A stretch of 64,000 nt of DNA from Patescibacteria group bacterium. Lineage in GTDB: Bacteria > Patescibacteriota > Patescibacteriia > JBAZBY01. The stretch lies in NCBI GenBank assembly GCA_041671225.1, contig JBAZBY010000001.1:622940-686939 (forward strand), read 5' to 3'. The translations under genes and the position numbers were made by a program. Below the pieces are notes generated by a model. That model was not told the DNA's origin. It was given only the letters and a program-made list of their open reading frames with translations, and did no database searches. Position 1 is the stretch's first letter; each line of letters opens with the position of its first letter. Of the stretch, positions 1-64,000 are shown in pieces.

Positions 1-823
1 GGCAGACCATATGGGAACGTTCACGCATACGCCAGAGGACGCCGCAGTCGCATTGCAGATTCTTGCGGGGCAGGATCCTCGCGATGCAACAACAAGCAGA
101 GAGCAGGTTCCGGATTATGAAAAGGAGATCAAACAACTTGATCTTAAAAAAATCACCGTGGGCCTCCCTAAGGAGTATTTTGGCGAGGGTCTTGATCCGG
201 CAATTGCAGAACAGGTTCGTTCTGCTGCAAAAAAATTAGAACAACTTGGTGCAAAAGTAGTGGAGCTTTCACTGCCACACACACTTGATGCGTTGCCAAC
301 GTATTATATTTTGAATCCAGCCGAGGCAAGTTCCAATTTGGCACGCTATGACGGTATTCGTTATTCTAAGGGACGCATCGCTTCAATACCAGAAGGCATG
401 ACATTGCGCGAGCGGTATGCGCATGTGCGTGGTGAAGGTTTTGGCAAGGAGCCCAAGCGCCGCATTATGATTGGCAATTATGTGCTTTCTGCTGAACATC
501 AGGATGCAACCTTTCGGCATGCCAGCAAGGTTCGGACGCTCATTCATCAGGATTTTAATCACGCATTTGAGCAGGTTGATGTATTGTTTACGCCCGTCGC
601 ACCAAGCACCGCCTTTTTGCTGGGAGCAGTACAGGACCCCGTGCAGATGTATCTTGCGGATATCTTCACGTCTGCACCCGCACTCGCCGGCGTTCCTGCT
701 GTCAGCGTGCCTGTTGGGGAGATTGACGGCCTCCCGGTTGGTTTGCAGATTGTGGGAAAATCCTTTGCAGAAGGGCAGCTTTTGGGCGTTGCGGCTCATG
801 TGATGCATGAAACAAGGACTTGA
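1..823 (+). CDS. gatA: Glu/Asp-tRNA amidotransferase subunit A-like amidase, C-terminal part (5' end outside window)
   Basis: ORF running in from the window edge; C-terminal amidase-signature region (DIFTSAPALAGVPAVSVPVGE...GLQIVGK) resembles GatA. Confidence 0.65.
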   Translation, partial: ADHMGTFTHTPEDAAVALQILAGQDPRDATTSREQVPDYEKEIKQLDLKKITVGLPKEYFGEGLDPAIAEQVRSAAKKLEQLGAKVVELSLPHTLDALPTYYILNPAEASSNLARYDGIRYSKGRIASIPEGMTLRERYAHVRGEGFGKEPKRRIMIGNYVLSAEHQDATFRHASKVRTLIHQDFNHAFEQVDVLFTPVAPSTAFLLGAVQDPVQMYLADIFTSAPALAGVPAVSVPVGEIDGLPVGLQIVGKSFAEGQLLGVAAHVMHETRT

Positions 824-868
824 AGTGCGCTAAAATTTTTGTTATACTAAAAAAGGTAAAGATTTGCT

Positions 869-1252
869 ATGGCAGAATCAACAAAAGGAAAAGTACTTCT
901 CGTTGAAGATGAAAAAATGCTCGCGGATATGTACGCGACAAAATTTTCGATGGAAGGCTACCAGATAGTGAATGCGTATGATGGGAAAGAGGGCTTGGAG
1001 GCGGCAAAACGCGAGAAGCCAAACATCATTCTTTTGGATATCATCATGCCAAAACTTGATGGCTTTGCAGTGCTGAAGGAGCTCAAGGCAGATGATGCAA
1101 TAAAGAATATTCCCGTTGTTCTCCTCACGAACCTTGGACAGGAAAGCGACGTCAAAAAGGGCAAGGATCTTGGCGCCGACGACTACTTTGTGAAAGCAAA
1201 TCACAGTCCACAGGAAATTGTGGAACTCGTTAAGAAGAAATTAGGAAAGTAA
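869..1252 (+). CDS. stand-alone response-regulator receiver (CheY-like) domain protein
   Basis: 127 aa; LLVEDE...LLDIIMP(phospho-Asp)...K motifs of a REC domain; no output domain. Confidence 0.75.
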   Translation: MAESTKGKVLLVEDEKMLADMYATKFSMEGYQIVNAYDGKEGLEAAKREKPNIILLDIIMPKLDGFAVLKELKADDAIKNIPVVLLTNLGQESDVKKGKDLGADDYFVKANHSPQEIVELVKKKLGK

Positions 1253-1256
1253 ATTT

Positions 1257-1865
1257 ATGGCAGACGATCTACGAAAAGAACGGACCGTTGTTTTAATAAA
1301 GCCGGATGGCGTTATGCGCGGTCTCTCGGGCGAAATTATAAACCGGTTTGAAAAAACAGGTTTAAAGATTATTGCCCTGAAAATGGTATGGATTGATAGA
1401 GAGATGGCTGGCAAGCACTATCCGGACTCTCGCACCGAGTTGCTTACAGGCATGGGTGAGAAAACACTGAAGACGTACGAGAAATATGGTAAGGATGCTA
1501 ATGAAGAGCTTGGTACCATGGATCCAACAGAGATTGGAAGAATGGTGAACAAGTGGAATATGGAGTTTCTTTCTAGTGGTCCGGTGGTGGCAATGATTCT
1601 TGAAGGGCTTCATGCCATTGATAATGTCCGCATGATTGCAGGCAACACCTTACCAGCCTTTGCAGAGCCCGGAACCATTCGCGGGGATTATTCCATTGAT
1701 TCTCCTGCACTTGCAAACGCAAACAAGCGAGCGGTTCGCAATATGATTCATGCATCAGGCAACCCAGAAGAAGCGCAGTATGAGATGGAACTCTGGTTTC
1801 AAGAGAAGGATATTCACAACTACAAGCGGGCAGACGAGGACGCGATGTTTGAAGGGCCGAAGTAG
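1257..1865 (+). CDS. ndk: nucleoside diphosphate kinase with ~45-aa internal insertion and C-terminal extension
   Basis: TVVLIKPDGV, SGPVV, NMIHASGNPEEA (active-site His) motifs; 202 aa vs ~140 typical. Confidence 0.8.
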   Translation: MADDLRKERTVVLIKPDGVMRGLSGEIINRFEKTGLKIIALKMVWIDREMAGKHYPDSRTELLTGMGEKTLKTYEKYGKDANEELGTMDPTEIGRMVNKWNMEFLSSGPVVAMILEGLHAIDNVRMIAGNTLPAFAEPGTIRGDYSIDSPALANANKRAVRNMIHASGNPEEAQYEMELWFQEKDIHNYKRADEDAMFEGPK

Positions 1866-1890
1866 GCCGCTCTATTTTGTATCGTAGACC

Positions 1891-1923
1891 GGACGGACTT
1901 CTCCAGCGGAAGTCCGTCCTTTG
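1891..1923 (+). terminator. rho-independent terminator after ndk
   Basis: perfect 11-bp stem ggacggacttc/gaagtccgtcc with 7-nt loop followed by ttt. Confidence 0.6.
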
Positions 1924-2280
1924 CATCGCGGCTGCCATTGTCAACCGCTCCCCGGCAAGGCCGGGTCGGGTATGACAAGCCAAGCTGGCAGCCGCTCGCA
2001 AGTCTACTTACAAAATACAGCGGCCTACTTCTCTAGAGTGGGGGGGGAAGAGAAGAAGTTCAGAATCGTTCGCCAGTCTGATGGAAAAATATATGAAGTC
2101 CTACAGATGAAGGATGGTAGTGTTTGCAGGCTTACGCGAGGGTGCTATAGTACGCCTGTCTGAAAGATAACGGGCTGTGGTTCTGCGACAAGCGTGGGAT
2201 AAACTCCGTCGGCCAGCGCGCACGAAGGCTCGTATGGCTCGCAGACTTGGATGCAGATAAACGTGCCTTGAAGGCCGAGT

Positions 2281-2354
2281 CGGGGTATGGCGCAGTTGGC
2301 TAGCGCGCTTGCATGGGGTGCAAGAGGTCGCCGGTTCAAGTCCGGCTACCCCGA
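2281..2354 (+). tRNA. tRNA-Pro (anticodon GGG)
   Basis: cloverleaf folds: acceptor cggggta/taccccg, D stem gcgc, anticodon stem cttgc/gcaag with loop atGGGgt, T arm gccgg-ttcaagt-ccggc; no encoded CCA; extra 7-bp flanking helix ggccgag/ctcggcc. Confidence 0.85.
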
Positions 2355-2491
2355 CTCGGCCCTTGAAGGGATCAAGCCCACCCAGCACCCGAGCTCATAG
2401 GGCGAGTGGTGCGGGATTCGGCCAGCCCGACCAATTCATACTTTGGGATTTTTGGTATTTCGGAGGGATATAAAATTAAAAACAGCCCGTC

Positions 2492-2520
2492 TTGACATTG
2501 TTTGTTAGTAGATGTAGTAT
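2492..2520 (+). promoter_or_regulatory. candidate sigma70-type promoter TTGACA-N17-TAGTAT upstream of ATP-grasp gene
   Basis: ttgaca 2492-2497, 17-nt spacer, tagtat 2515-2520. Confidence 0.4.
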
Positions 2521-2655
2521 TGTCGCCAATATTCTGCAAGACATCATTCTGTACACATGCATTCTCATCTTGTAACACTGAACCAGCGAGAAAAGGGCGT
2601 CTAATTTTCATCCTATTCGTTTCCCCGCGTTTTGCGGGTTTTCTTTTTTGTATCT

Positions 2656-4008
2656 ATGTCGATTCACGAATTGCAAACGTTCGCAAAAAGGTATTTCATG
2701 ACGGGTATCAATAAGGTTTCCTCTCTGCGCGTGCGTTCGGAGAAGAATACTACATTCGCGCTCAGCAGGTATTTCCCTGAAGGTACGGAGTATTTTTATG
2801 GGTATCCTACCGGAGAAGATTCGAATTTTTACAATGACGTACCGCCAATCATTGAGGAGCTCGTCTCTGCACGACCCCTTTCCGCTGCAGGAGAAGGGGT
2901 TCGTGTCATCCTTTTTGCCAATGCCGCACAGCATGAACAGATACAACTGCTGCGTGCGCTTGGCGTTCCGCTTGTCCCTGATCAGCAGATGATCCTGTTA
3001 CCGGCGGACATCGATGCCACGTTGATCGGTGTTGAGCGCAATGAAGCCGTGAAAGCCGCATTACGCAAGCGCGTCACACCGGGCAAGCTCATCATGGCGC
3101 AACCATACCTTGATTCTGAGCTGGCAGATCTCTATCAGATCCCGCCCGCACTTTCTGTCTGGTTGAACGATAAGAAGAACATGCCGTCGTATATATCAGC
3201 GTATTATCTGCCAAAGCGTTACGCATCATTCATGAACGGTGAGGAATTTTTCCATACCACAGCGGATCTTCCGGTACCCTGCGTCATTAAGATCTCATCT
3301 TCCAGCTCAGGTGATGGCGTGCGGCTGTGTATGACGCCGGAGGATCTTGCAGCTGCCAAGAACGATATGCGCGGGACGCATGTGAGTATCATCGCCGAAC
3401 AGTTCATCAGAGCGAAGAAAAATCTTGGTGTGCAGTTCGGGATACCGTATGACCGTTCCATGCCGGTGGAATTCGTGGGCGTGAATGAACAGATCACCAC
3501 TCCCGCAGGGTCATTTCTTGGCGGTATCATACATCCACAGGCACAGTATCCGCGATTCGAACACTTGCTGCATCTCTTACGCGAACGCATTTTACCATAT
3601 GCGCGGGACCTCGGTTGGTACGGACCCGGAGGCTTTGATGTGCTGTTGGGCGATGATGACCGATATTATTTTGTGGATGCGAATTTTCGTATGACGGGGA
3701 TGACTACTTTTTTATATGCAGCTGCCAATAGCAACGATGCGCGTATACGCCTGGGGTTCAATGGAACGTTATCCTGCTCGGAAGCATCGCTGTATCAGAA
3801 ACTCTTACCCCTTGCACATGTTGGCGGCCGCAGGCAGATATTCCAGACGATCTCTTTGATACGATCGGGCCATGACTGGCGTCTCAGTGGATTTGTGTTC
3901 GGCAAGGATTTTGCCGAACTTATCGCGAATGTGCAGGCGCTGCTCGATATCGGATTCATCTCTAAAGCACTTTCTGCGTGCGTCGCACAACAGCTGCGTA
4001 CGGAGTAG
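2656..4008 (+). CDS. ATP-grasp family enzyme (peptide/amide ligase-like), function unknown
   Basis: ORF 2632..4008; PCVIKISSSSSGDGVRLCMTPEDL resembles the ATP-grasp nucleotide-binding loop and is followed by IAEQFI; start codon uncertain (TTG 2632, ATG 2656 or ATG 2698). Confidence 0.55.
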   Translation: MSIHELQTFAKRYFMTGINKVSSLRVRSEKNTTFALSRYFPEGTEYFYGYPTGEDSNFYNDVPPIIEELVSARPLSAAGEGVRVILFANAAQHEQIQLLRALGVPLVPDQQMILLPADIDATLIGVERNEAVKAALRKRVTPGKLIMAQPYLDSELADLYQIPPALSVWLNDKKNMPSYISAYYLPKRYASFMNGEEFFHTTADLPVPCVIKISSSSSGDGVRLCMTPEDLAAAKNDMRGTHVSIIAEQFIRAKKNLGVQFGIPYDRSMPVEFVGVNEQITTPAGSFLGGIIHPQAQYPRFEHLLHLLRERILPYARDLGWYGPGGFDVLLGDDDRYYFVDANFRMTGMTTFLYAAANSNDARIRLGFNGTLSCSEASLYQKLLPLAHVGGRRQIFQTISLIRSGHDWRLSGFVFGKDFAELIANVQALLDIGFISKALSACVAQQLRTE

Positions 4009-4032
4009 GTACAGAACGTATACTTAAAGAAG

Positions 4033-4075
4033 TGCACCCCATGCAAGCACGCTAGCCAACTGCGCCACAGCCCGA
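4033..4075 (-). pseudogene. 5'-half fragment of a tRNA-Pro gene (about 40/44 nt identical to 2281-2324), inverted orientation
   Basis: reverse complement reads cgggctgtggcgcagttggctagcgtgcttgcatggggtgcac; no T arm or acceptor 3' side follows. Confidence 0.6.
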
Positions 4076-4121
4076 TGGCGCATACTATATACCACGACTC
4101 GTAATTCTGCAAAATGAAAAA

Positions 4122-4149
4122 GCCCAGATCCTCCTGTCTGGGCGTTTTT
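4122..4149. terminator. bidirectional rho-independent terminator between convergent ATP-grasp gene and purA
   Basis: stem gcccaga/tctgggc, 8-nt loop; A-run upstream and ttttt downstream. Confidence 0.55.
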
Positions 4150-4183
4150 CGCATATGTTGTATGCGCTATGCTGACCGCGATG

Positions 4184-5593
4184 TCAGCGAATGATCATGT
4201 GGTCCCTGTCGGGTCCGGTGCCGATGCGGTCGATGCGATGACCGCCGTGGCGCTCGATGGCGCGGATGTACTCCTGTGCCCGGAGCGGGAGCTTTTCGAA
4301 CTTCGTCTCACCAGTGATGTCCTCCTCCCACCCCGGCAGCTCGAGGTACTGCGGCTGAACACGCGCGTATTCCCAGGCGAGTTCCGGAATGCAGCCCTGC
4401 GGGAGCTGCTGTCCATCGAGCTCGTAGCCAATGCAGATTCGGAGCGTATTCAGTCCCGAGAGGCAGTCGAGCTTGCTGAGTACCAGCTCGTCCGGGTCGT
4501 TGACGTCGCAGAAGTAGACCTGCCACGTGCAATCGAACCAACCGGTTCGGCGCGGCCTGCCGCTTGTGGCACCGTACTCGTTCGCCGTGACGCGCAGATA
4601 CTGCCCGATCTCCTGGTCCGTCGCATGTCCGCCGTTGATCTTGGCGAGCATGTCCGTACACCAGGCCTCGCGCTGCTCCTTTGGGATGCGCTCTTCCTGC
4701 TGCGTCACCGCGTAGTCGCCGAGTTCCGTCACGAACGGACCGTTGCCAACCCGGCTTGCCACGAGCTTGTTCACGCCGATGCGCGTGCCAATGGCAGTCA
4801 CAGGAAGGCCGCTGCCCTGCGGGATTCCCGCAAAGGTGCACATGCCCTGGGTATTGAACCCCCAGGTGCCCCAGTACGGGTCCAGCATGAGCCCCTGCGC
4901 CCCTTCCCAGAGAATGGAGGCGCCGCGGTTCCATGCGTGGAGAAGCTCACCGCGTACATCCGTAACGTATGGCGCGAGCGCATCAGCAACCCCCAGCAGC
5001 TCATCAGCCATCTCTCGCGGACGTTTAACGAGCGGTGGATTCTCGAGGTGCTTGCCGAGCTCAGGATGTTCGAACACGGGGCGAAATGCCTCGTAGAAGT
5101 CCTTGAGCCATTGCAGCAACTCATCCGGGTGGTAGAGCATTCCCACCTTGGCGTTCAGGCGGAAGCCGATACTCCCGGCAATTCCGCACATCCCGCGCAT
5201 GGTTGTGTATGCCATACGTACGCCCTTGGCCTGCTCCACCCAGAGTTCAAGCGACCTGTGCCACTCGAACGAGAGGAAGCAACCGGCATCCACACCGAGA
5301 CTCTGGAGCTTCCCGCCCTTCTCCTGGAACTCCTTGATCTCAGCGAGGAGTTGAATGGGGTCAACCCGCACACCGCGCGCAAGCACGCAACGTGCGCCGG
5401 CGGCGGCACCGCTCGGTAGCAAGTGACCCACGAACTCGAAGTCGCCGACCTTGATGGTGTGACCCGCATTCGCGCCGCCTTCAAAGCGGGCGACGATGCT
5501 GCACTCTCTGCCGAGACGGTCGGTTTCCTTACCCTTGGATTCGTCGCCGGCAAAAACCCCGACGACCGCGTGGTTTACGCCTCGATGTGACAT
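4184..5593 (-). CDS. purA: adenylosuccinate synthetase
   Basis: GDESKGK P-loop, GGANAGHT, TSGRPRRTGWFD motifs; 469 aa; markedly GC-rich relative to neighbours. Confidence 0.9.
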   Translation of the reverse strand: MSHRGVNHAVVGVFAGDESKGKETDRLGRECSIVARFEGGANAGHTIKVGDFEFVGHLLPSGAAAGARCVLARGVRVDPIQLLAEIKEFQEKGGKLQSLGVDAGCFLSFEWHRSLELWVEQAKGVRMAYTTMRGMCGIAGSIGFRLNAKVGMLYHPDELLQWLKDFYEAFRPVFEHPELGKHLENPPLVKRPREMADELLGVADALAPYVTDVRGELLHAWNRGASILWEGAQGLMLDPYWGTWGFNTQGMCTFAGIPQGSGLPVTAIGTRIGVNKLVASRVGNGPFVTELGDYAVTQQEERIPKEQREAWCTDMLAKINGGHATDQEIGQYLRVTANEYGATSGRPRRTGWFDCTWQVYFCDVNDPDELVLSKLDCLSGLNTLRICIGYELDGQQLPQGCIPELAWEYARVQPQYLELPGWEEDITGETKFEKLPLRAQEYIRAIERHGGHRIDRIGTGPDRDHMIIR

Positions 5594-5697
5594 GTCCTTT
5601 ACCTCTTCTTTCGGTTGTCGGAGAGCAAACGTGAACGGCTCGACCTTAGCTGTTTTTTGCGTGATTGTAAAGCGGAATATGGTATAGTTACTGTGTT

Positions 5698-6255
5698 ATG
5701 CAACTCAAGCTCTACATCGCCGGAAAGGTTTCTCCAAACTCCCATTTTGGTACGCACGATTGGCGTGATGCATTTTGTGTTGAACTTGAGAAGAAGACGG
5801 GTTTGGAGATAAAAAATTTAGATCCCGCAAAATCACAATCGGATTTATTTTTGGATGAAAACAACAGCAAATTAATGGTTGGCCGGGATTCCTATATGAT
5901 TCGCATGGCTGATGTTATTCTCGTCAATCTTACTGATGATATTAGTGTTGGGGGTTCGCATGATATGCTTATCGCGAAGTATTACAAGAAATACCTTATT
6001 GGCCTTGCTCCAAAAGAAGGAAAGTTCAATAAATCTGTAACCACCCTCGGAGAACGCGAATACAAGAACTGGATTCACCCTTTTGTTTTGGAAACGTGTG
6101 ATGCGCTCGTTGAGGATATTGACCAACTTGCCGTTTGCTTGAAGGAGTTTATAGAAGTGCCACCAACAGAGATAAAGGATATTGATATCTTCGAGCAAGC
6201 CAGACAGTATTACGAGGAAAAATTTTATCCAGATGATACATTTCTCCATTCTTAA
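5698..6255 (+). CDS. nucleoside 2-deoxyribosyltransferase / DNPH1(Rcl)-like fold protein
   Basis: KLYIAGKVS N-terminus and ADVILVNLTDDISVGGSHDMLIA block match the YFCGSIRGG ... DVVVAEVTxPSLGVGYELG pattern of the family, but Asp replaces the nucleophile Glu; AT-rich gene. Confidence 0.5.
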   Translation: MQLKLYIAGKVSPNSHFGTHDWRDAFCVELEKKTGLEIKNLDPAKSQSDLFLDENNSKLMVGRDSYMIRMADVILVNLTDDISVGGSHDMLIAKYYKKYLIGLAPKEGKFNKSVTTLGEREYKNWIHPFVLETCDALVEDIDQLAVCLKEFIEVPPTEIKDIDIFEQARQYYEEKFYPDDTFLHS

Positions 6256-6263
6256 ATAACACT

Positions 6264-6665
6264 ATGGAACTTCAAGTCGGTGTAAAAATTCTTCTCAAAA
6301 ACCCTGAAGGGAAGTTTCTGCTTACACGCCGCAATCCAAAAAAATACCCTGAGGTGGGACCAAAGTGGGATATTGTTGGCGGACGGATTGATCCCGGCAC
6401 GCCGCTTCTTGATAATCTCCGCCGCGAGGTGAAAGAAGAAACCGGTATGGACTACACCGGCGATCCGACGCTTGTTGCGGCGCAGGATATTTTGCGCGTC
6501 CCCGGTCGGCATGTGGTTCGGCTCACGTATATCGGGGACATTGAAGGCGATCCCCAGCTTTCAGATGAAAGTCTGGAGTACAAATGGTTCACACGCGAGG
6601 AGCTGGTGCAGAATGAGGATCTGGATATCTACGTGAAAGAGTTGCTCGAAAAGGGGACTCTATAA
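6264..6665 (+). CDS. NUDIX hydrolase
   Basis: Nudix box GGRIDPGTPLLDNLRREVKEETG. Confidence 0.8.
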   Translation: MELQVGVKILLKNPEGKFLLTRRNPKKYPEVGPKWDIVGGRIDPGTPLLDNLRREVKEETGMDYTGDPTLVAAQDILRVPGRHVVRLTYIGDIEGDPQLSDESLEYKWFTREELVQNEDLDIYVKELLEKGTL

Positions 6666-6678
6666 TTCTTACGACACA

Positions 6679-6707
6679 TTGACACGCGCTACGACAGCGT
6701 ATAGCAT
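6679..6707 (+). promoter_or_regulatory. candidate promoter TTGACA-N17-TAGCAT for arsR-ccdA
   Basis: ttgaca 6679-6684, 17-nt spacer, tagcat 6702-6707. Confidence 0.35.
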
Positions 6708-6738
6708 TTAAGTACTTTCGCAATTATTAAATGGTTCT

Positions 6739-7056
6739 ATGTTGAAGGATACGCAGATTGCACGCCTTCGCAAAGCTCTTTCCAGGGATAAGGAAAAGCT
6801 TCCGGAATTTTTTGACGCGCTTGCCGACAAAAGCCGTTATCGCATCTTTCTTCTTCTTTTAGAAAACAAAGGATTGTGCGTGACGGATATTGCAAAGGTG
6901 CTTGGCATTTCTGTTCCCGCGGCGTCGCAGCAGTTCAAGATTCTGGAAAAAGCCAGCGTGGTGCAGCGAGAACGCATGGGACAGATGACATGTTATTGCG
7001 TTGACACCACAAATCCAACAGTAAAGTCCATCATCAAGCTCATCGGAGAAAAATAG
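6739..7056 (+). CDS. ArsR/SmtB-family HTH transcriptional regulator
   Basis: SRYRIFLLLLENKGLCVTDIAKVLGISVPAASQQFKILEKASVV winged-HTH typical of ArsR. Confidence 0.75.
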   Translation: MLKDTQIARLRKALSRDKEKLPEFFDALADKSRYRIFLLLLENKGLCVTDIAKVLGISVPAASQQFKILEKASVVQRERMGQMTCYCVDTTNPTVKSIIKLIGEK

Positions 7057-7059
7057 GAT

Positions 7060-7824
7060 ATGGTTGCGCTCATTGTTCCTGCATTCATTGCCGGAATCTT
7101 CATGTTTTTGGCTCCGTGCACACTCCCGTTAGTGCCGGGGTATCTTGCATTCATCAGTGGTGCGTCTTTGACGGATCTTGAAAATCCTACGGTCGCCGGG
7201 CAGATGCGAAAAAAAGTATTCATGAACGGTTTGTTCTATGTTGCGGGCTTTAGTGTCGTTTTTATTCTGATGGGCAGTCTCTTTGGTCTTGGCGGCGCGG
7301 CACTGGTGAAGTATCGCTCGCTTTTCACGCAGATTGGCGGCGTGTTCGTCGTCATGTTCGGTTTGTATATGATGCACGCGTTCACGATTCCCTTTGTTGA
7401 TCGTTTTTTGCAGCAAGATCATCGCGTGCGCTTCACCGCACTCAAGCCCGGTAATCCAACAAGTTCACTTATTTTTGGAGCCACATTCGCGTTTGGCTGG
7501 TCACCATGCGTTGGTCCGATTCTCGGCAGCGTTCTTCTTCTTGCATCATCCACTGCAACGGTTGGACAGGGAGCACTGCTGCTTGCTGTGTTTGCACTCG
7601 GCCTTGCCGTTCCCTTTTTGCTTCTTGCGTATGGCATTGGCTCAGCCATGCGCGTCATTCGTCGCGCTGCAAGGTTCCTCCGATTTTTTTCTTTTATTGG
7701 AGGCGTATTCCTCGTTATCCTTGGCGGATTAATGATCTTTGATCATTTTGGCCTTATGACCCGCTGGTTCTATCAACTTTTCTCCTTTCTTCATTATGAG
7801 AAGAGCTTGCTAGACTTTTTGTAA
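7060..7824 (+). CDS. ccdA: cytochrome c biogenesis / thiol-disulfide transporter CcdA (DsbD-like) membrane protein
   Basis: two conserved Cys in TM segments (APCTLPLVP, WSPCVGPILG); multi-TM. Confidence 0.75.
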   Translation: MVALIVPAFIAGIFMFLAPCTLPLVPGYLAFISGASLTDLENPTVAGQMRKKVFMNGLFYVAGFSVVFILMGSLFGLGGAALVKYRSLFTQIGGVFVVMFGLYMMHAFTIPFVDRFLQQDHRVRFTALKPGNPTSSLIFGATFAFGWSPCVGPILGSVLLLASSTATVGQGALLLAVFALGLAVPFLLLAYGIGSAMRVIRRAARFLRFFSFIGGVFLVILGGLMIFDHFGLMTRWFYQLFSFLHYEKSLLDFL

Positions 7825-7865
7825 TCTTGCATGATGTGCATATCTACCATTAAGAAAAAAGCATA

Positions 7866-8543
7866 GTGCGGCTCGCACGATATTTAAGCATTGCCGGTGT
7901 TGCAAGTAGGCGTAAGGCCGAAGAGTTGATCACCGCGGGAAAGGTGAAGGTGAACGGAAGCGTGCATCGTGATTTGGGTAAGCAAATAGATCCTGAAAGC
8001 GATGTGGTTGAATACGGCGGGAGAAAGCTCGCGGCAGAAACAAAAGTCTATTATAAGGTGCACAAACCCGTCGGGTATGAATGCACGGTCGGCGGGACAT
8101 ATGCAAAGAAGCGCGTTACCGATCTTGTTCCAGAGACGCCGCGCGTCGTTCCCGTTGGGCGACTCGACAAAGATTCCAGTGGTTTGATGATCCTCACGAA
8201 TGATGGCGACCTCGCGTATGAACTCACCCATCCAAAGTTTGAGCACACAAAGTTGTATGAAGTGACCGTGCAGGAAAAGATGAGCCCGAGCAGCGCAAAA
8301 AAATTATGTTCCGGAGTACATCTTGAAGACGGAACGACTGTCCGTGCAGATGCAGCAACGCTGATCAATCCTCATATGCTTCACATCACGTTACACGAAG
8401 GGAAAAACCGTCAGATTCGTCGCATGCTTGCCGTCTTGCACCTTACGGTCACATCACTTGTTCGTATTCAGGAGGGGAGGATCACGCTTGATGATCTCCC
8501 GCCTGGCGGATATGCTCAGCTCACACGAAGTGATATTCTTTGA
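7866..8543 (+). CDS. rluB: pseudouridine synthase, RsuA/RluB family (S4 domain + PSU catalytic domain); GTG start
   Basis: S4 motif LSIAGVASRRKAEELI; HKPVGYECTV; catalytic GRLDKDSSGLMILTNDG. Confidence 0.8.
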   Translation: MRLARYLSIAGVASRRKAEELITAGKVKVNGSVHRDLGKQIDPESDVVEYGGRKLAAETKVYYKVHKPVGYECTVGGTYAKKRVTDLVPETPRVVPVGRLDKDSSGLMILTNDGDLAYELTHPKFEHTKLYEVTVQEKMSPSSAKKLCSGVHLEDGTTVRADAATLINPHMLHITLHEGKNRQIRRMLAVLHLTVTSLVRIQEGRITLDDLPPGGYAQLTRSDIL

Positions 8544-8558
8544 TATACTACTTTTTGT

Positions 8559-9194
8559 ATGATATTTGATCTTCTCTTCCAAAATACCCCGCTCTTCTTT
8601 GCAATCGTCTTTGCGTTTGTTGTATCCATCTCTGTGCATGAATTTGCGCATGCATTGACCGCAACGCAGCTTGGCGACCCTACGGCAAAGAATATGGGGC
8701 GGCTGACACTCAATCCTCTTTCGCATATCGATCCCATGGGCATGCTTTTGGTGTTGTTCATTGGTTTTGGCTGGGGGCGTCCCGTGCCATTCAACCCGCT
8801 CAACCTCCGCAATCAGCAGTGGGGTCCAGCATTCATTTCTCTTGCAGGACCAATCACAAACATTGCCATGATGCTGCTTGCTGGTATTGCACTCCGGATA
8901 TTTGGCCCGTCGCTTGGCGCAGAGAATATGCTCGTGTATTTTCTTGTCTTTATGGTGCAACTGAACTTAATTCTTGCCATTTTCAACCTCATTCCTCTCC
9001 CGCCGCTTGATGGTTCCAAGGTGCTTTTTGGCTTTTTACCCAGCAGGTTTTCTCATATTCAAATGACCCTTGAGCGCACAGGTCCACTGGCGCTCTTCGG
9101 CCTCATTCTTGTTGATCGACTTTTACTTGGCGGCGTGATCTTCGGGGGCCTCTTTACCTGGGCTTTTGGCCTCATTGAGGGTCTTTTTCTCTAG
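8559..9194 (+). CDS. site-2 protease (peptidase M50) family membrane metalloprotease
   Basis: HEFAHA zinc motif in TM helix, multiple TM segments, LxxLxxxDG motif near C-terminus. Confidence 0.7.
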
Positions 9195-9207
9195 GAAGTG
9201 CCCTAAG

Positions 9208-9236
9208 TTGACAGCAGAGAGACTGGGTGGTAGTAT
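9208..9236 (+). promoter_or_regulatory. candidate str-operon promoter TTGACA-N17-TAGTAT
   Basis: ttgaca 9208-9213, 17-nt spacer, tagtat 9231-9236, about 80 nt upstream of rpsL ATG. Confidence 0.45.
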
Positions 9237-9315
9237 CCCATCCGGTTTCTCAAGAGCGTGGCGCTCACGTTTTTTAGTCGCTAAAAAGACTTCGCAACTC
9301 GCGAAACGGCTTCAA

Positions 9316-9735
9316 ATGCCAACTATTTCACAGCTCGTCCGTAAAGGACGCACATCAACGAAGGCAAAGTCCGGTACTCCGGCACTGCAAACATCACTGA
9401 ACGCACTGAAGCGCAAACGTGTTGCGCTGAGCAAAGGATCCCCATTTAAACGCGGGGTCTGCGTCAAAGTGACCACTTCAACACCAAAGAAGCCGAACTC
9501 AGCTCTTCGGAAGATCGCTCGTGTTCGCCTTTCAAATGGGCAGGAAGTCACCGCGTATATCCCCGGTATGGGGCATAACCTTCAGGAACACTCCGTTGTG
9601 CTCGTTCGTGGCGGACGCGTGAAGGATCTTCCAGGCGTACGCTATACTGTGGTTCGTGGTGTGTATGATACGCAGGGCGTGGAAGGTCGTAAGCAGAGCC
9701 GTTCTCAATACGGCGCGAAGAAGCCAAAGGAATAA
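9316..9735 (+). CDS. rpsL: 30S ribosomal protein S12
   Basis: [12 protein letters not shown]... ; internal ATG of ORF 9166..9735 gives 139 aa. Confidence 0.92.
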
Positions 9736-9738
9736 CAC

Positions 9739-10203
9739 ATGCGCGGTAAACCAGCACCAAAACGGGTTACAACCCCGGACGCAAAATACCATAATGTAAC
9801 GGTTTCCAAGTTCATCAATAAGTTGATGTACGGGGGCAAGAAATCTGTTGCTGAAGGCGTTGTCTACGATGCCTTTGCATTGATCGAGAAGCGAACCAAG
9901 AAGGATCCTCTCGAGGTTTTTGAACAGGCTATTCAGATGATCTCACCATCTTTGGAAGTAAAGTCCCGCCGCGTTGGAGGCTCAAACTACCAGATTCCTA
10001 TTGAAGTGCGCGGTGATCGAAAGATCGCGCTTGCAATGCGCTGGATTCTTGAGGCTTCACGCAAGAAGAAGGGAAAAGCGATGTCAGAATGCCTCGCTGA
10101 GGAAATTGTTGCTGCAACTGAGAAACAAGGCGACGCTTGGAAGAAGCGCGAAGATGTCCACCGCATGGCAGACGCCAACCGAGCATTTGCTCATTTTGCT
10201 TAA
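9739..10203 (+). CDS. rpsG: 30S ribosomal protein S7
   Basis: 154 aa, typical S7 sequence ending ...RAFAHFA. Confidence 0.92.
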
Positions 10204-10208
10204 GACCA

Positions 10209-12305
10209 ATGGCAGAATCAACTGTAGCACGAGATTATCCATTAGACCGCGTCCGTAACATCGGAATCATCGCACATATTGATGCTGGGAAGACAACGGT
10301 CACCGAGCGAATTCTTTTTTATACCGGCAAAAAGCACAAGATCGGCGAAGTGCACGAAGGCAAAGCAGAAATGGACTGGATGGAACAGGAACGCGAACGC
10401 GGTATCACTATTACCTCTGCTGCAACAACGTGTTTTTGGAATAAGCACCGCATCAATATTATTGATACGCCGGGTCACATTGATTTTACGGTTGAAGTGC
10501 AGCGGAGTTTGCGCGTTTTGGATGGCGGCGTGGTGGTTTTTGATGGCGTTGCGGGCGTAGAGCCGCAGTCCGAGACGGTGTGGCATCAGGCAGACAAGTT
10601 CAATGTGCCGCGCATTTGTTTTATCAATAAGATGGATCGTACCGGCGCAGATTTTTACTTCGACCTTGATTCCATTGCAGAGCGCCTGACAAAAAAAGCG
10701 CACCCCCTACAATTACCCATTGGCGCTGCCGAGACATTCACTGGTTTGGTGGATCTTTTTGAACGTAAAGCGCGTATTTATAAAGACGAAGACGGAAAAG
10801 AATGGGAAGATGCAGACGTACCAGAGGACATGAAGGAAAAAGTTGAAGCGTACCGCGCAAAACTCGTTGAGGCGATTGTGGAACACGATGAAGCACTCAT
10901 GAGCGCTTATCTTGAAGGGAATGAACCTTCAATCCCAGATCTCAAAAAAACACTTCGCAAAGCAGTGATTGCAAATGAGCTTATCCCAGTTTTTTGCGGT
11001 TCTGCGCTAAAAAATAAAGGTGTGCAATTTTTGATGGATGCAGTCAATGATTATCTTCCAAGCCCTCTCGACGTGCCACCGGTTGCAGGTACGGATCCGG
11101 ATGATTTTGAAAAGAAGTTGACCCGCAAGACCAATGAAGATGAGCCGTTTACTGCATTAGCGTTCAAAATTGCAGCAGATCCTTTTGTTGGTAAGCTGGC
11201 GTTTTTCCGCGTATATGCAGGGACACTCCACGCAGGATCCTATGTGTATAACCCACGTACCCGTAAGAAGGAACGCATTGGTCGCATTGTTCGTTTGCAC
11301 GCAAACAGCCGCGAAGAAGTAGACGTTGTCTATGCCGGTGAAATTGCTGCCGCAGTGGGACTCAAAGAAACCGTGACCGGAGACACGATCTGTGACCCAG
11401 ACCATCCTATTCTCCTTGAATCGATTCAGTTTCCTGAGCCGGTTATTGCGGTTGCGATTGAGCCAAAGACGAAGCAAGACCAGGAAAAAATGGGCGTTGC
11501 ACTTTCGAAGCTTGTTGAAGAAGATCCAACCTTCCGCGTGAAGGCGGATTCAGAAACAGGTGAGACGGTCATCTCTGGTATGGGCGAACTTCATCTTGAT
11601 ATCATTGTGGATCGCATGAAGCGCGAATATAAAGTGGAAGCAAATGTTGGTAAACCACAAGTGGCATATCGTGAAACAATTCGTAAGGAGGCAGAAGCAC
11701 AAGGCAAGTACATCAAACAGAGCGGTGGTCGTGGTCAGTATGGCGACTGTCATATCCGCGTTGAGCCATTGCCAACGGGTGGAGGATTTGAATTTGTTGA
11801 TGCTGTGAAGGGTGGCGTTATTCCTCAGGAGTACATCCCAGCAGTGCGCAAAGGTATTGAAGAATCACTCGATAATGGCGTCGTTGCCGGGTATCGGATG
11901 ATTGATGTGAAGGCAACGCTCTACGATGGTTCGTACCATGACGTGGACTCTTCTGAAGCCGCATTTAAGATCGCTGGTTCCATGGCATTTAAGGAAGCAT
12001 CGCGGCGCGCAAAACCGATACTGCTTGAACCAATCATGGCAGTGGAAGTGATCACCCCGGAACAGTATATGGGTGATGTGATAGGCGATATCAACTCCAA
12101 GCGCGGTCAGGTTGAAGAAATGCGTGACCGTGGCGCTGGTAAGGTGATCGATGCAAAGGTGCCGCTTGCTGAACTCTTTGGATACGCAACGCAGCTTCGT
12201 TCTATGACGCAAGGCCGCGCATCATATTCCATGGAATTCCATGAATATCAGGAAGTGCCGGGAAATGTGGCCAAGGAGATTGCCGGCGATACCACAAAGG
12301 CGTAA
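10209..12305 (+). CDS. fusA: elongation factor G
   Basis: [30 protein letters not shown]...; 698 aa from internal ATG of ORF 10137..12305. Confidence 0.93.
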
Positions 12306-12314
12306 ACTACCTGC

Positions 12315-13664
12315 ATGGAAGCTCAGGGGAAGGACAACGCACAACAAGGAAGGATTTCTGTCTGGACGATTTCAACCATCGTACTTTTTGTGTTGTTGAT
12401 CGCCGGCCTACTGTATTGGGCGAGCATCACGCGAAAATCTTTGGCGCCTGCATTTAGCCGTAACGATATTGCTTTTACAGAACAAGACGCACTACCCGCG
12501 ACCATTGTTGATGATCAAAGCTTTTTGGGAGAAGATCCACGCTTGGTCTTTGCTGAGCGCACAGTTATTGGCTTTGATGCACAGGGAAATGGTCGTTATC
12601 ATACACGCCTTTTTCAATCTGATCGCTCCGGCGAACGCCTCTTTTCGTTTTATGAAACAGAGGATATTACTTTTGAGCAGCTCTCTCCGTACACCGATCA
12701 GTATCTTGTGATTCATTCCGCGTTGCTTGGTACGGATCCACAAGTAATCAACTATTCTGGAGAGCCCGCCGAGGATATTTTTGTTCCAGAGAGTATTGGT
12801 AATCTTTTTTCCGAGATCTTCTCTGCTGATGGGAATAAGCTTGCCTATATTGATTTTGGTGATGCGAATTATGGTACCGATGAATTGGAAGTGATTACTG
12901 AAACGAGTATTGTTGTTCGTGATAGTGCTACTGGTGAAGAAATAAGCGTACCAACGAGCATCTTCACGCATGGGGATATTCAGTACGCGCGTTTCTTCCT
13001 TCGAGCATTTTCTGATGACAATGCAATTCTCTACCTCTCAGCAGTCTGGCCTGGGCAGGAATTTGGCGATCCGGAATCACTTTTTGCCGTTGATTGGGCA
13101 GCGGGTACCGCGCAAGAACTTGTTTATTCCTCGCTCGAAGACCTTGGCGCAGAACAAGTATTAGAGCTCGTCGGTGTTTATCCAGAACATGGATTTGCGC
13201 TTTTTAATCGTGGCCCGCTCATTCCAGAGAGTGATGGAGGCCTCATTGACCGCGTCCGCTTGGAACGTTTTGATTTGGCGACTCAGGAAATGACCACGGT
13301 GTATGAAGAGGGTAGTGGCAGTATTTCAAATCTCATTCAAGACCCGCTTTCTCCGGATGGAACCCGTATTGTTGTAGAAAATGACCAAATTTCCGGAGGT
13401 TTTACCGTTGTGGACATTTTGACGAATGAGGTTTTACCCGTCGCTGAGAAGGGGGTATTTATGGGTTGGGCAGGAGATCGTAATCACCTCGTCTATGAGA
13501 TCCGCATGGATGATCCAAATGAAGGGAAGCCTTTTATTACACTGAAATCCGTCGATTTATCAAGCGGGAGTATTTTTGAAGTGTATCGCCAAACAGTTCT
13601 TCAAGAAGGCACTGGCCTGAACAAGGAAGGTGATATTCTCTACAGCTATATTACTACGAACTAA
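12315..13664 (+). CDS. membrane-anchored hypothetical protein with PD40/TolB-like beta-propeller repeats, inserted between fusA and tuf
   Basis: N-terminal TM helix (ISTIVLFVLLIAGLLYW); repeated S(A/P)DG(N/T)(K/R)(L/I) motifs (SADGNKLAYI, SPDGTRIVV). Confidence 0.55.
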   Translation: MEAQGKDNAQQGRISVWTISTIVLFVLLIAGLLYWASITRKSLAPAFSRNDIAFTEQDALPATIVDDQSFLGEDPRLVFAERTVIGFDAQGNGRYHTRLFQSDRSGERLFSFYETEDITFEQLSPYTDQYLVIHSALLGTDPQVINYSGEPAEDIFVPESIGNLFSEIFSADGNKLAYIDFGDANYGTDELEVITETSIVVRDSATGEEISVPTSIFTHGDIQYARFFLRAFSDDNAILYLSAVWPGQEFGDPESLFAVDWAAGTAQELVYSSLEDLGAEQVLELVGVYPEHGFALFNRGPLIPESDGGLIDRVRLERFDLATQEMTTVYEEGSGSISNLIQDPLSPDGTRIVVENDQISGGFTVVDILTNEVLPVAEKGVFMGWAGDRNHLVYEIRMDDPNEGKPFITLKSVDLSSGSIFEVYRQTVLQEGTGLNKEGDILYSYITTN

Positions 13665-13729
13665 TTTGGCTAATATTAGCTAGAAGTTTGGTTTTAAGCG
13701 CTGTACACAAAGAAAAGAGGTATGAGCCC

Positions 13730-13758
13730 TTGCAATAGCACAGCCTCCCTGCTATACT
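13730..13758 (+). promoter_or_regulatory. candidate tuf promoter TTGCAA-N17-TATACT
   Basis: ttgcaa 13730-13735, 17-nt spacer, tatact 13753-13758; about 115-nt leader. Confidence 0.45.
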
Positions 13759-13877
13759 GGGCACTGCCTCAATTTTCGAAAATGTCGGAAAATCGGGGCT
13801 AAATCAATTATCAATACACACTGACACTGCATTCTGCAGCGTACGTGAAGTAATAAGCGTAAGTATTCACCAACGTT

Positions 13878-15059
13878 ATGGCAAAGTACGAACGAAATAA
13901 GCCGCATGTGAACGTCGGAACCATTGGTCACGTTGACCACGGTAAGACAACGCTCACCGCTGCAATTCTCAAAACCCTTGGCGACAAGGGCTTTATCGCG
14001 CAGTCAAAGGGAGTGGATGAAATTGACGCGGCTCCAGAAGAAAAGGAGCGCGGAATTACCATTGCTACTGCTCACGTCGAATATGAAACAGCAGCGCGTC
14101 ATTATGCGCACGTTGACTGTCCTGGACACGCAGACTATGTGAAGAACATGATCACCGGTGCTGCACAGATGGACGGTGCAATTCTCGTCGTATCCGCTGC
14201 TGACGGCCCAATGCCGCAGACACGTGAACACATTCTTCTGGCGTACCAAGTCGGTGTGCCTTCTATTGTGGTTTTCCTGAATAAGGTTGACCAAGTAGAT
14301 GACCAAGAACTCATTGATCTTGTTGAAGTTGAAGTTCGTGATCTTCTGAAGAAGTATCACTACGATGGCGACAATGTGCCGGTTATTCGTGGTTCTGCTC
14401 TTAAAGCACTTGAAGGCGATGCGGCAAACCAGGATAAGGTTATGGAACTCATGAAGGCATTGGATGAGAGCATTCCACAGCCAGAGCGTCCCGTTGACCA
14501 GCCCTTCCTTATGCCGATTGAAGATATTTTCTCCATTGAAGGTCGCGGTACTGTTGTCACTGGCCGTATTGAACGCGGTGTTATTAAAATCAACGAGGAA
14601 GTTGAAATTGTGGGTCTTCACGACACCACCAAGACCGTTGTTACTGGTATTGAAATGTTCAATAAAGAACTTGATCAAGGTCAGGCTGGCGATAATGCTG
14701 GTGTACTGATTCGCGGCACAAAGAAGGAAGATGTTGAACGCGGTCAGGTACTTGCAAAGCCAGGTACGATCACTCCACACACTGAATTTGACGCAGAAGT
14801 GTATGTGCTTACCAAAGAAGAAGGTGGACGACACACCCCATTCTTTAAAGGGTACAAACCACAGTTCTATATTCGTACCACAGATGTTACGGGTGAGGTA
14901 GAACTTCAAGAAGGTACAGAAATGGTTATGCCAGGTGATACCACTAATGTGAAGATCAAGCTCGTTGCACCGATTGCACTTGAAGAGAAGCAGCGCTTCG
15001 CTATCCGCGAAGGCGGGCACACTGTTGGCGCTGGTGTTGTGACCAAGATCACTAAATAA
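13878..15059 (+). CDS. tuf: elongation factor Tu
   Basis: [30 protein letters not shown]...; 393 aa. Confidence 0.95.
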
Positions 15060-15086
15060 GTACATCATTCCGAATTCTCGCTCCTT

Positions 15087-15452
15087 ATGACCACAACCGC
15101 AAAGAAATCCGGCAGTACATCAGGCAAGTCTGATAAACCGGAAGTACCACAACAGCGAGTTCGGATTCGCATTCGCGCATACGACCATAAAATAATCGAT
15201 CAGTCGACAAAGACGATCGTTGAGACAGTTGAGCGGACTGGGGCACAAATCAAAGGACCAGTGCCCCTTCCGACGGAGAAGAAGAAGTACACGGTGATTC
15301 GCTCCGCATTTGTTCACAAGAATTCTCGTGAGCAATATGAGATGCGAATTCACAAGCGACTTATCGATATTCTCGAGCCAACTGCCAAGACCGTTGACGC
15401 CCTCACCAATTTGAACCTTCCCTCGGGCGTGGACGTCGAAATTAAAATGTAA
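15087..15452 (+). CDS. rpsJ: 30S ribosomal protein S10 with ~20-aa N-terminal extension
   Basis: [38 protein letters not shown]... matches S10. Confidence 0.9.
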
Positions 15453-15559
15453 CAATTCTGTCGAATAGGTTCCTGGGATGATAGTACGAGTATCTGTAAC
15501 GAGTTAATCCCAAGATAACGATTCGCCTCATGAACACTGCGGCACTTCGCCGTATGCGA

Positions 15560-15582
15560 CTGGGCGGGTCCCCAGTTTTTTT
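15560..15582 (+). terminator. terminator/attenuator-like hairpin + T7 run between rpsJ and rplC
   Basis: ctggg-cgggtc-cccag followed by ttttttt, ending 6 nt before the rplC ATG. Confidence 0.5.
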
Positions 15583-15588
15583 GAAGAT

Positions 15589-16194
15589 ATGAAATTTCTT
15601 CTCGGTAAAAAAAAGGAGATGACACGCATTTTTGAAGACGACGGAACGGTCGTCCCTGTTACTGTTGTTACCGCAGGTCCGTGTACCGTAACGCTGGTGA
15701 GAACGCTGGAAAAAGATGGCGTGAACGCCGTACAGATTGGTTTTGGCGTTAAAAAGAAACTCGGCAAGCAGCAGGCAGGGCATTTGAAGAACCTTCCCCA
15801 GCATCCGACGCTGCAGGAATTTCATATTGAAAAGCCAGAAGACTTTGAGCGCGGCAAAACCTTGGATGTAACACAGTTTGAGAAGGGTGATGCCGTGAAG
15901 GTGATTGGAACGAGCAAGGGTCGTGGATTTGCAGGTGTGGTAAGGCGGCATGGTTTTAAAGGAACACGGGCAACGCACGGTAATAAAGATCAGCTGCGTA
16001 TGCCTGGTTCTATCGGTGCAACAGATCCTGCGCGCGTATTCAAAGGGACGCGCATGGGCGGCCGCATGGGTGGCGAGCAGGTGACGCAACCGCATCTTCG
16101 TATTGTCGGTGTGAACCCGGAAAAGCATGAGCTTCTTATTTCTGGTGCTGTTCCGGGTGCACGCAACAGCCTTCTCACCATTGTCAGCGAATAG
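15589..16194 (+). CDS. rplC: 50S ribosomal protein L3
   Basis: 201 aa; typical L3 sequence. Confidence 0.92.
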   Translation: MKFLLGKKKEMTRIFEDDGTVVPVTVVTAGPCTVTLVRTLEKDGVNAVQIGFGVKKKLGKQQAGHLKNLPQHPTLQEFHIEKPEDFERGKTLDVTQFEKGDAVKVIGTSKGRGFAGVVRRHGFKGTRATHGNKDQLRMPGSIGATDPARVFKGTRMGGRMGGEQVTQPHLRIVGVNPEKHELLISGAVPGARNSLLTIVSE

Positions 16195-16195
16195 T

Positions 16196-16825
16196 ATGAA
16201 GGCACCACTTTTTAACATGCAAGGAGAAAAGACCGGCGAGACAGAGCTTGATGCGGCGGTGTTTGAGGTTGTGGTTATACCAGAACTTGTGCAGCAGGCG
16301 ATTGAGACGCAGAATGCAAATCGTCGCGTTGTTCATGCGCATACCAAACTTCGTTCAGAAGTTTCTGGTGGTGGCAAGAAGCCATGGCGCCAAAAGGGCA
16401 CTGGTCGCGCTCGGCATGGTTCCTCCCGATCTCCTCTTTGGGCCGGCGGCGGTGTGACATTTGGACCGCGCAATGATTACAATCCATCAAAGAAAATCAA
16501 TATCAAAGCGCGCCGCAAGGCATTACTTGGCGTGCTCAGTGAAAAAGCAAAGAATGGCTCTGTTGTGGTGATAGAAAAGCTTGCAATGGAAACATCAAAG
16601 ACAAAGGATCTCACAAGTCTTATCGCAAAACTTCCGGGTAAAGCCCCAACACTTGTGATTATGCCAGCGGCGTCGCGTCGCATTGCACTTGCTGCGCGTA
16701 ATGTGCAAAAACTTGAGACAATACTTGCAAACTCCCTGAATGTTCGCGATGTGCTGAAGGCACAGCGCCTCGTGATTGCTCAGGAGAGTCTTCAGAAGAT
16801 CCGCGATACCTACGCTAAGGCTTAA
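16196..16825 (+). CDS. rplD: 50S ribosomal protein L4
   Basis: internal ATG of ORF 16127..16825; MKAPLFNMQGEKTGE... Confidence 0.9.
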   Translation: MKAPLFNMQGEKTGETELDAAVFEVVVIPELVQQAIETQNANRRVVHAHTKLRSEVSGGGKKPWRQKGTGRARHGSSRSPLWAGGGVTFGPRNDYNPSKKINIKARRKALLGVLSEKAKNGSVVVIEKLAMETSKTKDLTSLIAKLPGKAPTLVIMPAASRRIALAARNVQKLETILANSLNVRDVLKAQRLVIAQESLQKIRDTYAKA

Positions 16826-16829
16826 TACT

Positions 16830-17348
16830 ATGGGTATCTTTGAACGATTTCGCTCTCAGAAGGGCAAGCAAGAAAAACGCAAACATCTGACCGACCAGAA
16901 GCATGTGGCAGACGATGCAAAAAAGCAAACATTTAAGAATGTTCCTTCTGCTGGCAGTGAAAAGAATACAAAAGAAGAAAAACCTGCGAAGGATGCGGAG
17001 AAGAGCAGTGAGAAGTCCCGCGGAGCGGGATCCGGCTCTGCCGGAAAAAAAGTCGTGCGTATCACCGGTTCCGCGTATCGCGTTCTCATGAAGCCACTGG
17101 TAACGGAAAAAAGTAATGACCTTTCGTCCCGTGGGCAATATCTGTTTGCGGTTCATACAGAGGCAAACAAGCTAGAAATTGCAGCAGCGGTTGAAAAGGT
17201 GTATGGTGTGCGACCACGTCGTGTACATGTACAACGCATGCGCGGCAAACAGGTTCGTTACGGTCGCAGCAGCGGCGTTACTTCTCAGTGGAAGAAGGCA
17301 ATTGTAACCCTGCCAGAAGGTAAAAGTATTGATGTTTTTGAAGGGTAA
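16830..17348 (+). CDS. rplW: 50S ribosomal protein L23 with ~75-aa Lys/Glu-rich N-terminal extension
   Basis: L23 core AYRVLMKPLVTEKS...YLFAVHTEANKLEIAAAVEKVYGV preceded by a K/E-rich low-complexity region. Confidence 0.85.
   Translation: MGIFERFRSQKGKQEKRKHLTDQKHVADDAKKQTFKNVPSAGSEKNTKEEKPAKDAEKSSEKSRGAGSGSAGKKVVRITGSAYRVLMKPLVTEKSNDLSSRGQYLFAVHTEANKLEIAAAVEKVYGVRPRRVHVQRMRGKQVRYGRSSGVTSQWKKAIVTLPEGKSIDVFEG
17028..17051 (+). repeat. palindromic hairpin + A-run element ggatCCGGCtctGCCGGaaaaaaa (copy 1 of 3), in frame in rplW (encodes GSGSAGKK)
   Basis: 13-bp core ccggctctgccgg identical at 38538 and 39176. Confidence 0.6.
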
Positions 17349-17350
17349 AT

Positions 17351-18190
17351 ATGGGATTTGTTAAGCAATACAAGGCAACCACTCCGGGACGACGCTTTGC
17401 AAGCGTGCTGAAAACAGGCACAACAAAGAAGGGTCCAGAGAAAAAACTCATCTCACCATTGAAGAGGAATGCTGGCCGTGGCAGTTCTGGAAAAATTTCC
17501 GTCCGACATCGTGGCGGAGGCGCAAAGCGTATGTACCGCACTGTGGACTTTAAACAGATGCGTTATGATGAAAAAGCAACAGTACTCGCGATTGAATATG
17601 ATCCAAATCGCACTGCAAATATCGCTCTCATTCAGTATGAAGATGGAACAAAATCATATATTTTAGCACCAGAAGGATTGGAACAGGGAGCAACGGTCGT
17701 GAGTTCTCAGAAGCAAATCGCAATCATCGCAGGCAATCGCACCACATTAGAGAATATTCCAGCAGGATTGTTTGTCATGAATATTGAGCTGAAGCCGGGT
17801 CAGGGTGGCATTCTCGCACGCTCCGCAGGTACGCAGGTCCAACTCATGGTGATTGAGGGTAAGCATGCACATTTGAAGATGCCGTCCGGAGAAATGCGGA
17901 TGGTGCCAAAAGAAGCAATGGCGACCATCGGGCAGGTTTCGAATATCGCACATAATAGGGTTCGTCTTGGAAAAGCCGGACGTATGCGACACTTAGGATT
18001 CCGCCCGACGGTTCGCGGTAAGGCAATGAACCCAGTGGATCACCCACATGGTGGCGGTGAAGGTAATACGCCTATTGGACTCAAATATCCAAAGACTCCA
18101 TGGGGAAAGCATGCACTTGGTGTCAAAACACGTCGCAAGCATAAGAAATCTGAAGCGCTGATTCTCCAGCGCCGCAAACGAAGGAAGTAA
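17351..18190 (+). CDS. rplB: 50S ribosomal protein L2
   Basis: 279 aa typical L2. Confidence 0.93.
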
Positions 18191-18191
18191 T

Positions 18192-18509
18192 ATGTCACGC
18201 TCACTTAAAAAAGGTCCATTTACTGATGAAAAACTTCTCAAGAAGGTCATGAACGCAAAGAAGGGCGAAGTTATTAAGACATGGTCACGCTCAAGCGTTA
18301 TTACTCCAGAAATGGTTGGCCACACTTTTGGTGTTCATAATGGGAAAGATCACATTCAGGTTTTTGTTGTTGAAAATATGGTTGGGTATAAACTTGGTGA
18401 ATTTTCCCTCACGCGAAAGTTTGTGCGCCATGGTGGTAAGATCCAGAAAGAAGCAGAGCAGGCAGCAGCGCGCATTGCAGAAGATGCCTCAAAGAAGGAA
18501 ACAAAATAA
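18192..18509 (+). CDS. rpsS: 30S ribosomal protein S19
   Basis: [19 protein letters not shown]... Confidence 0.92.
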
Positions 18510-18512
18510 TCT

Positions 18513-18941
18513 ATGGATGTTCAGGCAACACATAAGTTTCTCCGCATGTCGCCCCGCAAGGTTCGCCTTGTTGCGGCCAGCGTGAAAGGTCTTTCTGCGC
18601 GACACGCAGGGGAGCAGCTTGCGCATAGCCAAAAGGCCGCAGGGGAACCATTACTGAGAGTACTAAAATCAGCTATTGCAAATGCAAAGCAAAATCATCA
18701 GATTGAAGAAGAGGCGCTGACAGTCAAAAATTTTCTTATTACTGCGGGCCCAGTCCTCAAACGCTTTCAACCTCGCGCATATGGCCGCGCATCCGCAATC
18801 CATAAACGCACTTCTCATGTCACTGTCATTCTTAATGCACCAGAGAAGCCAAAGATAGCAACAAAATCAGAAAAGCCTGCGAAGGAAGCAAAGAAAGAAA
18901 CGGCAAAAGAGAACAAGAAGCTTGAAGCAACCAAGAAATAA
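18513..18941 (+). CDS. rplV: 50S ribosomal protein L22 with Lys-rich C-terminal extension
   Basis: L22 core plus K-rich tail ...KPAKEAKKETAKENKKLEATKK. Confidence 0.9.
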   Translation: MDVQATHKFLRMSPRKVRLVAASVKGLSARHAGEQLAHSQKAAGEPLLRVLKSAIANAKQNHQIEEEALTVKNFLITAGPVLKRFQPRAYGRASAIHKRTSHVTVILNAPEKPKIATKSEKPAKEAKKETAKENKKLEATKK

Positions 18942-18943
18942 TT

Positions 18944-19657
18944 ATGGGACGAAAAGTACATCCAAAAGTTTTCCGCATTGGCGTGAATACCACCTGGAAT
19001 TCACGATGGTATGCCGATAGCAGGCATTTTGCGAAATATCTTGAGCAGGACACAAAGATGCGCAAATTTCTTATGACGAAATTGAAGGGCGCAAGCGTTG
19101 CCAATATTCGCATTGAACGCTCAACAGACGCGGTAACCGTTACTATCTTTACTCCAAAGCCGGGGATTGTGATTGGACGTGGCGGGCAAGGCGTTGAGGA
19201 TCTCAAGAAGAAACTCAAAATGATACTTATGACTGCCGGTCGCAAAACAACCCTGAAGCTCAATATTCAGGAAGTGGACAAGCCGGATATCAACGCTCAA
19301 GTTGTGATGCATAATATTATTGAGCAATTAGAAAAACGTCTTCCTTTCCGTCGCGCCATGAAGCAAGCCGTAGAATCTGTTATGAAAGCAGGTGCCGAAG
19401 GCGTTAAAGTTGAAATCGCAGGACGTTTAAACGGTGCAGAAATTGCTCGTTCAGAGCATCAATCACAGGGGCGACTTCCCCTTCAGACACTACGCGCAAA
19501 TATGCAGTATGCCCGTGGCGTTGCCCGTACAACATATGGTGGGATTGGCGTGAAGGTATGGGTATACACAGGAGAACTTTTTGAAAATGAGCAAGAAGAA
19601 GCCGCAGAGGAATCGAGCGGTTCATCAGCTCCACGTAGCAGAGGTACTAAGCGCTAG
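18944..19657 (+). CDS. rpsC: 30S ribosomal protein S3
   Basis: 237 aa, KH + S3 C-terminal domain; acidic/Ser tail. Confidence 0.92.
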   Translation: MGRKVHPKVFRIGVNTTWNSRWYADSRHFAKYLEQDTKMRKFLMTKLKGASVANIRIERSTDAVTVTIFTPKPGIVIGRGGQGVEDLKKKLKMILMTAGRKTTLKLNIQEVDKPDINAQVVMHNIIEQLEKRLPFRRAMKQAVESVMKAGAEGVKVEIAGRLNGAEIARSEHQSQGRLPLQTLRANMQYARGVARTTYGGIGVKVWVYTGELFENEQEEAAEESSGSSAPRSRGTKR

Positions 19658-19660
19658 TAT

Positions 19661-20074
19661 ATGTTGATGACACCCCGAAAAGTTAAACACCGCAAGTGGC
19701 ACCGCGGTACCACCAAAGGCAAGGCAACGCAAAAGACGACGCTTGCATTTGGTACGATCGGCCTTAAGGCACTTTCTACTGATTGGATTACCGCACGGCA
19801 ACTTGAATCGGCTCGTCGCGCAATGACTCGTTTTGTGCAGCGCGGTGGAAAAATTTGGATTCGGGTATTCACTGATAAACCGGTGACCGTGAAGGGCAAT
19901 GAGGTTCGTATGGGCGGAGGTAAGGGTGCCGTTGACCATTATGTCGCAGTAGTTCGACCCGGTACGATTATGTTTGAGATGGATGGTATTGATGAAACCA
20001 AGTCACGCCGCGCACTCGAGCTTGCAGCACATAAACTCCCCGTAAAGACCCGTATTGTGACAAAGCAGCAATAG
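19661..20074 (+). CDS. rplP: 50S ribosomal protein L16
   Basis: MLMTPRKVKHRKWHRG... Confidence 0.92.
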   Translation: MLMTPRKVKHRKWHRGTTKGKATQKTTLAFGTIGLKALSTDWITARQLESARRAMTRFVQRGGKIWIRVFTDKPVTVKGNEVRMGGGKGAVDHYVAVVRPGTIMFEMDGIDETKSRRALELAAHKLPVKTRIVTKQQ

Positions 20075-20075
20075 T

Positions 20076-20264
20076 ATGACGATCAAAGAACTTCGCATGA
20101 AATCACGAGCAGAACTGGAAAAGCTTCTTACGGAACAGCGAGAAGAGCTGCGTGATATCCGTTTCAAAGTATCACGAGACCAGATGAAGAATGTCCGTTC
20201 AATTCGTTCAACAAAGCAGGACATTGCACGCATTCTCACTATTTTGCATACAGAAAAGAAATAA
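20076..20264 (+). CDS. rpmC: 50S ribosomal protein L29
   Basis: 62 aa, MTIKELRMKSRAELEKLL... Confidence 0.88.
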   Translation: MTIKELRMKSRAELEKLLTEQREELRDIRFKVSRDQMKNVRSIRSTKQDIARILTILHTEKK

Positions 20265-20267
20265 TTT

Positions 20268-20573
20268 ATGGAAGACGCAGCAAAGACAACAGAAGCAAAA
20301 CGACGCCGGTTCACCGGTACGGTTGTGTCAGATAAAATGACCAAGAGTATTGTCGTGCGTATTGATCGCACAAAGACACATCCTCGGTATCATAAGAAAT
20401 ACACGGTTTCGAAACGTTTCCATGTACACGATCCAAAAGATCAAGCTCATGTTGGTGACACTGTTGTTATTGAGGAAACACGTCCAATTTCAAAGACCAT
20501 TCGTTGGCGTGTTCTTTCTGTTACTCCAAAGCCAGCGAAGTCTGGTTCAGTCATTGAGGAAACAAAGGAATAG
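20268..20573 (+). CDS. rpsQ: 30S ribosomal protein S17
   Basis: 101 aa, ...[22 protein letters not shown]... Confidence 0.9.
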
Positions 20574-20574
20574 T

Positions 20575-20946
20575 ATGGTGCAGCCACAGTCTATCTTGAA
20601 TCTCGCAGACAACACCGGCGCAAAAAAACTCCGCGTCATTCGTGTTCTTGGTGGGTATCGCAAGCGATATGCGCGTATCGGTGATATTGTTACCGCATCG
20701 GTTCGTGAAGCAGCTCCCCATGGCATGGTGAAGAAGGGTGAAGTGGTGCGCGCCGTGATTGTCAGGCAGCGCAAAGAACTGCAGCGCAGCGATGGTTCGG
20801 CGATTCGTTTTGATGAGAATGCAGCAGTGATCATTGATAAGGAATCAAAGGAACCAAAGGGTACGCGTATTTTTGGCCCTGTTGCACGAGAGCTTAAAGA
20901 AATGGGATTTCAGAAAATTAATTCCCTTGCACCGGAGGTTCTCTAA
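20575..20946 (+). CDS. rplN: 50S ribosomal protein L14
   Basis: internal ATG of ORF 20350..20946: [27 protein letters not shown]... Confidence 0.9.
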
Positions 20947-21254
20947 TGCAAACACGACCAAAAATGCCAATAAAGAAGGGCGATGTTGTGAAGGTATTAA
21001 CCGGCAAGGATCGCGGCAAGCAAGGAAAGGTTATTCAGGTTTTTCCAAAGCTCCAGCGTGTTGTTGTTGAAGGAGTGAACGCTTTTCAAAAGCATCTGCG
21101 TCCGCGTCGGGAAAACGAACCCGGTCAGCGGGTGGAATTCTTTTCACCACTGCATATGTCGAATGTCAAGAAAGTAAAAGAAGAGCCAAAGGCCAAGAAG
21201 CCGGCACAGGTGAAAGCAGAGAAGTCCGTCAAGACAACCAAGGCAGCAAAATAA
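20946..21254 (+). CDS. rplX: 50S ribosomal protein L24 with Lys-rich C-terminal extension
   Basis: KOW motif KKGDVVKVLTGKDRGKQGKV; ATG overlaps rplN stop. Confidence 0.9.
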   Translation: MQTRPKMPIKKGDVVKVLTGKDRGKQGKVIQVFPKLQRVVVEGVNAFQKHLRPRRENEPGQRVEFFSPLHMSNVKKVKEEPKAKKPAQVKAEKSVKTTKAAK

Positions 21255-21258
21255 TATT

Positions 21259-21882
21259 ATGGCAACTCGATTTTCAGAAAAATATAAGAAAGAAATACTT
21301 CCCAAGATGAAGGAACGCTTTCATTACAAGAACGAGATGGCGGTTCCAAAGTTAACGCAGGCTTCAGTGAATATTGGATTTGGCAAAGAAAAGGATAATG
21401 AGAAGGCAATAGAATACGCAGTGAAGAACTTGGTGCGCATTACTGGTCAGCAGCCGCAAATGACAAAAGCTCGTAAATCTATTGCAAGTTTCAAAGTGCG
21501 GGAAGGCCAGGTTGTTGGCGCAAAGGTGACACTGCGCGGTAGGCGCATGGAACAATTTCTTGACAAGCTCGTTTCTTCCACATTACCCCGTGTGCGTGAC
21601 TTCCGTGGTCTTTCTCTCGTATCATTTCAAAAAGGTGAGACAAACTACACCGTAGGCGTGCGCGAACATAACGTATTTCCTGAAATTAAAAGCGATGAAG
21701 TTGAAGCACTGCACGGATTAGAGGTAACAATTGTCACAACTGCAAAAACGGCGCCAGAAGCACAGGAATTACTAACGCTGTACGGCTTTCCGTTCACAAA
21801 AGAAGATATAAAGGAATTGAAGGAAGAAAAGCCAAAACAGGATAAGAATAAGTCTGGCAAAACCGGAAAGAAGGAGAAATAA
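21259..21882 (+). CDS. rplE: 50S ribosomal protein L5 with Lys-rich C-terminal extension
   Basis: 207 aa typical L5. Confidence 0.92.
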   Translation: MATRFSEKYKKEILPKMKERFHYKNEMAVPKLTQASVNIGFGKEKDNEKAIEYAVKNLVRITGQQPQMTKARKSIASFKVREGQVVGAKVTLRGRRMEQFLDKLVSSTLPRVRDFRGLSLVSFQKGETNYTVGVREHNVFPEIKSDEVEALHGLEVTIVTTAKTAPEAQELLTLYGFPFTKEDIKELKEEKPKQDKNKSGKTGKKEK

Positions 21883-21885
21883 GCT

Positions 21886-22080
21886 ATGGCACGGAAAGCA
21901 CAAATTATTAAATCACGTCGGAATGCCACGAAAGCGAAGTTTTCATCGCGTATCGTGCACCGTTGCTGGCGTTGCGGTCGAAATTCCGGTTATATGCGCG
22001 ACTTCAAGCTCTGTCGCATTTGTTTCCGCGAGCTCGCAAACCGGGGCGATATTCCGGGTATTCAGAAATCCAGTTGGTAA
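21886..22080 (+). CDS. rpsZ: 30S ribosomal protein S14 type Z (zinc-binding)
   Basis: 64 aa with CxxC...CxxC (CWRCGRNSGYMRDFKLCRIC). Confidence 0.9.
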   Translation: MARKAQIIKSRRNATKAKFSSRIVHRCWRCGRNSGYMRDFKLCRICFRELANRGDIPGIQKSSW

Positions 22081-22084
22081 ACCT

Positions 22085-22480
22085 ATGATCTCAGATCCAA
22101 TCGCAGACATGCTCACTATCGTTCGCAACGCGCTCATGGCGCGAAAGAAGAACGTGCATATTCCACATTCAAAAATGCGGGAAAAGCTTTGTCATATTTT
22201 AGTGAAGGAAAAATATTTGGAATCCTGCACCGTTACGGAAGAAGAGAGCCGCAAGACGCTTGATATACAATTGCGCTACACAGAAGATGGCCGCCCGGCT
22301 ATCACAACCATTCGCCGCATTTCCAAGCCAGGGCGTCGTGTGTATGTGGGGCGTCGTGAACTGCCAGTCGTGATCAATAATTTTGGTATTGCCATTCTTT
22401 CAACTCCACAAGGACTTATGACAAATCGCGAGGCGCGCAAGACATCTACGGGTGGAGAAATTATTTGCGAAATATACTAA
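22085..22480 (+). CDS. rpsH: 30S ribosomal protein S8
   Basis: internal ATG of ORF 21923..22480: MISDPIADMLTIVRNA... Confidence 0.9.
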   Translation: MISDPIADMLTIVRNALMARKKNVHIPHSKMREKLCHILVKEKYLESCTVTEEESRKTLDIQLRYTEDGRPAITTIRRISKPGRRVYVGRRELPVVINNFGIAILSTPQGLMTNREARKTSTGGEIICEIY

Positions 22481-22482
22481 AC

Positions 22483-23037
22483 ATGTCACGCATCGGACGA
22501 AAACCTATTGCACTTCCAAGCGGCGTCACTATGACGGTCGCTGACCGCGTGGTCACCATTAAAGGCAGCAAGGGTGAACTGACACAAGAACTTCACCGCC
22601 ATGTGAAGGTGGCACAGGAAGATCAGCAGCTGATAATCACTGTAACAAATCCGGATGAAAAACAGGACCGCGCTCTCTGGGGTCTTACTCGTGCATTAGT
22701 ACAGAATATGGTAACAGGTGTGAGCGACGGTTTTGAGAAACGCCTTGAAGTCAATGGTGTTGGCTATAAAGTTCTTGCATCTGGGAAAAAGTTAACATTG
22801 AATCTTGGTTATTCCCATCCAATTGTGTTCATGATTCCTGAAAAAATTGAGGCAGTCGTTGATGGCAATGTTATTATTCTGAAAGGCGCAGATAAGCAGT
22901 TAATCGGTGAGACCGCTGCGCAGATCCGTCGCTTGCGCAAGCCAGAACCATACAAGGGCAAAGGTATTAAATATGCAGAGGAAATCATCCGCCGCAAGGC
23001 CGGTAAGGTGGTGAAGGCTGCAGGAGGTGGATCATAA
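22483..23037 (+). CDS. rplF: 50S ribosomal protein L6
   Basis: [15 protein letters not shown]... Confidence 0.9.
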
Positions 23038-23038
23038 T

Positions 23039-23389
23039 ATGAAAGCAGCACATAAAGATGCACAGCGCATTCATCGTCATCACCGCGTCCGCGCGCGCGT
23101 GAAGGGCACTGCAGAGAGACCACGACTGGTCATTTCTCGTACACTCAAGCACATTGCTGCGCAGATCATTGATGATACCGTTGGGAGAACACTCGCCGCA
23201 GCACTGGACACAGAAATTAAAGAAAAGAAGAGCGGCAAAGAGCGTGCCGCAGCCGTCGGAGCTTTGCTCGCGGAAAAGGCGAAGAAGGCAGGTATTACGC
23301 AAGTGGTTTTTGATCGCGGTGGCCATAAGTATCACGGACGAGTTGCTGCACTGGCCGATGCTGCACGTAGTGGAGGTCTCCAGTTTTAA
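23039..23389 (+). CDS. rplR: 50S ribosomal protein L18
   Basis: [21 protein letters not shown]... Confidence 0.88.
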
Positions 23390-23398
23390 AAATGCATT

Positions 23399-23950
23399 AT
23401 GATGAAAGAAGTAGGAAATCGTAAAGGAGGACGCAAAGGCCGCGATCGCGAGGTCCGCGAAAAGCGTGAGTTTGAACAGCGCGTTATTGAAATCGCACGC
23501 GTTACTCGCGTGGTCAAAGGCGGTAAGCGTATGCGCTTTCGTGCGTGCGTGGTTATTGGTGATGAGAAGGGCCGTGTTTCTATGGCAATTGCAAAAGGAC
23601 CAGATGTGCAAATTGCCGTAAACAAGGCAACGAATCAGGCAAAGAAGAAGATGTTTCTTGTACCGATGGTCGATGGAACGATTCCGCATAGCCTGCGTAT
23701 TCGCAGGCACGCAGCAGATATACTCCTCAAACCAGCTCCGAAAGGTACGGGAGTTATGGCTGGCGGTGCGTTACGTCCAGTTTTTGAGGTTATTGGACTT
23801 ACGAACGTTGTTGCAAAGATGCTTGGCTCAAAGAGCAAGATAAATAATGTGAAGGCATTGCTTGAAGGTTTGCGCATGTTAAAGCCGCCAAAGAAAAAGC
23901 GAACAGTAAAGCCTGGAGCACAGCAGACTGAACACACAGAGAAGAAATAG
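23399..23950 (+). CDS. rpsE: 30S ribosomal protein S5
   Basis: 183 aa typical S5; followed directly by rplO, with no L30 gene in between. Confidence 0.92.
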   Translation: MMKEVGNRKGGRKGRDREVREKREFEQRVIEIARVTRVVKGGKRMRFRACVVIGDEKGRVSMAIAKGPDVQIAVNKATNQAKKKMFLVPMVDGTIPHSLRIRRHAADILLKPAPKGTGVMAGGALRPVFEVIGLTNVVAKMLGSKSKINNVKALLEGLRMLKPPKKKRTVKPGAQQTEHTEKK

Positions 23951-23953
23951 ATT

Positions 23954-24454
23954 ATGTCACTTTCACTCCATACACTTACGGCATCAAAACGACGCAGCAA
24001 AAAGCGCGTCGGGCGCGGGAATGCATCTGGGCGCGGCACATATTCAAGCCGCGGCTTGAAGGGTCAGCGTTCACGTTCTGGTGGAAGTCGCGGTATTATG
24101 CGCCGTAGTCTTAAGGCATTCTATGTCAAAACACCGAAGGTCAAAGGATTTTCAGGAAAAGAGGAAGGTCAGCTCACATTGAACCTTCGTGATATTGATC
24201 GCTTTTTTCCAAAGCATACCACTATTCGTTTGAAGGATTATTATGACGCCGGGCTCCTTTCTAGCTCAATACGTCGCGTAAAGCTTCTTGCACAGGGTGA
24301 ACTTTCACGGCCAGTACAGCTTTTTGTTCATGCCGCATCTCAGAGTGCACAAAAGGCCGTGGAAAAGGCAGGCGGACGTGTTACTCTGATTGTAGAGAAG
24401 CCAGCACGTGCCGGATCAAAGGGCGGAGAGAAGAAGTTCAACAAAAGTTCATAG
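23954..24454 (+). CDS. rplO: 50S ribosomal protein L15
   Basis: ...RVGRGNASGRGTYSSRGLKGQRSRSGG... Confidence 0.9.
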   Translation: MSLSLHTLTASKRRSKKRVGRGNASGRGTYSSRGLKGQRSRSGGSRGIMRRSLKAFYVKTPKVKGFSGKEEGQLTLNLRDIDRFFPKHTTIRLKDYYDAGLLSSSIRRVKLLAQGELSRPVQLFVHAASQSAQKAVEKAGGRVTLIVEKPARAGSKGGEKKFNKSS

Positions 24455-24462
24455 GGGGTTAC

Positions 24463-25743
24463 ATGGGCGTTTGGGAAAAAATATCTTTACTCTGGCGTGT
24501 CAAAGACTTGCGCAATCGCATCCTCTTCGTCTTGGGGCTGCTCTTTGTGTTTCGGATTACTGCGCATATCCCAATCCCAGGCGTTGATACGGGAGCGCTA
24601 AAAGAATTTTTTGCATCAAATCAACTCCTCGGATTGCTGAATATTTTTTCAGGAGGTGCGCTGGAAAACTTTTCCATCGTCATGCTTGGCGTTGGTCCCT
24701 ATATCACCGCATCGATCATTATGCAGTTGCTGCAAATGATTGTACCGAGCCTTGAAGAGCTTGCAAAAGAAGGCGAGTATGGGCGTCAGAAGATTAATCA
24801 GTGGACACGTTTACTCGCAGTGCCACTGGCAGCAGTACAGGGCTTTGCAACCATTCATCTTTTGCGCCAGCAAGGTGGGGGAATTATCGCTGATATGGAT
24901 CTCTTTAAAACCATCACCGCAGTCATTACTATTACTGCGGGATCCATGTTCTTGATGTGGCTCGGTGAGCTTATTACGGAGAAGCGTATTGGTAATGGCA
25001 TTAGTTTAATGATTTTTGCCGGTATCGTTGCCGGATTGCCGGCACAGATTGGCCAGACAGCGGCCGTCTTTGATTCTGGGCAGTTGGGCACGGTTGCTAT
25101 TTTTGTGATCATGGGTCTTATCACCATTGCTGGCGTGGTGTTCGTTACAGAAGCAAACCGTAATATTCCGGTGCAGTACGCGCGACGCATTCGCGGCAAT
25201 AAGGTGTATGGTGGCGTTTCAAGCCATTTACCGATGCGCGTGAATCAGGCAGGTGTTATCCCAATTATTTTTGCAATTTCTCTTGTATTGTTCCCACCGC
25301 TTATTGCGCAGTTTTTTGTGAATTCTGGGAACGCATTCATTGCGAATGTATCAACTTGGATCACCGTGGAGTTTCAGGGAGGCGTGATCTATTCTGCAAC
25401 GTACTTTATACTTGTTGTCGCCTTTGCGTATTTTTATACTGCGGTGATTTTTCACCCAGATCAGATTGCAGAGAATCTTCAGAAACAGGGTGGCTTTATC
25501 CCAGGTATTCGTCCTGGACGTCACACACAAGAATATCTTTCCTATGTTTCTAGTCGTATTCTTCTTGCTGGGGCGCTTTTCCTTGGTCTTATTGCGGTGC
25601 TACCAAATATTGTTCAGGGTGTGACTAATATCAGTACCCTTATTCTTGGTGGTACAAGCCTCTTGATCGTGGTTTCTGTGGTCATTGAGACCGTCAAGCA
25701 GATTGACTCGCACCTCATTGCCCGCGATTACGAAGGGCTGTAG
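24463..25743 (+). CDS. secY: preprotein translocase subunit SecY
   Basis: 426 aa, 10 TM, typical SecY sequence. Confidence 0.93.
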   Translation: MGVWEKISLLWRVKDLRNRILFVLGLLFVFRITAHIPIPGVDTGALKEFFASNQLLGLLNIFSGGALENFSIVMLGVGPYITASIIMQLLQMIVPSLEELAKEGEYGRQKINQWTRLLAVPLAAVQGFATIHLLRQQGGGIIADMDLFKTITAVITITAGSMFLMWLGELITEKRIGNGISLMIFAGIVAGLPAQIGQTAAVFDSGQLGTVAIFVIMGLITIAGVVFVTEANRNIPVQYARRIRGNKVYGGVSSHLPMRVNQAGVIPIIFAISLVLFPPLIAQFFVNSGNAFIANVSTWITVEFQGGVIYSATYFILVVAFAYFYTAVIFHPDQIAENLQKQGGFIPGIRPGRHTQEYLSYVSSRILLAGALFLGLIAVLPNIVQGVTNISTLILGGTSLLIVVSVVIETVKQIDSHLIARDYEGL

Positions 25744-25752
25744 AATAGCGCT

Positions 25753-26337
25753 ATGACGGCCGCGAAATTAAAAACCGTCGTTATTCTGGGCTCACAGGGT
25801 TCAGGAAAAGGCACGCAGGCAAAACTCCTGGCTGAGCGTTTTGGGTTTGTTCATATTGAAGTCGGAGCGATCCTGCGGAAAAAAGCGCAGGAAGAGAGCG
25901 ATGAAGGCAGAAATGTTGATGCAATGCTCAAGCAGGGAATTCTTTTGCCATTCGATTTGGTTATGAGTCTTGTGCGTGCGGAGGTTGCGGCGCAACCAAT
26001 GACAACATCGCTCGTTTTTGATGGCACGCCACGACGACCTATTGAGATTTCGTATTGGGAGAAAGCATTACCAGAAATGGGTCGCGCATTCACTGATGTA
26101 TTGCTTATTACGCTTCATGAGCAGAAGGCGATTGAAAGGATGTCCCTTCGTGCACAGAAAGAAAAACGAGATGATGACACCCCTCACGCCATTGCCGAGC
26201 GACTCAAAAATTTTAAAGAAAGCACCGCACCGGTGATTGACCATTATCGCAAGGAAGGTATTCTTCGAGAAATCAATGGGGATCAAACAATTGATGAGGT
26301 TCATGCGGATATTGTCAACATACTTGATCTCGCATGA
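25753..26337 (+). CDS. adk: adenylate kinase
   Basis: P-loop GSQGSGKGTQA. Confidence 0.9.
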   Translation: MTAAKLKTVVILGSQGSGKGTQAKLLAERFGFVHIEVGAILRKKAQEESDEGRNVDAMLKQGILLPFDLVMSLVRAEVAAQPMTTSLVFDGTPRRPIEISYWEKALPEMGRAFTDVLLITLHEQKAIERMSLRAQKEKRDDDTPHAIAERLKNFKESTAPVIDHYRKEGILREINGDQTIDEVHADIVNILDLA

Positions 26338-27086
26338 TTACCACCAATGAACAGACAATTGCGCGTTTAGAAAAAAGTGGCCGTATTCTTGCAAAGGCAT
26401 TACAGAAGACTGCAGCAGCTGTTGCGCCAGGCATGAGTACCAAGGACCTCGATGTCATTGCACAGGAATCAATTGAGCAACAAGGGGGCACCCCTGCGTT
26501 TTTGAATTACAGTGGTTTCCCGGCAAGTCTTTGTACCTCACGAAATCATATTGTGGTCCATGGGATCCCCAGCAAAGATGAGAAGCTGCAGGAGGGTGAT
26601 ATTATTGGTCTCGACCTTGGTGTGAATTTTGAAGGTGCTTTTACGGATATGGCGGTTACGGTATCTGTCGGTCCCATTCCCGAAGAAGTCCAGCGGCTTA
26701 TCACCACAACTCGGAAGTCACTTACCGCAGGACTTGATGTGCTTCATGCAGGAGTGCGCACGGGAGATATTGGAGCAGCGGTTCAGGCCGTCGCGGAGGC
26801 AAGTGGGTACGGCGTTGTTCGTGACTTTGTCGGGCATGGCGTGGGCGCGGCAGTACACGAAGAACCGCAGATTCCGAATGTTGGACGTGCTGGCTTTGGA
26901 GCGGTGCTGCCGCTTGGCAGTGTCATTGCTATTGAGCCAATGATCAATATGGGCGGGCCGGGCGTTACGGTGCAGGATGATCGCTGGGCTGTCGCAACGA
27001 ATGATAGAGGACTTTCTGCTCATTTTGAAGTCACGGTGCGTATCACAGAAAAGGGCTTTTCATATATTACGCCGCCATTTTTATGA
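26334..27086 (+). CDS. map: type I methionine aminopeptidase
   Basis: 250 aa; metal-binding D/D/H/E/E pattern typical of MetAP. Confidence 0.9.
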   Translation: MITTNEQTIARLEKSGRILAKALQKTAAAVAPGMSTKDLDVIAQESIEQQGGTPAFLNYSGFPASLCTSRNHIVVHGIPSKDEKLQEGDIIGLDLGVNFEGAFTDMAVTVSVGPIPEEVQRLITTTRKSLTAGLDVLHAGVRTGDIGAAVQAVAEASGYGVVRDFVGHGVGAAVHEEPQIPNVGRAGFGAVLPLGSVIAIEPMINMGGPGVTVQDDRWAVATNDRGLSAHFEVTVRITEKGFSYITPPFL

Positions 27087-27478
27087 AAAAGGTACTCGGT
27101 ATCGATTGGGGACGCGCGCATATTGGTATTGCGATATCCGATGCAGATCATCGTTGGGCATTTCCACGATCGGAAGTCGCACCAGGTAAGCCTTTTTTTG
27201 ACACCCTTGCGGTACTCCAAAAGGAAGAGGATATTGGAGCAGTGGTCGTTGGGTATCCATTACCACTCGGCAAGGCAGGTTCGGTAGGCGAGCAGCAGCT
27301 CAAAGATGTTGAGATATTTGCCGCAGATCTCCGTATTCGTTTGGGGGTGCCCGTGGCGTTGATGGATGAACGTATGAGTAATATGAAGGCAGCGATACAG
27401 CAATATCCTGATGCGGGTGACCATGAACGCGCGGCGGCAATGCTTCTTTCTGAGTATCTTGCACGCGCAGCATTATGA
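27083..27478 (+). CDS. ruvX: Holliday-junction resolvase-like protein YqgF/RuvX
   Basis: MKKVLGIDWGRAHIGIAISD... Confidence 0.8.
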   Translation: MKKVLGIDWGRAHIGIAISDADHRWAFPRSEVAPGKPFFDTLAVLQKEEDIGAVVVGYPLPLGKAGSVGEQQLKDVEIFAADLRIRLGVPVALMDERMSNMKAAIQQYPDAGDHERAAAMLLSEYLARAAL

Positions 27479-28581
27479 TATACGTTGTAGGATTTTTTGG
27501 GGCACTTCTCCTTGGGCTTGTTGTCACACCACTCGTGATCCGGCTTGCACGTCATTTGGGCTTACTTGATGTTCCTGCAGTTGCCCCGCATCGCAAAATT
27601 CACAAAAAACCAATGCCCCTTCTTGGTGGTAGCGCGATCATGTTTGCGTTTTTTTTCATGACGGTACTTTTCATGTTGCACGGGGATATCTTTAGCGGTG
27701 AACTCGGCGCACTTTCTCGCAAGGCATTTTGGGGAATTGCTTTTGGTGCAGCTTTTCTCTTGGTTGGTGGTTTTCTTGATGATAAATATGATCTTCGCGC
27801 CCGTTGGAAATTTGTGTACCCGATTGCGGCAACGTTTTCACTGATCGTTGGTGGTATTGGCGTACTGTTCATCACAAATCCGTTTGGTGGGATTTTTAAT
27901 CTTGAGCAAATACGCATCACACTCTTTTCACTGGATGGGATACCCTATCAACTCGTTCTCTTTGCTGACGTGTTCACCTTTCTCTGGCTGATGGGGTCGA
28001 TGTTTACAACAAAATTTCTTGATGGCATGGACGGACTTGTCACAGGAATTGGTGTGATAGGTGCGGTTGTTATTTTTCTTCTTTCACTTCGTCCTGAGGT
28101 TGCACAGCCAGAACTCGCGCTTCTTTCAGCTATTTTTGGAGGAGCACTCCTTGGATTTTTCCCGTATAATTTTTACCCTGCACGTATTTTTCTTGGCGAG
28201 GGAGGTTCCCTTTTTGTTGGTTTTATTCTTGGGACGCTTTCGATCCTTGCAGGGGGGAAGATTGCAACCGCCTTGTTGATTCTTGGCCTCCCCATTCTTG
28301 ACGTGGCGTGGGCGATTATGCGAAGACTCATGGCTGGTCGTTCACCATTTTCTGCAGACCGGCAGCATCTTCATCATCGTCTGCTTGATTCTGGCCTGCC
28401 GCATCGCACGGTCGTCCTCTTTTTTTATGGTCTCACTCTTCTTTTTGGATTTTCGACACTTTTTGTACGTGGAGCAATGAAGGCGGCAGTACTGGTCATC
28501 CTTGTATTTGTGATGGCACTTCTTGCATACCTTGCGATCCGTTTTGAAAACCGCAAGGTGAACCACAAGCCTCATGAGTAG
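27475..28581 (+). CDS. MraY/WecA-family polyprenyl-phosphate sugar-1-phosphate transferase (glycosyltransferase family 4)
   Basis: 10-11 TM; DDKYDL and FLDGMDGLVTG signature motifs. Confidence 0.75.
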   Translation: MIYVVGFFGALLLGLVVTPLVIRLARHLGLLDVPAVAPHRKIHKKPMPLLGGSAIMFAFFFMTVLFMLHGDIFSGELGALSRKAFWGIAFGAAFLLVGGFLDDKYDLRARWKFVYPIAATFSLIVGGIGVLFITNPFGGIFNLEQIRITLFSLDGIPYQLVLFADVFTFLWLMGSMFTTKFLDGMDGLVTGIGVIGAVVIFLLSLRPEVAQPELALLSAIFGGALLGFFPYNFYPARIFLGEGGSLFVGFILGTLSILAGGKIATALLILGLPILDVAWAIMRRLMAGRSPFSADRQHLHHRLLDSGLPHRTVVLFFYGLTLLFGFSTLFVRGAMKAAVLVILVFVMALLAYLAIRFENRKVNHKPHE

Positions 28582-29080
28582 ATCCATTGTTAATCTTTTT
28601 TTGATTCTGATTCTTTTTGGAGGTTTTTTTACGGCGTTCTTTTATGAAGATTTAGCGCGTGAGGCTCGTTTTTTGTGGACTGATATAAGGGAGTTGTTTC
28701 AGCCATTGGAAGAGTGGGAGGTTGTACTTGAAGATGGAACTGAACTTTCTCTTCCCGTTGCGCAGACTGAAGATGAATTGCAACGCGGATTAATGAATCG
28801 TCGATCTCTTGAAGATGGAGAGGGGATGATTCTTGCTTACGACGAGCCATCTTTGCATAGCATCTGGATGAAGAATGTGTATTTTAATCTTGATCTACTA
28901 TGGGTGGAAAATGATACTGTTATGTATCTCCTTCCTAATACGCAACGAGCAGCAGGTGTGGAGAATCCGCCAATCTATTCACCGGACGCGCCTTCAACTT
29001 ATGTTGTGGAATTCCCCGCTGGATATGCTAAAACGCATGCTATTGAGCAGGGGGGTATTCTGATGATTAAGAAGGATTGA
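28574..29080 (+). CDS. DUF192-family protein (COG1430) with N-terminal membrane anchor
   Basis: GLMNRRSLEDGEGMIL...SIWMKNVYFNLDLLWV pattern of DUF192. Confidence 0.65.
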   Translation: MSRSIVNLFLILILFGGFFTAFFYEDLAREARFLWTDIRELFQPLEEWEVVLEDGTELSLPVAQTEDELQRGLMNRRSLEDGEGMILAYDEPSLHSIWMKNVYFNLDLLWVENDTVMYLLPNTQRAAGVENPPIYSPDAPSTYVVEFPAGYAKTHAIEQGGILMIKKD

Positions 29081-29112
29081 CGCCATACACAGGCTTTGGT
29101 AGGATATCCGCC

Positions 29113-29439
29113 ATGAGTACACAGAATGAAAGTAAGGATTTTGCGGTGATTGCCACAGGCGGTAAGCAGTATGTTGTGCACCCTGGCCAAACAATTGCCG
29201 TGGAAAAATTAGAAGAAGCAGAGGGCCAGGTTACCTTTGAGAAGGTGCTTCTGCAGTCAAAAGCAGGAAAAGTCACTATCGGCACTCCTGAGATTTCAGG
29301 CGCCAAGGTTATGGGTACCATTCTCAAAACTGCCAAAGGCAAAAAGATCATGGTCGTGAAATACAAGAACAAGACGCGCCAACGCAGCTCAAATGGTCAT
29401 CGCCAGACCCGGGCTACTGTGAAGATAGAAAGCGTCTAG
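29113..29439 (+). CDS. rplU: 50S ribosomal protein L21
   Basis: internal ATG of ORF 29077..29439: ...FAVIATGGKQYVVHPGQ... Confidence 0.85.
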   Translation: MSTQNESKDFAVIATGGKQYVVHPGQTIAVEKLEEAEGQVTFEKVLLQSKAGKVTIGTPEISGAKVMGTILKTAKGKKIMVVKYKNKTRQRSSNGHRQTRATVKIESV

Positions 29440-30062
29440 TTTGCCTTTGAGGGACGTGATGCAGTAAGCTCTTCGCGGCGTGCGAAGGCATTTTCAAGTG
29501 TCTGGTCATCCGCGTACGCAATATCAGCACCCATCGGGAGTCCTCGGGCGAGACGCGTCATGCGTATTCCCAATTTTGTGAAACGCTTTGTGAGATATTG
29601 CGTGGTTGCTTCGCCTTCCATCGTCGGATCCAGTGCAATGATAAGCTCTTGCACCTTTTTTTCTTTGATGCGCTTCTCGAGTGCATCCACCGTAAGTCGC
29701 TCGGGAGTTATGCCAGCAGTTGGCCGAAGCACTCCACCAAGAATGTGGTATTTTCCTGCAAAAGCGCCACTGCGTTCCAACGCATGAAGATCTGAACTTT
29801 CTGCAACAACACAAAGATGTTCATCACTACGGTTTGCATCCCCGCAGATATTGCAGGGACTTTTTTCTGCAAAATCAAAGCAGATGACGCATGTTGCGAT
29901 GGTTCGCGAGAGATCGCTGATCGCATCTGCCATCGCCTCTCGCTCGCTCTTTGGCAGCTTTAACAGCGTGTAGATATAACGCTCCGCAGTTTTTGGGCCA
30001 ACACCTGGGAGCTGTGTGAAGCGCTCAATGAGGCGCTGGATAACGAAGGGGAATCGTGCCAT
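29436..30062 (-). CDS. recR: recombination protein RecR
   Basis: HhH motif LPGVGPKTAERY, C4 zinc finger CVICFDFAEKSPCNIC, Toprim domain. Confidence 0.92.
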   Translation of the reverse strand: MARFPFVIQRLIERFTQLPGVGPKTAERYIYTLLKLPKSEREAMADAISDLSRTIATCVICFDFAEKSPCNICGDANRSDEHLCVVAESSDLHALERSGAFAGKYHILGGVLRPTAGITPERLTVDALEKRIKEKKVQELIIALDPTMEGEATTQYLTKRFTKLGIRMTRLARGLPMGADIAYADDQTLENAFARREELTASRPSKAN

Positions 30063-30358
30063 TAGGAGAAGTTTGGCATGGAAATATCGCCGCTCTGCAT
30101 TTTCTTTACCATGATTTTTTGTACTTCTTTCACGGCACTCTGTACAGCCTCGCGGATACCATCCTCCACATTCTTTTTGTTGTCAGGGGAGAGAAGTTCA
30201 GGGTCAATATTCACGGACTGTATTTCCTGATTACCGTCCATAACAATGGTAATTTTTCCGCCTTTTGCTTCACCAGTGACGGTTTCCTGCGCAAGCATAT
30301 TCTTCATTTCATTTGCCTGACTGCGAAGATCTTTGATCTGTTTGAGTTTATTGAACAT
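30062..30358 (-). CDS. ybaB: nucleoid-associated protein YbaB/EbfC
   Basis: MFNKLKQIKDLRSQANEMKNMLAQETVTGEAKGGKITIVMDGNQEIQSVNIDPELL; start taken at internal Met. Confidence 0.85.
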   Translation of the reverse strand: MFNKLKQIKDLRSQANEMKNMLAQETVTGEAKGGKITIVMDGNQEIQSVNIDPELLSPDNKKNVEDGIREAVQSAVKEVQKIMVKKMQSGDISMPNFS

Positions 30359-30368
30359 AGGTTCGAAT

Positions 30369-31775
30369 TTAAAATGGTGAATCTTGCGCGAAGGCATTGT
30401 CGCCGACATGATGGCGTTCAAGGCTTCTAAATGAGGCAAGTTCTTTATCAAAAAAGAGATTGATCATGCCGGTGGGACCGTTACGGTGTTTTGCGACATG
30501 GATTTCTGCGCGATTGACATCTTCGGGCGGGAGGTCGCGCTCATGCACGGCTGGGCGATAGATGAACATAACAACGTCAGCATCCTGTTCAATGGTTCCG
30601 GATTCTCGCAGGTCAGAAAGTTTTGGAATTGGAGGGTGGCGCATTTCAGTGGCACGTGAGAGTTGTGAGAGCGCGAGAACCGGAACGTTCAGTTCCTTTG
30701 CAAGTCCCTTGAGTCCGCGCGTAATTTCTGCAACTTGTTGCACGCGATTCTCGACACTTGCCGAACCTTCCAATAGTTGGAGGTAGTCAATGACAATCAT
30801 ACCAATGCCATGTTCAGACTGCAGGCGACGCGCCTTTGTGCGCATTTCCATGATGTTACTCATTGCAGAGTCGTCGATGTAAATTGGGGCTTCAGCGAGC
30901 ACGCCCATTGCATGGCCGATCTTTGGAAAGTCATCGTCACCTTCTGCGTCAGAAAGTTTGCCTGTGCGCAGTTTCCAGAGTGGGACGCCTGCTTCGCTAC
31001 AAATAAGGCGATCGACCAATTGCTCTTTTGACATTTCCAAAGAAAAGATGGCCACTGGAACCTTGTGTTCTGTGGCAACATGTCGACACATGTCCAAGGC
31101 AAGACTTGTTTTTCCCACTGAAGGGCGTGCGGCGAGCACGACGAGATCAGATTTTTGCAGACCAGCAAGGAGGTTGTCTATATCGGGGAAGCCTGTTGGT
31201 ATGCCACGGAGTTGGCCGGTATTTTTGTGGAGTTCATCGATGCGGTCGAATGCATCAGAGAGAATATTCCGAATGGGAATAAAGTTTTGTTTGAGGTAGC
31301 GTTGCGATACTTGAAAAAGTGCTTGTTCCGCACGGTCGAGAACACGCTCCACTTCTTCCTCTTCACCATAACCAAAGCCACTGATATCAGCCGCAGCGGT
31401 AATAAGGCGACGCAGCGTTGCCTTGCGTTGCACGATATTCGCGTAGTGCACCACGTGCGATGACGTCGGTACGGTATTTGCAAGCTCAGTGAGATAGCCC
31501 CGACCGCCAATAATATCCAGCATTTTTTTCTCCTGTAGGCGATTGGTCAGCGAGATCACGTCAATTGGTTCTCGCTGCGCATAGACGTCAAGCATCGACT
31601 CATACACCTTGCGATGCGTGTCTTTATAGAAGTCTTCTGGGTGCAGAGAGTCCGCAACGCGAATCATCGCGTCCTTATCAATAAGGAGCGCACCGAGCAC
31701 GCTTTGCTCAGCTTCGAGGTTCTGTGGGGGGATTTTTGTTACCGAATCGGCCATAAGCCACCTTTTTGTGCTCAC
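30369..31775 (-). CDS. dnaB: replicative DNA helicase DnaB
   Basis: N-terminal domain (IPPQNLEAEQSVLGALL) plus RecA-like Walker A (GKTS) and downstream motifs; 468 aa. Confidence 0.92.
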   Translation of the reverse strand: MSTKRWLMADSVTKIPPQNLEAEQSVLGALLIDKDAMIRVADSLHPEDFYKDTHRKVYESMLDVYAQREPIDVISLTNRLQEKKMLDIIGGRGYLTELANTVPTSSHVVHYANIVQRKATLRRLITAAADISGFGYGEEEEVERVLDRAEQALFQVSQRYLKQNFIPIRNILSDAFDRIDELHKNTGQLRGIPTGFPDIDNLLAGLQKSDLVVLAARPSVGKTSLALDMCRHVATEHKVPVAIFSLEMSKEQLVDRLICSEAGVPLWKLRTGKLSDAEGDDDFPKIGHAMGVLAEAPIYIDDSAMSNIMEMRTKARRLQSEHGIGMIVIDYLQLLEGSASVENRVQQVAEITRGLKGLAKELNVPVLALSQLSRATEMRHPPIPKLSDLRESGTIEQDADVVMFIYRPAVHERDLPPEDVNRAEIHVAKHRNGPTGMINLFFDKELASFRSLERHHVGDNAFAQDSPF

Positions 31776-31888
31776 GCATTGTACCCCAGGGGGTGCCTGT
31801 CAGCAAGCCGTGACTCCCCAGGCCATACACAGCTCTCTCCACAGCGTTTATTGCATAAAAATCGGGTATTCCGTACACTACCCGCACT

Positions 31889-32422
31889 ATGATTGATCGT
31901 GCGACACCCTTTGTTATTTTTGACACGGAAACCACGGGTCTTGAGCCAACCGAGGGGCATGACATTATTGAGATAGGGGCAGAAAAACTTGTGAACGGCA
32001 AGGTTGTCGATGTGTTTGATTCACTTCTCACAACAGAGCGGACGCTGGATCCTGATGTTGTCGCTATCCATGGGATCACGAATGCGCTCATTGAGAAAGA
32101 GGCGCGGCTCTCCGCGGAGGTTATTTCTGACTTTCTTGGTTTTATTGAAGGTACGGTACTCGTGGCACATAATGCAGGTTTTGATATTGCTTTTCTGAAT
32201 GAACATCTGCGCCGGCAGGGTGTGCCACCAATTGAGAATAGAGTATTGGATACCTTAGCAATTGCTCGTCGCGAACTCGTACTTCCAAGTTATTCATTGC
32301 AGAGCGTGGCAATTTATCTGAAGGTGCCACAACCAAAAGCGCACCGCGCACTCGCAGACGTTCAGACCACGCGCAAGGTTTTTTTGAAGCTTATTGAGCG
32401 CGCAAAACAGCGCCGCAGCTAG
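31889..32422 (+). CDS. DnaQ-like (DEDDh) 3'-5' exonuclease
   Basis: FVIFDTETTGL, HNAGFDIAFL, HRALADV exonuclease motifs. Confidence 0.8.
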   Translation: MIDRATPFVIFDTETTGLEPTEGHDIIEIGAEKLVNGKVVDVFDSLLTTERTLDPDVVAIHGITNALIEKEARLSAEVISDFLGFIEGTVLVAHNAGFDIAFLNEHLRRQGVPPIENRVLDTLAIARRELVLPSYSLQSVAIYLKVPQPKAHRALADVQTTRKVFLKLIERAKQRRS

Positions 32423-32486
32423 GGCTTGTCAGAATACAATTTTTGCTTTATACTCCTTCAGTTCTTTGCATAATAGTAACCGCCCC

Positions 32487-32531
32487 GCGGGCGCCTATAG
32501 CTCCGTGGCACGCGCACCTGGTTTTAACCAG
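32487..32531 (+). pseudogene. degenerate 5'-part copy of tRNA-Lys (acceptor/D/anticodon arm, anticodon loop 1 nt short)
   Basis: gcgggcgcctatagctccgtggcacgcgcacctggttttaaccagg vs intact gene at 32783. Confidence 0.55.
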
Positions 32532-32573
32532 GTGTATGCGTAAGTACATATCATTTTGAAATAATAATCACTT

Positions 32574-32650
32574 CGCGGGCGCCTATAGCTCAGTGGCACG
32601 CGCACCTGGTTTTAACCAGGGTGGAGTGGGGTCGAGGCTGCCGAGGAGCA
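32574..32650 (+). pseudogene. second degenerate tRNA-Lys copy, with decayed T arm
   Basis: ttcgcgggcgcctatagctcagtggcacgcgcacctggttttaaccaggg...gtggggtcgagg. Confidence 0.5.
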
Positions 32651-32712
32651 ACTGAACTGCTTCAGTTGCGTGCAGCCGAGACGGGCGACGCGTTGTCGCC
32701 AAAGGCGACCGC

Positions 32713-32756
32713 GTCGCACCCTATGAGTTCGTCGCACCCTATGAGTTCGTCGCACC
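32713..32756 (+). repeat. 18-nt tandem direct repeat gtcgcaccctatgagttc x2.4
   Basis: directly visible; sits between the degenerate and intact tRNA-Lys copies next to perfect hairpins (gcaactgaa/ttcagttgc). Confidence 0.75.
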
Positions 32757-32782
32757 ATACCTTAACATGCTGCCCCCATGGG

Positions 32783-32858
32783 GCGCCCATAGCTCAGTTG
32801 GTAGAGCACCTGGCTTTTAACCAGGGTGTCGGGGGTTCGAATCCCTCTGGGCGCACCA
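32783..32858 (+). tRNA. tRNA-Lys (anticodon TTT), CCA encoded
   Basis: gcgccca-ta-gctc...gagc-a-cctgg-cTTTtaa-ccagg-gtgtc-ggggg-ttcgaat-ccctc-tgggcgc-a-cca; flanked by 13-bp inverted repeat gctgcccccatgg / ccatgggggcagc. Confidence 0.88.
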
Positions 32859-32888
32859 TGGGGGCAGCACCAGCGCATACTTCGTGCG

Positions 32889-32907
32889 TCCCTCTGGGCG
32901 CACCACG
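32889..32907 (+). repeat. duplicated tRNA-Lys 3'-end fragment (att-like)
   Basis: tccctctgggcgcaccacg identical to the 3' end of the intact tRNA-Lys. Confidence 0.6.
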
Positions 32908-32928
32908 AAGTGATTATGAGAATGTAAG

Positions 32929-32947
32929 AATCCCTCTGGGCGCACCA
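32929..32947 (+). repeat. second duplicated tRNA-Lys 3'-end fragment (att-like)
   Basis: aatccctctgggcgcacca identical to the 3' end of the intact tRNA-Lys. Confidence 0.6.
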
Positions 32948-33173
32948 CGGGGCGGTTCATGGTAGAGAGCATTCACCCTTTTGGCTTCAAAGGAGAATTT
33001 GTGTTTGGAAATAAAAGAAGTGGGCGTTCATGATCTCTTGACAATATTCTTCCGCAGTGCATACTTTGGGCACTGTTCATTCACTGAAGGCATCCTTGCG
33101 TCGCTTCTTCGCTTGAGGTGGTGTTTGGTGTCTTCGTAAAGGCGCTCTACGCGCAAAGCGAGGTGAAAGAAAC

Positions 33174-33497
33174 GTGAAATTTTCCGTGAAGGGAATGATC
33201 ACGCAGGAGATGCTCTGCTTGTTGGGGCAACACGTGCTCCAGGTCATTGCATCGTCGTTTTTCCGGGATACTCTGCCCCGGCAGCGGCTGATGAGCTGGA
33301 CGCAATCCTGCACGTTCACGAACGATTCTGCAGCGCCGGAAATCTCCATTTACCTGCCGACCAGCAGAAAGCAGCTTCACCGTGAGGCCTATGCGCGAAT
33401 GCGCATCGTCGGGCTGATCGAAGCCCTGACGCACATGAAACCGAACGTGCGTTTCACGTACCTCAATAAGGAGGAGCTTGCTGCGCTGGTTGTGTAG
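33174..33497 (+). CDS. hypothetical protein (coding strand ambiguous; overlapping minus-strand ORFs exist)
   Basis: ORF ends 16 nt before the ATPase ATG, which has a gaaggagg RBS; no recognisable domain. Confidence 0.25.
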   Translation: MKFSVKGMITQEMLCLLGQHVLQVIASSFFRDTLPRQRLMSWTQSCTFTNDSAAPEISIYLPTSRKQLHREAYARMRIVGLIEALTHMKPNVRFTYLNKEELAALVV

Positions 33498-33512
33498 GGA
33501 AGGAGGGCCCCG

Positions 33513-36371
33513 ATGTCTGCCTCACAGACCGCCCATTCGAACCGACCCGGATATCCTCTATCCGTTCAGGTCGGTTCTTTAATATGTGTTACACTATATT
33601 GTATGGTGAAAATAAAATGGTACGCGATTTCAACAGCCGATGCACTAGGAAGATTAGAATCTTCTCCTGAGGGTCTTACTACAGACGTGATCGCAGAGCG
33701 GCGCAAACGTTACGGAGAGAATCGGCTTCCTGATGCCAAGGCCCTTTCGCCTGTTGTTGTCTTTCTTCGGCAGTTTAAGAGCCCGCTCATTGCTATTCTG
33801 ATCATTGCCGCAGGACTTTCTTTGTTCCTGCGGGAGTTTATTGATGCCGTCATTATTATTGCCATACTCTTTTTTAATGCGATCATTGGATTTATTCAGG
33901 AGAGGCGCGCTGATTCAGCCCTTAAAGCACTGCAGCAAATGGCGCAATCAAGTGTTGTTGTGGTTCGTGATGGTACGGTGCAGACCATAGAGCAGATAGA
34001 ACTTGTGCCAGGTGATATTTTGGTTGTTGAGACAGGAGATATTCTTGCTGCCGACGCTCGTATTCTTGAGTACACGAATCTCAAGGTGAATGAATCAATC
34101 CTGACTGGCGAAGCAGTACCGGTACACAAAAGCAATAAAAAACTTGCAGAAAAAACAGCAATACCTGACCGTGCCAATATGCTTTTTCGGGGGACAACAG
34201 TGGTCTATGGGCGTGCGCGCGCGCTCGTAACCGCCACTGCTCTTGAAACGCAATACGGCAGCATTGTTGCCGAAGTGCAAAAGAGTGAAAACACAAGTAC
34301 CCCGATCCAGCAACGTTTCAGTACATTATCTCGCAGTATTGGCGTTGCAGTGATTGGCGTTGCACTGCTTGTCGTTGCACTTGGCATCGCGCGTGATATT
34401 CCGATTGTGGAGATGATTCTCGTTGGGCTCTCTTTAGCTGTTTCCGCCATACCAGAGGGTTTGCCGATCGTGGTGACCATTACGCTGGCCATTGGTATGT
34501 GGCGTATGGCAAAACGCAAGGCTATCGTGCGTAAACTTCCTGCGGTTGAGACGCTTGGGTCGGTGAATCTTATTGCATCTGACAAAACAGGCACGCTAAC
34601 CTTTGGTGAGATGATGGTCCAGCGTGCATTTGTTGATGAGAAGGAATTTACCGCAAGCGGCAAGGGATATCAGCGCGATGGACTCTTTTTGCTTCATAAT
34701 CACCCAGTTGATCATGTAAAAGAAAAAGGGTTGTCGCGTGCGCTGCTTCTTGGTGCACTTTGCAATAATGCATCTCTGCGTTACCCAGAAAAAAATGCAG
34801 AAAATCCGCATCCAGAAACCGTGGGGGATCCCACAGAAATTGCATTGCTTGTCGGTGCCGTGAAGGGCGGTATTGAGCCTAATAATTTGAAGGAGCGGCA
34901 TTCCCGCATCGGGGAGATTCCTTTTGACTCTGATAAGAAATATATGATGACCATCCATAAGGATGGCAAAAAGGAACTGGTCGCAATCAAGGGCGCACCT
35001 GAGAAGATCCTCGCCATGAGTTCAAAGATTTTTGTGGGCGGAAAGGTTCATAAACTTACCGCTGCGCTGCGTGATATTATAGAGCGTGAATACGCGCAAA
35101 TGGCGCATAACAGCCTGCGGGGTATTGCGGTTGCTGAGTTGAGTTCGCACAACGGCATGAAGGATGCTGCGCGTGTTTCGAAGGAAAAGAATCTAACGTT
35201 TGTTGGGCTTTTTGGTATTAGTGACGCAATACGCGAAGAAGCGGCAACAACTATTTCTGTTGCAGCGCGTGCGGGCATCCGAACCATTATGATTACCGGT
35301 GATCATAAAGATACTGCGATTGCTATTGCATATGAGCTTGAGATCTTGCCCAAGGATGGTTCGAAGGAAGATATTGATGCTGCGGTTATTGATGGTTTGA
35401 CGCTTGATGAGCTTTCTGATGATGAGTTACTTAAACGCTTACCAAAGCTGCGCGTTGCTGCGCGCGTTTCTCCTGAACATAAACTGCGCATCGTTCGTCT
35501 TGCAAAGCAGCAGGGGAACGTTGTTGCGGTGACTGGTGATGGCGTGAATGATGCTCCGGCTCTGGTAGAAGGGGATATCGGCATAGCCGTTGATCAACAG
35601 AGCACCGATGCCGCAAAAGGCGCATCCGACATTCTTCTTACCGATGGGAATTTTGCGACAATTATTGGCGCAGTTGAAGAAGGGCGTACGATTTTTGCGA
35701 ACATTCGCCGCGTGACATTGTATTTGCTTTCTACCAATATCGTTGAGGCATTACTTATCCTTATCACGCTTGCTTTCAATTTTCCTTTGCCTCTTCTGCC
35801 AATTCAGATTCTTTGGTTGAATGTGGTGACCGATACCTTTCTTGATATCTCTATCGGCACAGAACCAAAACATGCGACGGTCATGGAGGATGGGCCAAAT
35901 AGGCGCGAAGAACACATTATTAATGCACATACTCTTGGCCGCTTACTCTTTCTTGCAACGATCATGCTCGGCATCGTGTTCTTTGTGTATCGTTTTACTT
36001 TGGCAAATACACTAGACCTTCGTTATGTTTATGCAATGACGCTCACCGCGCTTGCCGTTTCTCAGTGGTTCAATTCCTTTAATGTACGGAGCGGGCGTGA
36101 ATCGCTCTTTCGCGTTGGCCTGTTGCGCAACAAATTTCATCTTGGCGCACTCGGCGTGGTTCTCTCATTGCAGCTTATTGCACTCTATGTGCCGCCAGTA
36201 ACAAAAGCACTTCACTTGGTTCCCCTGGCGCTCCGTGATTGGCTGTTTATTATTGCACTCGGCAGTCTTGTTTTTGTCGCCGAAGAGGTTCGAAAATTTG
36301 CGTTCCGGCACTGGCGCAGCGCACCGCGCAATGTACATGGGCCGGCAGAACCTGCGGAAAACGCGCGTTGA
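33513..36371 (+). CDS. P-type cation-transporting ATPase (type II, Ca2+-ATPase-like)
   Basis: DKTGTLT phosphorylation site, PEGLP in TM4, MITGDH, TGDGVNDAPAL; 952 aa. Confidence 0.88.
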   Translation: MSASQTAHSNRPGYPLSVQVGSLICVTLYCMVKIKWYAISTADALGRLESSPEGLTTDVIAERRKRYGENRLPDAKALSPVVVFLRQFKSPLIAILIIAAGLSLFLREFIDAVIIIAILFFNAIIGFIQERRADSALKALQQMAQSSVVVVRDGTVQTIEQIELVPGDILVVETGDILAADARILEYTNLKVNESILTGEAVPVHKSNKKLAEKTAIPDRANMLFRGTTVVYGRARALVTATALETQYGSIVAEVQKSENTSTPIQQRFSTLSRSIGVAVIGVALLVVALGIARDIPIVEMILVGLSLAVSAIPEGLPIVVTITLAIGMWRMAKRKAIVRKLPAVETLGSVNLIASDKTGTLTFGEMMVQRAFVDEKEFTASGKGYQRDGLFLLHNHPVDHVKEKGLSRALLLGALCNNASLRYPEKNAENPHPETVGDPTEIALLVGAVKGGIEPNNLKERHSRIGEIPFDSDKKYMMTIHKDGKKELVAIKGAPEKILAMSSKIFVGGKVHKLTAALRDIIEREYAQMAHNSLRGIAVAELSSHNGMKDAARVSKEKNLTFVGLFGISDAIREEAATTISVAARAGIRTIMITGDHKDTAIAIAYELEILPKDGSKEDIDAAVIDGLTLDELSDDELLKRLPKLRVAARVSPEHKLRIVRLAKQQGNVVAVTGDGVNDAPALVEGDIGIAVDQQSTDAAKGASDILLTDGNFATIIGAVEEGRTIFANIRRVTLYLLSTNIVEALLILITLAFNFPLPLLPIQILWLNVVTDTFLDISIGTEPKHATVMEDGPNRREEHIINAHTLGRLLFLATIMLGIVFFVYRFTLANTLDLRYVYAMTLTALAVSQWFNSFNVRSGRESLFRVGLLRNKFHLGALGVVLSLQLIALYVPPVTKALHLVPLALRDWLFIIALGSLVFVAEEVRKFAFRHWRSAPRNVHGPAEPAENAR

Positions 36372-36386
36372 TGAATCATCTAAAAT

Positions 36387-36818
36387 ATGTTATGGTTGCT
36401 TGTGATGAACAAGCGATTTCTTGGTGCTGCAACGATTTTTTTACTCGTTGTTGCTGGCGTTGGGGTGGCTTTCCTCGGCTTTCTGAAATCAGATGAGCGC
36501 GAGGGAATTGTGGAGGGAACAAAACAGTCCCAACTGGTGCAGGTGCGCACATTGACCATCCGCACAGTAAACGGTGAAACACTTGAGTTTGCGCCAAATG
36601 TATTGGTGTATATTGATGAACAGATAGGTGAACAAACACAGGGAAGAGAATCAATACATCAAGCCCTTCGTTCCAATGAAAGCGGCATCGCAGTGTTTCA
36701 GTTACCGCAAGGCGATTATACCCTTCGTTCTGGTAGCGCAGAGTGGTATGGCGTTCTGAATGTTCGACTGGAACAAAATGCAGAACTTTATCTTAATCTT
36801 CATTCACTTACCGAATGA
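36387..36818 (+). CDS. hypothetical membrane-anchored/secreted protein
   Basis: N-terminal hydrophobic segment; no recognisable domain. Confidence 0.4.
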   Translation: MLWLLVMNKRFLGAATIFLLVVAGVGVAFLGFLKSDEREGIVEGTKQSQLVQVRTLTIRTVNGETLEFAPNVLVYIDEQIGEQTQGRESIHQALRSNESGIAVFQLPQGDYTLRSGSAEWYGVLNVRLEQNAELYLNLHSLTE

Positions 36819-38227
36819 TTGACTTTTCTCAGCGTATTCTTAGTTCCACAATAAAGGATGCGGTTGGCGCACCAGCCATGATGGCTGGTTGGGTTCAGAG
36901 CGTCCGCAAGATGGGGAAAATTCTCTTTATTGATTTGCGGGATAAGGACGGCATCACGCAGTTAGTCGTTAACCCAGAAAGTGCCGCACAAGCAACTGCT
37001 CGGCGTATTCGACCGGAGTGGGTGATTGGCGTACGCGGCAGCGTCAAGGATCGTGGCGAAGCGCATGTGAATGAAAAAATTGCCAGCGGTACCGTTGAGA
37101 TGGCTGTTGATGAGATTGAAGTTTTAAATGAGGCGCTCACTCCACCTTTTGAAATTGATGACCGCAAGGATGTCAGTGAAGAGATTCGACTGCAGTACCG
37201 ATATCTTGATTTGCGACATGAACGCATGCAGAAGAATATCCGCATGCGGCATGACATAGTGCGCTATATGCGTACCTTCCTTTCGGATCGTGATTTTACA
37301 GAAATCGAAACCCCAACACTGACAAAGGGCACGCCAGAAGGAGCACGTGAATATGTGGTTCCATCGCGACTCTATCCTGGGAATTTTTATGTGTTGCCGC
37401 AATCGCCGCAACAATTCAAGCAGTTATTGATGGTTGCCGGCTTTGAGCGTTATTTTCAATTCGCCCGTTGCTTCCGCGATGAAGACCAGCGTGGCGATCG
37501 ACAACCGGAGTTCACGCAACTCGATTTGGAGATGAGCTTCATACAGCAGGATGACATTCTTGCACTCATGGAAGAATTATTTACAAGCCTCGTGGAAACA
37601 TTGTACCCGCATAAACATATCACCAAAAAACCGTGGCCGCGTATTACCTATGCGGAGGCAATGAAGCAGTACCATACCGATAAACCAGACTTGCGTATTC
37701 ATCCTGACGATCCGGATGAACTGGCCTTTGCGTTTGTTACCGATTTTCCTTTGTTTGAAAAAACTGCGGATGGCAAGCTTGCGAGTGCACATCACCCTTT
37801 TACGATGCCCGCCGCGGAGGATTTGGAGACGTTTGAAGAACATCCGCTCACCGCAAACTCACAAGCGTATGATATGGTTTTGAACGGCAATGAGATTGGT
37901 TCTGGTAGTATTCGTATCCATAATCGAGATTTGCAAAACCGTATTTTTAAGACGCTCGGCCTCCCCGATGATGAAATCGAACAGCGCTTTGGTCATATGC
38001 TCCGTGCATTCGAATATGGCGCGCCTCCACATGGCGGCATGGCGCCCGGCATCGATCGTATTGTGATGTTACTGCAGAATGAACCGAATATTCGTGAAGT
38101 CATGGCCTTTCCAAAGACGGGGGATGCGCGTGATTTGATGATGGGTGCACCCTCGGAGATTCCCGAAGAACAGATCGCGAGCGTGCATATACAGACAGTG
38201 ATTGATGATAAAGAGAAGAAAACATGA
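36815..38227 (+). CDS. aspS: aspartyl-tRNA synthetase, short form without the bacterial GAD insertion domain
   Basis: FYVLPQSPQQFKQLLMVAGFERYFQFARCFRDEDQRGDRQPEFTQLDLEMSF and GSGSIRIH...GAPPHGGMAPGIDRIVMLL class II motifs. Confidence 0.85.
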   Translation: MIDFSQRILSSTIKDAVGAPAMMAGWVQSVRKMGKILFIDLRDKDGITQLVVNPESAAQATARRIRPEWVIGVRGSVKDRGEAHVNEKIASGTVEMAVDEIEVLNEALTPPFEIDDRKDVSEEIRLQYRYLDLRHERMQKNIRMRHDIVRYMRTFLSDRDFTEIETPTLTKGTPEGAREYVVPSRLYPGNFYVLPQSPQQFKQLLMVAGFERYFQFARCFRDEDQRGDRQPEFTQLDLEMSFIQQDDILALMEELFTSLVETLYPHKHITKKPWPRITYAEAMKQYHTDKPDLRIHPDDPDELAFAFVTDFPLFEKTADGKLASAHHPFTMPAAEDLETFEEHPLTANSQAYDMVLNGNEIGSGSIRIHNRDLQNRIFKTLGLPDDEIEQRFGHMLRAFEYGAPPHGGMAPGIDRIVMLLQNEPNIREVMAFPKTGDARDLMMGAPSEIPEEQIASVHIQTVIDDKEKKT

Positions 38228-38230
38228 CCT

Positions 38231-38563
38231 ATGCGGCTTTCTGGGTTACAAAAAGATATTTTGAAACGCGCGGTATTATTTCGTGAACCACAGATAACCC
38301 GGGCACAGTTTGCAGCATATTATGAAAAGCCCGTTAAGGCGCTGAGTAAGGATCAACAGAATGCGCTTACCACGAGTCTTGAGCGATTGATCGATAAAGG
38401 GCTTCTTGTGGGATTCGGAAGGCGGACTCAAGAAAAATGGTTCATTGAATCGGTTCGGCTCACACCGCAAGGTCGTCGGATCGCTCGCCCACTTTTTGGC
38501 ACACAGGGCGCCTTATCACTTACGCGCCGCAGTAAGCCCGGCTCTGCCGGAAAGAAACACTAA
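38231..38563 (+). CDS. small winged-helix-like hypothetical protein with GSAGKK tail
   Basis: 110 aa; C-terminal ...RRSKPGSAGKKH encoded by repeat copy 2. Confidence 0.4.
   Translation: MRLSGLQKDILKRAVLFREPQITRAQFAAYYEKPVKALSKDQQNALTTSLERLIDKGLLVGFGRRTQEKWFIESVRLTPQGRRIARPLFGTQGALSLTRRSKPGSAGKKH
38538..38556 (+). repeat. palindromic hairpin element CCGGCtctGCCGGaaagaa (copy 2 of 3), in frame (PGSAGKK)
   Basis: 13-bp core identical to 17032 and 39176. Confidence 0.6.
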
Positions 38564-38574
38564 ACGACACACCT

Positions 38575-39237
38575 ATGGGAGTACCAAAACAATTGCAGAA
38601 GCATTTGGATGAATCGAACGCAGAGTATGATGTTGCAGAACATCGTACCGTCTTTACTGCGTATGACCTCGCCCAGACATTGCGCCGCGACTTGGCAGAC
38701 ATCGCAAAGACGCTGCTCATCAAAACAGAAGAAGGTTTGAAACTCGTTGTGGTTCCGGCATCCAAACGCTTGAATCTTGTTAAGTTAAAGAAGGCATTAG
38801 GTGTAAAAAAGCTTTCTATTGCGTCTGAGAAGGATATGCAGAAGGCATATGGCGTGAAGCCCGGCGCCATCCATGCATTTGGTTCTGTTTTGAAGGGAAC
38901 GCCCGTGGTGGTGGATCGTGCGCTTGCAAAGGCAAAAGAGTTGGTTTTTCCAACAGGAAGCTTCACAGATTCACTGCGCATGAAGGCAAAGATATATCTT
39001 TCGCTTGAAAATCCTGTGATCGCAAGTTTCACCGATGCGGCAAAATTAAAACTCACCGCAAAGAGCGCCGCAGACCGCGCAAAGGGGAAGAAGAAGCATA
39101 AGAAGGGCAAAGGGCCGCGTAAAGCAGGAACCGTTTCTCGCAAAAAGAGCGCATCAAAGTCCGGCAAAGCCGGATCCGGCTCTGCCGGAAAAAAGTCGGT
39201 GACAAAGGTCACAAAACGCAAAACCCGAAAACGCTAA
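38575..39237 (+). CDS. YbaK/ProX-like aminoacyl-tRNA deacylase domain protein with long Lys-rich C-terminal tail
   Basis: TLLIKTEEGLKLVVVPASKRLNLVKLKKALGVKKLSIASEKDMQKAYGVKPGAIHAFG resembles YbaK editing domain; tail KGKKKHKKGKGPRK... Confidence 0.6.
   Translation: MGVPKQLQKHLDESNAEYDVAEHRTVFTAYDLAQTLRRDLADIAKTLLIKTEEGLKLVVVPASKRLNLVKLKKALGVKKLSIASEKDMQKAYGVKPGAIHAFGSVLKGTPVVVDRALAKAKELVFPTGSFTDSLRMKAKIYLSLENPVIASFTDAAKLKLTAKSAADRAKGKKKHKKGKGPRKAGTVSRKKSASKSGKAGSGSAGKKSVTKVTKRKTRKR
39172..39195 (+). repeat. palindromic hairpin + A-run element ggatCCGGCtctGCCGGaaaaaag (copy 3 of 3), in frame (AGSGSAGKK)
   Basis: about 23 nt nearly identical to copy 1 at 17028. Confidence 0.6.
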
Positions 39238-39944
39238 TGCGCACTGTCCAGCTTTCACAGTTTCATGGTCCATTAGATCTTCTTCTTACGCTTATTGAAC
39301 GCGAGAAGTTGGATATCAGTGAGATTGCTCTAGCACAGGTCACAGAACAGTATCTTGGTTTTTTGACCGCAGCGGAGGAGATGGACGTTGAGGATCTCGC
39401 TGATTTCCTCGTTGTCGCTGCGCGGTTGCTCGTCATCAAATCTCGGGCGTTACTGCCAATGCTCACCGAGGAAGACGAAGATGCGGTTGATCTGGAGCGG
39501 CAGTTGAAAATTTACAAGGAGTATTACGATGCGGCGCAGGTCATGGCCGGCATGCTTCACAAGCATCGTTTCACATATGGGCGCGAAACAGCCGTACGGA
39601 TTGAGGCGCAGTTCTCGCCTCCGCCAAAACTTAAGGTGGATGGACTGCACGCTTCACTCTTGCATGTTCTGAAGCAGTTGGAACCGATTGTGCTCTACCG
39701 CGATGAAGCAACCATCAAACGCACGGTTTCACTGCGGGAAAAGATTGCACACATTCATAGTCTTCTTATGCAGAGCGAGAGTCTGGATTTCCACAACCTT
39801 CTTGAACGCGCAGAAAGCCGCACCGATGTTATCATTACCTTTCTTGCTATTCTAGAACTGGTAAAGCAGCAGCACGTGGTCGTGCAACAACAAAATATGT
39901 TCGATTCATTTCGCATAGATAAGCACAACGCAGAACCTTTATGA
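39237..39944 (+). CDS. scpA: segregation and condensation protein A
   Basis: HGPLDLLLTLIEREKLDISEIALAQVTEQYL. Confidence 0.85.
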   Translation: MRTVQLSQFHGPLDLLLTLIEREKLDISEIALAQVTEQYLGFLTAAEEMDVEDLADFLVVAARLLVIKSRALLPMLTEEDEDAVDLERQLKIYKEYYDAAQVMAGMLHKHRFTYGRETAVRIEAQFSPPPKLKVDGLHASLLHVLKQLEPIVLYRDEATIKRTVSLREKIAHIHSLLMQSESLDFHNLLERAESRTDVIITFLAILELVKQQHVVVQQQNMFDSFRIDKHNAEPL

Positions 39945-40564
39945 AACTCAAAGCGCAACTCGAGAGTATTCTTTTCATGAGTCCCGACCCGCTCAGTACC
40001 AAGAAGCTTGCAGTGATAACGCAGCACAAGCCCGAAGATATTGAAAAAGCTCTGGATGAACTTGGCAAGGATATTGCGGAGGGCGAACGTGGCGTGCTCC
40101 TGCAACGCACCGGTAAGGAAGTGCAGCTGACCTCACATCCAGATGCGGCAAAGCTTGTGGAGCAGTTTATTAAATCTGAAATGACCGGAGAACTCACTCG
40201 TCCGCAGCTGGAAACATTGACCATTGTCGCCTACCGAGGACCCATTGGGAAAATGGAGCTTGATCAGATTCGCGGCGTGAACTGCGCGCTTATTCTGCGC
40301 AATCTTTTGATTCGCGGTCTTATCACGCGCGGTGAGGTGGCGAAGGAAATCTATGAGTATGAAATCTCAATGGATTTCTTGCGTCATCTTGGCCTTTCAT
40401 ATGTACGCGAGCTCCCGAATTATGAGACGCTCTCAAGTCATGAATTGATTGAAGAGATGCTGAAGAAGCAGGAAGAGCGCGAAGCGGCGCAAGCAATGGA
40501 TGTCCCGCAGGAGATAAATGGATCGGCAGCAGAGGAAACCGCAGAAGGGGCATTGACGACATAG
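39941..40564 (+). CDS. scpB: segregation and condensation protein B
   Basis: ESILFMSPDPLSTKKLAVI... and TLTIVAYRGPIGKMELDQIRGV winged helices. Confidence 0.85.
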   Translation: MKLKAQLESILFMSPDPLSTKKLAVITQHKPEDIEKALDELGKDIAEGERGVLLQRTGKEVQLTSHPDAAKLVEQFIKSEMTGELTRPQLETLTIVAYRGPIGKMELDQIRGVNCALILRNLLIRGLITRGEVAKEIYEYEISMDFLRHLGLSYVRELPNYETLSSHELIEEMLKKQEEREAAQAMDVPQEINGSAAEETAEGALTT

Positions 40565-40565
40565 T

Positions 40566-41060
40566 ATGCTTGCCGCACTGGAACACGCTATTTTTTCTGC
40601 AGCCAATCCGATACTTGCGACCTTCTTATGGTCCATGCTTCCTGTAACAGAATTGCGCGCGACCATCCCGCTCGCCATCACCGCATATGGACTTTCCTCA
40701 TGGACCGCGTATGCTTTATCCGTTTTTGGAACGAGTACCATTACTTTTCTACTGCTTTTGCTGCTGGATCCTGCGGTGCGCCTGCTCCGACATATCGGTT
40801 TTATCGATCGCTTCATGCATTGGCTTTTTGCACGCACGCGTACGCGTTTCACCAAGGAGTCGGAACGATATGGCTTCTTCCTCGCCCTTGTTATCTTTGT
40901 TGCCATTCCATTGCCGGGGACAGGAGGCTGGACAGGCGCGTTGATCGCCTATCTCTTTGGCATTCCGCTGTGGCGCGCATTTGCCGCGATCACGCTGGGG
41001 CTCGTCCTTTCCGGATTCATCGTCCTTGCAATCACCAACGGCACACTCGCCATTTTCTAA
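40566..41060 (+). CDS. small multidrug-export-family (COG2426) integral membrane protein
   Basis: LPVTELRATIPLA motif and 4 TM segments. Confidence 0.55.
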   Translation: MLAALEHAIFSAANPILATFLWSMLPVTELRATIPLAITAYGLSSWTAYALSVFGTSTITFLLLLLLDPAVRLLRHIGFIDRFMHWLFARTRTRFTKESERYGFFLALVIFVAIPLPGTGGWTGALIAYLFGIPLWRAFAAITLGLVLSGFIVLAITNGTLAIF

Positions 41061-41066
41061 AAAAAC

Positions 41067-42002
41067 ATGTCAATGAAGAGTTCAAAAAAATCCACATCAT
41101 CCTTCCGCCCTCTTCTGATGGCAAATTGGAAGATGAGTCTCCTACATAGCGAGGCAACGCGCGTCGCAAAGACATTTGTAAAAATGAGCACCAGCCTGGC
41201 TGAAGATGTTGATCTTATTATATGTCCAACGTTTACATCTCTTTCAGCCGTTGGGCGGGTACTTCAGGATACGCATATTGCACTTGGGGCGCAGGATGTC
41301 TTTTGGGAAGAGAAGGGGAGTTACACTGGTGAGGTTTCTGTTGCTCAATTAATGGAACTCGGTGTGACGCATGTCATTCTTGGACACTCAGAACGCAGGC
41401 AGCATGTCGGTGAAACGAATGACATCGTGAATCGGAAGCTTCTTGCGGTTGTTCGTCATGGTCTCACGCCAATTCTTTGTGTTGGTGAGACAACAGAGGA
41501 GCGTCGAACTGGTCAGCAAGATCGCATTGTTTCAGAGCAGATTCGCCGCGCATTTCAAAATGTTCGTCCGCCATCTGGCAATCAGCAGTTTGTTGTTGCG
41601 TATGAGCCAATTTGGGCAATTGGAAGCGGGGAGCCCTGTGACCCGCAGGAAGCCGTGCGTATGGCAGAAGTGATTCACTATGCGCTGCTGGAGCTTTACG
41701 ATGAGCATGTTTTGCGTGATACTATTCGTATCACCTATGGCGGATCCGTGACTGCGGTGAATGTCCGTTCATATATTGGTCCCACTGCAATGCATGGCGC
41801 GCTCGTTGGTGGCGCGAGTCTTGATCCCGATTCCTTTCTTGCTATGACTGAAGCAGTTGCCCCACGAGATGTCTTTGTAGCATCAGCGCGCGTACCACAT
41901 AAACATTCTTCAACGAATGCACAAAGACATCAACAAAAGCAAAGAAGAGTATTTTCACAACGCCGCAGAACGCAAACTCGTTCGCGTCGTACTAAGAAAT
42001 AA
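41067..42002 (+). CDS. tpiA: triosephosphate isomerase with unusual ~45-aa basic C-terminal tail
   Basis: ANWKM, ILGHSERR, AYEPIWAIGSG motifs; tail ...HKHSSTNAQRHQQKQRRVFSQRRRTQTRSRRTKK. Confidence 0.85.
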   Translation: MSMKSSKKSTSSFRPLLMANWKMSLLHSEATRVAKTFVKMSTSLAEDVDLIICPTFTSLSAVGRVLQDTHIALGAQDVFWEEKGSYTGEVSVAQLMELGVTHVILGHSERRQHVGETNDIVNRKLLAVVRHGLTPILCVGETTEERRTGQQDRIVSEQIRRAFQNVRPPSGNQQFVVAYEPIWAIGSGEPCDPQEAVRMAEVIHYALLELYDEHVLRDTIRITYGGSVTAVNVRSYIGPTAMHGALVGGASLDPDSFLAMTEAVAPRDVFVASARVPHKHSSTNAQRHQQKQRRVFSQRRRTQTRSRRTKK

Positions 42003-42011
42003 ATAGCATCT

Positions 42012-43022
42012 ATGCCTACACCTATTCGTATTGGGATCAATGGCTTTGGACGCATCGGCCGCAGCGCGTTTAAAGTTGCTTTTGAGAAAAAGAATTGCGA
42101 GATTGTCGCTATTAATGATCTTTCTGATAATAAGGCGCTTGCGCATCTTTTGAAATATGATACTGCGTATGGCCGTTACAACCACGAGGTGGCTTCAACA
42201 AAGACCCAGCTTGTCGTTGATAAAAAGAAAATTCCCGTAACTGAATTCAAAGAGCCTGATAAGATTCCATGGAAGAAATATAAGGTCGATGTCGTTTTGG
42301 AATGCACAGGAAGATTTCTTGATGCCGAGGGCGCAGCAGGACATATCAAGGCAGGAGCAAAGCGCGTCGTGCTCTCTGCGCCCGGCAAAGGCGAGGGAAT
42401 ACAGACACTCGTTCTTGGTGTGAATGAAAAGGATGATAAAGGGGAAGCGATTATCTCCAATGCGTCCTGCACCACAAATTGTATTTCTCCGGTTGCGTAC
42501 CTCCTGAACAAGCATTTTGGCGTGAAGAAGGCAATGATGACAACCGTCCATTCCTATACCACAGACCAGGTACTGCAGGATAATGCACATAAAGATCTAC
42601 GGCGCGCACGTGCGGCAGCACAGAATATCATTCCGACCACAACAGGTGCGGCTATCGCAACCACAGAGACCATCCCAGAGCTCAAAGGAAAGTTTGACGG
42701 TTTGGCCATTCGTGTCCCAACCATCACCGTTTCACTCTCGGATTTCACCTTTCTTCTCAAGAAAAAAACAACCGCAGCACAGGTCAATAATGTCTTTAAG
42801 CGCGCGGCAGCCAATCCCTACTACAAAGGTATTCTTGCCGTCACAAACGAGCCGCTCGTTTCATCAGATTTTATTGGTGACCCGCATTCCAGCACGATTG
42901 ATCTTGGTCTCACAAAGGTTGTTGATGGGGATATGGTCAAAGTGATTGCGTGGTATGATAATGAGTGGGGTTACTCGAATCGATTGGTCGAAATGGCTAT
43001 TGGAGCTATTAAAAAGGCATAA
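42012..43022 (+). CDS. gap: glyceraldehyde-3-phosphate dehydrogenase
   Basis: INGFGRIGR NAD motif, ASCTTNC active site. Confidence 0.92.
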   Translation: MPTPIRIGINGFGRIGRSAFKVAFEKKNCEIVAINDLSDNKALAHLLKYDTAYGRYNHEVASTKTQLVVDKKKIPVTEFKEPDKIPWKKYKVDVVLECTGRFLDAEGAAGHIKAGAKRVVLSAPGKGEGIQTLVLGVNEKDDKGEAIISNASCTTNCISPVAYLLNKHFGVKKAMMTTVHSYTTDQVLQDNAHKDLRRARAAAQNIIPTTTGAAIATTETIPELKGKFDGLAIRVPTITVSLSDFTFLLKKKTTAAQVNNVFKRAAANPYYKGILAVTNEPLVSSDFIGDPHSSTIDLGLTKVVDGDMVKVIAWYDNEWGYSNRLVEMAIGAIKKA

Positions 43023-43059
43023 TTGCTTTAAACGCAGTTATCCACACCATTGAAAGGGG

Positions 43060-43248
43060 GTGACAAACAACGTGATGGGTTTAAATAATAAAGTACTTGC
43101 CGAGGCATTCTTCTGGTTTGCCATTACCACGGCAATCTTTGGCGTTGCAACACAGCTTTCTCAGCAGCTTATCTTTGCGAGTCCGTTTTTCTACATCGAG
43201 CTTGCAATGTTTGGTATGCTCGGAGCAATCTACACCAGCCGCAAATAG
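43060..43248 (+). CDS. small hypothetical membrane protein
   Basis: 62 aa, two hydrophobic segments; weak support. Confidence 0.25.
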   Translation: MTNNVMGLNNKVLAEAFFWFAITTAIFGVATQLSQQLIFASPFFYIELAMFGMLGAIYTSRK

Positions 43249-43420
43249 GGCGGACGGTTCATGTATCCTGTCTACTCGCCTCGTCGCGAAGCGGGCCGGC
43301 AGGCAGGCTTGCCCCCACCCTGTACCAGTCGCCTTTGGATCCGGTACAGGGCTATGCCTTTAGGGTGCTTTTGTATAGAGCTTGCCCGGCACCTAGCGCG
43401 CAGCGAGGAGTGGCGCGGGG

Positions 43421-43449
43421 TTGACGCCCGCAAAAACTTTGGGTAGCCT
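43421..43449 (+). promoter_or_regulatory. candidate promoter TTGACG-N17-TAGCCT upstream of tRNA-Glu
   Basis: ttgacg 43421-43426, 17-nt spacer, tagcct 43444-43449; overlaps the hairpin below. Confidence 0.3.
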
Positions 43450-43466
43450 GTCATGGCTACTTTTTT
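43443..43466 (+). terminator. hairpin + T6 run (possible terminator)
   Basis: gtagcc-tgtcat-ggctac followed by tttttt. Confidence 0.4.
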
Positions 43467-43514
43467 GCGGCTCGTCCGCTTCGCCAAAGGTGAGTGAGAC
43501 GAGGCACGCAACGT

Positions 43515-43589
43515 GGCCCCATCGTCTAATGGTTAGGACGCCAGGTTCTCATCCTGGTAATAGGGGTTCGATTCCCCTTGGGGCTACCA
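43515..43589 (+). tRNA. tRNA-Glu (anticodon CTC), CCA encoded
   Basis: ggcccca-tc-gtct-aatggtta-ggac-g-ccagg-ttCTCat-cctgg-taat-agggg-ttcgatt-cccct-tggggct-a-cca. Confidence 0.88.
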
Positions 43590-43771
43590 TACATACGGCC
43601 GCCATTCATGTGGCGGGCGGATGTATGGTATTCTTAGAAGGAGAATCGAACGGGCAGAAGCGAGACAAGCCGCTTGCCAAAGGCGCGGCGTAGGCGAGCG
43701 ATCGGTTCATGCAAGCACGCGCAGCATGAACCGCTGCCCAGGACAACGAGCCCGCCAAACAGCGGGCGAGG

Positions 43772-43793
43772 CGGAATTCCCCTTGGGGCTACC
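43772..43793 (+). repeat. duplicated tRNA-Glu 3'-end fragment (att-like), left copy
   Basis: ggaattccccttggggctacca; 19 nt identical to the tRNA-Glu 3' end. Confidence 0.6.
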
Positions 43794-43977
43794 ACTACAA
43801 AACGTTCCGACATTTCCCCAGATTTTTCATGGGCGCGGTTTGCGGCTGCAAAGGCTGCGGGATGTGGTGCATTGCCATCAAGAATCCATACACGCCTGCA
43901 CAGGACCTTTTCCGCGCCGACCTCGTGCTGGATTCGCTGGAAAATATGAATGAAACAATTCTTGCGCGCATTTCGGA

Positions 43978-44208
43978 GTGATTGATACGCGCGTCACAAA
44001 TACGGCAGATTTCATGTATAATACAAAAGCTATGCCAGAAATCATCAATACCTATCTCCTCACCGACCCGGAAACCGCGCTCCCGATGAATCGAGACGAT
44101 TTTTATGCTGAGCAGATTGCTGCCTTTAAAAAGGATGGAAAACCGACGCGGGCGAATGATGTTGTGCAGGTCTTTCTCTTCAGGTCGAACGGAGAATTAC
44201 TCGTTTAA
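43978..44208 (+). pseudogene. possible truncated Nudix-family N-terminal fragment
   Basis: 76-aa ORF ending ...NDVVQVFLFRSNGELLV (Nudix beta-strand start pattern), then a premature stop. Confidence 0.25.
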
Positions 44209-44341
44209 AAACGCGCAACGGAATCGCTTGTCGCCGCTTGCCGCTTTTGCGCTAGGCATGTAGGCCACGCCCTTGAAAAATTGCCAAAACGAGATAGCAT
44301 GAAGGGTATGGAATTAGAGCAACACTTCTCACGAGTCGAAC

Positions 44342-45271
44342 ATGCCGATATTTAGTTCGATCCTTGCCATTGCTGGCCTTTCGCTTTTTGAGACCATCAG
44401 CAGCATCGATAATGCGGTGATCAATGCCGAGGTGCTCTCCACCATGAGCCAGCGCGCACGGCGTTGGTTTCTCGTGTGGGGGCTCTTGTTCGCTGTGTTC
44501 ATCATCCGCGGTTTCCTGCCGTGGGCGATCGTTTGGGCGACCTCGCCCTCGCTCGGGCCCATCGGCGCGTTCACGGCATCGTTCAGCGGTGACCCGAAGG
44601 TCCACGCGGCCATTGAAGCATCAGCGCCGATCCTGCTTGCGGGCGGCGGCATTTTTCTCGTCTTTCTATTCTTCCACTGGCTCTTTTTGGAGCAGAAGAA
44701 CTTCGGCCTTCCGGGCGAGCGGTTCTTCATGCGCCAGGGTGTGTGGTTTTACACGGTGGTGTCCGTCATTCTTCTGGTGTCCGTGACTCTCGCCATTCGC
44801 ATGAATCCTTTGATGGCGCTCGGTGCCGTGGCCGGCTCCACGGCATTCTTCATCACGCACGGGTTCAAAGAGCAGGCGGAGAAGCAGGAGAAAGAGCTCA
44901 TGAAGCAGCACCTCTCCGATGCGAGTAAGATATTGTATCTTGAGGTCATTGACGCGACATTCTCCATTGACGGCGTGCTTGGCGCCTTCGCATTCACGCT
45001 GTCCGTGCCGCTCATCATCCTCGGCAACGGCCTTGGCGCAGTGATCGTGCGGCAACTGACCATCGGCAACATCTCGCGCATCAAGCGCTATCCCTTCCTC
45101 AAGAACGGCGCCATGTATTCCATCCTCGTGCTGGGGAGCATCATGCTACTGGATGCCTTTGGCTTGCACATCCCGCAATGGCTCTCCCCGGTGGTGACCT
45201 TCGTGACCATCGGCTATTTCTTCTGGAGATCCGTGCGCACAGGCCCGGCTCCCATACAAACCGCATCGTAA
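44342..45271 (+). CDS. TerC-superfamily (DUF475-like) integral membrane protein
   Basis: multi-TM; ETISSIDNAVINA motif; GC-rich. Confidence 0.5.
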   Translation: MPIFSSILAIAGLSLFETISSIDNAVINAEVLSTMSQRARRWFLVWGLLFAVFIIRGFLPWAIVWATSPSLGPIGAFTASFSGDPKVHAAIEASAPILLAGGGIFLVFLFFHWLFLEQKNFGLPGERFFMRQGVWFYTVVSVILLVSVTLAIRMNPLMALGAVAGSTAFFITHGFKEQAEKQEKELMKQHLSDASKILYLEVIDATFSIDGVLGAFAFTLSVPLIILGNGLGAVIVRQLTIGNISRIKRYPFLKNGAMYSILVLGSIMLLDAFGLHIPQWLSPVVTFVTIGYFFWRSVRTGPAPIQTAS

Positions 45272-45649
45272 ATGGAATATTCAAAGCATATCGGCCTTCC
45301 CGCGCGCTTCAAGCGGGTTGCCCCATTGCCCACGGGTACACGCATTGGTTATGCGTTTGCACTGGCCATTGGTTTTGGGATTGCAGCGGCCGCGCTCTTT
45401 AAAAACCTGCAGCCGCCAGAAGCATTTGACAGCTTTGGCGGCATTGCGGTCGGCATGCTCATGCTTTTCATTGGATTTTTAGTTTTTCTTGTGACAGTGT
45501 TCGTCGCGCCTGTGCAATTCAAGCGGTATACGAATGGAACGGCGGTGTTGATGACGCTAGCGTGGGACATTGTTATTGCGCTGGTATTGCTCATAGTGTA
45601 TTTTGGACTCGAGTTGCTCGGGTCATCTGAAATACGCACCATTCAATAG
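45272..45649 (+). CDS. hypothetical small membrane protein
   Basis: 125 aa, 3-4 TM segments. Confidence 0.4.
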   Translation: MEYSKHIGLPARFKRVAPLPTGTRIGYAFALAIGFGIAAAALFKNLQPPEAFDSFGGIAVGMLMLFIGFLVFLVTVFVAPVQFKRYTNGTAVLMTLAWDIVIALVLLIVYFGLELLGSSEIRTIQ

Positions 45650-45736
45650 GATATTTTTTTAACCTGTGCGCATGTGGAGCCGCAGTTCCCCCCTTGTCGG
45701 GCGAATTTTGCTATACTGTATTCGTTATACCACCAT

Positions 45737-46819
45737 ATGAAATTCAATCCATCGTCATATCTTTCCGTTCTGCGCAAGGCCACAAAACGCCCTGGCCCGC
45801 GCCCCGGTGCGGAACTTGTTCCGGTGAAGAAGACCGGTATCCCCACCACGATCCATCGGATGACGTATTCCCCGGAGCAGGTGACGGAAGAGGACGTGAA
45901 GGATCCCTCGGTATTGCATCGTCCCCGAGGCAGTGGCGTGCAGTGGATCGATGTGGCCGGACTGGAAGATATTGCAACTTTGGAAAAGGTCGCCGCCGCA
46001 TTCCACTTGCACTCGCTTGTCCTTGAGGACATCGTCCACACGAATCAACGGCCCAAGTTCGAGCGCTACGATGACATCATCTATATCGTCGCGCGCATGC
46101 TCACCATAGACCCGAAGACATCGGAGATCGCGGAAGAACAGGTGAGCATCGTCCATGGCAAAGGGTTCGTGATCCTCTTTCAGGAGAACCCCGGAGATAT
46201 CTTTGAGGACCTGCGCAATCGGATCCGGGCGAATGTCGGTCGGGCGCGCATGTCCGGTGCGGACTACCTGGTCTATTCCTTGCTCAGCACGCTCGTGGAC
46301 AGCTTTTATGATATCCTTGAGGAGATCGGCGAGCAGACGGAGTTCTTTGAGGAAAAGATCATCGCAGAACCGAACCGGAACGTCATCGGGGGGATCCACG
46401 ATCTGAAACAGCAGATCATCGTCCTGCGCCGTTCCATATGGCCCATCCGCGAGGTGGTTCTGCGCCTTCTGGATGAAGACCCCGGCTTGTTCCATAAAGA
46501 GACGCGGTTCTTCCTCCGCGATGTGGGCGACCATGCCATTCAGGCTGTGGACACAGTGGAAACGTACCGCGATCTGCTTTCCGGCCTCACCGACCTGTAC
46601 GTCTCCAGCATCTCCAACCGTACCAATGAGGTGATGAAGGTGCTCACCATCATCGCGACCATCTTCATTCCCTTGACGTTCATCGTCGGCCTCTACGGCA
46701 TGAACTTCAGGTACATGCCGGAACTTGAGCAGCGGTGGGGTTATCCCGCCATCCTCATTCTGATGTTCATCATTGCAATGGGCATGCTTGGGTACTTCAA
46801 GCGCAAGCGCTGGTTCTAA
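45737..46819 (+). CDS. corA: CorA-family Mg2+/Co2+ transporter
   Basis: C-terminal two TM helices with GMNF signature (YGMNFRYMPEL); start taken at internal ATG of the GTG-initiated ORF. Confidence 0.85.
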   Translation: MKFNPSSYLSVLRKATKRPGPRPGAELVPVKKTGIPTTIHRMTYSPEQVTEEDVKDPSVLHRPRGSGVQWIDVAGLEDIATLEKVAAAFHLHSLVLEDIVHTNQRPKFERYDDIIYIVARMLTIDPKTSEIAEEQVSIVHGKGFVILFQENPGDIFEDLRNRIRANVGRARMSGADYLVYSLLSTLVDSFYDILEEIGEQTEFFEEKIIAEPNRNVIGGIHDLKQQIIVLRRSIWPIREVVLRLLDEDPGLFHKETRFFLRDVGDHAIQAVDTVETYRDLLSGLTDLYVSSISNRTNEVMKVLTIIATIFIPLTFIVGLYGMNFRYMPELEQRWGYPAILILMFIIAMGMLGYFKRKRWF

Positions 46820-47187
46820 GCTTTTTCCAAAGACCCCGCGGCGCTTTCCTTCCTGACCTACGCCCGTTTTTCTGTACAATATTGTATTGTACTGCAGAAG
46901 AGGAGAATCATTCACCCGGCTACGAAAGCACGCCGCGCAGGATGCATGGCATGAGGAATGACAAAATTGAGAAGGGCTAAGTGGTGGAGAAACGCGAGTG
47001 CCCATCAAATGCAGAGTTCTATAATTTTCTCCTCTTTGATTTTTGCTACACTATGCAGGTATAAGCACGACAAAAGTACCACTATGGAAAAACCAAATCG
47101 TGAGATTCAGATAAACAAGGCATCCATTGCAGTCTCATTCACTGGACTCATGACAGTGGTTTTCATCTAACGGAGTTCTAAGGCAGT

Positions 47188-47210
47188 CGGAATTCCCCTT
47201 GGCAATACCA
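47188..47210 (+). repeat. duplicated tRNA-Glu 3'-end-like fragment, right copy
   Basis: cggaattccccttggcaatacca (19/23 identical to the left copy). Confidence 0.5.
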
Positions 47211-47287
47211 TGTGACGACTGTGTTTATTCAAAGCGCGTAGCGGCATTTCTGTTTGATTACGTATTGTGCCTTTCTAAGTCGATACA

Positions 47288-48196
47288 ATGAGAGAGAATA
47301 AAGTCACACATATCCAAATACCATCCATTAGCATCGGACTTGGTGGTATTATGCTCATGTGGCTTACCGTTGGGTTTTCCGTTCCCTTGGTGAATATTCT
47401 GCACGATTTTCCGGCTGAGCAGTTATTGTTCATTCGGGGATTTGTGACAATCATCGTCTTGCTTCCGTGGCTCTTGCGGGAACGACTCGCGGTCAGCAGG
47501 AAGAATGTGCTGTTGGCGCTTTCTTTTGGGTTGGCTTCCATCGGATTATTCGCCGGTACGCGCATCTGGGGGCCGAACCCGACCATCATCGTTTTTTCCG
47601 CATCACCGATACTCAACGTGCTGTTTGCCCGCTGGCGCGGCCGAAGGATCGGCATACCCCCTATCGCTGCATTCATCACATTGTTTCTTGGGATTATCGT
47701 CATGCTTCAGCCATGGGCTGTGCAGGGGGAATTTCATCTCAGCGGCTTACTCTGGAGTCTTTTTGGCATGACCATGAATGCCGTTTTTCAAGAGATCCTG
47801 GGGCAGAGCAGTAATGCTTCTCCGCTTAGCCGCTCATTGTGGCAGTCGTTTGGATGCATTGCCGTTGGCGGGTTATCGATTCTATGGGTGCCATGGTTGT
47901 GGGCAATAGCGGAAGGACATCAGGTATGGTCACTCATCGGATTTGGGCTTCTCTCCGGAGTGTTGAATTTGCGAAGCAACACATTGGCGTTTGATCATCT
48001 GCCGACTGCGGTGGCAAGCATACTCGCGGCTGGAGCAGCTCCGGCCACGATCATCATCAGCAATTGGCTCTTGCATACGACGCTCTCTGTTGCGCAGTGG
48101 GGTGGCGTTGCTCTGGCAATGGCCAGCGTGGCTTATCTGAGTGCATGGTTAGGGAAGAAATCCTTTGGCACAAAAGGAGTGGCGGTTCAGGATTAA
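47288..48196 (+). CDS. EamA/DMT-superfamily transporter
   Basis: 302 aa, about 10 TM helices, duplicated EamA-like halves. Confidence 0.6.
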   Translation: MRENKVTHIQIPSISIGLGGIMLMWLTVGFSVPLVNILHDFPAEQLLFIRGFVTIIVLLPWLLRERLAVSRKNVLLALSFGLASIGLFAGTRIWGPNPTIIVFSASPILNVLFARWRGRRIGIPPIAAFITLFLGIIVMLQPWAVQGEFHLSGLLWSLFGMTMNAVFQEILGQSSNASPLSRSLWQSFGCIAVGGLSILWVPWLWAIAEGHQVWSLIGFGLLSGVLNLRSNTLAFDHLPTAVASILAAGAAPATIIISNWLLHTTLSVAQWGGVALAMASVAYLSAWLGKKSFGTKGVAVQD

Positions 48197-48249
48197 TTGC
48201 AACACGGAATACAAAGCACCGGGTTGTTTTTGTATGGTAGAATAAAATC

Positions 48250-48882
48250 ATGAGCACACTTCTTCTCACATCAGACTCCAAAGTTCTCCACAATAGTCTT
48301 GCAGGTGCCGTCGGTAAGCCTGAAAAAGAACTTAAGGCGCTCTTCATGATTACTGCATCTATGGGTATTCCTGATCGTGCGTATGTTGCAAGACACCGCG
48401 AGGTTATGCAAGACAGGGGTATTGCGTTCGAAGAGTATGATTGTGAGGGGAAGTCATTGGAAGAACATCGTGCAGCTTTTGAGGGTCAAGATGTTCTTAT
48501 TGTTATCGGCGGGAATCCGTTCCACCTTCTGGAAGCAGTGCGAGTGAGTCGTTTTGATCAGGCGGTTTATGAATTTATTGATCGTGGCGGAGTGTACAGC
48601 GGAGGAAGCGCTGGTGCATACATCGCTTGTCCGGATATTGGTATCAGTGAACTTAGCCACTGGAATACGCCGGAGTACCGCGGTGGTCTTTCCGATCTTA
48701 CCGCTATGGATCTCGTACCGTTTTATATTAAGGCGCATTATCTTCCGGAGCAGGAAGAAGAGATGCGCGCGTTTGCTGAGAAAGCCGCATACCCTTTGCG
48801 TGTATTAAAAGATGGACAAGGCTTGCTCGTACGAGACGGGAATGTGGAGTTTATCGGAGAAGGTGAGGAGGTTATACTCTAA
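48250..48882 (+). CDS. peptidase S51 (dipeptidase E / cyanophycinase-like) family protein
   Basis: VLIVIGGNPFHLLEAV ... GGVYSGGSAGAYIACPDI (Ser nucleophile region). Confidence 0.65.
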   Translation: MSTLLLTSDSKVLHNSLAGAVGKPEKELKALFMITASMGIPDRAYVARHREVMQDRGIAFEEYDCEGKSLEEHRAAFEGQDVLIVIGGNPFHLLEAVRVSRFDQAVYEFIDRGGVYSGGSAGAYIACPDIGISELSHWNTPEYRGGLSDLTAMDLVPFYIKAHYLPEQEEEMRAFAEKAAYPLRVLKDGQGLLVRDGNVEFIGEGEEVIL

Positions 48883-49616
48883 TGCATATCAAACTCCTCC
48901 AGTGGAACATTCTCTTTGATGAGAAATACGAAAATATTCTCCGCGAATTGAAGAAAATCAATGCGGATGTGTTGTGTCTGGAAGAGGCGACAACGCAGAG
49001 TCCGGTGAACCGCAAGCGCCACGTTGCGGATGATCTTGCGCGCGCTCTTGGCATGCACGTGCATTATGGTCGGGCCGGGCACTGGGAAGGCAGACACTTC
49101 GGCAATGCCGTGCTTTCGCGTTTTCCGATCGTGAAGCGCAGGATGATTCCCCTCAAGATCCACGAGGCGTATCACGATACCCCTGAATACATCAAGCGGG
49201 GGTATGTTGAAGCGACGCTGAATATTCGCGGAAAACGGTTGGCTGTCGGCGTGACGCATCTGGCATTCCGACGCCGTTTTCATCATACACCGGTAAAAGT
49301 GAAGGAGGCGGACAGGCTTATGGAGATCGTCCGGAAGCGCAAGAAAAATTACATCCTTTGTGGGGATATGAATGCCCTTCCGCAGAGCTATACGATCCGG
49401 CATTTTAAAAAATGCCTTGTGAATGCCGGACCTCCATACCGTGAAAAATCATTTACGACTATCCCGTTTACGTTTGAGGGATGGCACGCCCGCCGTTTGC
49501 ACTACCGCGTGGATTATTGTTTTACCACGCCCGATATCCGCGTTAAGACTGCCCGCTTTCTTGGGGATGTGAAAGCCTCTGACCATCTCCCCATTCTTAT
49601 TGAGCTTGAAGTGTAA
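48882..49616 (+). CDS. endonuclease/exonuclease/phosphatase (EEP) family protein
   Basis: LLQWNIL N-terminus and C-terminal SDHLPI motif. Confidence 0.7.
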   Translation: MHIKLLQWNILFDEKYENILRELKKINADVLCLEEATTQSPVNRKRHVADDLARALGMHVHYGRAGHWEGRHFGNAVLSRFPIVKRRMIPLKIHEAYHDTPEYIKRGYVEATLNIRGKRLAVGVTHLAFRRRFHHTPVKVKEADRLMEIVRKRKKNYILCGDMNALPQSYTIRHFKKCLVNAGPPYREKSFTTIPFTFEGWHARRLHYRVDYCFTTPDIRVKTARFLGDVKASDHLPILIELEV

Positions 49617-49649
49617 CACTTCGCACCCCTTGACCGATTACCTTATTAT

Positions 49650-50174
49650 ATGACTGAAGCGGAAATCCAGGAGTTTGTGCAGCAGGCTCGCGACGGGGAC
49701 GCAGAGGCGTTTGGTGTTCTTTTTGAGGAATTTAGTGATCGCGTATACCGTTTTCTCGCCATGCGCGTTTCAGAGAAGGAAACAGCGGAAGATATCACGC
49801 AAACGGTGTTTGTTGAAATGATTCAGTCGCTCGGTCGATATAAGAAGCAAAGGAATGCAAAGTTTTCGACCTGGCTTTTCCAAATTGCGCGTTTTCGGCT
49901 CATTGATCATTATCGCAGTAAAAAGGCGCACATACCGCTCGAAGACGTTCCAGAGCCCGTTCAGGAGCCCGCACACGCAGATCCAGTCCAGGACAGGGCA
50001 TTACGTGACGCTTTGAACACATTACCAGAACAACAGCGCACCGTACTGCACCTTCATTTTTTTGAGGACATGTCTCCCCAGGAAATTGCGGTCGTCCTAA
50101 AGACAACAGCAATCAATGTCCGCGTCATTCAGCATCGAGCCATTAAAGTTTTGCGCACTCTTATTACCATATAA
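49650..50174 (+). CDS. ECF-type RNA polymerase sigma factor (sigma-70 region 2 and 4)
   Basis: region 2 (VYRFLAMRVSEKETAEDITQTVFVEMIQSL) and region 4 HTH (LPEQQRTVLHLHFFEDMSPQEIAVVLKTT...). Confidence 0.85.
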   Translation: MTEAEIQEFVQQARDGDAEAFGVLFEEFSDRVYRFLAMRVSEKETAEDITQTVFVEMIQSLGRYKKQRNAKFSTWLFQIARFRLIDHYRSKKAHIPLEDVPEPVQEPAHADPVQDRALRDALNTLPEQQRTVLHLHFFEDMSPQEIAVVLKTTAINVRVIQHRAIKVLRTLITI

Positions 50175-50175
50175 C

Positions 50176-51504
50176 ATGCAATTCCCATTTTTATATAACA
50201 TACGTGAAAACAACGACGATCTTCGCACGCGTTTTCAGGCTATGCAGACCCCGCATCTTTCTGTTGAGCACAAAAAGCGTATGCTTGGGGAATTACAAAA
50301 AACATTTAAAAATGTAACAACAAAGGATGACGCTCGATATAGGATGCGTCAACCATTTTATTTTTTTAGACAAACAAAACCTATGATCCCGATACTCGCA
50401 GCAATCGTTATTCTTCTCGGTGGTACCTTTGGCACGGCAGCAGCTGCTGATGCCGCAAAGCCCGGCGATGTATTTTTTGGCGTTGATCGTGCCGCAGAAC
50501 AAACAAGTCTCGCGTTTGCCTTTAGTGGCGAGAAGAAGGCTCGCATACGCACGAATATTGCAGAAGAGCGCGAACGCGAACGCGTGGAGCTGCAACAGGA
50601 AGGCCGCACAGAAGATGCCGCTCAGGCAGAGGAGCATGCGGATGTTGCGCTTGTCCAAGCCATTGAGACGATCTCTGATGTTCGTGTAAAAATAGAGGAA
50701 AAGGGGAATGACGATGCGTTGCAAGCGCTTACCGAGGTTGAAAATCGTCTTGAGGCATTACGCCAGATGCGTGATGACCGGGATGGTGATGCAGATGACT
50801 CTGGTGATGACATGACGGCGAAGGGATTAACAGAGGCCGAGGTGCACATTGAGAATGGCGTTGCAGAGGTACAGGTGGAATACAACGATGAAAAGCAGAC
50901 GTTCGTTCTGGTGACGAGCGATCGCGATGCCATTATTGCCGAGATTGTCGCACGAACCGGCGCGACAGAAGAAGCAGTGCGCGCTGCTGTGCGTATTGAG
51001 GAGAACGGCGTTGTTGATGAACCTATTGATGATGTGTCTGATGATGACAGCGCTGATAGCAGTGAAGACATCAATGATGATTCTCATGCAACCAATAGCA
51101 GCAATGGCGAGCAGGAACAAGAGCAGGAACAAGAGCAGGAACAAGAGCAGGAACAAGAACAGGAACAAGAGCAAGAACACGTGAACGGCAACACCAACCA
51201 GAATCAGGAGCAAGAGCAGGAGCAAGAACAGGATCGTGAAGAAGAGCATGCAAACACCAATACATCGGATGATGAGGAGCAAAGTGATGACGAACAGAAT
51301 CAGGAACAAGTGCGAAACGAAATTCGCGTTGAAGTGAACCAAGAAGATGGCAAGGCAGAGATCCACACTCGCATCGGCAGCGCTGAGATGGAATGGGAGC
51401 TCAAGACAACAAATCAGAACACAATCCTACTGAGCATCAGCGGAAAAACTGGACTTTCCGGCGCACAGATTCAGGCCGTGTGGCAATATAGCGTCGAAGA
51501 CTAA
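50176..51504 (+). CDS. putative anti-sigma-factor-like single-pass membrane protein with highly acidic extracytoplasmic domain and (EQ)n repeat
   Basis: lies directly after the ECF sigma gene; TM helix MIPILAAIVILLGGTFG; start may be 50176 or 50242. Confidence 0.5.
   Translation: MQFPFLYNIRENNDDLRTRFQAMQTPHLSVEHKKRMLGELQKTFKNVTTKDDARYRMRQPFYFFRQTKPMIPILAAIVILLGGTFGTAAAADAAKPGDVFFGVDRAAEQTSLAFAFSGEKKARIRTNIAEERERERVELQQEGRTEDAAQAEEHADVALVQAIETISDVRVKIEEKGNDDALQALTEVENRLEALRQMRDDRDGDADDSGDDMTAKGLTEAEVHIENGVAEVQVEYNDEKQTFVLVTSDRDAIIAEIVARTGATEEAVRAAVRIEENGVVDEPIDDVSDDDSADSSEDINDDSHATNSSNGEQEQEQEQEQEQEQEQEQEQEQEHVNGNTNQNQEQEQEQEQDREEEHANTNTSDDEEQSDDEQNQEQVRNEIRVEVNQEDGKAEIHTRIGSAEMEWELKTTNQNTILLSISGKTGLSGAQIQAVWQYSVED
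51109..51180 (+). repeat. 12-nt coding tandem repeat (gagcaggaacaa)n encoding (EQ)n
   Basis: six near-identical 12-nt units; a second shorter block at 51208-51233. Confidence 0.85.
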
Positions 51505-51544
51505 TCATTAACATCCTAGGCGTTCTTTTCCAAAAGCCCCTGGC

Positions 51545-51563
51545 ACCCCGTCCGGGGTTTTTG
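51545..51563 (+). terminator. possible rho-independent terminator after the anti-sigma-like gene
   Basis: acccc-gtcc-ggggt followed by tttt. Confidence 0.4.
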
Positions 51564-51714
51564 GTTTATTATTTGAATAGAGTATGCAGCGTATAAAAAA
51601 CACACCCGGGGATTTTTGCCATGGGTGCTGCGATGCAACAATACGCTCGTCAAGAATTCTGGTATACTATTATTGTGTACATGTGTTAAGAAAGAGACAC
51701 GAACTTCACATACT

Positions 51715-54489
51715 ATGAGCCGAATCAGACGGGTAATCTTCATTATTATCGCACTCGCGTTTCTTGGAGTACTCCTCCTTGGGGGCGCCTTTAGGCTCAT
51801 CACTGATTGGTGGTGGTTTCAATCGATTAACCACACCACTTTTTTTACAACAATCCTCAGCTCACAGCTGCTTGTTGGTTTTGGGGTTGCGCTTTTTTCC
51901 TTCCTTTTTGTCTGGGTGAATTTACTACTCGTTCGGCGTTTTGCGGCACATCATTCTCGATCCTTCACCTTCCGTGCGGGCATAAAGGCCGGCATACCAC
52001 AAGTGAAGACCGTTGAGGTACAAAGCATTATTACTCGGCTCTCTTTTCCTCTTTCGTTGCTCATCGGGATCATGATGGGGTTTGCTGCAGCGAGTCAATG
52101 GGATACAGTCTTACTTTTTATGAATCAGACGGCGTTTCATGAAACAGACCCGCTTTTTGGACGGGACGTTGCGTATTATGTATTTACACTACCCTTCTTG
52201 CAGAATGCACTGTCTTTTGCTTTTACGCTCATTGTTATCGCAATTGTGGTAGCGTTCGTTCTGTACAATGTTCTTGGTGTTCTGGATTTTCGCGGCGGGA
52301 TACGTCAGGCGTTCCGTGGTTCCTTAAAGACCGTTGTTTCTGCGGCACGGCGGCATCTTGCACTTCTTGTTGCACTCTACTTTTTTCTTGTCGCGCTGAA
52401 GGATTACTTTGTTGATATTCCCAATCTCGTTTATTCTGCGGCAGGTTCCTTCACAGGCGCAGGGTATACCGACGTGACAATTCGCATTCCGCTTTTACAG
52501 ATCGGCGCAGTGCTTGCTTCACTTGTTGGAGCAGTACTCATCATTCATGCATTCCGTTCCAGTACCCGCCAGGTTGTAGGAACCATTTTTCTTTATTTCT
52601 TCATAACGATTATCGGTGGCGCAGTGGTACCAGGTATCGTGCAGCGTTTTATTGTGTCGCCGAATGAGCTTGTAAAAGAGGAGAAGTACATTGCATACAA
52701 TATTGCCGCAACGCAGGCTGCGTATGGCGTGGATACATTGGAAAAGCGCGACCTGTCCGGTGACACTTCGCTCACACAAGCAGATTTGGAAGCAAATTCC
52801 GGGACCATCAGAAACATCCGGTTATGGGAGCGCGCACCGTTACTGGATACCTTTGGTCAGATTCAGGAGATTCGCACATATTATGACTTTGTGTCCCTTG
52901 ATAACGACCGGTATACCATTGACGGAGAATTGCGCCAGACGCTTCTTTCTCCGCGTGAACTTTCTGCCGCTGCACTCCCGCAGCGCAATTTCATTAATGA
53001 GCATCTTACCTTCACGCACGGATTCGGGCTTACGCTCGGGCCGGTGAATGAGGTGACCCCAGAAGGCCTGCCCGTGCTCTTTATTAAGGATCTTCCGCCA
53101 GCATCGACAAAAAGTGAATTGGATGTGACCAGGCCGGAGATCTATTATGGGGAACTCGCAAATGATTTTGTCGTTGTGAATACTGACGCAGAGGAATTCA
53201 ACTATCCATCGGGTGAAGAGAATGTTTTTTCCACGTATGAAGGAGAAGGGGGAGTACCCGTGAATTCACTCTTCCGTAAACTTCTTTTTGCGCTTCGGTT
53301 TGGCTCAAACAAGCTCTTCTTTTCCAACGATATTACGACAGATTCCAAGATCATGTTCTATAGGGATATTCATGAGCGCGTACGACGATTGCTGCCGTTT
53401 TTGAAATTTGATCAAGATCCATATCTTGTGGTGCGGGAAGATGGCTCACTGACATGGATGTATGACGCGTATACAACGACGAATCGCTATCCGTATGCAG
53501 AACGCAGAACAGATGATCTCTTTGACCAAAATAAAACTGCGTCGGCAATTCCCGGAACATTGAATTACATCCGTAACAGCGTCAAGATCACTATTGATGC
53601 ATATGACGGAAGTATGACACTTTATACCGCAGACGCAGAGGATCCGCTCATCCAGACGTATGCAAAGATCTTTGATGATTCATTTGTGCCGCTGACAGAG
53701 ATGCCGGAGGACCTTCGTTCTCATATACGATATCCGGAAGATATTTATCGCTATCAAGCAGATATTTATAGCGTGTATCACATGGAAGAGCCGCAGATTT
53801 TTTACAATAAGGAAGATGAATGGCAGATCCCCACAAACACCGGTCAGGATGTGGGCGACCCCATCATGCGTCATCTTGTGATGAGCCTGCCAGATGAAGA
53901 GAATGAGGAGTTCATTTTGATGCTGCCGTATACTCCGCGCGGCAAGGATAACCTTGCGGCATGGATGGTTGCACGCAATGATGGCGAAAACTATGGAGAA
54001 TTGGTTGTGTATCGCTTCCCCAAGCAGGAGCTTGTCTTTGGCCCAACGCAGATCCGCAACCGCATCAACCAGAACCCAGACATTTCGCGGCAGATCTCCC
54101 TCTGGGACCAGCGCGGCTCAGAAGTGATTCAGGGGAGCCTGTTGGTGATTCCCATCGAATCCTCCTTGCTCTATGTGCAGCCGCTGTATTTGCGCGCGGA
54201 AGGCGGACGCATCCCGGAACTCAAGCGGGTGATCGTGGCAAACGGCAATAACATCGCCATGGCAGAGACGCTGGACCTCGCGCTCGCGCAGCTCTTTACT
54301 GATGCACCGCTGACGGTTGATGAAACAGTGGATGAGGCCACAACAACCATAGAAACGACAACCAACAGCACGGTGCTGGAGCAAGCACAGGCCGCGTATG
54401 AACGCGCCCTTGCCGCGCAAAAACGCGGTGACTGGGCAACGTATGGCACAGAGATCACCCTGCTTGGCGAGTTGTTAGGGGAGTTGTAA
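51715..54489 (+). CDS. UPF0182-family large membrane protein
   Basis: N-terminal TM helices with ITDWWWFQS motif; 924 aa from internal ATG of ORF 51616..54489. Confidence 0.75.
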   Translation: MSRIRRVIFIIIALAFLGVLLLGGAFRLITDWWWFQSINHTTFFTTILSSQLLVGFGVALFSFLFVWVNLLLVRRFAAHHSRSFTFRAGIKAGIPQVKTVEVQSIITRLSFPLSLLIGIMMGFAAASQWDTVLLFMNQTAFHETDPLFGRDVAYYVFTLPFLQNALSFAFTLIVIAIVVAFVLYNVLGVLDFRGGIRQAFRGSLKTVVSAARRHLALLVALYFFLVALKDYFVDIPNLVYSAAGSFTGAGYTDVTIRIPLLQIGAVLASLVGAVLIIHAFRSSTRQVVGTIFLYFFITIIGGAVVPGIVQRFIVSPNELVKEEKYIAYNIAATQAAYGVDTLEKRDLSGDTSLTQADLEANSGTIRNIRLWERAPLLDTFGQIQEIRTYYDFVSLDNDRYTIDGELRQTLLSPRELSAAALPQRNFINEHLTFTHGFGLTLGPVNEVTPEGLPVLFIKDLPPASTKSELDVTRPEIYYGELANDFVVVNTDAEEFNYPSGEENVFSTYEGEGGVPVNSLFRKLLFALRFGSNKLFFSNDITTDSKIMFYRDIHERVRRLLPFLKFDQDPYLVVREDGSLTWMYDAYTTTNRYPYAERRTDDLFDQNKTASAIPGTLNYIRNSVKITIDAYDGSMTLYTADAEDPLIQTYAKIFDDSFVPLTEMPEDLRSHIRYPEDIYRYQADIYSVYHMEEPQIFYNKEDEWQIPTNTGQDVGDPIMRHLVMSLPDEENEEFILMLPYTPRGKDNLAAWMVARNDGENYGELVVYRFPKQELVFGPTQIRNRINQNPDISRQISLWDQRGSEVIQGSLLVIPIESSLLYVQPLYLRAEGGRIPELKRVIVANGNNIAMAETLDLALAQLFTDAPLTVDETVDEATTTIETTTNSTVLEQAQAAYERALAAQKRGDWATYGTEITLLGELLGEL

Positions 54490-54605
54490 AAGCCTCTCTC
54501 CTTGACAGAACGGGAGTGATAGGTTAGTATCAGTTGTTCATCGAATATCGAGCTATGTGCTATCTCTCGCTATTCAGAACGAGAGATTACTACATAACGA
54601 TATTC

Positions 54606-55862
54606 ATGAGAAACATCAATCGAAATTTTAAACGTGGTCGCACGCAGGGTGGCGGAAGTCAGCGCTCTGGCAGCAAGTTTTATCGTGGGCAGGGTGGCGG
54701 CGGCGGACAGCGACGCAGCAGAGGTGGCGGCGGCGGACGTGGCCGTGGGACGTATATTCACCCCGATAGGTACATCAACAAAGCAACGGTCCTCGATGAG
54801 CAGAAACCGTATCAATCAAAGCATACCTTTGCGGATTTTGGCTTCTTGCCGATTCTTGATAAGGCATGTACGAGAAAGGGATACACGACCCCAACCGCTA
54901 TTCAGGATGACGCGATTCCGCCGATTCTTGAAGGCAAGGACGTGATTGGTCTTGCGAATACCGGCTCAGGAAAGACCGCGGCATTTGTGCTGCCAATTAT
55001 TCAACATATTGTCGCAACACACACGAGCACCAAGGCATTGGTGGTTGCACCAACGCGTGAACTCGCGGTGCAGATAGAAGAAGAGTTCCGCGCGTTTAGC
55101 AATGGCCTGCGCATGAACACCGCGCTATGCGTGGGTGGCGCGAGCATGGGCAAACAGAAGGCGCAGCTTGCCCGTCGCCCGCAGGTGGTGATCGGCACGC
55201 CCGGACGCCTGAAGGATCTCACCGAACAACACATCTTGAAGCTGGGTGACGTGGATGTGCTCGTGCTTGATGAAGTGGATCGCATGCTCGACATGGGCTT
55301 TCTGCACGATGTGCGTTTTCTCATCGACAAGACAAATCCGAATCGTCAGTCATTATGCTTCAGCGCGACCATCACGCCGGCGATTGAGAAGTTGCTCGCG
55401 GACATGCTCAAAAACCCAGTGACGGTTTCTGTGCGCACGAGCCAGAAGCAGGAGCATATTGAACAGGAAGTGATCAAGGTGCGGAGCAAGGAAGACAAAA
55501 TTACCATGCTTTTAAAGCTCCTTGCGCAGCCGCAGTTTGATAAAGTGCTGGTCTTTGGCGGAACCAAGTGGGGCGTGCAGAAGCTTGCAGACGCGCTCAA
55601 CGCGAGAGGCCACACCGCGCAGGCGATTCATGGCAACAAAACACAGCCGCAGCGTCAGCGCGCTCTCCGTGCCTTTAAGGAAGGCAAGGTGAAGGTGTTG
55701 GTCGCAACGGACGTAGCCGCGCGCGGTTTGGATATTCCCAACGTGAGCCAGGTTGTGAACTTTGACGAGCCAATGAGCCATGATGATTACATTCACCGCA
55801 TCGGCCGTACGGGCCGCGCCGGCAAAGCTGGGCATGCACTGACATTCGTGGTCGGAGGATAA
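54606..55862 (+). CDS. DEAD-box ATP-dependent RNA helicase with Arg/Gly-rich N-terminal extension
   Basis: Q motif, GSGKTAAF Walker A, DEVD box, SAT, HRIGRTGRAG motif VI. Confidence 0.9.
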   Translation: MRNINRNFKRGRTQGGGSQRSGSKFYRGQGGGGGQRRSRGGGGGRGRGTYIHPDRYINKATVLDEQKPYQSKHTFADFGFLPILDKACTRKGYTTPTAIQDDAIPPILEGKDVIGLANTGSGKTAAFVLPIIQHIVATHTSTKALVVAPTRELAVQIEEEFRAFSNGLRMNTALCVGGASMGKQKAQLARRPQVVIGTPGRLKDLTEQHILKLGDVDVLVLDEVDRMLDMGFLHDVRFLIDKTNPNRQSLCFSATITPAIEKLLADMLKNPVTVSVRTSQKQEHIEQEVIKVRSKEDKITMLLKLLAQPQFDKVLVFGGTKWGVQKLADALNARGHTAQAIHGNKTQPQRQRALRAFKEGKVKVLVATDVAARGLDIPNVSQVVNFDEPMSHDDYIHRIGRTGRAGKAGHALTFVVGG

Positions 55863-55954
55863 AGGGATTTTTGTGTCTAGAGGTTGACCGGGGTTGCGGA
55901 TACCAGTGCGTACTACGCCACGGGCAGAATCTCTTTTTAACTACCCGCGACCTA

Positions 55955-55963
55955 TGTTATACT
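55955..55963 (+). promoter_or_regulatory. extended -10 element TGTTATACT upstream of the heliorhodopsin gene
   Basis: tgnTATACT 31 nt upstream of ATG; RBS aaggggga at 55979-55986. Confidence 0.4.
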
Positions 55964-55993
55964 TTCTGCGTTAAAAACTAAGGGGGATTTTTT

Positions 55994-56776
55994 ATGCCAC
56001 AAATAATAAAAAAAGATCAGCGGTTTCAATCCTTACGCCGTTTCAATATTTTTATGGCCGTTTTGCACGCGGTGCAGGGCACGCTCATGCTGGTCTTGTC
56101 GAGAGATTTTTCTTTACCAGTTACAACGTCATACGTTGAGTATGATCCGTTTGCGGGTCAGCTCGCCGCAGAGACAGTAACAAAGTTTGAGTTCGCGATC
56201 GGCCCACTGATCGCTGGTTTCTTATTCCTCTCTTCCATCGCGCACCTTGCCGTGAGTCTTCCAGGTATCTATGAATGGTACAGGGAAAATCTCAAGAAAG
56301 GCCTTAACGTCGCACGTTGGGTAGAATATAGCGCATCATCTTCTTTAATGATCATTGTTATCGCAATGCTCGTTGGAGTCTATGATTTTTCCAGTCTCAT
56401 ACTTCTCTTTTCTCTGAATGCAATGATGATTCTTTTTGGCTGGGTGATGGAGGTTCACAATCAGACAACAGAAAAGACAAACTGGCTAAGTTACTGGTTT
56501 GGCGTTATTGCCGGCGCCGTGCCGTGGATCGTGGTTGCGCTGTATCTTTTTAATGCCGGCGAGGGCGAATTCCGCGCACCAGCATTCGTTTATTGGATCT
56601 ACTTTTCCATCTTCCTCTTCTTCAACGTGTTCGCTATCAATATGGTGCTGCAGTATAAGAAAGTGGGGAAGTGGCAGGACTACCTCTACGGCGAACGGGC
56701 ATATATTGTTTTGAGTCTTGTTGCAAAATCGTTACTTGCGTGGCAAGTATGGGCTGGTACTCTACGCCCTGTCTGA
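55994..56776 (+). CDS. heliorhodopsin (7-TM retinal-binding protein, inverted topology)
   Basis: 260 aa, 7 TM; family-diagnostic blocks ARWVEYSASSSLMIIVIA, MILFGW, GERAYIVLSLVAKSLLAWQ; conserved His25, His84, Glu111 and Schiff-base Lys245. Confidence 0.85.
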   Translation: MPQIIKKDQRFQSLRRFNIFMAVLHAVQGTLMLVLSRDFSLPVTTSYVEYDPFAGQLAAETVTKFEFAIGPLIAGFLFLSSIAHLAVSLPGIYEWYRENLKKGLNVARWVEYSASSSLMIIVIAMLVGVYDFSSLILLFSLNAMMILFGWVMEVHNQTTEKTNWLSYWFGVIAGAVPWIVVALYLFNAGEGEFRAPAFVYWIYFSIFLFFNVFAINMVLQYKKVGKWQDYLYGERAYIVLSLVAKSLLAWQVWAGTLRPV

Positions 56777-56881
56777 TAATTAGCCTGAACTGACGAAAAA
56801 CCTGCCCGTGCTCATCTTCTTGACAAGAAGGAGCGTTTGGCGTAGATTTGATTGTTCACTTTTTGCCGGATAGTCCGGTAT

Positions 56882-56930
56882 GGGTGGTGCGCGCACAGAT
56901 CGGCCCCGCGCGCGCCACCCAATTTTTTTA
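56882..56930 (+). terminator. strong rho-independent terminator after heliorhodopsin
   Basis: 13-bp stem gggtggtgcgcgc/gcgcgcgccaccc (one mismatch), then aattttttta. Confidence 0.65.
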
Positions 56931-56963
56931 TCCGCTTTCGCCCTGGCGCAGGCAGTGTTTCAT

Positions 56964-56992
56964 TTGACATGGGTGCTTTCTCATTCTAGGGT
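56964..56992 (+). promoter_or_regulatory. candidate promoter TTGACA-N17-TAGGGT
   Basis: ttgaca 56964-56969, 17-nt spacer, tagggt 56987-56992; RBS aggagg at 57028. Confidence 0.35.
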
Positions 56993-57038
56993 GAACCTGT
57001 CCAACTCTCTGTGCTCTATGCACATACCAGGAGGCAGT

Positions 57039-57410
57039 ATGTCGTCGCCCCTTACCTCCGAGAACGTCGTTCACATCATCCTGCAGCTCTGTGCAGCGGT
57101 GGCGCCAAATGCGCGGACTTCATTCCTGACCTCCACGCTCTGGAAGGCCATCTGCAAGGCCTATCAGAGTGACGGTATTCAGGATGCCCTTCCCGATGGG
57201 CATTTCCGGTCCGATCTCTTCGACATGTGGTTCCGGAACGCCCTCCGCGAGGCGACCCACAAGGGTTACCTCGCCCCTGCAGGCGTGGAACGACTCTTCC
57301 TCACAGATATCGGCCGCACCATGGCCGAGATGCATCCGCTGCCGGAGGCGCTTGCTCCACTTGCGGAGTACCTTCAGGCGACCGCACCCAAGGCGCCCGT
57401 GGTGCCATGA
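57039..57410 (+). CDS. hypothetical protein (GC-rich)
   Basis: start moved to the ATG with aggagg RBS; the annotated upstream start overlaps the terminator. Confidence 0.4.
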   Translation: MSSPLTSENVVHIILQLCAAVAPNARTSFLTSTLWKAICKAYQSDGIQDALPDGHFRSDLFDMWFRNALREATHKGYLAPAGVERLFLTDIGRTMAEMHPLPEALAPLAEYLQATAPKAPVVP

Positions 57411-57529
57411 TCCCCGTGCGGCATCGCGCCGCTTTTGTCCATCGGGCGGCAGACCATTCCCAACGTCTGCCGCCCCTCCCTTTTATTTACAATAAAAAAA
57501 CGAGCCCCCTTTTGGTAAGCGGTGGGGGC

Positions 57530-58459
57530 TCATGTATCCGCATGTTGGAGGACTGAGAGAACGAGACATCTCTTCTCGTTCGGCCTGAGTTTGTACGGCA
57601 GGTCTGCAAAGACCAGCTCCACAAGCTTGCTGGCAGTCCGAGAAGGATCCCCGAGCCGGTACATCTGTACCCGGCGCAGGATCTGCTGCGTGGATCTCTC
57701 GAGGATGGCGAGGCGTTCCTCAACGTCCTCAATTGGGTCGCCGTGGCCGGGGATGATCATCCTCGGCTTCAGCGCTTTGATCCGCACGAGCGACTTCTGT
57801 GCCGCAAACAGGTTTCCCTCGGGAGTGTAGATCGAGGGGACCCTTTCGCGGCCAGGCCGGTTAGGGACGAGGTCGCCCCCGATCAGGATTCCGTACTCCG
57901 GAATCCAGAAGGCGACTTCCCCTGGGCAGTGTCCGGGCGTTTCTATGACTTCGACGTGATATCCGTCGAACTGAAACCCATCCGGAGGGAACGGCCCATA
58001 GACGCCGCCGTCCTCACCCCACATGCCTTCATGCCGCATCTTTGGTCCGCAAGCGATGCTTGCAACTGCTCCGTAGAGCTTTGCAAGTGGCTTGTCGGCG
58101 GCTGTGAAGCCAGTGAGGCTGTTGCCTGTCTTCCTTGCCAGAATACGTCCGGCTTCAAGGAGTTTCCCCGGAGAGCGGAGACTCCAGAAGCTTTTCTTAT
58201 GGCAGTAGACAGGCACGCCGGGCGCAACATGGCGGAGATTGCCAATATGGTCCGGGTGTGAATGGGTCAGGAGCACCCCGTGGAGGTTTGCCCCTGTTGC
58301 GCGCCTGAGTCTCGCAAGTTCCCAGTTTTTGCCGAAAGCGAACCAGAACAGGCCAGGGTCGGTCATGAGTAGCGAGTTATTCTTCCGTCGCATCACGAGA
58401 GATGGGGGACTGTCCATGGCTCCGGGAAGGAGCCACAGATTCGGTGCGAGTTCTCGCAT
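57530..58459 (-). CDS. MBL-fold metallo-hydrolase
   Basis: LLTHSHPDHIGN (HxHxDH) zinc motif, later His/Asp ligands. Confidence 0.75.
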   Translation of the reverse strand: MRELAPNLWLLPGAMDSPPSLVMRRKNNSLLMTDPGLFWFAFGKNWELARLRRATGANLHGVLLTHSHPDHIGNLRHVAPGVPVYCHKKSFWSLRSPGKLLEAGRILARKTGNSLTGFTAADKPLAKLYGAVASIACGPKMRHEGMWGEDGGVYGPFPPDGFQFDGYHVEVIETPGHCPGEVAFWIPEYGILIGGDLVPNRPGRERVPSIYTPEGNLFAAQKSLVRIKALKPRMIIPGHGDPIEDVEERLAILERSTQQILRRVQMYRLGDPSRTASKLVELVFADLPYKLRPNEKRCLVLSVLQHADT

Positions 58460-58578
58460 CGCAGGCTCCTTTCGGAGTAGGTTGTGAATGTTCAGGCGTT
58501 TCCCGAACCTTACATTCTACCATATTTATATAAAAATGTCAATATACGGCAAAAAATACACCTGCTATACTTCAGTGC

Positions 58579-59712
58579 GTGATCTCCTTTGCTATACAAA
58601 AAAGTTCAAAAAGATCCCGTGCACGACTCGGGATTTTAAAGACCCCGCATGGCGAAGTGGAAACGCCGACGCTGGTACCGGTTGCAACACAGGCTGTGGT
58701 CAAGACTCTCACCAGCGAGCAGGTTGTGCAGACCGGCACCCAGCTTCTGATCGCCAATACGTTCCATCTGCACTTGAAGCCCGGTGAGAAGGCGGTGGGG
58801 CGTGCAGGGGGCCTGCATAACTTCATGCAATGGAAGCGTCCGCTCATGACCGATTCCGCGGGCTATCAGGTGTTCAGCCTTGGCTTTGGCATGGATCTAG
58901 GGAGCGGGAAGATCGGCAAGGGGGGAGAGAAGCGCGTGCAACAGGGAGAGCAGCCGCAGCACATACGCATCACGGAACGCGGCGTGCACTTCCGCTCGCC
59001 CGTTGATGGGAGCAAGCTTTTCATCGGGCCAAAAGAGTCCATGGCTATACAGGAGCAGCTCGGTGCAGATATCATGTTCGCGTTCGACGAATGCCCGCCG
59101 CCCAGTGCGAGCAAGGCATACATGGCGGCATCGGTTGAGCGTACGCATCGCTGGGCGCTGCAGTGCATCAAAATGCACAAGACGCGGCAGGCGCTTTTTG
59201 GCATCGTGCAGGGCGGGAAGTATAAAGATCTCCGCCGTAAGAGCGCGGAGTATATCGCGAGCCTCCCGTTTTCGGGCTTTGGCATCGGCGGGGAATTCGG
59301 CGCAGACAAAGCGACCATGGAGAAAATGGTCGGCTGGGTTACGGATGTACTTCCAGAAAAAAAGCCGCGGCACTTGCTCGGCATCGGCCACCCGGAGGAT
59401 ATTCCGCGCATCATCAAGGCGGGCGTGGATACGTTTGATTGTATCGTGCCGACGCATTATGCGCGCCATGGCACTGCGTTCATTGGTACAGGGCGGCTGG
59501 ACATGACAAAGACAGTGATGCTGTCGCAGAACAGGCCGTTGGATTCGGCGTGCGCCTGCGCGGTCTGCACCACATACACCCGCGCATACATCAGCCATCT
59601 CGTGCGCGCAAAGGAGATCACCGGCCTTTCACTACTGACGTTTCACAACCTCTGGTATTTTAATCAACTTGTCGCAGGATACCGCAAGCAGATACAACAG
59701 GGGAAGCTATGA
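58579..59712 (+). CDS. tgt: queuine tRNA-ribosyltransferase (tRNA-guanine transglycosylase)
   Basis: SKRSRARLGILKTPHGEVETPTLVPVAT N-terminus, DCIVPTHYARHG, zinc site CACAVCTTYTRAYISHL. Confidence 0.85.
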   Translation: MISFAIQKSSKRSRARLGILKTPHGEVETPTLVPVATQAVVKTLTSEQVVQTGTQLLIANTFHLHLKPGEKAVGRAGGLHNFMQWKRPLMTDSAGYQVFSLGFGMDLGSGKIGKGGEKRVQQGEQPQHIRITERGVHFRSPVDGSKLFIGPKESMAIQEQLGADIMFAFDECPPPSASKAYMAASVERTHRWALQCIKMHKTRQALFGIVQGGKYKDLRRKSAEYIASLPFSGFGIGGEFGADKATMEKMVGWVTDVLPEKKPRHLLGIGHPEDIPRIIKAGVDTFDCIVPTHYARHGTAFIGTGRLDMTKTVMLSQNRPLDSACACAVCTTYTRAYISHLVRAKEITGLSLLTFHNLWYFNQLVAGYRKQIQQGKL

Positions 59713-60296
59713 CCATTTTCTGGCTCACCACGCTTGGCGTTTTTACTTTTGTCGTTCTTGAGGGGATCGTTTCTTGGATTGAGGGCACGCTCACAAAGAA
59801 CTCGCGTCGTAAGCCTGGTATTTCCTTTCTTGCGCATTCCGCCATGTGGTCTGACGCATTCTTATTGTCAGTCATTCTTGGCTTGATTTTGCCGCACCTC
59901 GTATATCCATGGTGGGGTGTGGTTATTGGATTACTCCTTGGCAGTGTTGCGTCTGTTGCGCTGCACCGCGCGTGGGGGTCTTCTGGCGCAACAGGGCATA
60001 TGTGGCATTCGCATGCTTCTCGTCATTGGCTGCGCGACATGAGCATCGCTGGTTGGATGCATTTTCTTTTCACTATTTTTGCGCTCGCCATCATGTATCT
60101 CTATGTGGCATCTCCGGTGCCATCACATGCAGCATGGTTGATCGGTGCGATACTTGTCGTTTTTGTGCCTGCAGCCTCCTTAGTACCAACAATGGTACTG
60201 ACAAGGGGAAAACCAGGCAAAAATGAGTGGAAGATTGCGGGTCTTATGTGGGGAATGGTTCTGCTGGTAACAGCGCTGAAGGTTGCAGGGTTTTGA
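59709..60296 (+). CDS. hypothetical integral membrane protein (start overlaps tgt stop)
   Basis: 195 aa, about 6 TM segments. Confidence 0.45.
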   Translation: MTIFWLTTLGVFTFVVLEGIVSWIEGTLTKNSRRKPGISFLAHSAMWSDAFLLSVILGLILPHLVYPWWGVVIGLLLGSVASVALHRAWGSSGATGHMWHSHASRHWLRDMSIAGWMHFLFTIFALAIMYLYVASPVPSHAAWLIGAILVVFVPAASLVPTMVLTRGKPGKNEWKIAGLMWGMVLLVTALKVAGF

Positions 60297-60379
60297 CGGA
60301 TACCGTGCCCGCATTGCTCCCTTTTTGTACTTTATGCTAGAATAGAGCTATTCAATAAAGGTTTTTAGGGGGAATCCTT

Positions 60380-60943
60380 ATGAAAAATACGTCCATTCTA
60401 CTTATCATCGTTCTCGTGATCATTGTTGTTGCGGGTGGTATTTATTATTTCGTCACGCAGACAGGTGATGAAGAGGTGCCGGCAGAAATAAATGTGAACG
60501 CGACATCCATCAATGCAACGATCACCGATAATCTTCCAGATCCATCATTAACTGATGAAAATTGGGATCCAGCAACGCGAGGCGACCTGACAGTGAATGC
60601 AGAAGGAACTCATAATGATGTTACATTTTCATTTTCCACAGCGAGTCGCGTGTCATCATTCCAAGGCGTTGATGCTGAAGAGGGGAATGAATTCGTTGTG
60701 GTGTATTTCGGTACGATTCCCTTTGCAGATCGCGATGCAGTCGTGCAATGGCTTGGCAAAGACGTTGCCATTGTTGATGGGGCGGGTACCAGTTATGCAC
60801 TTCAGAGCTTTCAGGTTATTACTGAATATTCACAGCCCAGTGAAACAGGATTTTTCCAGTTTGCCGTTCCCACAGGTGGGAGTAATTACCGCATTCAGTT
60901 TGGTGAAGGAGAAGACGCAACAACTGTCGGCCTCGGCTTTTAG
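60380..60943 (+). CDS. hypothetical secreted/membrane-anchored protein
   Basis: N-terminal signal anchor; Thr/Asp-rich. Confidence 0.45.
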   Translation: MKNTSILLIIVLVIIVVAGGIYYFVTQTGDEEVPAEINVNATSINATITDNLPDPSLTDENWDPATRGDLTVNAEGTHNDVTFSFSTASRVSSFQGVDAEEGNEFVVVYFGTIPFADRDAVVQWLGKDVAIVDGAGTSYALQSFQVITEYSQPSETGFFQFAVPTGGSNYRIQFGEGEDATTVGLGF

Positions 60944-61000
60944 TCTTTTGCGGGTACTCCGGGCGTTCTCTTTGCGGAGCGCGCGTTTGGCATTGGCGCT

Positions 61001-62131
61001 ATGAAGATTGGCATCCTCTCCCAAACGTATTACCCGATCAAGGGTGGCATTGCAGAACACGTTCATGCAACGGCAACAGAACTGCGCAAGCGCGGGCATG
61101 AGGCAACCATCATTACCGCGAATTTTAACCGCGGAGATGAGGAATGGAGTGATGGCGTAGAGCGCATTGGGCGGGATCTGACGCTGCCGTTCAATGGTGC
61201 ATTCGTGAATATAACCATTGGCGCGCGACTCGCCGCAGATTTTCGGCGTCTTGAGAAGAAGTACAATTTTGATGTGCTGCATATTCATAACCCGCCAGAT
61301 CCCGTGTTGCCTATCGTTGCGACATTGAATGCAAAAGCGCCGATCGTGGGAACCTTTCATACGTATAAACCATCGAGTCTTGCATATAAGATCATGCAGA
61401 GACCGCTGGACCACCGCGTTATTCAAAAGCTTAGGGTGCGTATTGCGGTTTCTGAAGCTGCCAAATCTTTTTTCAGCAAGTATTTTACCGGCCCTTGGGA
61501 GATCCTTCCCAATGGTGTGAATATTGAGCGCTTTCATCCTTCAAACGCACCCATGCCTCATCTCGCCGGTGGACCTCCCACGATCCTCTTTGTGGGGCGT
61601 ATGGATCCGCGCAAAGGGGTGAATATCATGCTTGATGCGTTCACGCGGCTTGCAAAAGATGCTCCAGATGCCCGTCTTGTGGTGGTCGGTGGAGGGATAC
61701 TTATCCATCACTATAAGCGGTATGTGCCTTTGGATTTGCGCCCGCGCGTGCAGTTCATGAATTATGTCTCCTGGCAGGATCTTCCGCGATACTACGCGAG
61801 CGCAGATATTTGCTGCTTCCCAGCATATGGAAGGGAAAGTTTTGGTATTGTATTGGCTGAGGCAATGGCTGCTGGAAAACCCATGGTCGCATCTGATATT
61901 GTGGGGTACCGTGCGGTCATTGATGATGGAAAAAACGGACTCCTTGCCAAAACAGCAGATGCCGCGGATTTTGCGAGGAAACTCAAAATTCTGCTCGATG
62001 ATAAGGATCTCCGCAGGAACATGGGGGAGCATGGCCGCCATAAGGCAGAAACGCACTACGCTTGGCCTGCAATCGTTGATAAACTTGAAGGGTATTACAG
62101 GCAGGCAATCAGCGCCCATCGGGAGGGTTGA
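61001..62131 (+). CDS. GT4-family glycosyltransferase (PimA-like)
   Basis: MKIGILSQTYYPIKGGIAEHVHATATEL N-terminus; C-terminal EsFGIVLAEAMAaGkP motif. Confidence 0.8.
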   Translation: MKIGILSQTYYPIKGGIAEHVHATATELRKRGHEATIITANFNRGDEEWSDGVERIGRDLTLPFNGAFVNITIGARLAADFRRLEKKYNFDVLHIHNPPDPVLPIVATLNAKAPIVGTFHTYKPSSLAYKIMQRPLDHRVIQKLRVRIAVSEAAKSFFSKYFTGPWEILPNGVNIERFHPSNAPMPHLAGGPPTILFVGRMDPRKGVNIMLDAFTRLAKDAPDARLVVVGGGILIHHYKRYVPLDLRPRVQFMNYVSWQDLPRYYASADICCFPAYGRESFGIVLAEAMAAGKPMVASDIVGYRAVIDDGKNGLLAKTADAADFARKLKILLDDKDLRRNMGEHGRHKAETHYAWPAIVDKLEGYYRQAISAHREG

Positions 62132-62155
62132 CGCCTCAAAACACTTTGCTATACT
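62128..62155 (+). promoter_or_regulatory. promoter TTGACG-N16-TATACT of the hrcA operon
   Basis: ttgacg 62128-62133; tatact 62150-62155; immediately upstream of CIRCE. Confidence 0.5.
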
Positions 62156-62158
62156 GCA

Positions 62159-62185
62159 TTAGCACTCTGAGTGAAGGAGTGCTAA
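62159..62185 (+). promoter_or_regulatory. CIRCE operator (HrcA binding site)
   Basis: perfect TTAGCACTC-N9-GAGTGCTAA. Confidence 0.9.
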
Positions 62186-62194
62186 ACTGTATAC

Positions 62195-62896
62195 ATGACA
62201 CAGGACATACAACTCTCAGAACGTCAGGAAGATTTACTTAAACTTATCGTTGAAGCGTTCATTGATGAGGCAGAACCAGTTTCATCCAAGTATCTCGTTG
62301 AGGTGCATGGGCTTTCCTGGTCGCCGGCGACCATCCGTAATGATATGGCGTTTCTGGAACAGACGGGTTTTATTACGCATCCGCATACCTCTGCAGGGCG
62401 TATTCCAACAGAATTCGGCTGGAAATACTATTTGAAGCAGCAGCGCGTCGCACCATTGGATGCCAAGGAAGCATCGGCACTCAAGCGCGCCGCAGGCCAG
62501 ACAAAAGATGCAACGCAGCGTACAAAAGAGCTCGCAAAGTCTCTGGCTGATATTTCCCAGCAGACGGTGATTGTCGGGTTTGCGCCACATGACGTCTATT
62601 ACACGGGAATTGCGAATCTTGTGCGACATCCTGAATTCCAAAGCATGGATGTGCTCTCAGAAATGACTGGTATTGTGGACCACTGTGATGATGTCATCTC
62701 TCGCTTGTTCCAGTCACTGCAGCCAGAACCGCAGATTTTACTTGGTAGCGAGAATCCCTTTGGTGCCGCCGCAGGGACAATCGTGAGTCGCTGGGGGAAG
62801 AAGCCGCACGGCATTTTTTGTCTTCTTGGTCCCATACGCATGAATTATCCAAAAAATATTGCCCGTATATCATTCATTCAACATCTGCTGACGTAA
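62195..62896 (+). CDS. hrcA: heat-inducible transcription repressor HrcA, short 233-aa form
   Basis: LSERQEDLLKLIVEAFIDEAEPVSSKYL...SPATIRNDMAFLEQTGFITHPHTSAGRIPT. Confidence 0.8.
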   Translation: MTQDIQLSERQEDLLKLIVEAFIDEAEPVSSKYLVEVHGLSWSPATIRNDMAFLEQTGFITHPHTSAGRIPTEFGWKYYLKQQRVAPLDAKEASALKRAAGQTKDATQRTKELAKSLADISQQTVIVGFAPHDVYYTGIANLVRHPEFQSMDVLSEMTGIVDHCDDVISRLFQSLQPEPQILLGSENPFGAAAGTIVSRWGKKPHGIFCLLGPIRMNYPKNIARISFIQHLLT

Positions 62897-62898
62897 GT

Positions 62899-63384
62899 AT
62901 GGATACACACCACGAACAGAAAAAAGACAAACATCGACGCGAGCTTGATGAAATAAAAATGAAAGCCGAGGAGTATTTGAGTGGATGGAAGCGCGCTCAG
63001 GCTGATTATCAAAATTTGCAAAAGCAATCAGAGAAGGAGAAGTTGGAGATAGGGAGTTTTGCACGCTCGGCGGTGCTTGTGCAGATGCTGCCGATCCTCG
63101 AAAATCTTCGCCGTGCGTTTCATCACGTGCCCGATGAACAGAAAAAAGCGGAATGGGTGGTCGGCCTTCAGCATATTCAGACACAGATGGAAGAACTTTT
63201 GACGCAATATCAACTCACGGAGATTGACGCAGAAGGCAAACAATTCGACCCACACCTGCATGAAGCGGTCGCGCGCGAAAAGCGCGACGGCGTTGAAAGC
63301 GATGTTATTCTTGAAGTGCTGCAGAGCGGATGGAAGTATGGCGAACGGGTTTTGGTTCCAAGTAAGGTCAAAGTCGCAGAATAA
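62899..63384 (+). CDS. grpE: nucleotide exchange factor GrpE
   Basis: coiled-coil N-terminus, RAQADYQNLQKQ, C-terminal GERVLVPSKVKVAE. Confidence 0.85.
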   Translation: MDTHHEQKKDKHRRELDEIKMKAEEYLSGWKRAQADYQNLQKQSEKEKLEIGSFARSAVLVQMLPILENLRRAFHHVPDEQKKAEWVVGLQHIQTQMEELLTQYQLTEIDAEGKQFDPHLHEAVAREKRDGVESDVILEVLQSGWKYGERVLVPSKVKVAE

Positions 63385-63401
63385 ATATTAATCGAACTCA
63401 T

Positions 63402-63806
63402 ATGCGTATTACACCTTGGCGCCCACTTTTTCCGGAGATGTTCGAAGATGAATTCTGGGGAGAGCAGTGGCATTTCAGCCCAGCGATCGATGTGTATGAG
63501 GATGGTGATACCGTCATCATTCAGTCACCGATTGCAGGTATAGATCCAAAATTACTGAAAATTGAAATTGAGGAAAACGTCCTCAAACTTTCTGGTGAAA
63601 TGAAAAAGCAATCTGAAATTGACGAAAAGAATTATTACCGCAAAGAAGTTCGCCAGGGTAGTTTCTCTCGCGCCGTTGCGCTCCCGCATGCTGTTGATGC
63701 TGATAGGGCCAATGCGACCTATAAAGATGGCGTGTTGATGATTCAGATCCCAAAGCGTGAAGAAATGAAGCCGAAATCCGTAACCGTAAATGTTGAGGAG
63801 CAATAA
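63402..63806 (+). CDS. Hsp20/alpha-crystallin small heat-shock protein
   Basis: alpha-crystallin domain PAIDVYEDGDTVIIQSPIAGIDPKLLKIEIEENVLKLSGE... Confidence 0.85.
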   Translation: MRITPWRPLFPEMFEDEFWGEQWHFSPAIDVYEDGDTVIIQSPIAGIDPKLLKIEIEENVLKLSGEMKKQSEIDEKNYYRKEVRQGSFSRAVALPHAVDADRANATYKDGVLMIQIPKREEMKPKSVTVNVEEQ

Positions 63807-63825
63807 ATGACATATCACTCACCAC

Positions 63826-64000
63826 AAAGTCCGCTGTCCAATGTGCCTGGAGGCAACAGTCGGCTGCTCAAATTTTCCGTGAGCTGCCCCGTGTGTGAGC
63901 ATGCCTATGATTTGCAGGCTTTGCGGATCGTCGGTGAGTCAGACCAGTCTTTGCTCACGCATATCGTGTGCGGACGATGCTCCACCGCCGTACTCACGCT
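63826..64000 (+). CDS. partial ORF (3' end outside window) with zinc-ribbon-like CxxC...CxxC
   Basis: MTYHSPQSPLSNVPGGNSRLLKFSVSCPVCEH...CGRCSTAVL; not in the provided ORF track because it is truncated. Confidence 0.25.

Follow-up and report, generated by a model that had tools for sequence, protein, structure and literature searches.

A 64,000-nucleotide stretch of DNA (the window) from a CPR/Patescibacteria bacterium with a genome of about 1 Mb carries a genuine, intact and canonical heliorhodopsin (HeR) gene, and all of the sequence and fold tests that were run agree on this identity. By analogy with characterised HeRs, the protein most likely acts as a slow-photocycle light sensor or regulator rather than an ion pump, using scavenged retinal and a protein partner encoded elsewhere. 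It is an ordinary and already known member of its family, since NCBI annotates the exact protein and reports of HeRs in CPR go back to 2021-2022 (PMC8612252, PMC9166423). As one more intact HeR among at least 7,996 homologues (E <= 1e-20) it adds little; its modest value is as a clean stand-alone example, with neither an adjacent partner nor a chromophore pathway in 64 kb, which fits the published view of light sensing with scavenged retinal. It could also serve as a tractable CPR representative from outside the Saccharimonadia for expression or partner work. Features of the locus are collected in Table 1.

Table 1. Features of the heliorhodopsin locus, in window coordinates
Feature	Position	Strand	Basis or remark
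TerC/DUF475 gene	44342-45271		11 kb upstream of HeR
DEAD-box RNA helicase	54606-55862	+	Pfam/NCBIfam; upstream of HeR
Extended -10 promoter-like element TGTTATACT (TG-n-TATACT)	55955-55963	+	Consensus match; 30 nt before ATG
Shine-Dalgarno-like element AAGGGGGA	55980-55987	+	Sequence; 7 nt before ATG
Heliorhodopsin CDS, 260 aa, ATG start	55994-56776	+	ORF, profile matches, AlphaFold model
Promoter-like site TTGACA-17-TAGATT	56820-56848	+	Consensus; in HeR 3' region, identical in sister contig L085
7-bp hairpin UGCCGGA/UCCGGUA	56864-56880	+	Folding
Intrinsic-terminator-like element	56881-56930	+	14-bp GC-rich stem (56881-56921), 13-nt loop, U7 (56924-56930)
Orphan 123-aa soluble protein (hyp123)	57039-57410	+	GC 0.618; downstream of HeR

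The predicted protein matched the Pfam family PF18761 along the whole profile (E 3.6e-100; 334.7 bits against a cutoff of 26.7; positions 1-242 of 242), as it did the NCBIfam HeR equivalog NF038020 (349.6 bits against a cutoff of 100; positions 1-244 of 244). Both matches are full length and far above chance. Among solved structures, a sequence search returned TaHeR (6is6, E 1.2e-76) and 48C12 (6su3, E 4e-64). An AlphaFold2 model (pLDDT 86.7, pTM 0.80) contains seven helices and an ECL1 beta-sheet with strands at residues 40-68. Compared using Foldseek, this model gave a TM-score of 0.90 to TaHeR 6is6 (about 51% identity) and of 0.86 to 6su3; type-1 rhodopsins scored 0.66 or less, at 9-16% identity. 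The full-length profile matches, the matches to solved structures and the fold thus bear out the earlier note on this DNA, which had called the gene a heliorhodopsin from its letters.

The three family-diagnostic blocks named in that note were located at residues 107, 145 and 233, and the two histidines, counterion and Schiff-base lysine are where it placed them. In the alignment with 48C12, His25, His84, Glu111, Ser241 and Lys245 correspond to H23, H80, E107, S237 and K241, the last being the TM7 lysine that forms the Schiff base in 48C12. The TM7 motif S241-L-V-A-K245 (SLVAK) fits the SxxxK pattern of HeRs, as opposed to the DxxxK of type-1 rhodopsins (PMC9166423), and SLVAK is reported as the commonest such motif (PMC9166423). 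Glu111 is the single TM3 counterion and corresponds to the position changed in the TaHeR E108D structure 7clj. Residues N101, W105, Y108, N138, M141, E149 and W173 of 48C12 are all conserved in the window HeR, and the fenestration set F162/C166/G169/F206/N207/A210 reads Y167/V171/G174/F210/N211/A214, using fenestration-site criteria from the preprint of Kornilov et al. 2025 (bioRxiv 10.1101/2025.11.27.691015). An alignment was made of the 41 closest relatives (65-81% identical to the query), drawn from the homologues counted above. In it the mapped key, pocket and fenestration residues either do not vary or are conserved in more than 90% of sequences, apart from Y167 and V171, which are absent from the conserved-column lists. 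Lysines and arginines number 14 in the N-terminus and loops 2-3, 4-5 and 6-7, which are predicted to be cytoplasmic, and 4 outside; by the positive-inside rule this distribution favours the inverted topology, with a cytoplasmic N-terminus, as the note had expected, and an outside C-terminus.

The best structural and sequence match is TaHeR (Thermoplasmatales archaeon SG8-52-1; PDB 6IS6, 7CLJ, 7U55), which shares with the window HeR the counterion Glu, the SxxxK lysine, the His pair, the fenestration Tyr (Y164 in TaHeR, Y167 here), a Met at 48C12 position 213, and Ile and Phe where transporting HeRs have Glu and Trp. Unlike the archaeal protein, the window HeR, known here from sequence, has a 4-residue insertion in the extracellular loop between TM5 and TM6. 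The founding member of the family, 48C12 (freshwater actinobacterial fosmid; PDB 6SU3, 6SU4, 6UH3), is 47% identical over 247 aligned residues and differs in that its F162, C166 and Q213 are replaced by Tyr, Val and Met in the window HeR. The published CPR HeRs (Chiriac et al. 2022, PMC9166423; Bulzu et al. 2021, PMC8612252) come from the same radiation and likewise carry SLVAK. They are mostly from Saccharimonadia, whereas the window HeR clusters with Patescibacteria sequences that are Kerfeldbacteria-like or unclassified, at 65-81% identity; its nearest database relatives are HeRs from Patescibacteria, Kerfeldbacteria, Dojkabacteria, Berkelbacteria and Saccharibacteria.

The host belongs to the CPR (Patescibacteria). 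A protein identical to the window HeR is deposited as MFA6512391.1, "heliorhodopsin HeR [Patescibacteria group bacterium]", on a contig of 1,028,488 bp, and the DEAD, TGT, UPF0182 and hyp123 proteins are also identical to Patescibacteria group bacterium entries from the same contig; for SecY the match is a shorter NCBI entry of 411 aa within the same 90% cluster. The ribosomal operon has no gene for uL30 between uS5, which ends at 23950, and uL15, which starts at 23954, and the top HeR relatives are CPR MAGs. Small genome size, the absence of uL30 and protein relatives in CPR genomes all assign the organism to this group, and the first two, together with the NCBI label, confirm the CPR-like small genome that had been suspected. 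Pfam hits for the genes of the 64-kb window (about 6% of the genome) included no blh, crt, histidine kinase, photolyase or glutamine synthetase, so the reported lack of blh and crt in the window holds. From these 64 kb of about 1 Mb, dependence on exogenous retinal can reasonably be inferred, in line with PMC9296517: rhodopsin-bearing Saccharibacteria are without blh, and retinal uptake by HeRs is rapid and occurs via an opening. CPR cells are attached to or near other microbes that make carotenoids (PMC9296517).

HeR is a stand-alone gene, not tightly coupled to its neighbours, with a promoter and terminator that are predicted by consensus and structure; the gaps to the flanking genes are 131 nt upstream and 262 nt downstream. 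The -35 partner of the extended -10 element is weak (TTTAAC, 16-nt spacing). A TGnTATACT -10 also precedes the EF-Tu, response-regulator and TGT genes within the window. In the sister contig L085, the only close relative found, just TATACT is kept of this element and the region upstream of HeR is not conserved. No terminator was supported upstream of HeR, where the interval 55850-55995 folds no more stably than its shuffles (z +0.35), and read-through from the DEAD gene into HeR may therefore occur. The first terminator downstream of HeR begins 105 nt past the stop codon. Its hairpin (dG -39.5 kcal/mol, z -6.05) was matched in stability by 0 of 200 shuffles and is identical in the sister contig; a simple terminator scan missed it because the loop is 13 nt. 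This hairpin overlaps the start of one alternative gene call (56880). The earlier proposal of a self-contained promoter-to-terminator unit survives in part: the extended -10, the ribosome binding site and the strong hairpin with U7 are present, but the terminator, which lies behind a promoter-like site and in a conserved noncoding block, may not belong to HeR alone.

The neighbours are as previously described, with the DEAD-box helicase upstream and, downstream, a hypothetical gene and an MBL hydrolase, the latter on the minus strand. No match in Pfam, NCBIfam or PHROGs was found for the downstream orphan proteins of 123, 195 and 187 aa. The order HeR, hyp123, MBL, TGT is retained in the sister contig, where hyp123 is 65% identical and no DEAD gene lies upstream of HeR. 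Beyond this pair of genomes, when 12 window neighbours were searched by tblastn at 80 related HeR loci, each had 0-3 hits (DEAD 1, TGT 2, MBL 0, hyp123 0), and clustering 1,236 ORFs de novo gave no neighbour family present in more than 7 of 71 HeR loci. A conserved neighbourhood or operon partner was rejected on these two counts. Moreover, the ten operon-partner groups described by Cho et al. 2024 (PMC11109279) are all missing from the flanks of the window HeR; the TerC/DUF475 gene is 11 kb away.

The noncoding DNA between HeR and hyp123 (56777-57040, about 260 nt) is about 97% identical to that of the sister contig, while the 5' two-thirds of HeR and hyp123 are 57-85% identical between the same two genomes. 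The promoter-like site within it is of a common style, TTGACA-N17-TAGnnT sites being found upstream of the S12, DEAD, MBL and HTH genes as well. We consider it decidedly unlikely that the block is a functional element of the HeR locus. If it were, one possibility is a small RNA of about 75 nt, transcribed from the promoter-like site and ending at the terminator-like hairpin; alternatively, the block could act as a regulatory leader for the orphan 123-aa gene, making the latter a lineage-specific partner of HeR. A recent recombination tract explains the block equally well, because the adjacent MBL gene is also 95-98% identical. At gathering thresholds Rfam recovered three tRNAs elsewhere in the window and no family on the HeR flanks, and at E <= 5 the interval 55850-57060 gave chance-level hits only, the better being ctRNA_pGA1 (15.9 bits against a gathering score of 45); a known RNA family in the flanks was ruled out on these results. 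The block has no further copy in the window or at any of the 80 related HeR loci, nor did JGI metagenome contigs yield a match when scanned for exact 23-mers.

The earlier note regarded HeR function as unresolved, which is partly outdated. Partner proteins are regulated by AbHeR (glutamine synthetase, PMC9529153), TfHeR (photolyase, PMC9769723) and OcHeR (the OmrDE ABC transporter, PMC11109279), HeRs acting on partner enzymes via their intracellular loops (PMC11109279), and viral HeRs transport protons (PMC9448325). The window HeR belongs to the same family as the three regulators and has positive intracellular loops like theirs, and by analogy the same slow-photocycle sensor chemistry is expected; it differs in lacking an adjacent partner gene, whereas each of those HeRs shares an operon with its partner. 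In the sensory-regulator model, which is carried over from HeRs at 45-50% identity, the protein would bind all-trans retinal. The cell would not synthesise this itself; it would come from the environment or a host and enter by the lateral fenestration. Green light would isomerise the retinal, and the Schiff-base proton would pass to an internal cluster of His, Glu and water and not across the membrane. A long-lived photoproduct could then alter the cytoplasmic loops, which hold 9 of the protein's 18 Lys and Arg residues, and these loops would bind and modulate a partner encoded elsewhere in the genome. The output would probably be a response to light or photo-oxidative stress; SLVAK-bearing CPR HeRs have been tied to oxidative-stress defence (PMC9166423, PMC8612252).

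The alternatives differ in what the protein would do with light. Proton transport, light-driven or light-gated, is known for some HeRs (PMC9448325), and a light-dependent proton flux of the kind carried by the coccolithovirus protein V2HeR3 would be a useful energy supplement to a fermentative CPR cell. The window HeR resembles V2HeR3 (Emiliania huxleyi virus 202, PMC9448325) in its counterion Glu and in E234, the E215 equivalent, and the positions of the proton-accepting groups, Q216 and E230 in 48C12 numbering, are occupied by Q220 and E234, neither of which varies in the clade. But E191, the hallmark of transporting HeRs, which acts with W195 (PMC9448325), is replaced together with its partner by I206 and F210, equivalent to I199 and F203 of TaHeR. 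For TaHeR and 48C12, the closest characterised relatives, no transport was observed and the extracellular half is hydrophobic (PMC9448325); we regard a transporter as highly improbable. An unlikely reading, though one with more to recommend it, is that the main role of the protein is two-chromophore light harvesting, with an exogenous xanthophyll antenna at the fenestration and an orientation that serves its uptake in a cell with no outer membrane. The carotenoid-site signature (aromatic at 48C12 162 and 206, non-bulky at 166 and 210, Gly at 169) is present as aromatic Y167 and F210, small V171 and A214, and Gly174, along with Asn211; G174, F210, N211 and A214 are invariant in the clade, and carotenoid makers are at hand where CPR cells live. 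By the preprint's criteria, however, 91% of HeRs carry this signature (bioRxiv 10.1101/2025.11.27.691015), so the match says little about the window HeR. The antenna proposal itself comes from structures and docking without demonstrated energy transfer, and as it names no output it is compatible with a sensor and not an alternative to one.

The partner could instead be local, either the DEAD helicase or hyp123 with the MBL hydrolase, which would make the locus a light-regulated module. HeR partners are often encoded adjacently in other phyla, alpha/beta hydrolases are among the ten operon-partner groups (PMC11109279), HeR is co-transcribed with a hydrolase in freshwater Actinobacteria (PMC8612252), and the gene order downstream of HeR is shared with the sister contig. 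This reading is nevertheless very unlikely given the rarity of these genes across the 80 HeR loci, the gaps and strong terminator that separate them from HeR, the opposite strand of the MBL gene and the missing DEAD gene in the sister contig; furthermore, hyp123, MBL and TGT form a GC-rich outlier block, suggesting a separate history. Finally, a cell that cannot obtain retinal might hold the gene as a relic, or as an opsin that works without chromophore, and the reduced state of CPR genomes and the lack of a retinal pathway among the window genes agree with this. The ORF is intact, however, and the chromophore-pocket residues are all invariant across the 41 relatives, indicating purifying selection on retinal binding. 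In addition, codons 1-177 retain 73% amino-acid identity to the sister allele at 46% third-position identity. A relic or chromophore-free opsin is thus extremely improbable, and a light sensor with a distant partner remains the preferred reading.

As to the origin of the gene, its GC content (0.462) lies close to that of the ribosomal-protein genes (0.480) and of the 79 window genes (0.491 +/- 0.043), with a GC z of about -0.7 and a GC3 z of about +0.4. A recently acquired island was ruled out by this typical composition; the compositional outliers are the neighbours hyp123, MBL, TGT and DEAD. The earlier view of HeR as a native gene therefore stands as far as composition is concerned, but needs qualifying at the 3' end, where the last third of the gene looks recombinant, with tracts in codons 178-240: together with the downstream DNA, it forms a mosaic with a GC-richer relative. 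This mosaic, of minor evolutionary interest, hints at an exchange of HeR alleles among CPR lineages.

The 260-aa product of the heliorhodopsin (HeR) gene displays every testable defining feature of its family. Pfam PF18761 (heliorhodopsin) matched the protein over its whole length (E 3.6e-100, profile 1-242/242) and the NCBI HeR equivalog model NF038020 scored 349.6 bits (cutoff 100). The best matches among solved structures were heliorhodopsins only, including TaHeR from Thermoplasmatales archaeon SG8-52-1 (6is6/7u55, E 1.2e-76) and the founding HeR 48C12 (6su3/6uh3, E 4e-64), and at least 7,996 homologues were found at E <= 1e-20. The three sequence blocks and the residues H25, H84, E111 and K245 singled out in the earlier note were all located, the blocks at residues 107, 145 and 233. 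Transferring the numbering onto 48C12 by HMMER alignment placed H23, H80, E107, S237 and K241 of that protein at H25, H84, E111, S241 and K245, such that the lysine, glutamate and histidine positions all correspond, and E111 aligns with the site mutated in the TaHeR E108D structure 7clj. Also kept (48C12 numbering) are N101, W105, Y108, S112, N138, M141, E149 and W173; when the protein was aligned with 40 of its closest relatives from the database, the mapped active-site and other kept residues were invariant or >90% conserved. The TM7 motif is SLVAK, the commonest among HeRs of the Candidate Phyla Radiation (CPR) according to Chiriac et al. (PMC9166423). One public gene call shortens the protein to 240 aa (start M21), whereas alignments to homologues begin at residue 2-9.

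The same 40-relative alignment served to build an AlphaFold2 model (pLDDT 86.7, pTM 0.80), which had seven helices and, in its first extracellular loop, the beta-sheet typical of HeRs. The model resembled TaHeR (TM-score 0.90) and 48C12 (0.86), whereas for type-1 rhodopsins (9-16% identity) the TM-score did not exceed 0.66. When the helices were positioned from homologues, the N-terminus and loops 2-3, 4-5 and 6-7 carried 14 Lys/Arg residues and the opposite side four, a split expected from the inverted HeR topology and consistent with the predicted N-terminus-inside orientation.

The description of the host as a CPR-like small genome was borne out by several observations. The ribosomal operon passes directly from uS5 (end 23950) to uL15 (start 23954), leaving no room for uL30, the absence of which is a CPR trait. 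NCBI holds the identical HeR protein as MFA6512391.1 and MFA6943924.1, "MAG: heliorhodopsin HeR [Patescibacteria group bacterium]", and identical entries for the DEAD-box helicase, TGT, UPF0182 and 123-aa proteins come from the same 1,028,488-bp contig, as does a shorter SecY entry in the same 90% cluster. The best HeR relatives in genome collections (<=71% identity) were in their great majority MAGs of Patescibacteria (Kerfeld-, Dojka-, Berkel- and Saccharibacteria), followed by Actinomycetota and Dehalococcoidia; several top relative records are titled "uncultured Gammaproteobacteria", titles that we treated as unreliable labels. HeRs in CPR are already published, with about 98 in 86 CPR genomes (Chiriac et al. 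2022, PMC9166423), Patescibacteria HeR neighbourhoods discussed by Bulzu et al. 2021 (PMC8612252) and retinal scavenging by Jaffe et al. 2022 (PMC9296517), and this exact protein is already annotated as HeR. The finding is thus ordinary, though the original observation and its interpretation were essentially correct. In the region noted with 23399-24454, SecY, Adk and Map are not followed by the usual IF1-L36-S13-S11-S4-RpoA-L17 genes, in place of which lie RuvX, a glycosyltransferase of the Glycos_transf_4 family (PF00953), DUF192 and L21.

The HeR gene is flanked as first described, by a DEAD-box gene upstream and a hypothetical gene (the orphan) and MBL hydrolase downstream, with TGT beyond. 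Across 80 related HeR loci the DEAD-box gene recurred in one, TGT in two, and MBL and the orphan in none, and when all ORFs of those loci were clustered de novo, any family lying within three genes of HeR did so in 7 of 71 loci at most. None of these four genes is a conserved HeR neighbour. The gene also differs from the operon-partnered HeR types, in that no adjacent gene belongs to any of the ten operon-partner groups that Cho et al. 2024 (PMC11109279) describe. The only recurrent neighbour nameable with a light-related function was a pyrimidine-dimer DNA glycosylase (PF03013, E 3.2e-25), found no more than 8 kb from HeR in 7 of the 80 loci as a raw count (L012, L016, L020, L034, L037, L041 and L049) and absent from the window; its presence agrees with published work that connects HeRs to responses to light damage (PMC8612252; PMC9166423).

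Features of the HeR locus (window positions), with GC content and DNA identity to L085, the sister contig carrying the closest HeR relative
Feature	Position	GC	Identity to L085	Remarks
DEAD-box RNA helicase	54606-55862	0.554		upstream of HeR; GC-rich outlier
Extended -10 element TGTTATACT	55955-55963			30 nt before HeR ATG; consensus match
AAGGGGGA				7 nt before HeR ATG
HeR ORF	55994..56776 (+)	0.462		ATG start, 260 aa
HeR, first two-thirds			57-78%	
HeR, 3' part	56523-56702		93-97%	
Promoter-like site TTGACA-17-TAGATT	56820-56848			between HeR stop and terminator
Noncoding	56823-57002		93-97%	
7-bp hairpin	56864-56880			inside 3' noncoding block
First intrinsic terminator 3' of HeR	stem 56881-56921; U7 tail 56924-56930			14-bp GC-rich stem
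Orphan 123-aa gene	start 57039	0.618	70-85%	downstream of HeR; soluble, no family match; GC-rich outlier
MBL-fold hydrolase		0.590	95-98%	downstream, opposite strand to HeR; GC-rich outlier
TGT		0.572	80-97%	beyond MBL; GC-rich outlier

Residues E191 and W195, which mark the proton-transporting HeR of Emiliania huxleyi virus 202 (V2HeR3), correspond to I199 and F203 of TaHeR (PMC9448325). The window protein carries I206 and F210 at these positions, like non-transporting TaHeR and unlike V2HeR3, and so appears not to belong to the proton-transporting viral type. The residues of the proposed lateral fenestration and carotenoid site are all permissive (Y167, V171, G174, F210, N211 and A214). Pfam matches of the called genes in the window included no beta-carotene dioxygenase, lycopene cyclase, phytoene synthase or desaturase, in line with the reported lack of retinal-synthesis genes, and no photolyase, glutamine synthetase, histidine kinase or second rhodopsin. 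The best-supported reading is that the protein would act as a retinal-binding, slow-photocycle light sensor. Its chromophore would probably be taken from outside the cell, as suggested by rhodopsin-bearing Saccharibacteria without blh and by the rapid binding of external retinal by HeR (PMC9296517), and the cytoplasmic loops, which are positively charged, may relay the signal to a partner whose gene lies elsewhere.

The proposal that HeR forms its own promoter-to-terminator unit held in part. The putative extended -10 element is present by consensus, and the EF-Tu, response-regulator and TGT genes are preceded by the same TGnTATACT form, indicating that it fits the promoter style of the genome. 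A strong terminator is also predicted (dG -39.5 kcal/mol, z -6.05), its 13-nt loop explaining why a simple terminator scan passed over the hairpin at 56881-56930. However, it lies 105 nt past the HeR stop codon, with a promoter-like site in between whose TTGACA-N17-TAGnnT style is also found upstream of the S12, DEAD, MBL and HTH genes. Moreover, the 131-nt gap between the DEAD-box gene and HeR contains no hairpin stabler than shuffled sequence, making read-through into HeR possible. The terminator is overlapped by an alternative public call for the downstream gene (176 aa, start 56880), whose extended frame is interrupted in L085 by a 2-nt indel (near 1640), supporting the 123-aa start.

The HeR gene was also considered native, and its composition is typical (GC3 0.521), being close to the averages of the 79 window genes (GC 0.491 +/- 0.043, GC3 0.490 +/- 0.083; ribosomal-protein genes GC 0.480). 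This description suits the greater part of the gene but does not extend to the whole locus. In the protein database, the HeR nearest in sequence (P0012, 81% identity) is encoded on L085, a 6.1-kb contig of 55.6% GC with the order HeR, orphan, an extra 102-aa ORF, MBL(-) and TGT, and with other genes on both sides of this segment. The MBL and TGT proteins are 92% identical to their L085 counterparts, while DNA identity forms a mosaic. Within HeR, third-codon-position identity to the L085 allele (532-1314) jumps from 0.46 over codons 1-177 to 0.80-0.95 over codons 181-240, a pattern indicative of recombination among lineages of the CPR, with a probable breakpoint inside the gene. The GC-rich downstream block may accordingly have been acquired laterally from a relative within the CPR that has a higher GC content; GC3 is 0.67-0.73 across 57039-59712 (orphan, MBL, TGT) and the DEAD-box gene, in a 0.49-GC genome.

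The noncoding block at 56777-57040, which holds the promoter-like site, the 7-bp hairpin and the terminator, is ~97% identical to L085 whereas the first two-thirds of HeR and the orphan gene reach only 57-85%. The block could encode a ~75-nt small RNA or serve as the leader of the orphan gene. Rfam gave no match to the block, no further copy was found in the window or the 80 HeR loci, and metagenome contigs scanned for an exact 23-mer gave zero matches. A recent recombination tract accounts for the conservation equally well, since the MBL gene is just as conserved.

Elsewhere in the window, two ORFs of 416 and 55 aa that match no family (GC 0.61-0.63), listed with 4169-5590, are compositional outliers, as is a TerC/DUF475 membrane protein (44342-45271, GC3 0.77). 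TerC is a published HeR-neighbour group and here lies 11 kb from HeR. A 449-aa ORF without a Pfam match (12315-13664) sits between EF-G and EF-Tu of the str operon. At 49650-51504, an ECF sigma factor gene and, after it, a gene for a 438-462-aa DUF5667 protein that may be an anti-sigma factor lie immediately before the UPF0182 gene; near the end of the DUF5667 gene the frame differs between the public contig and the window.
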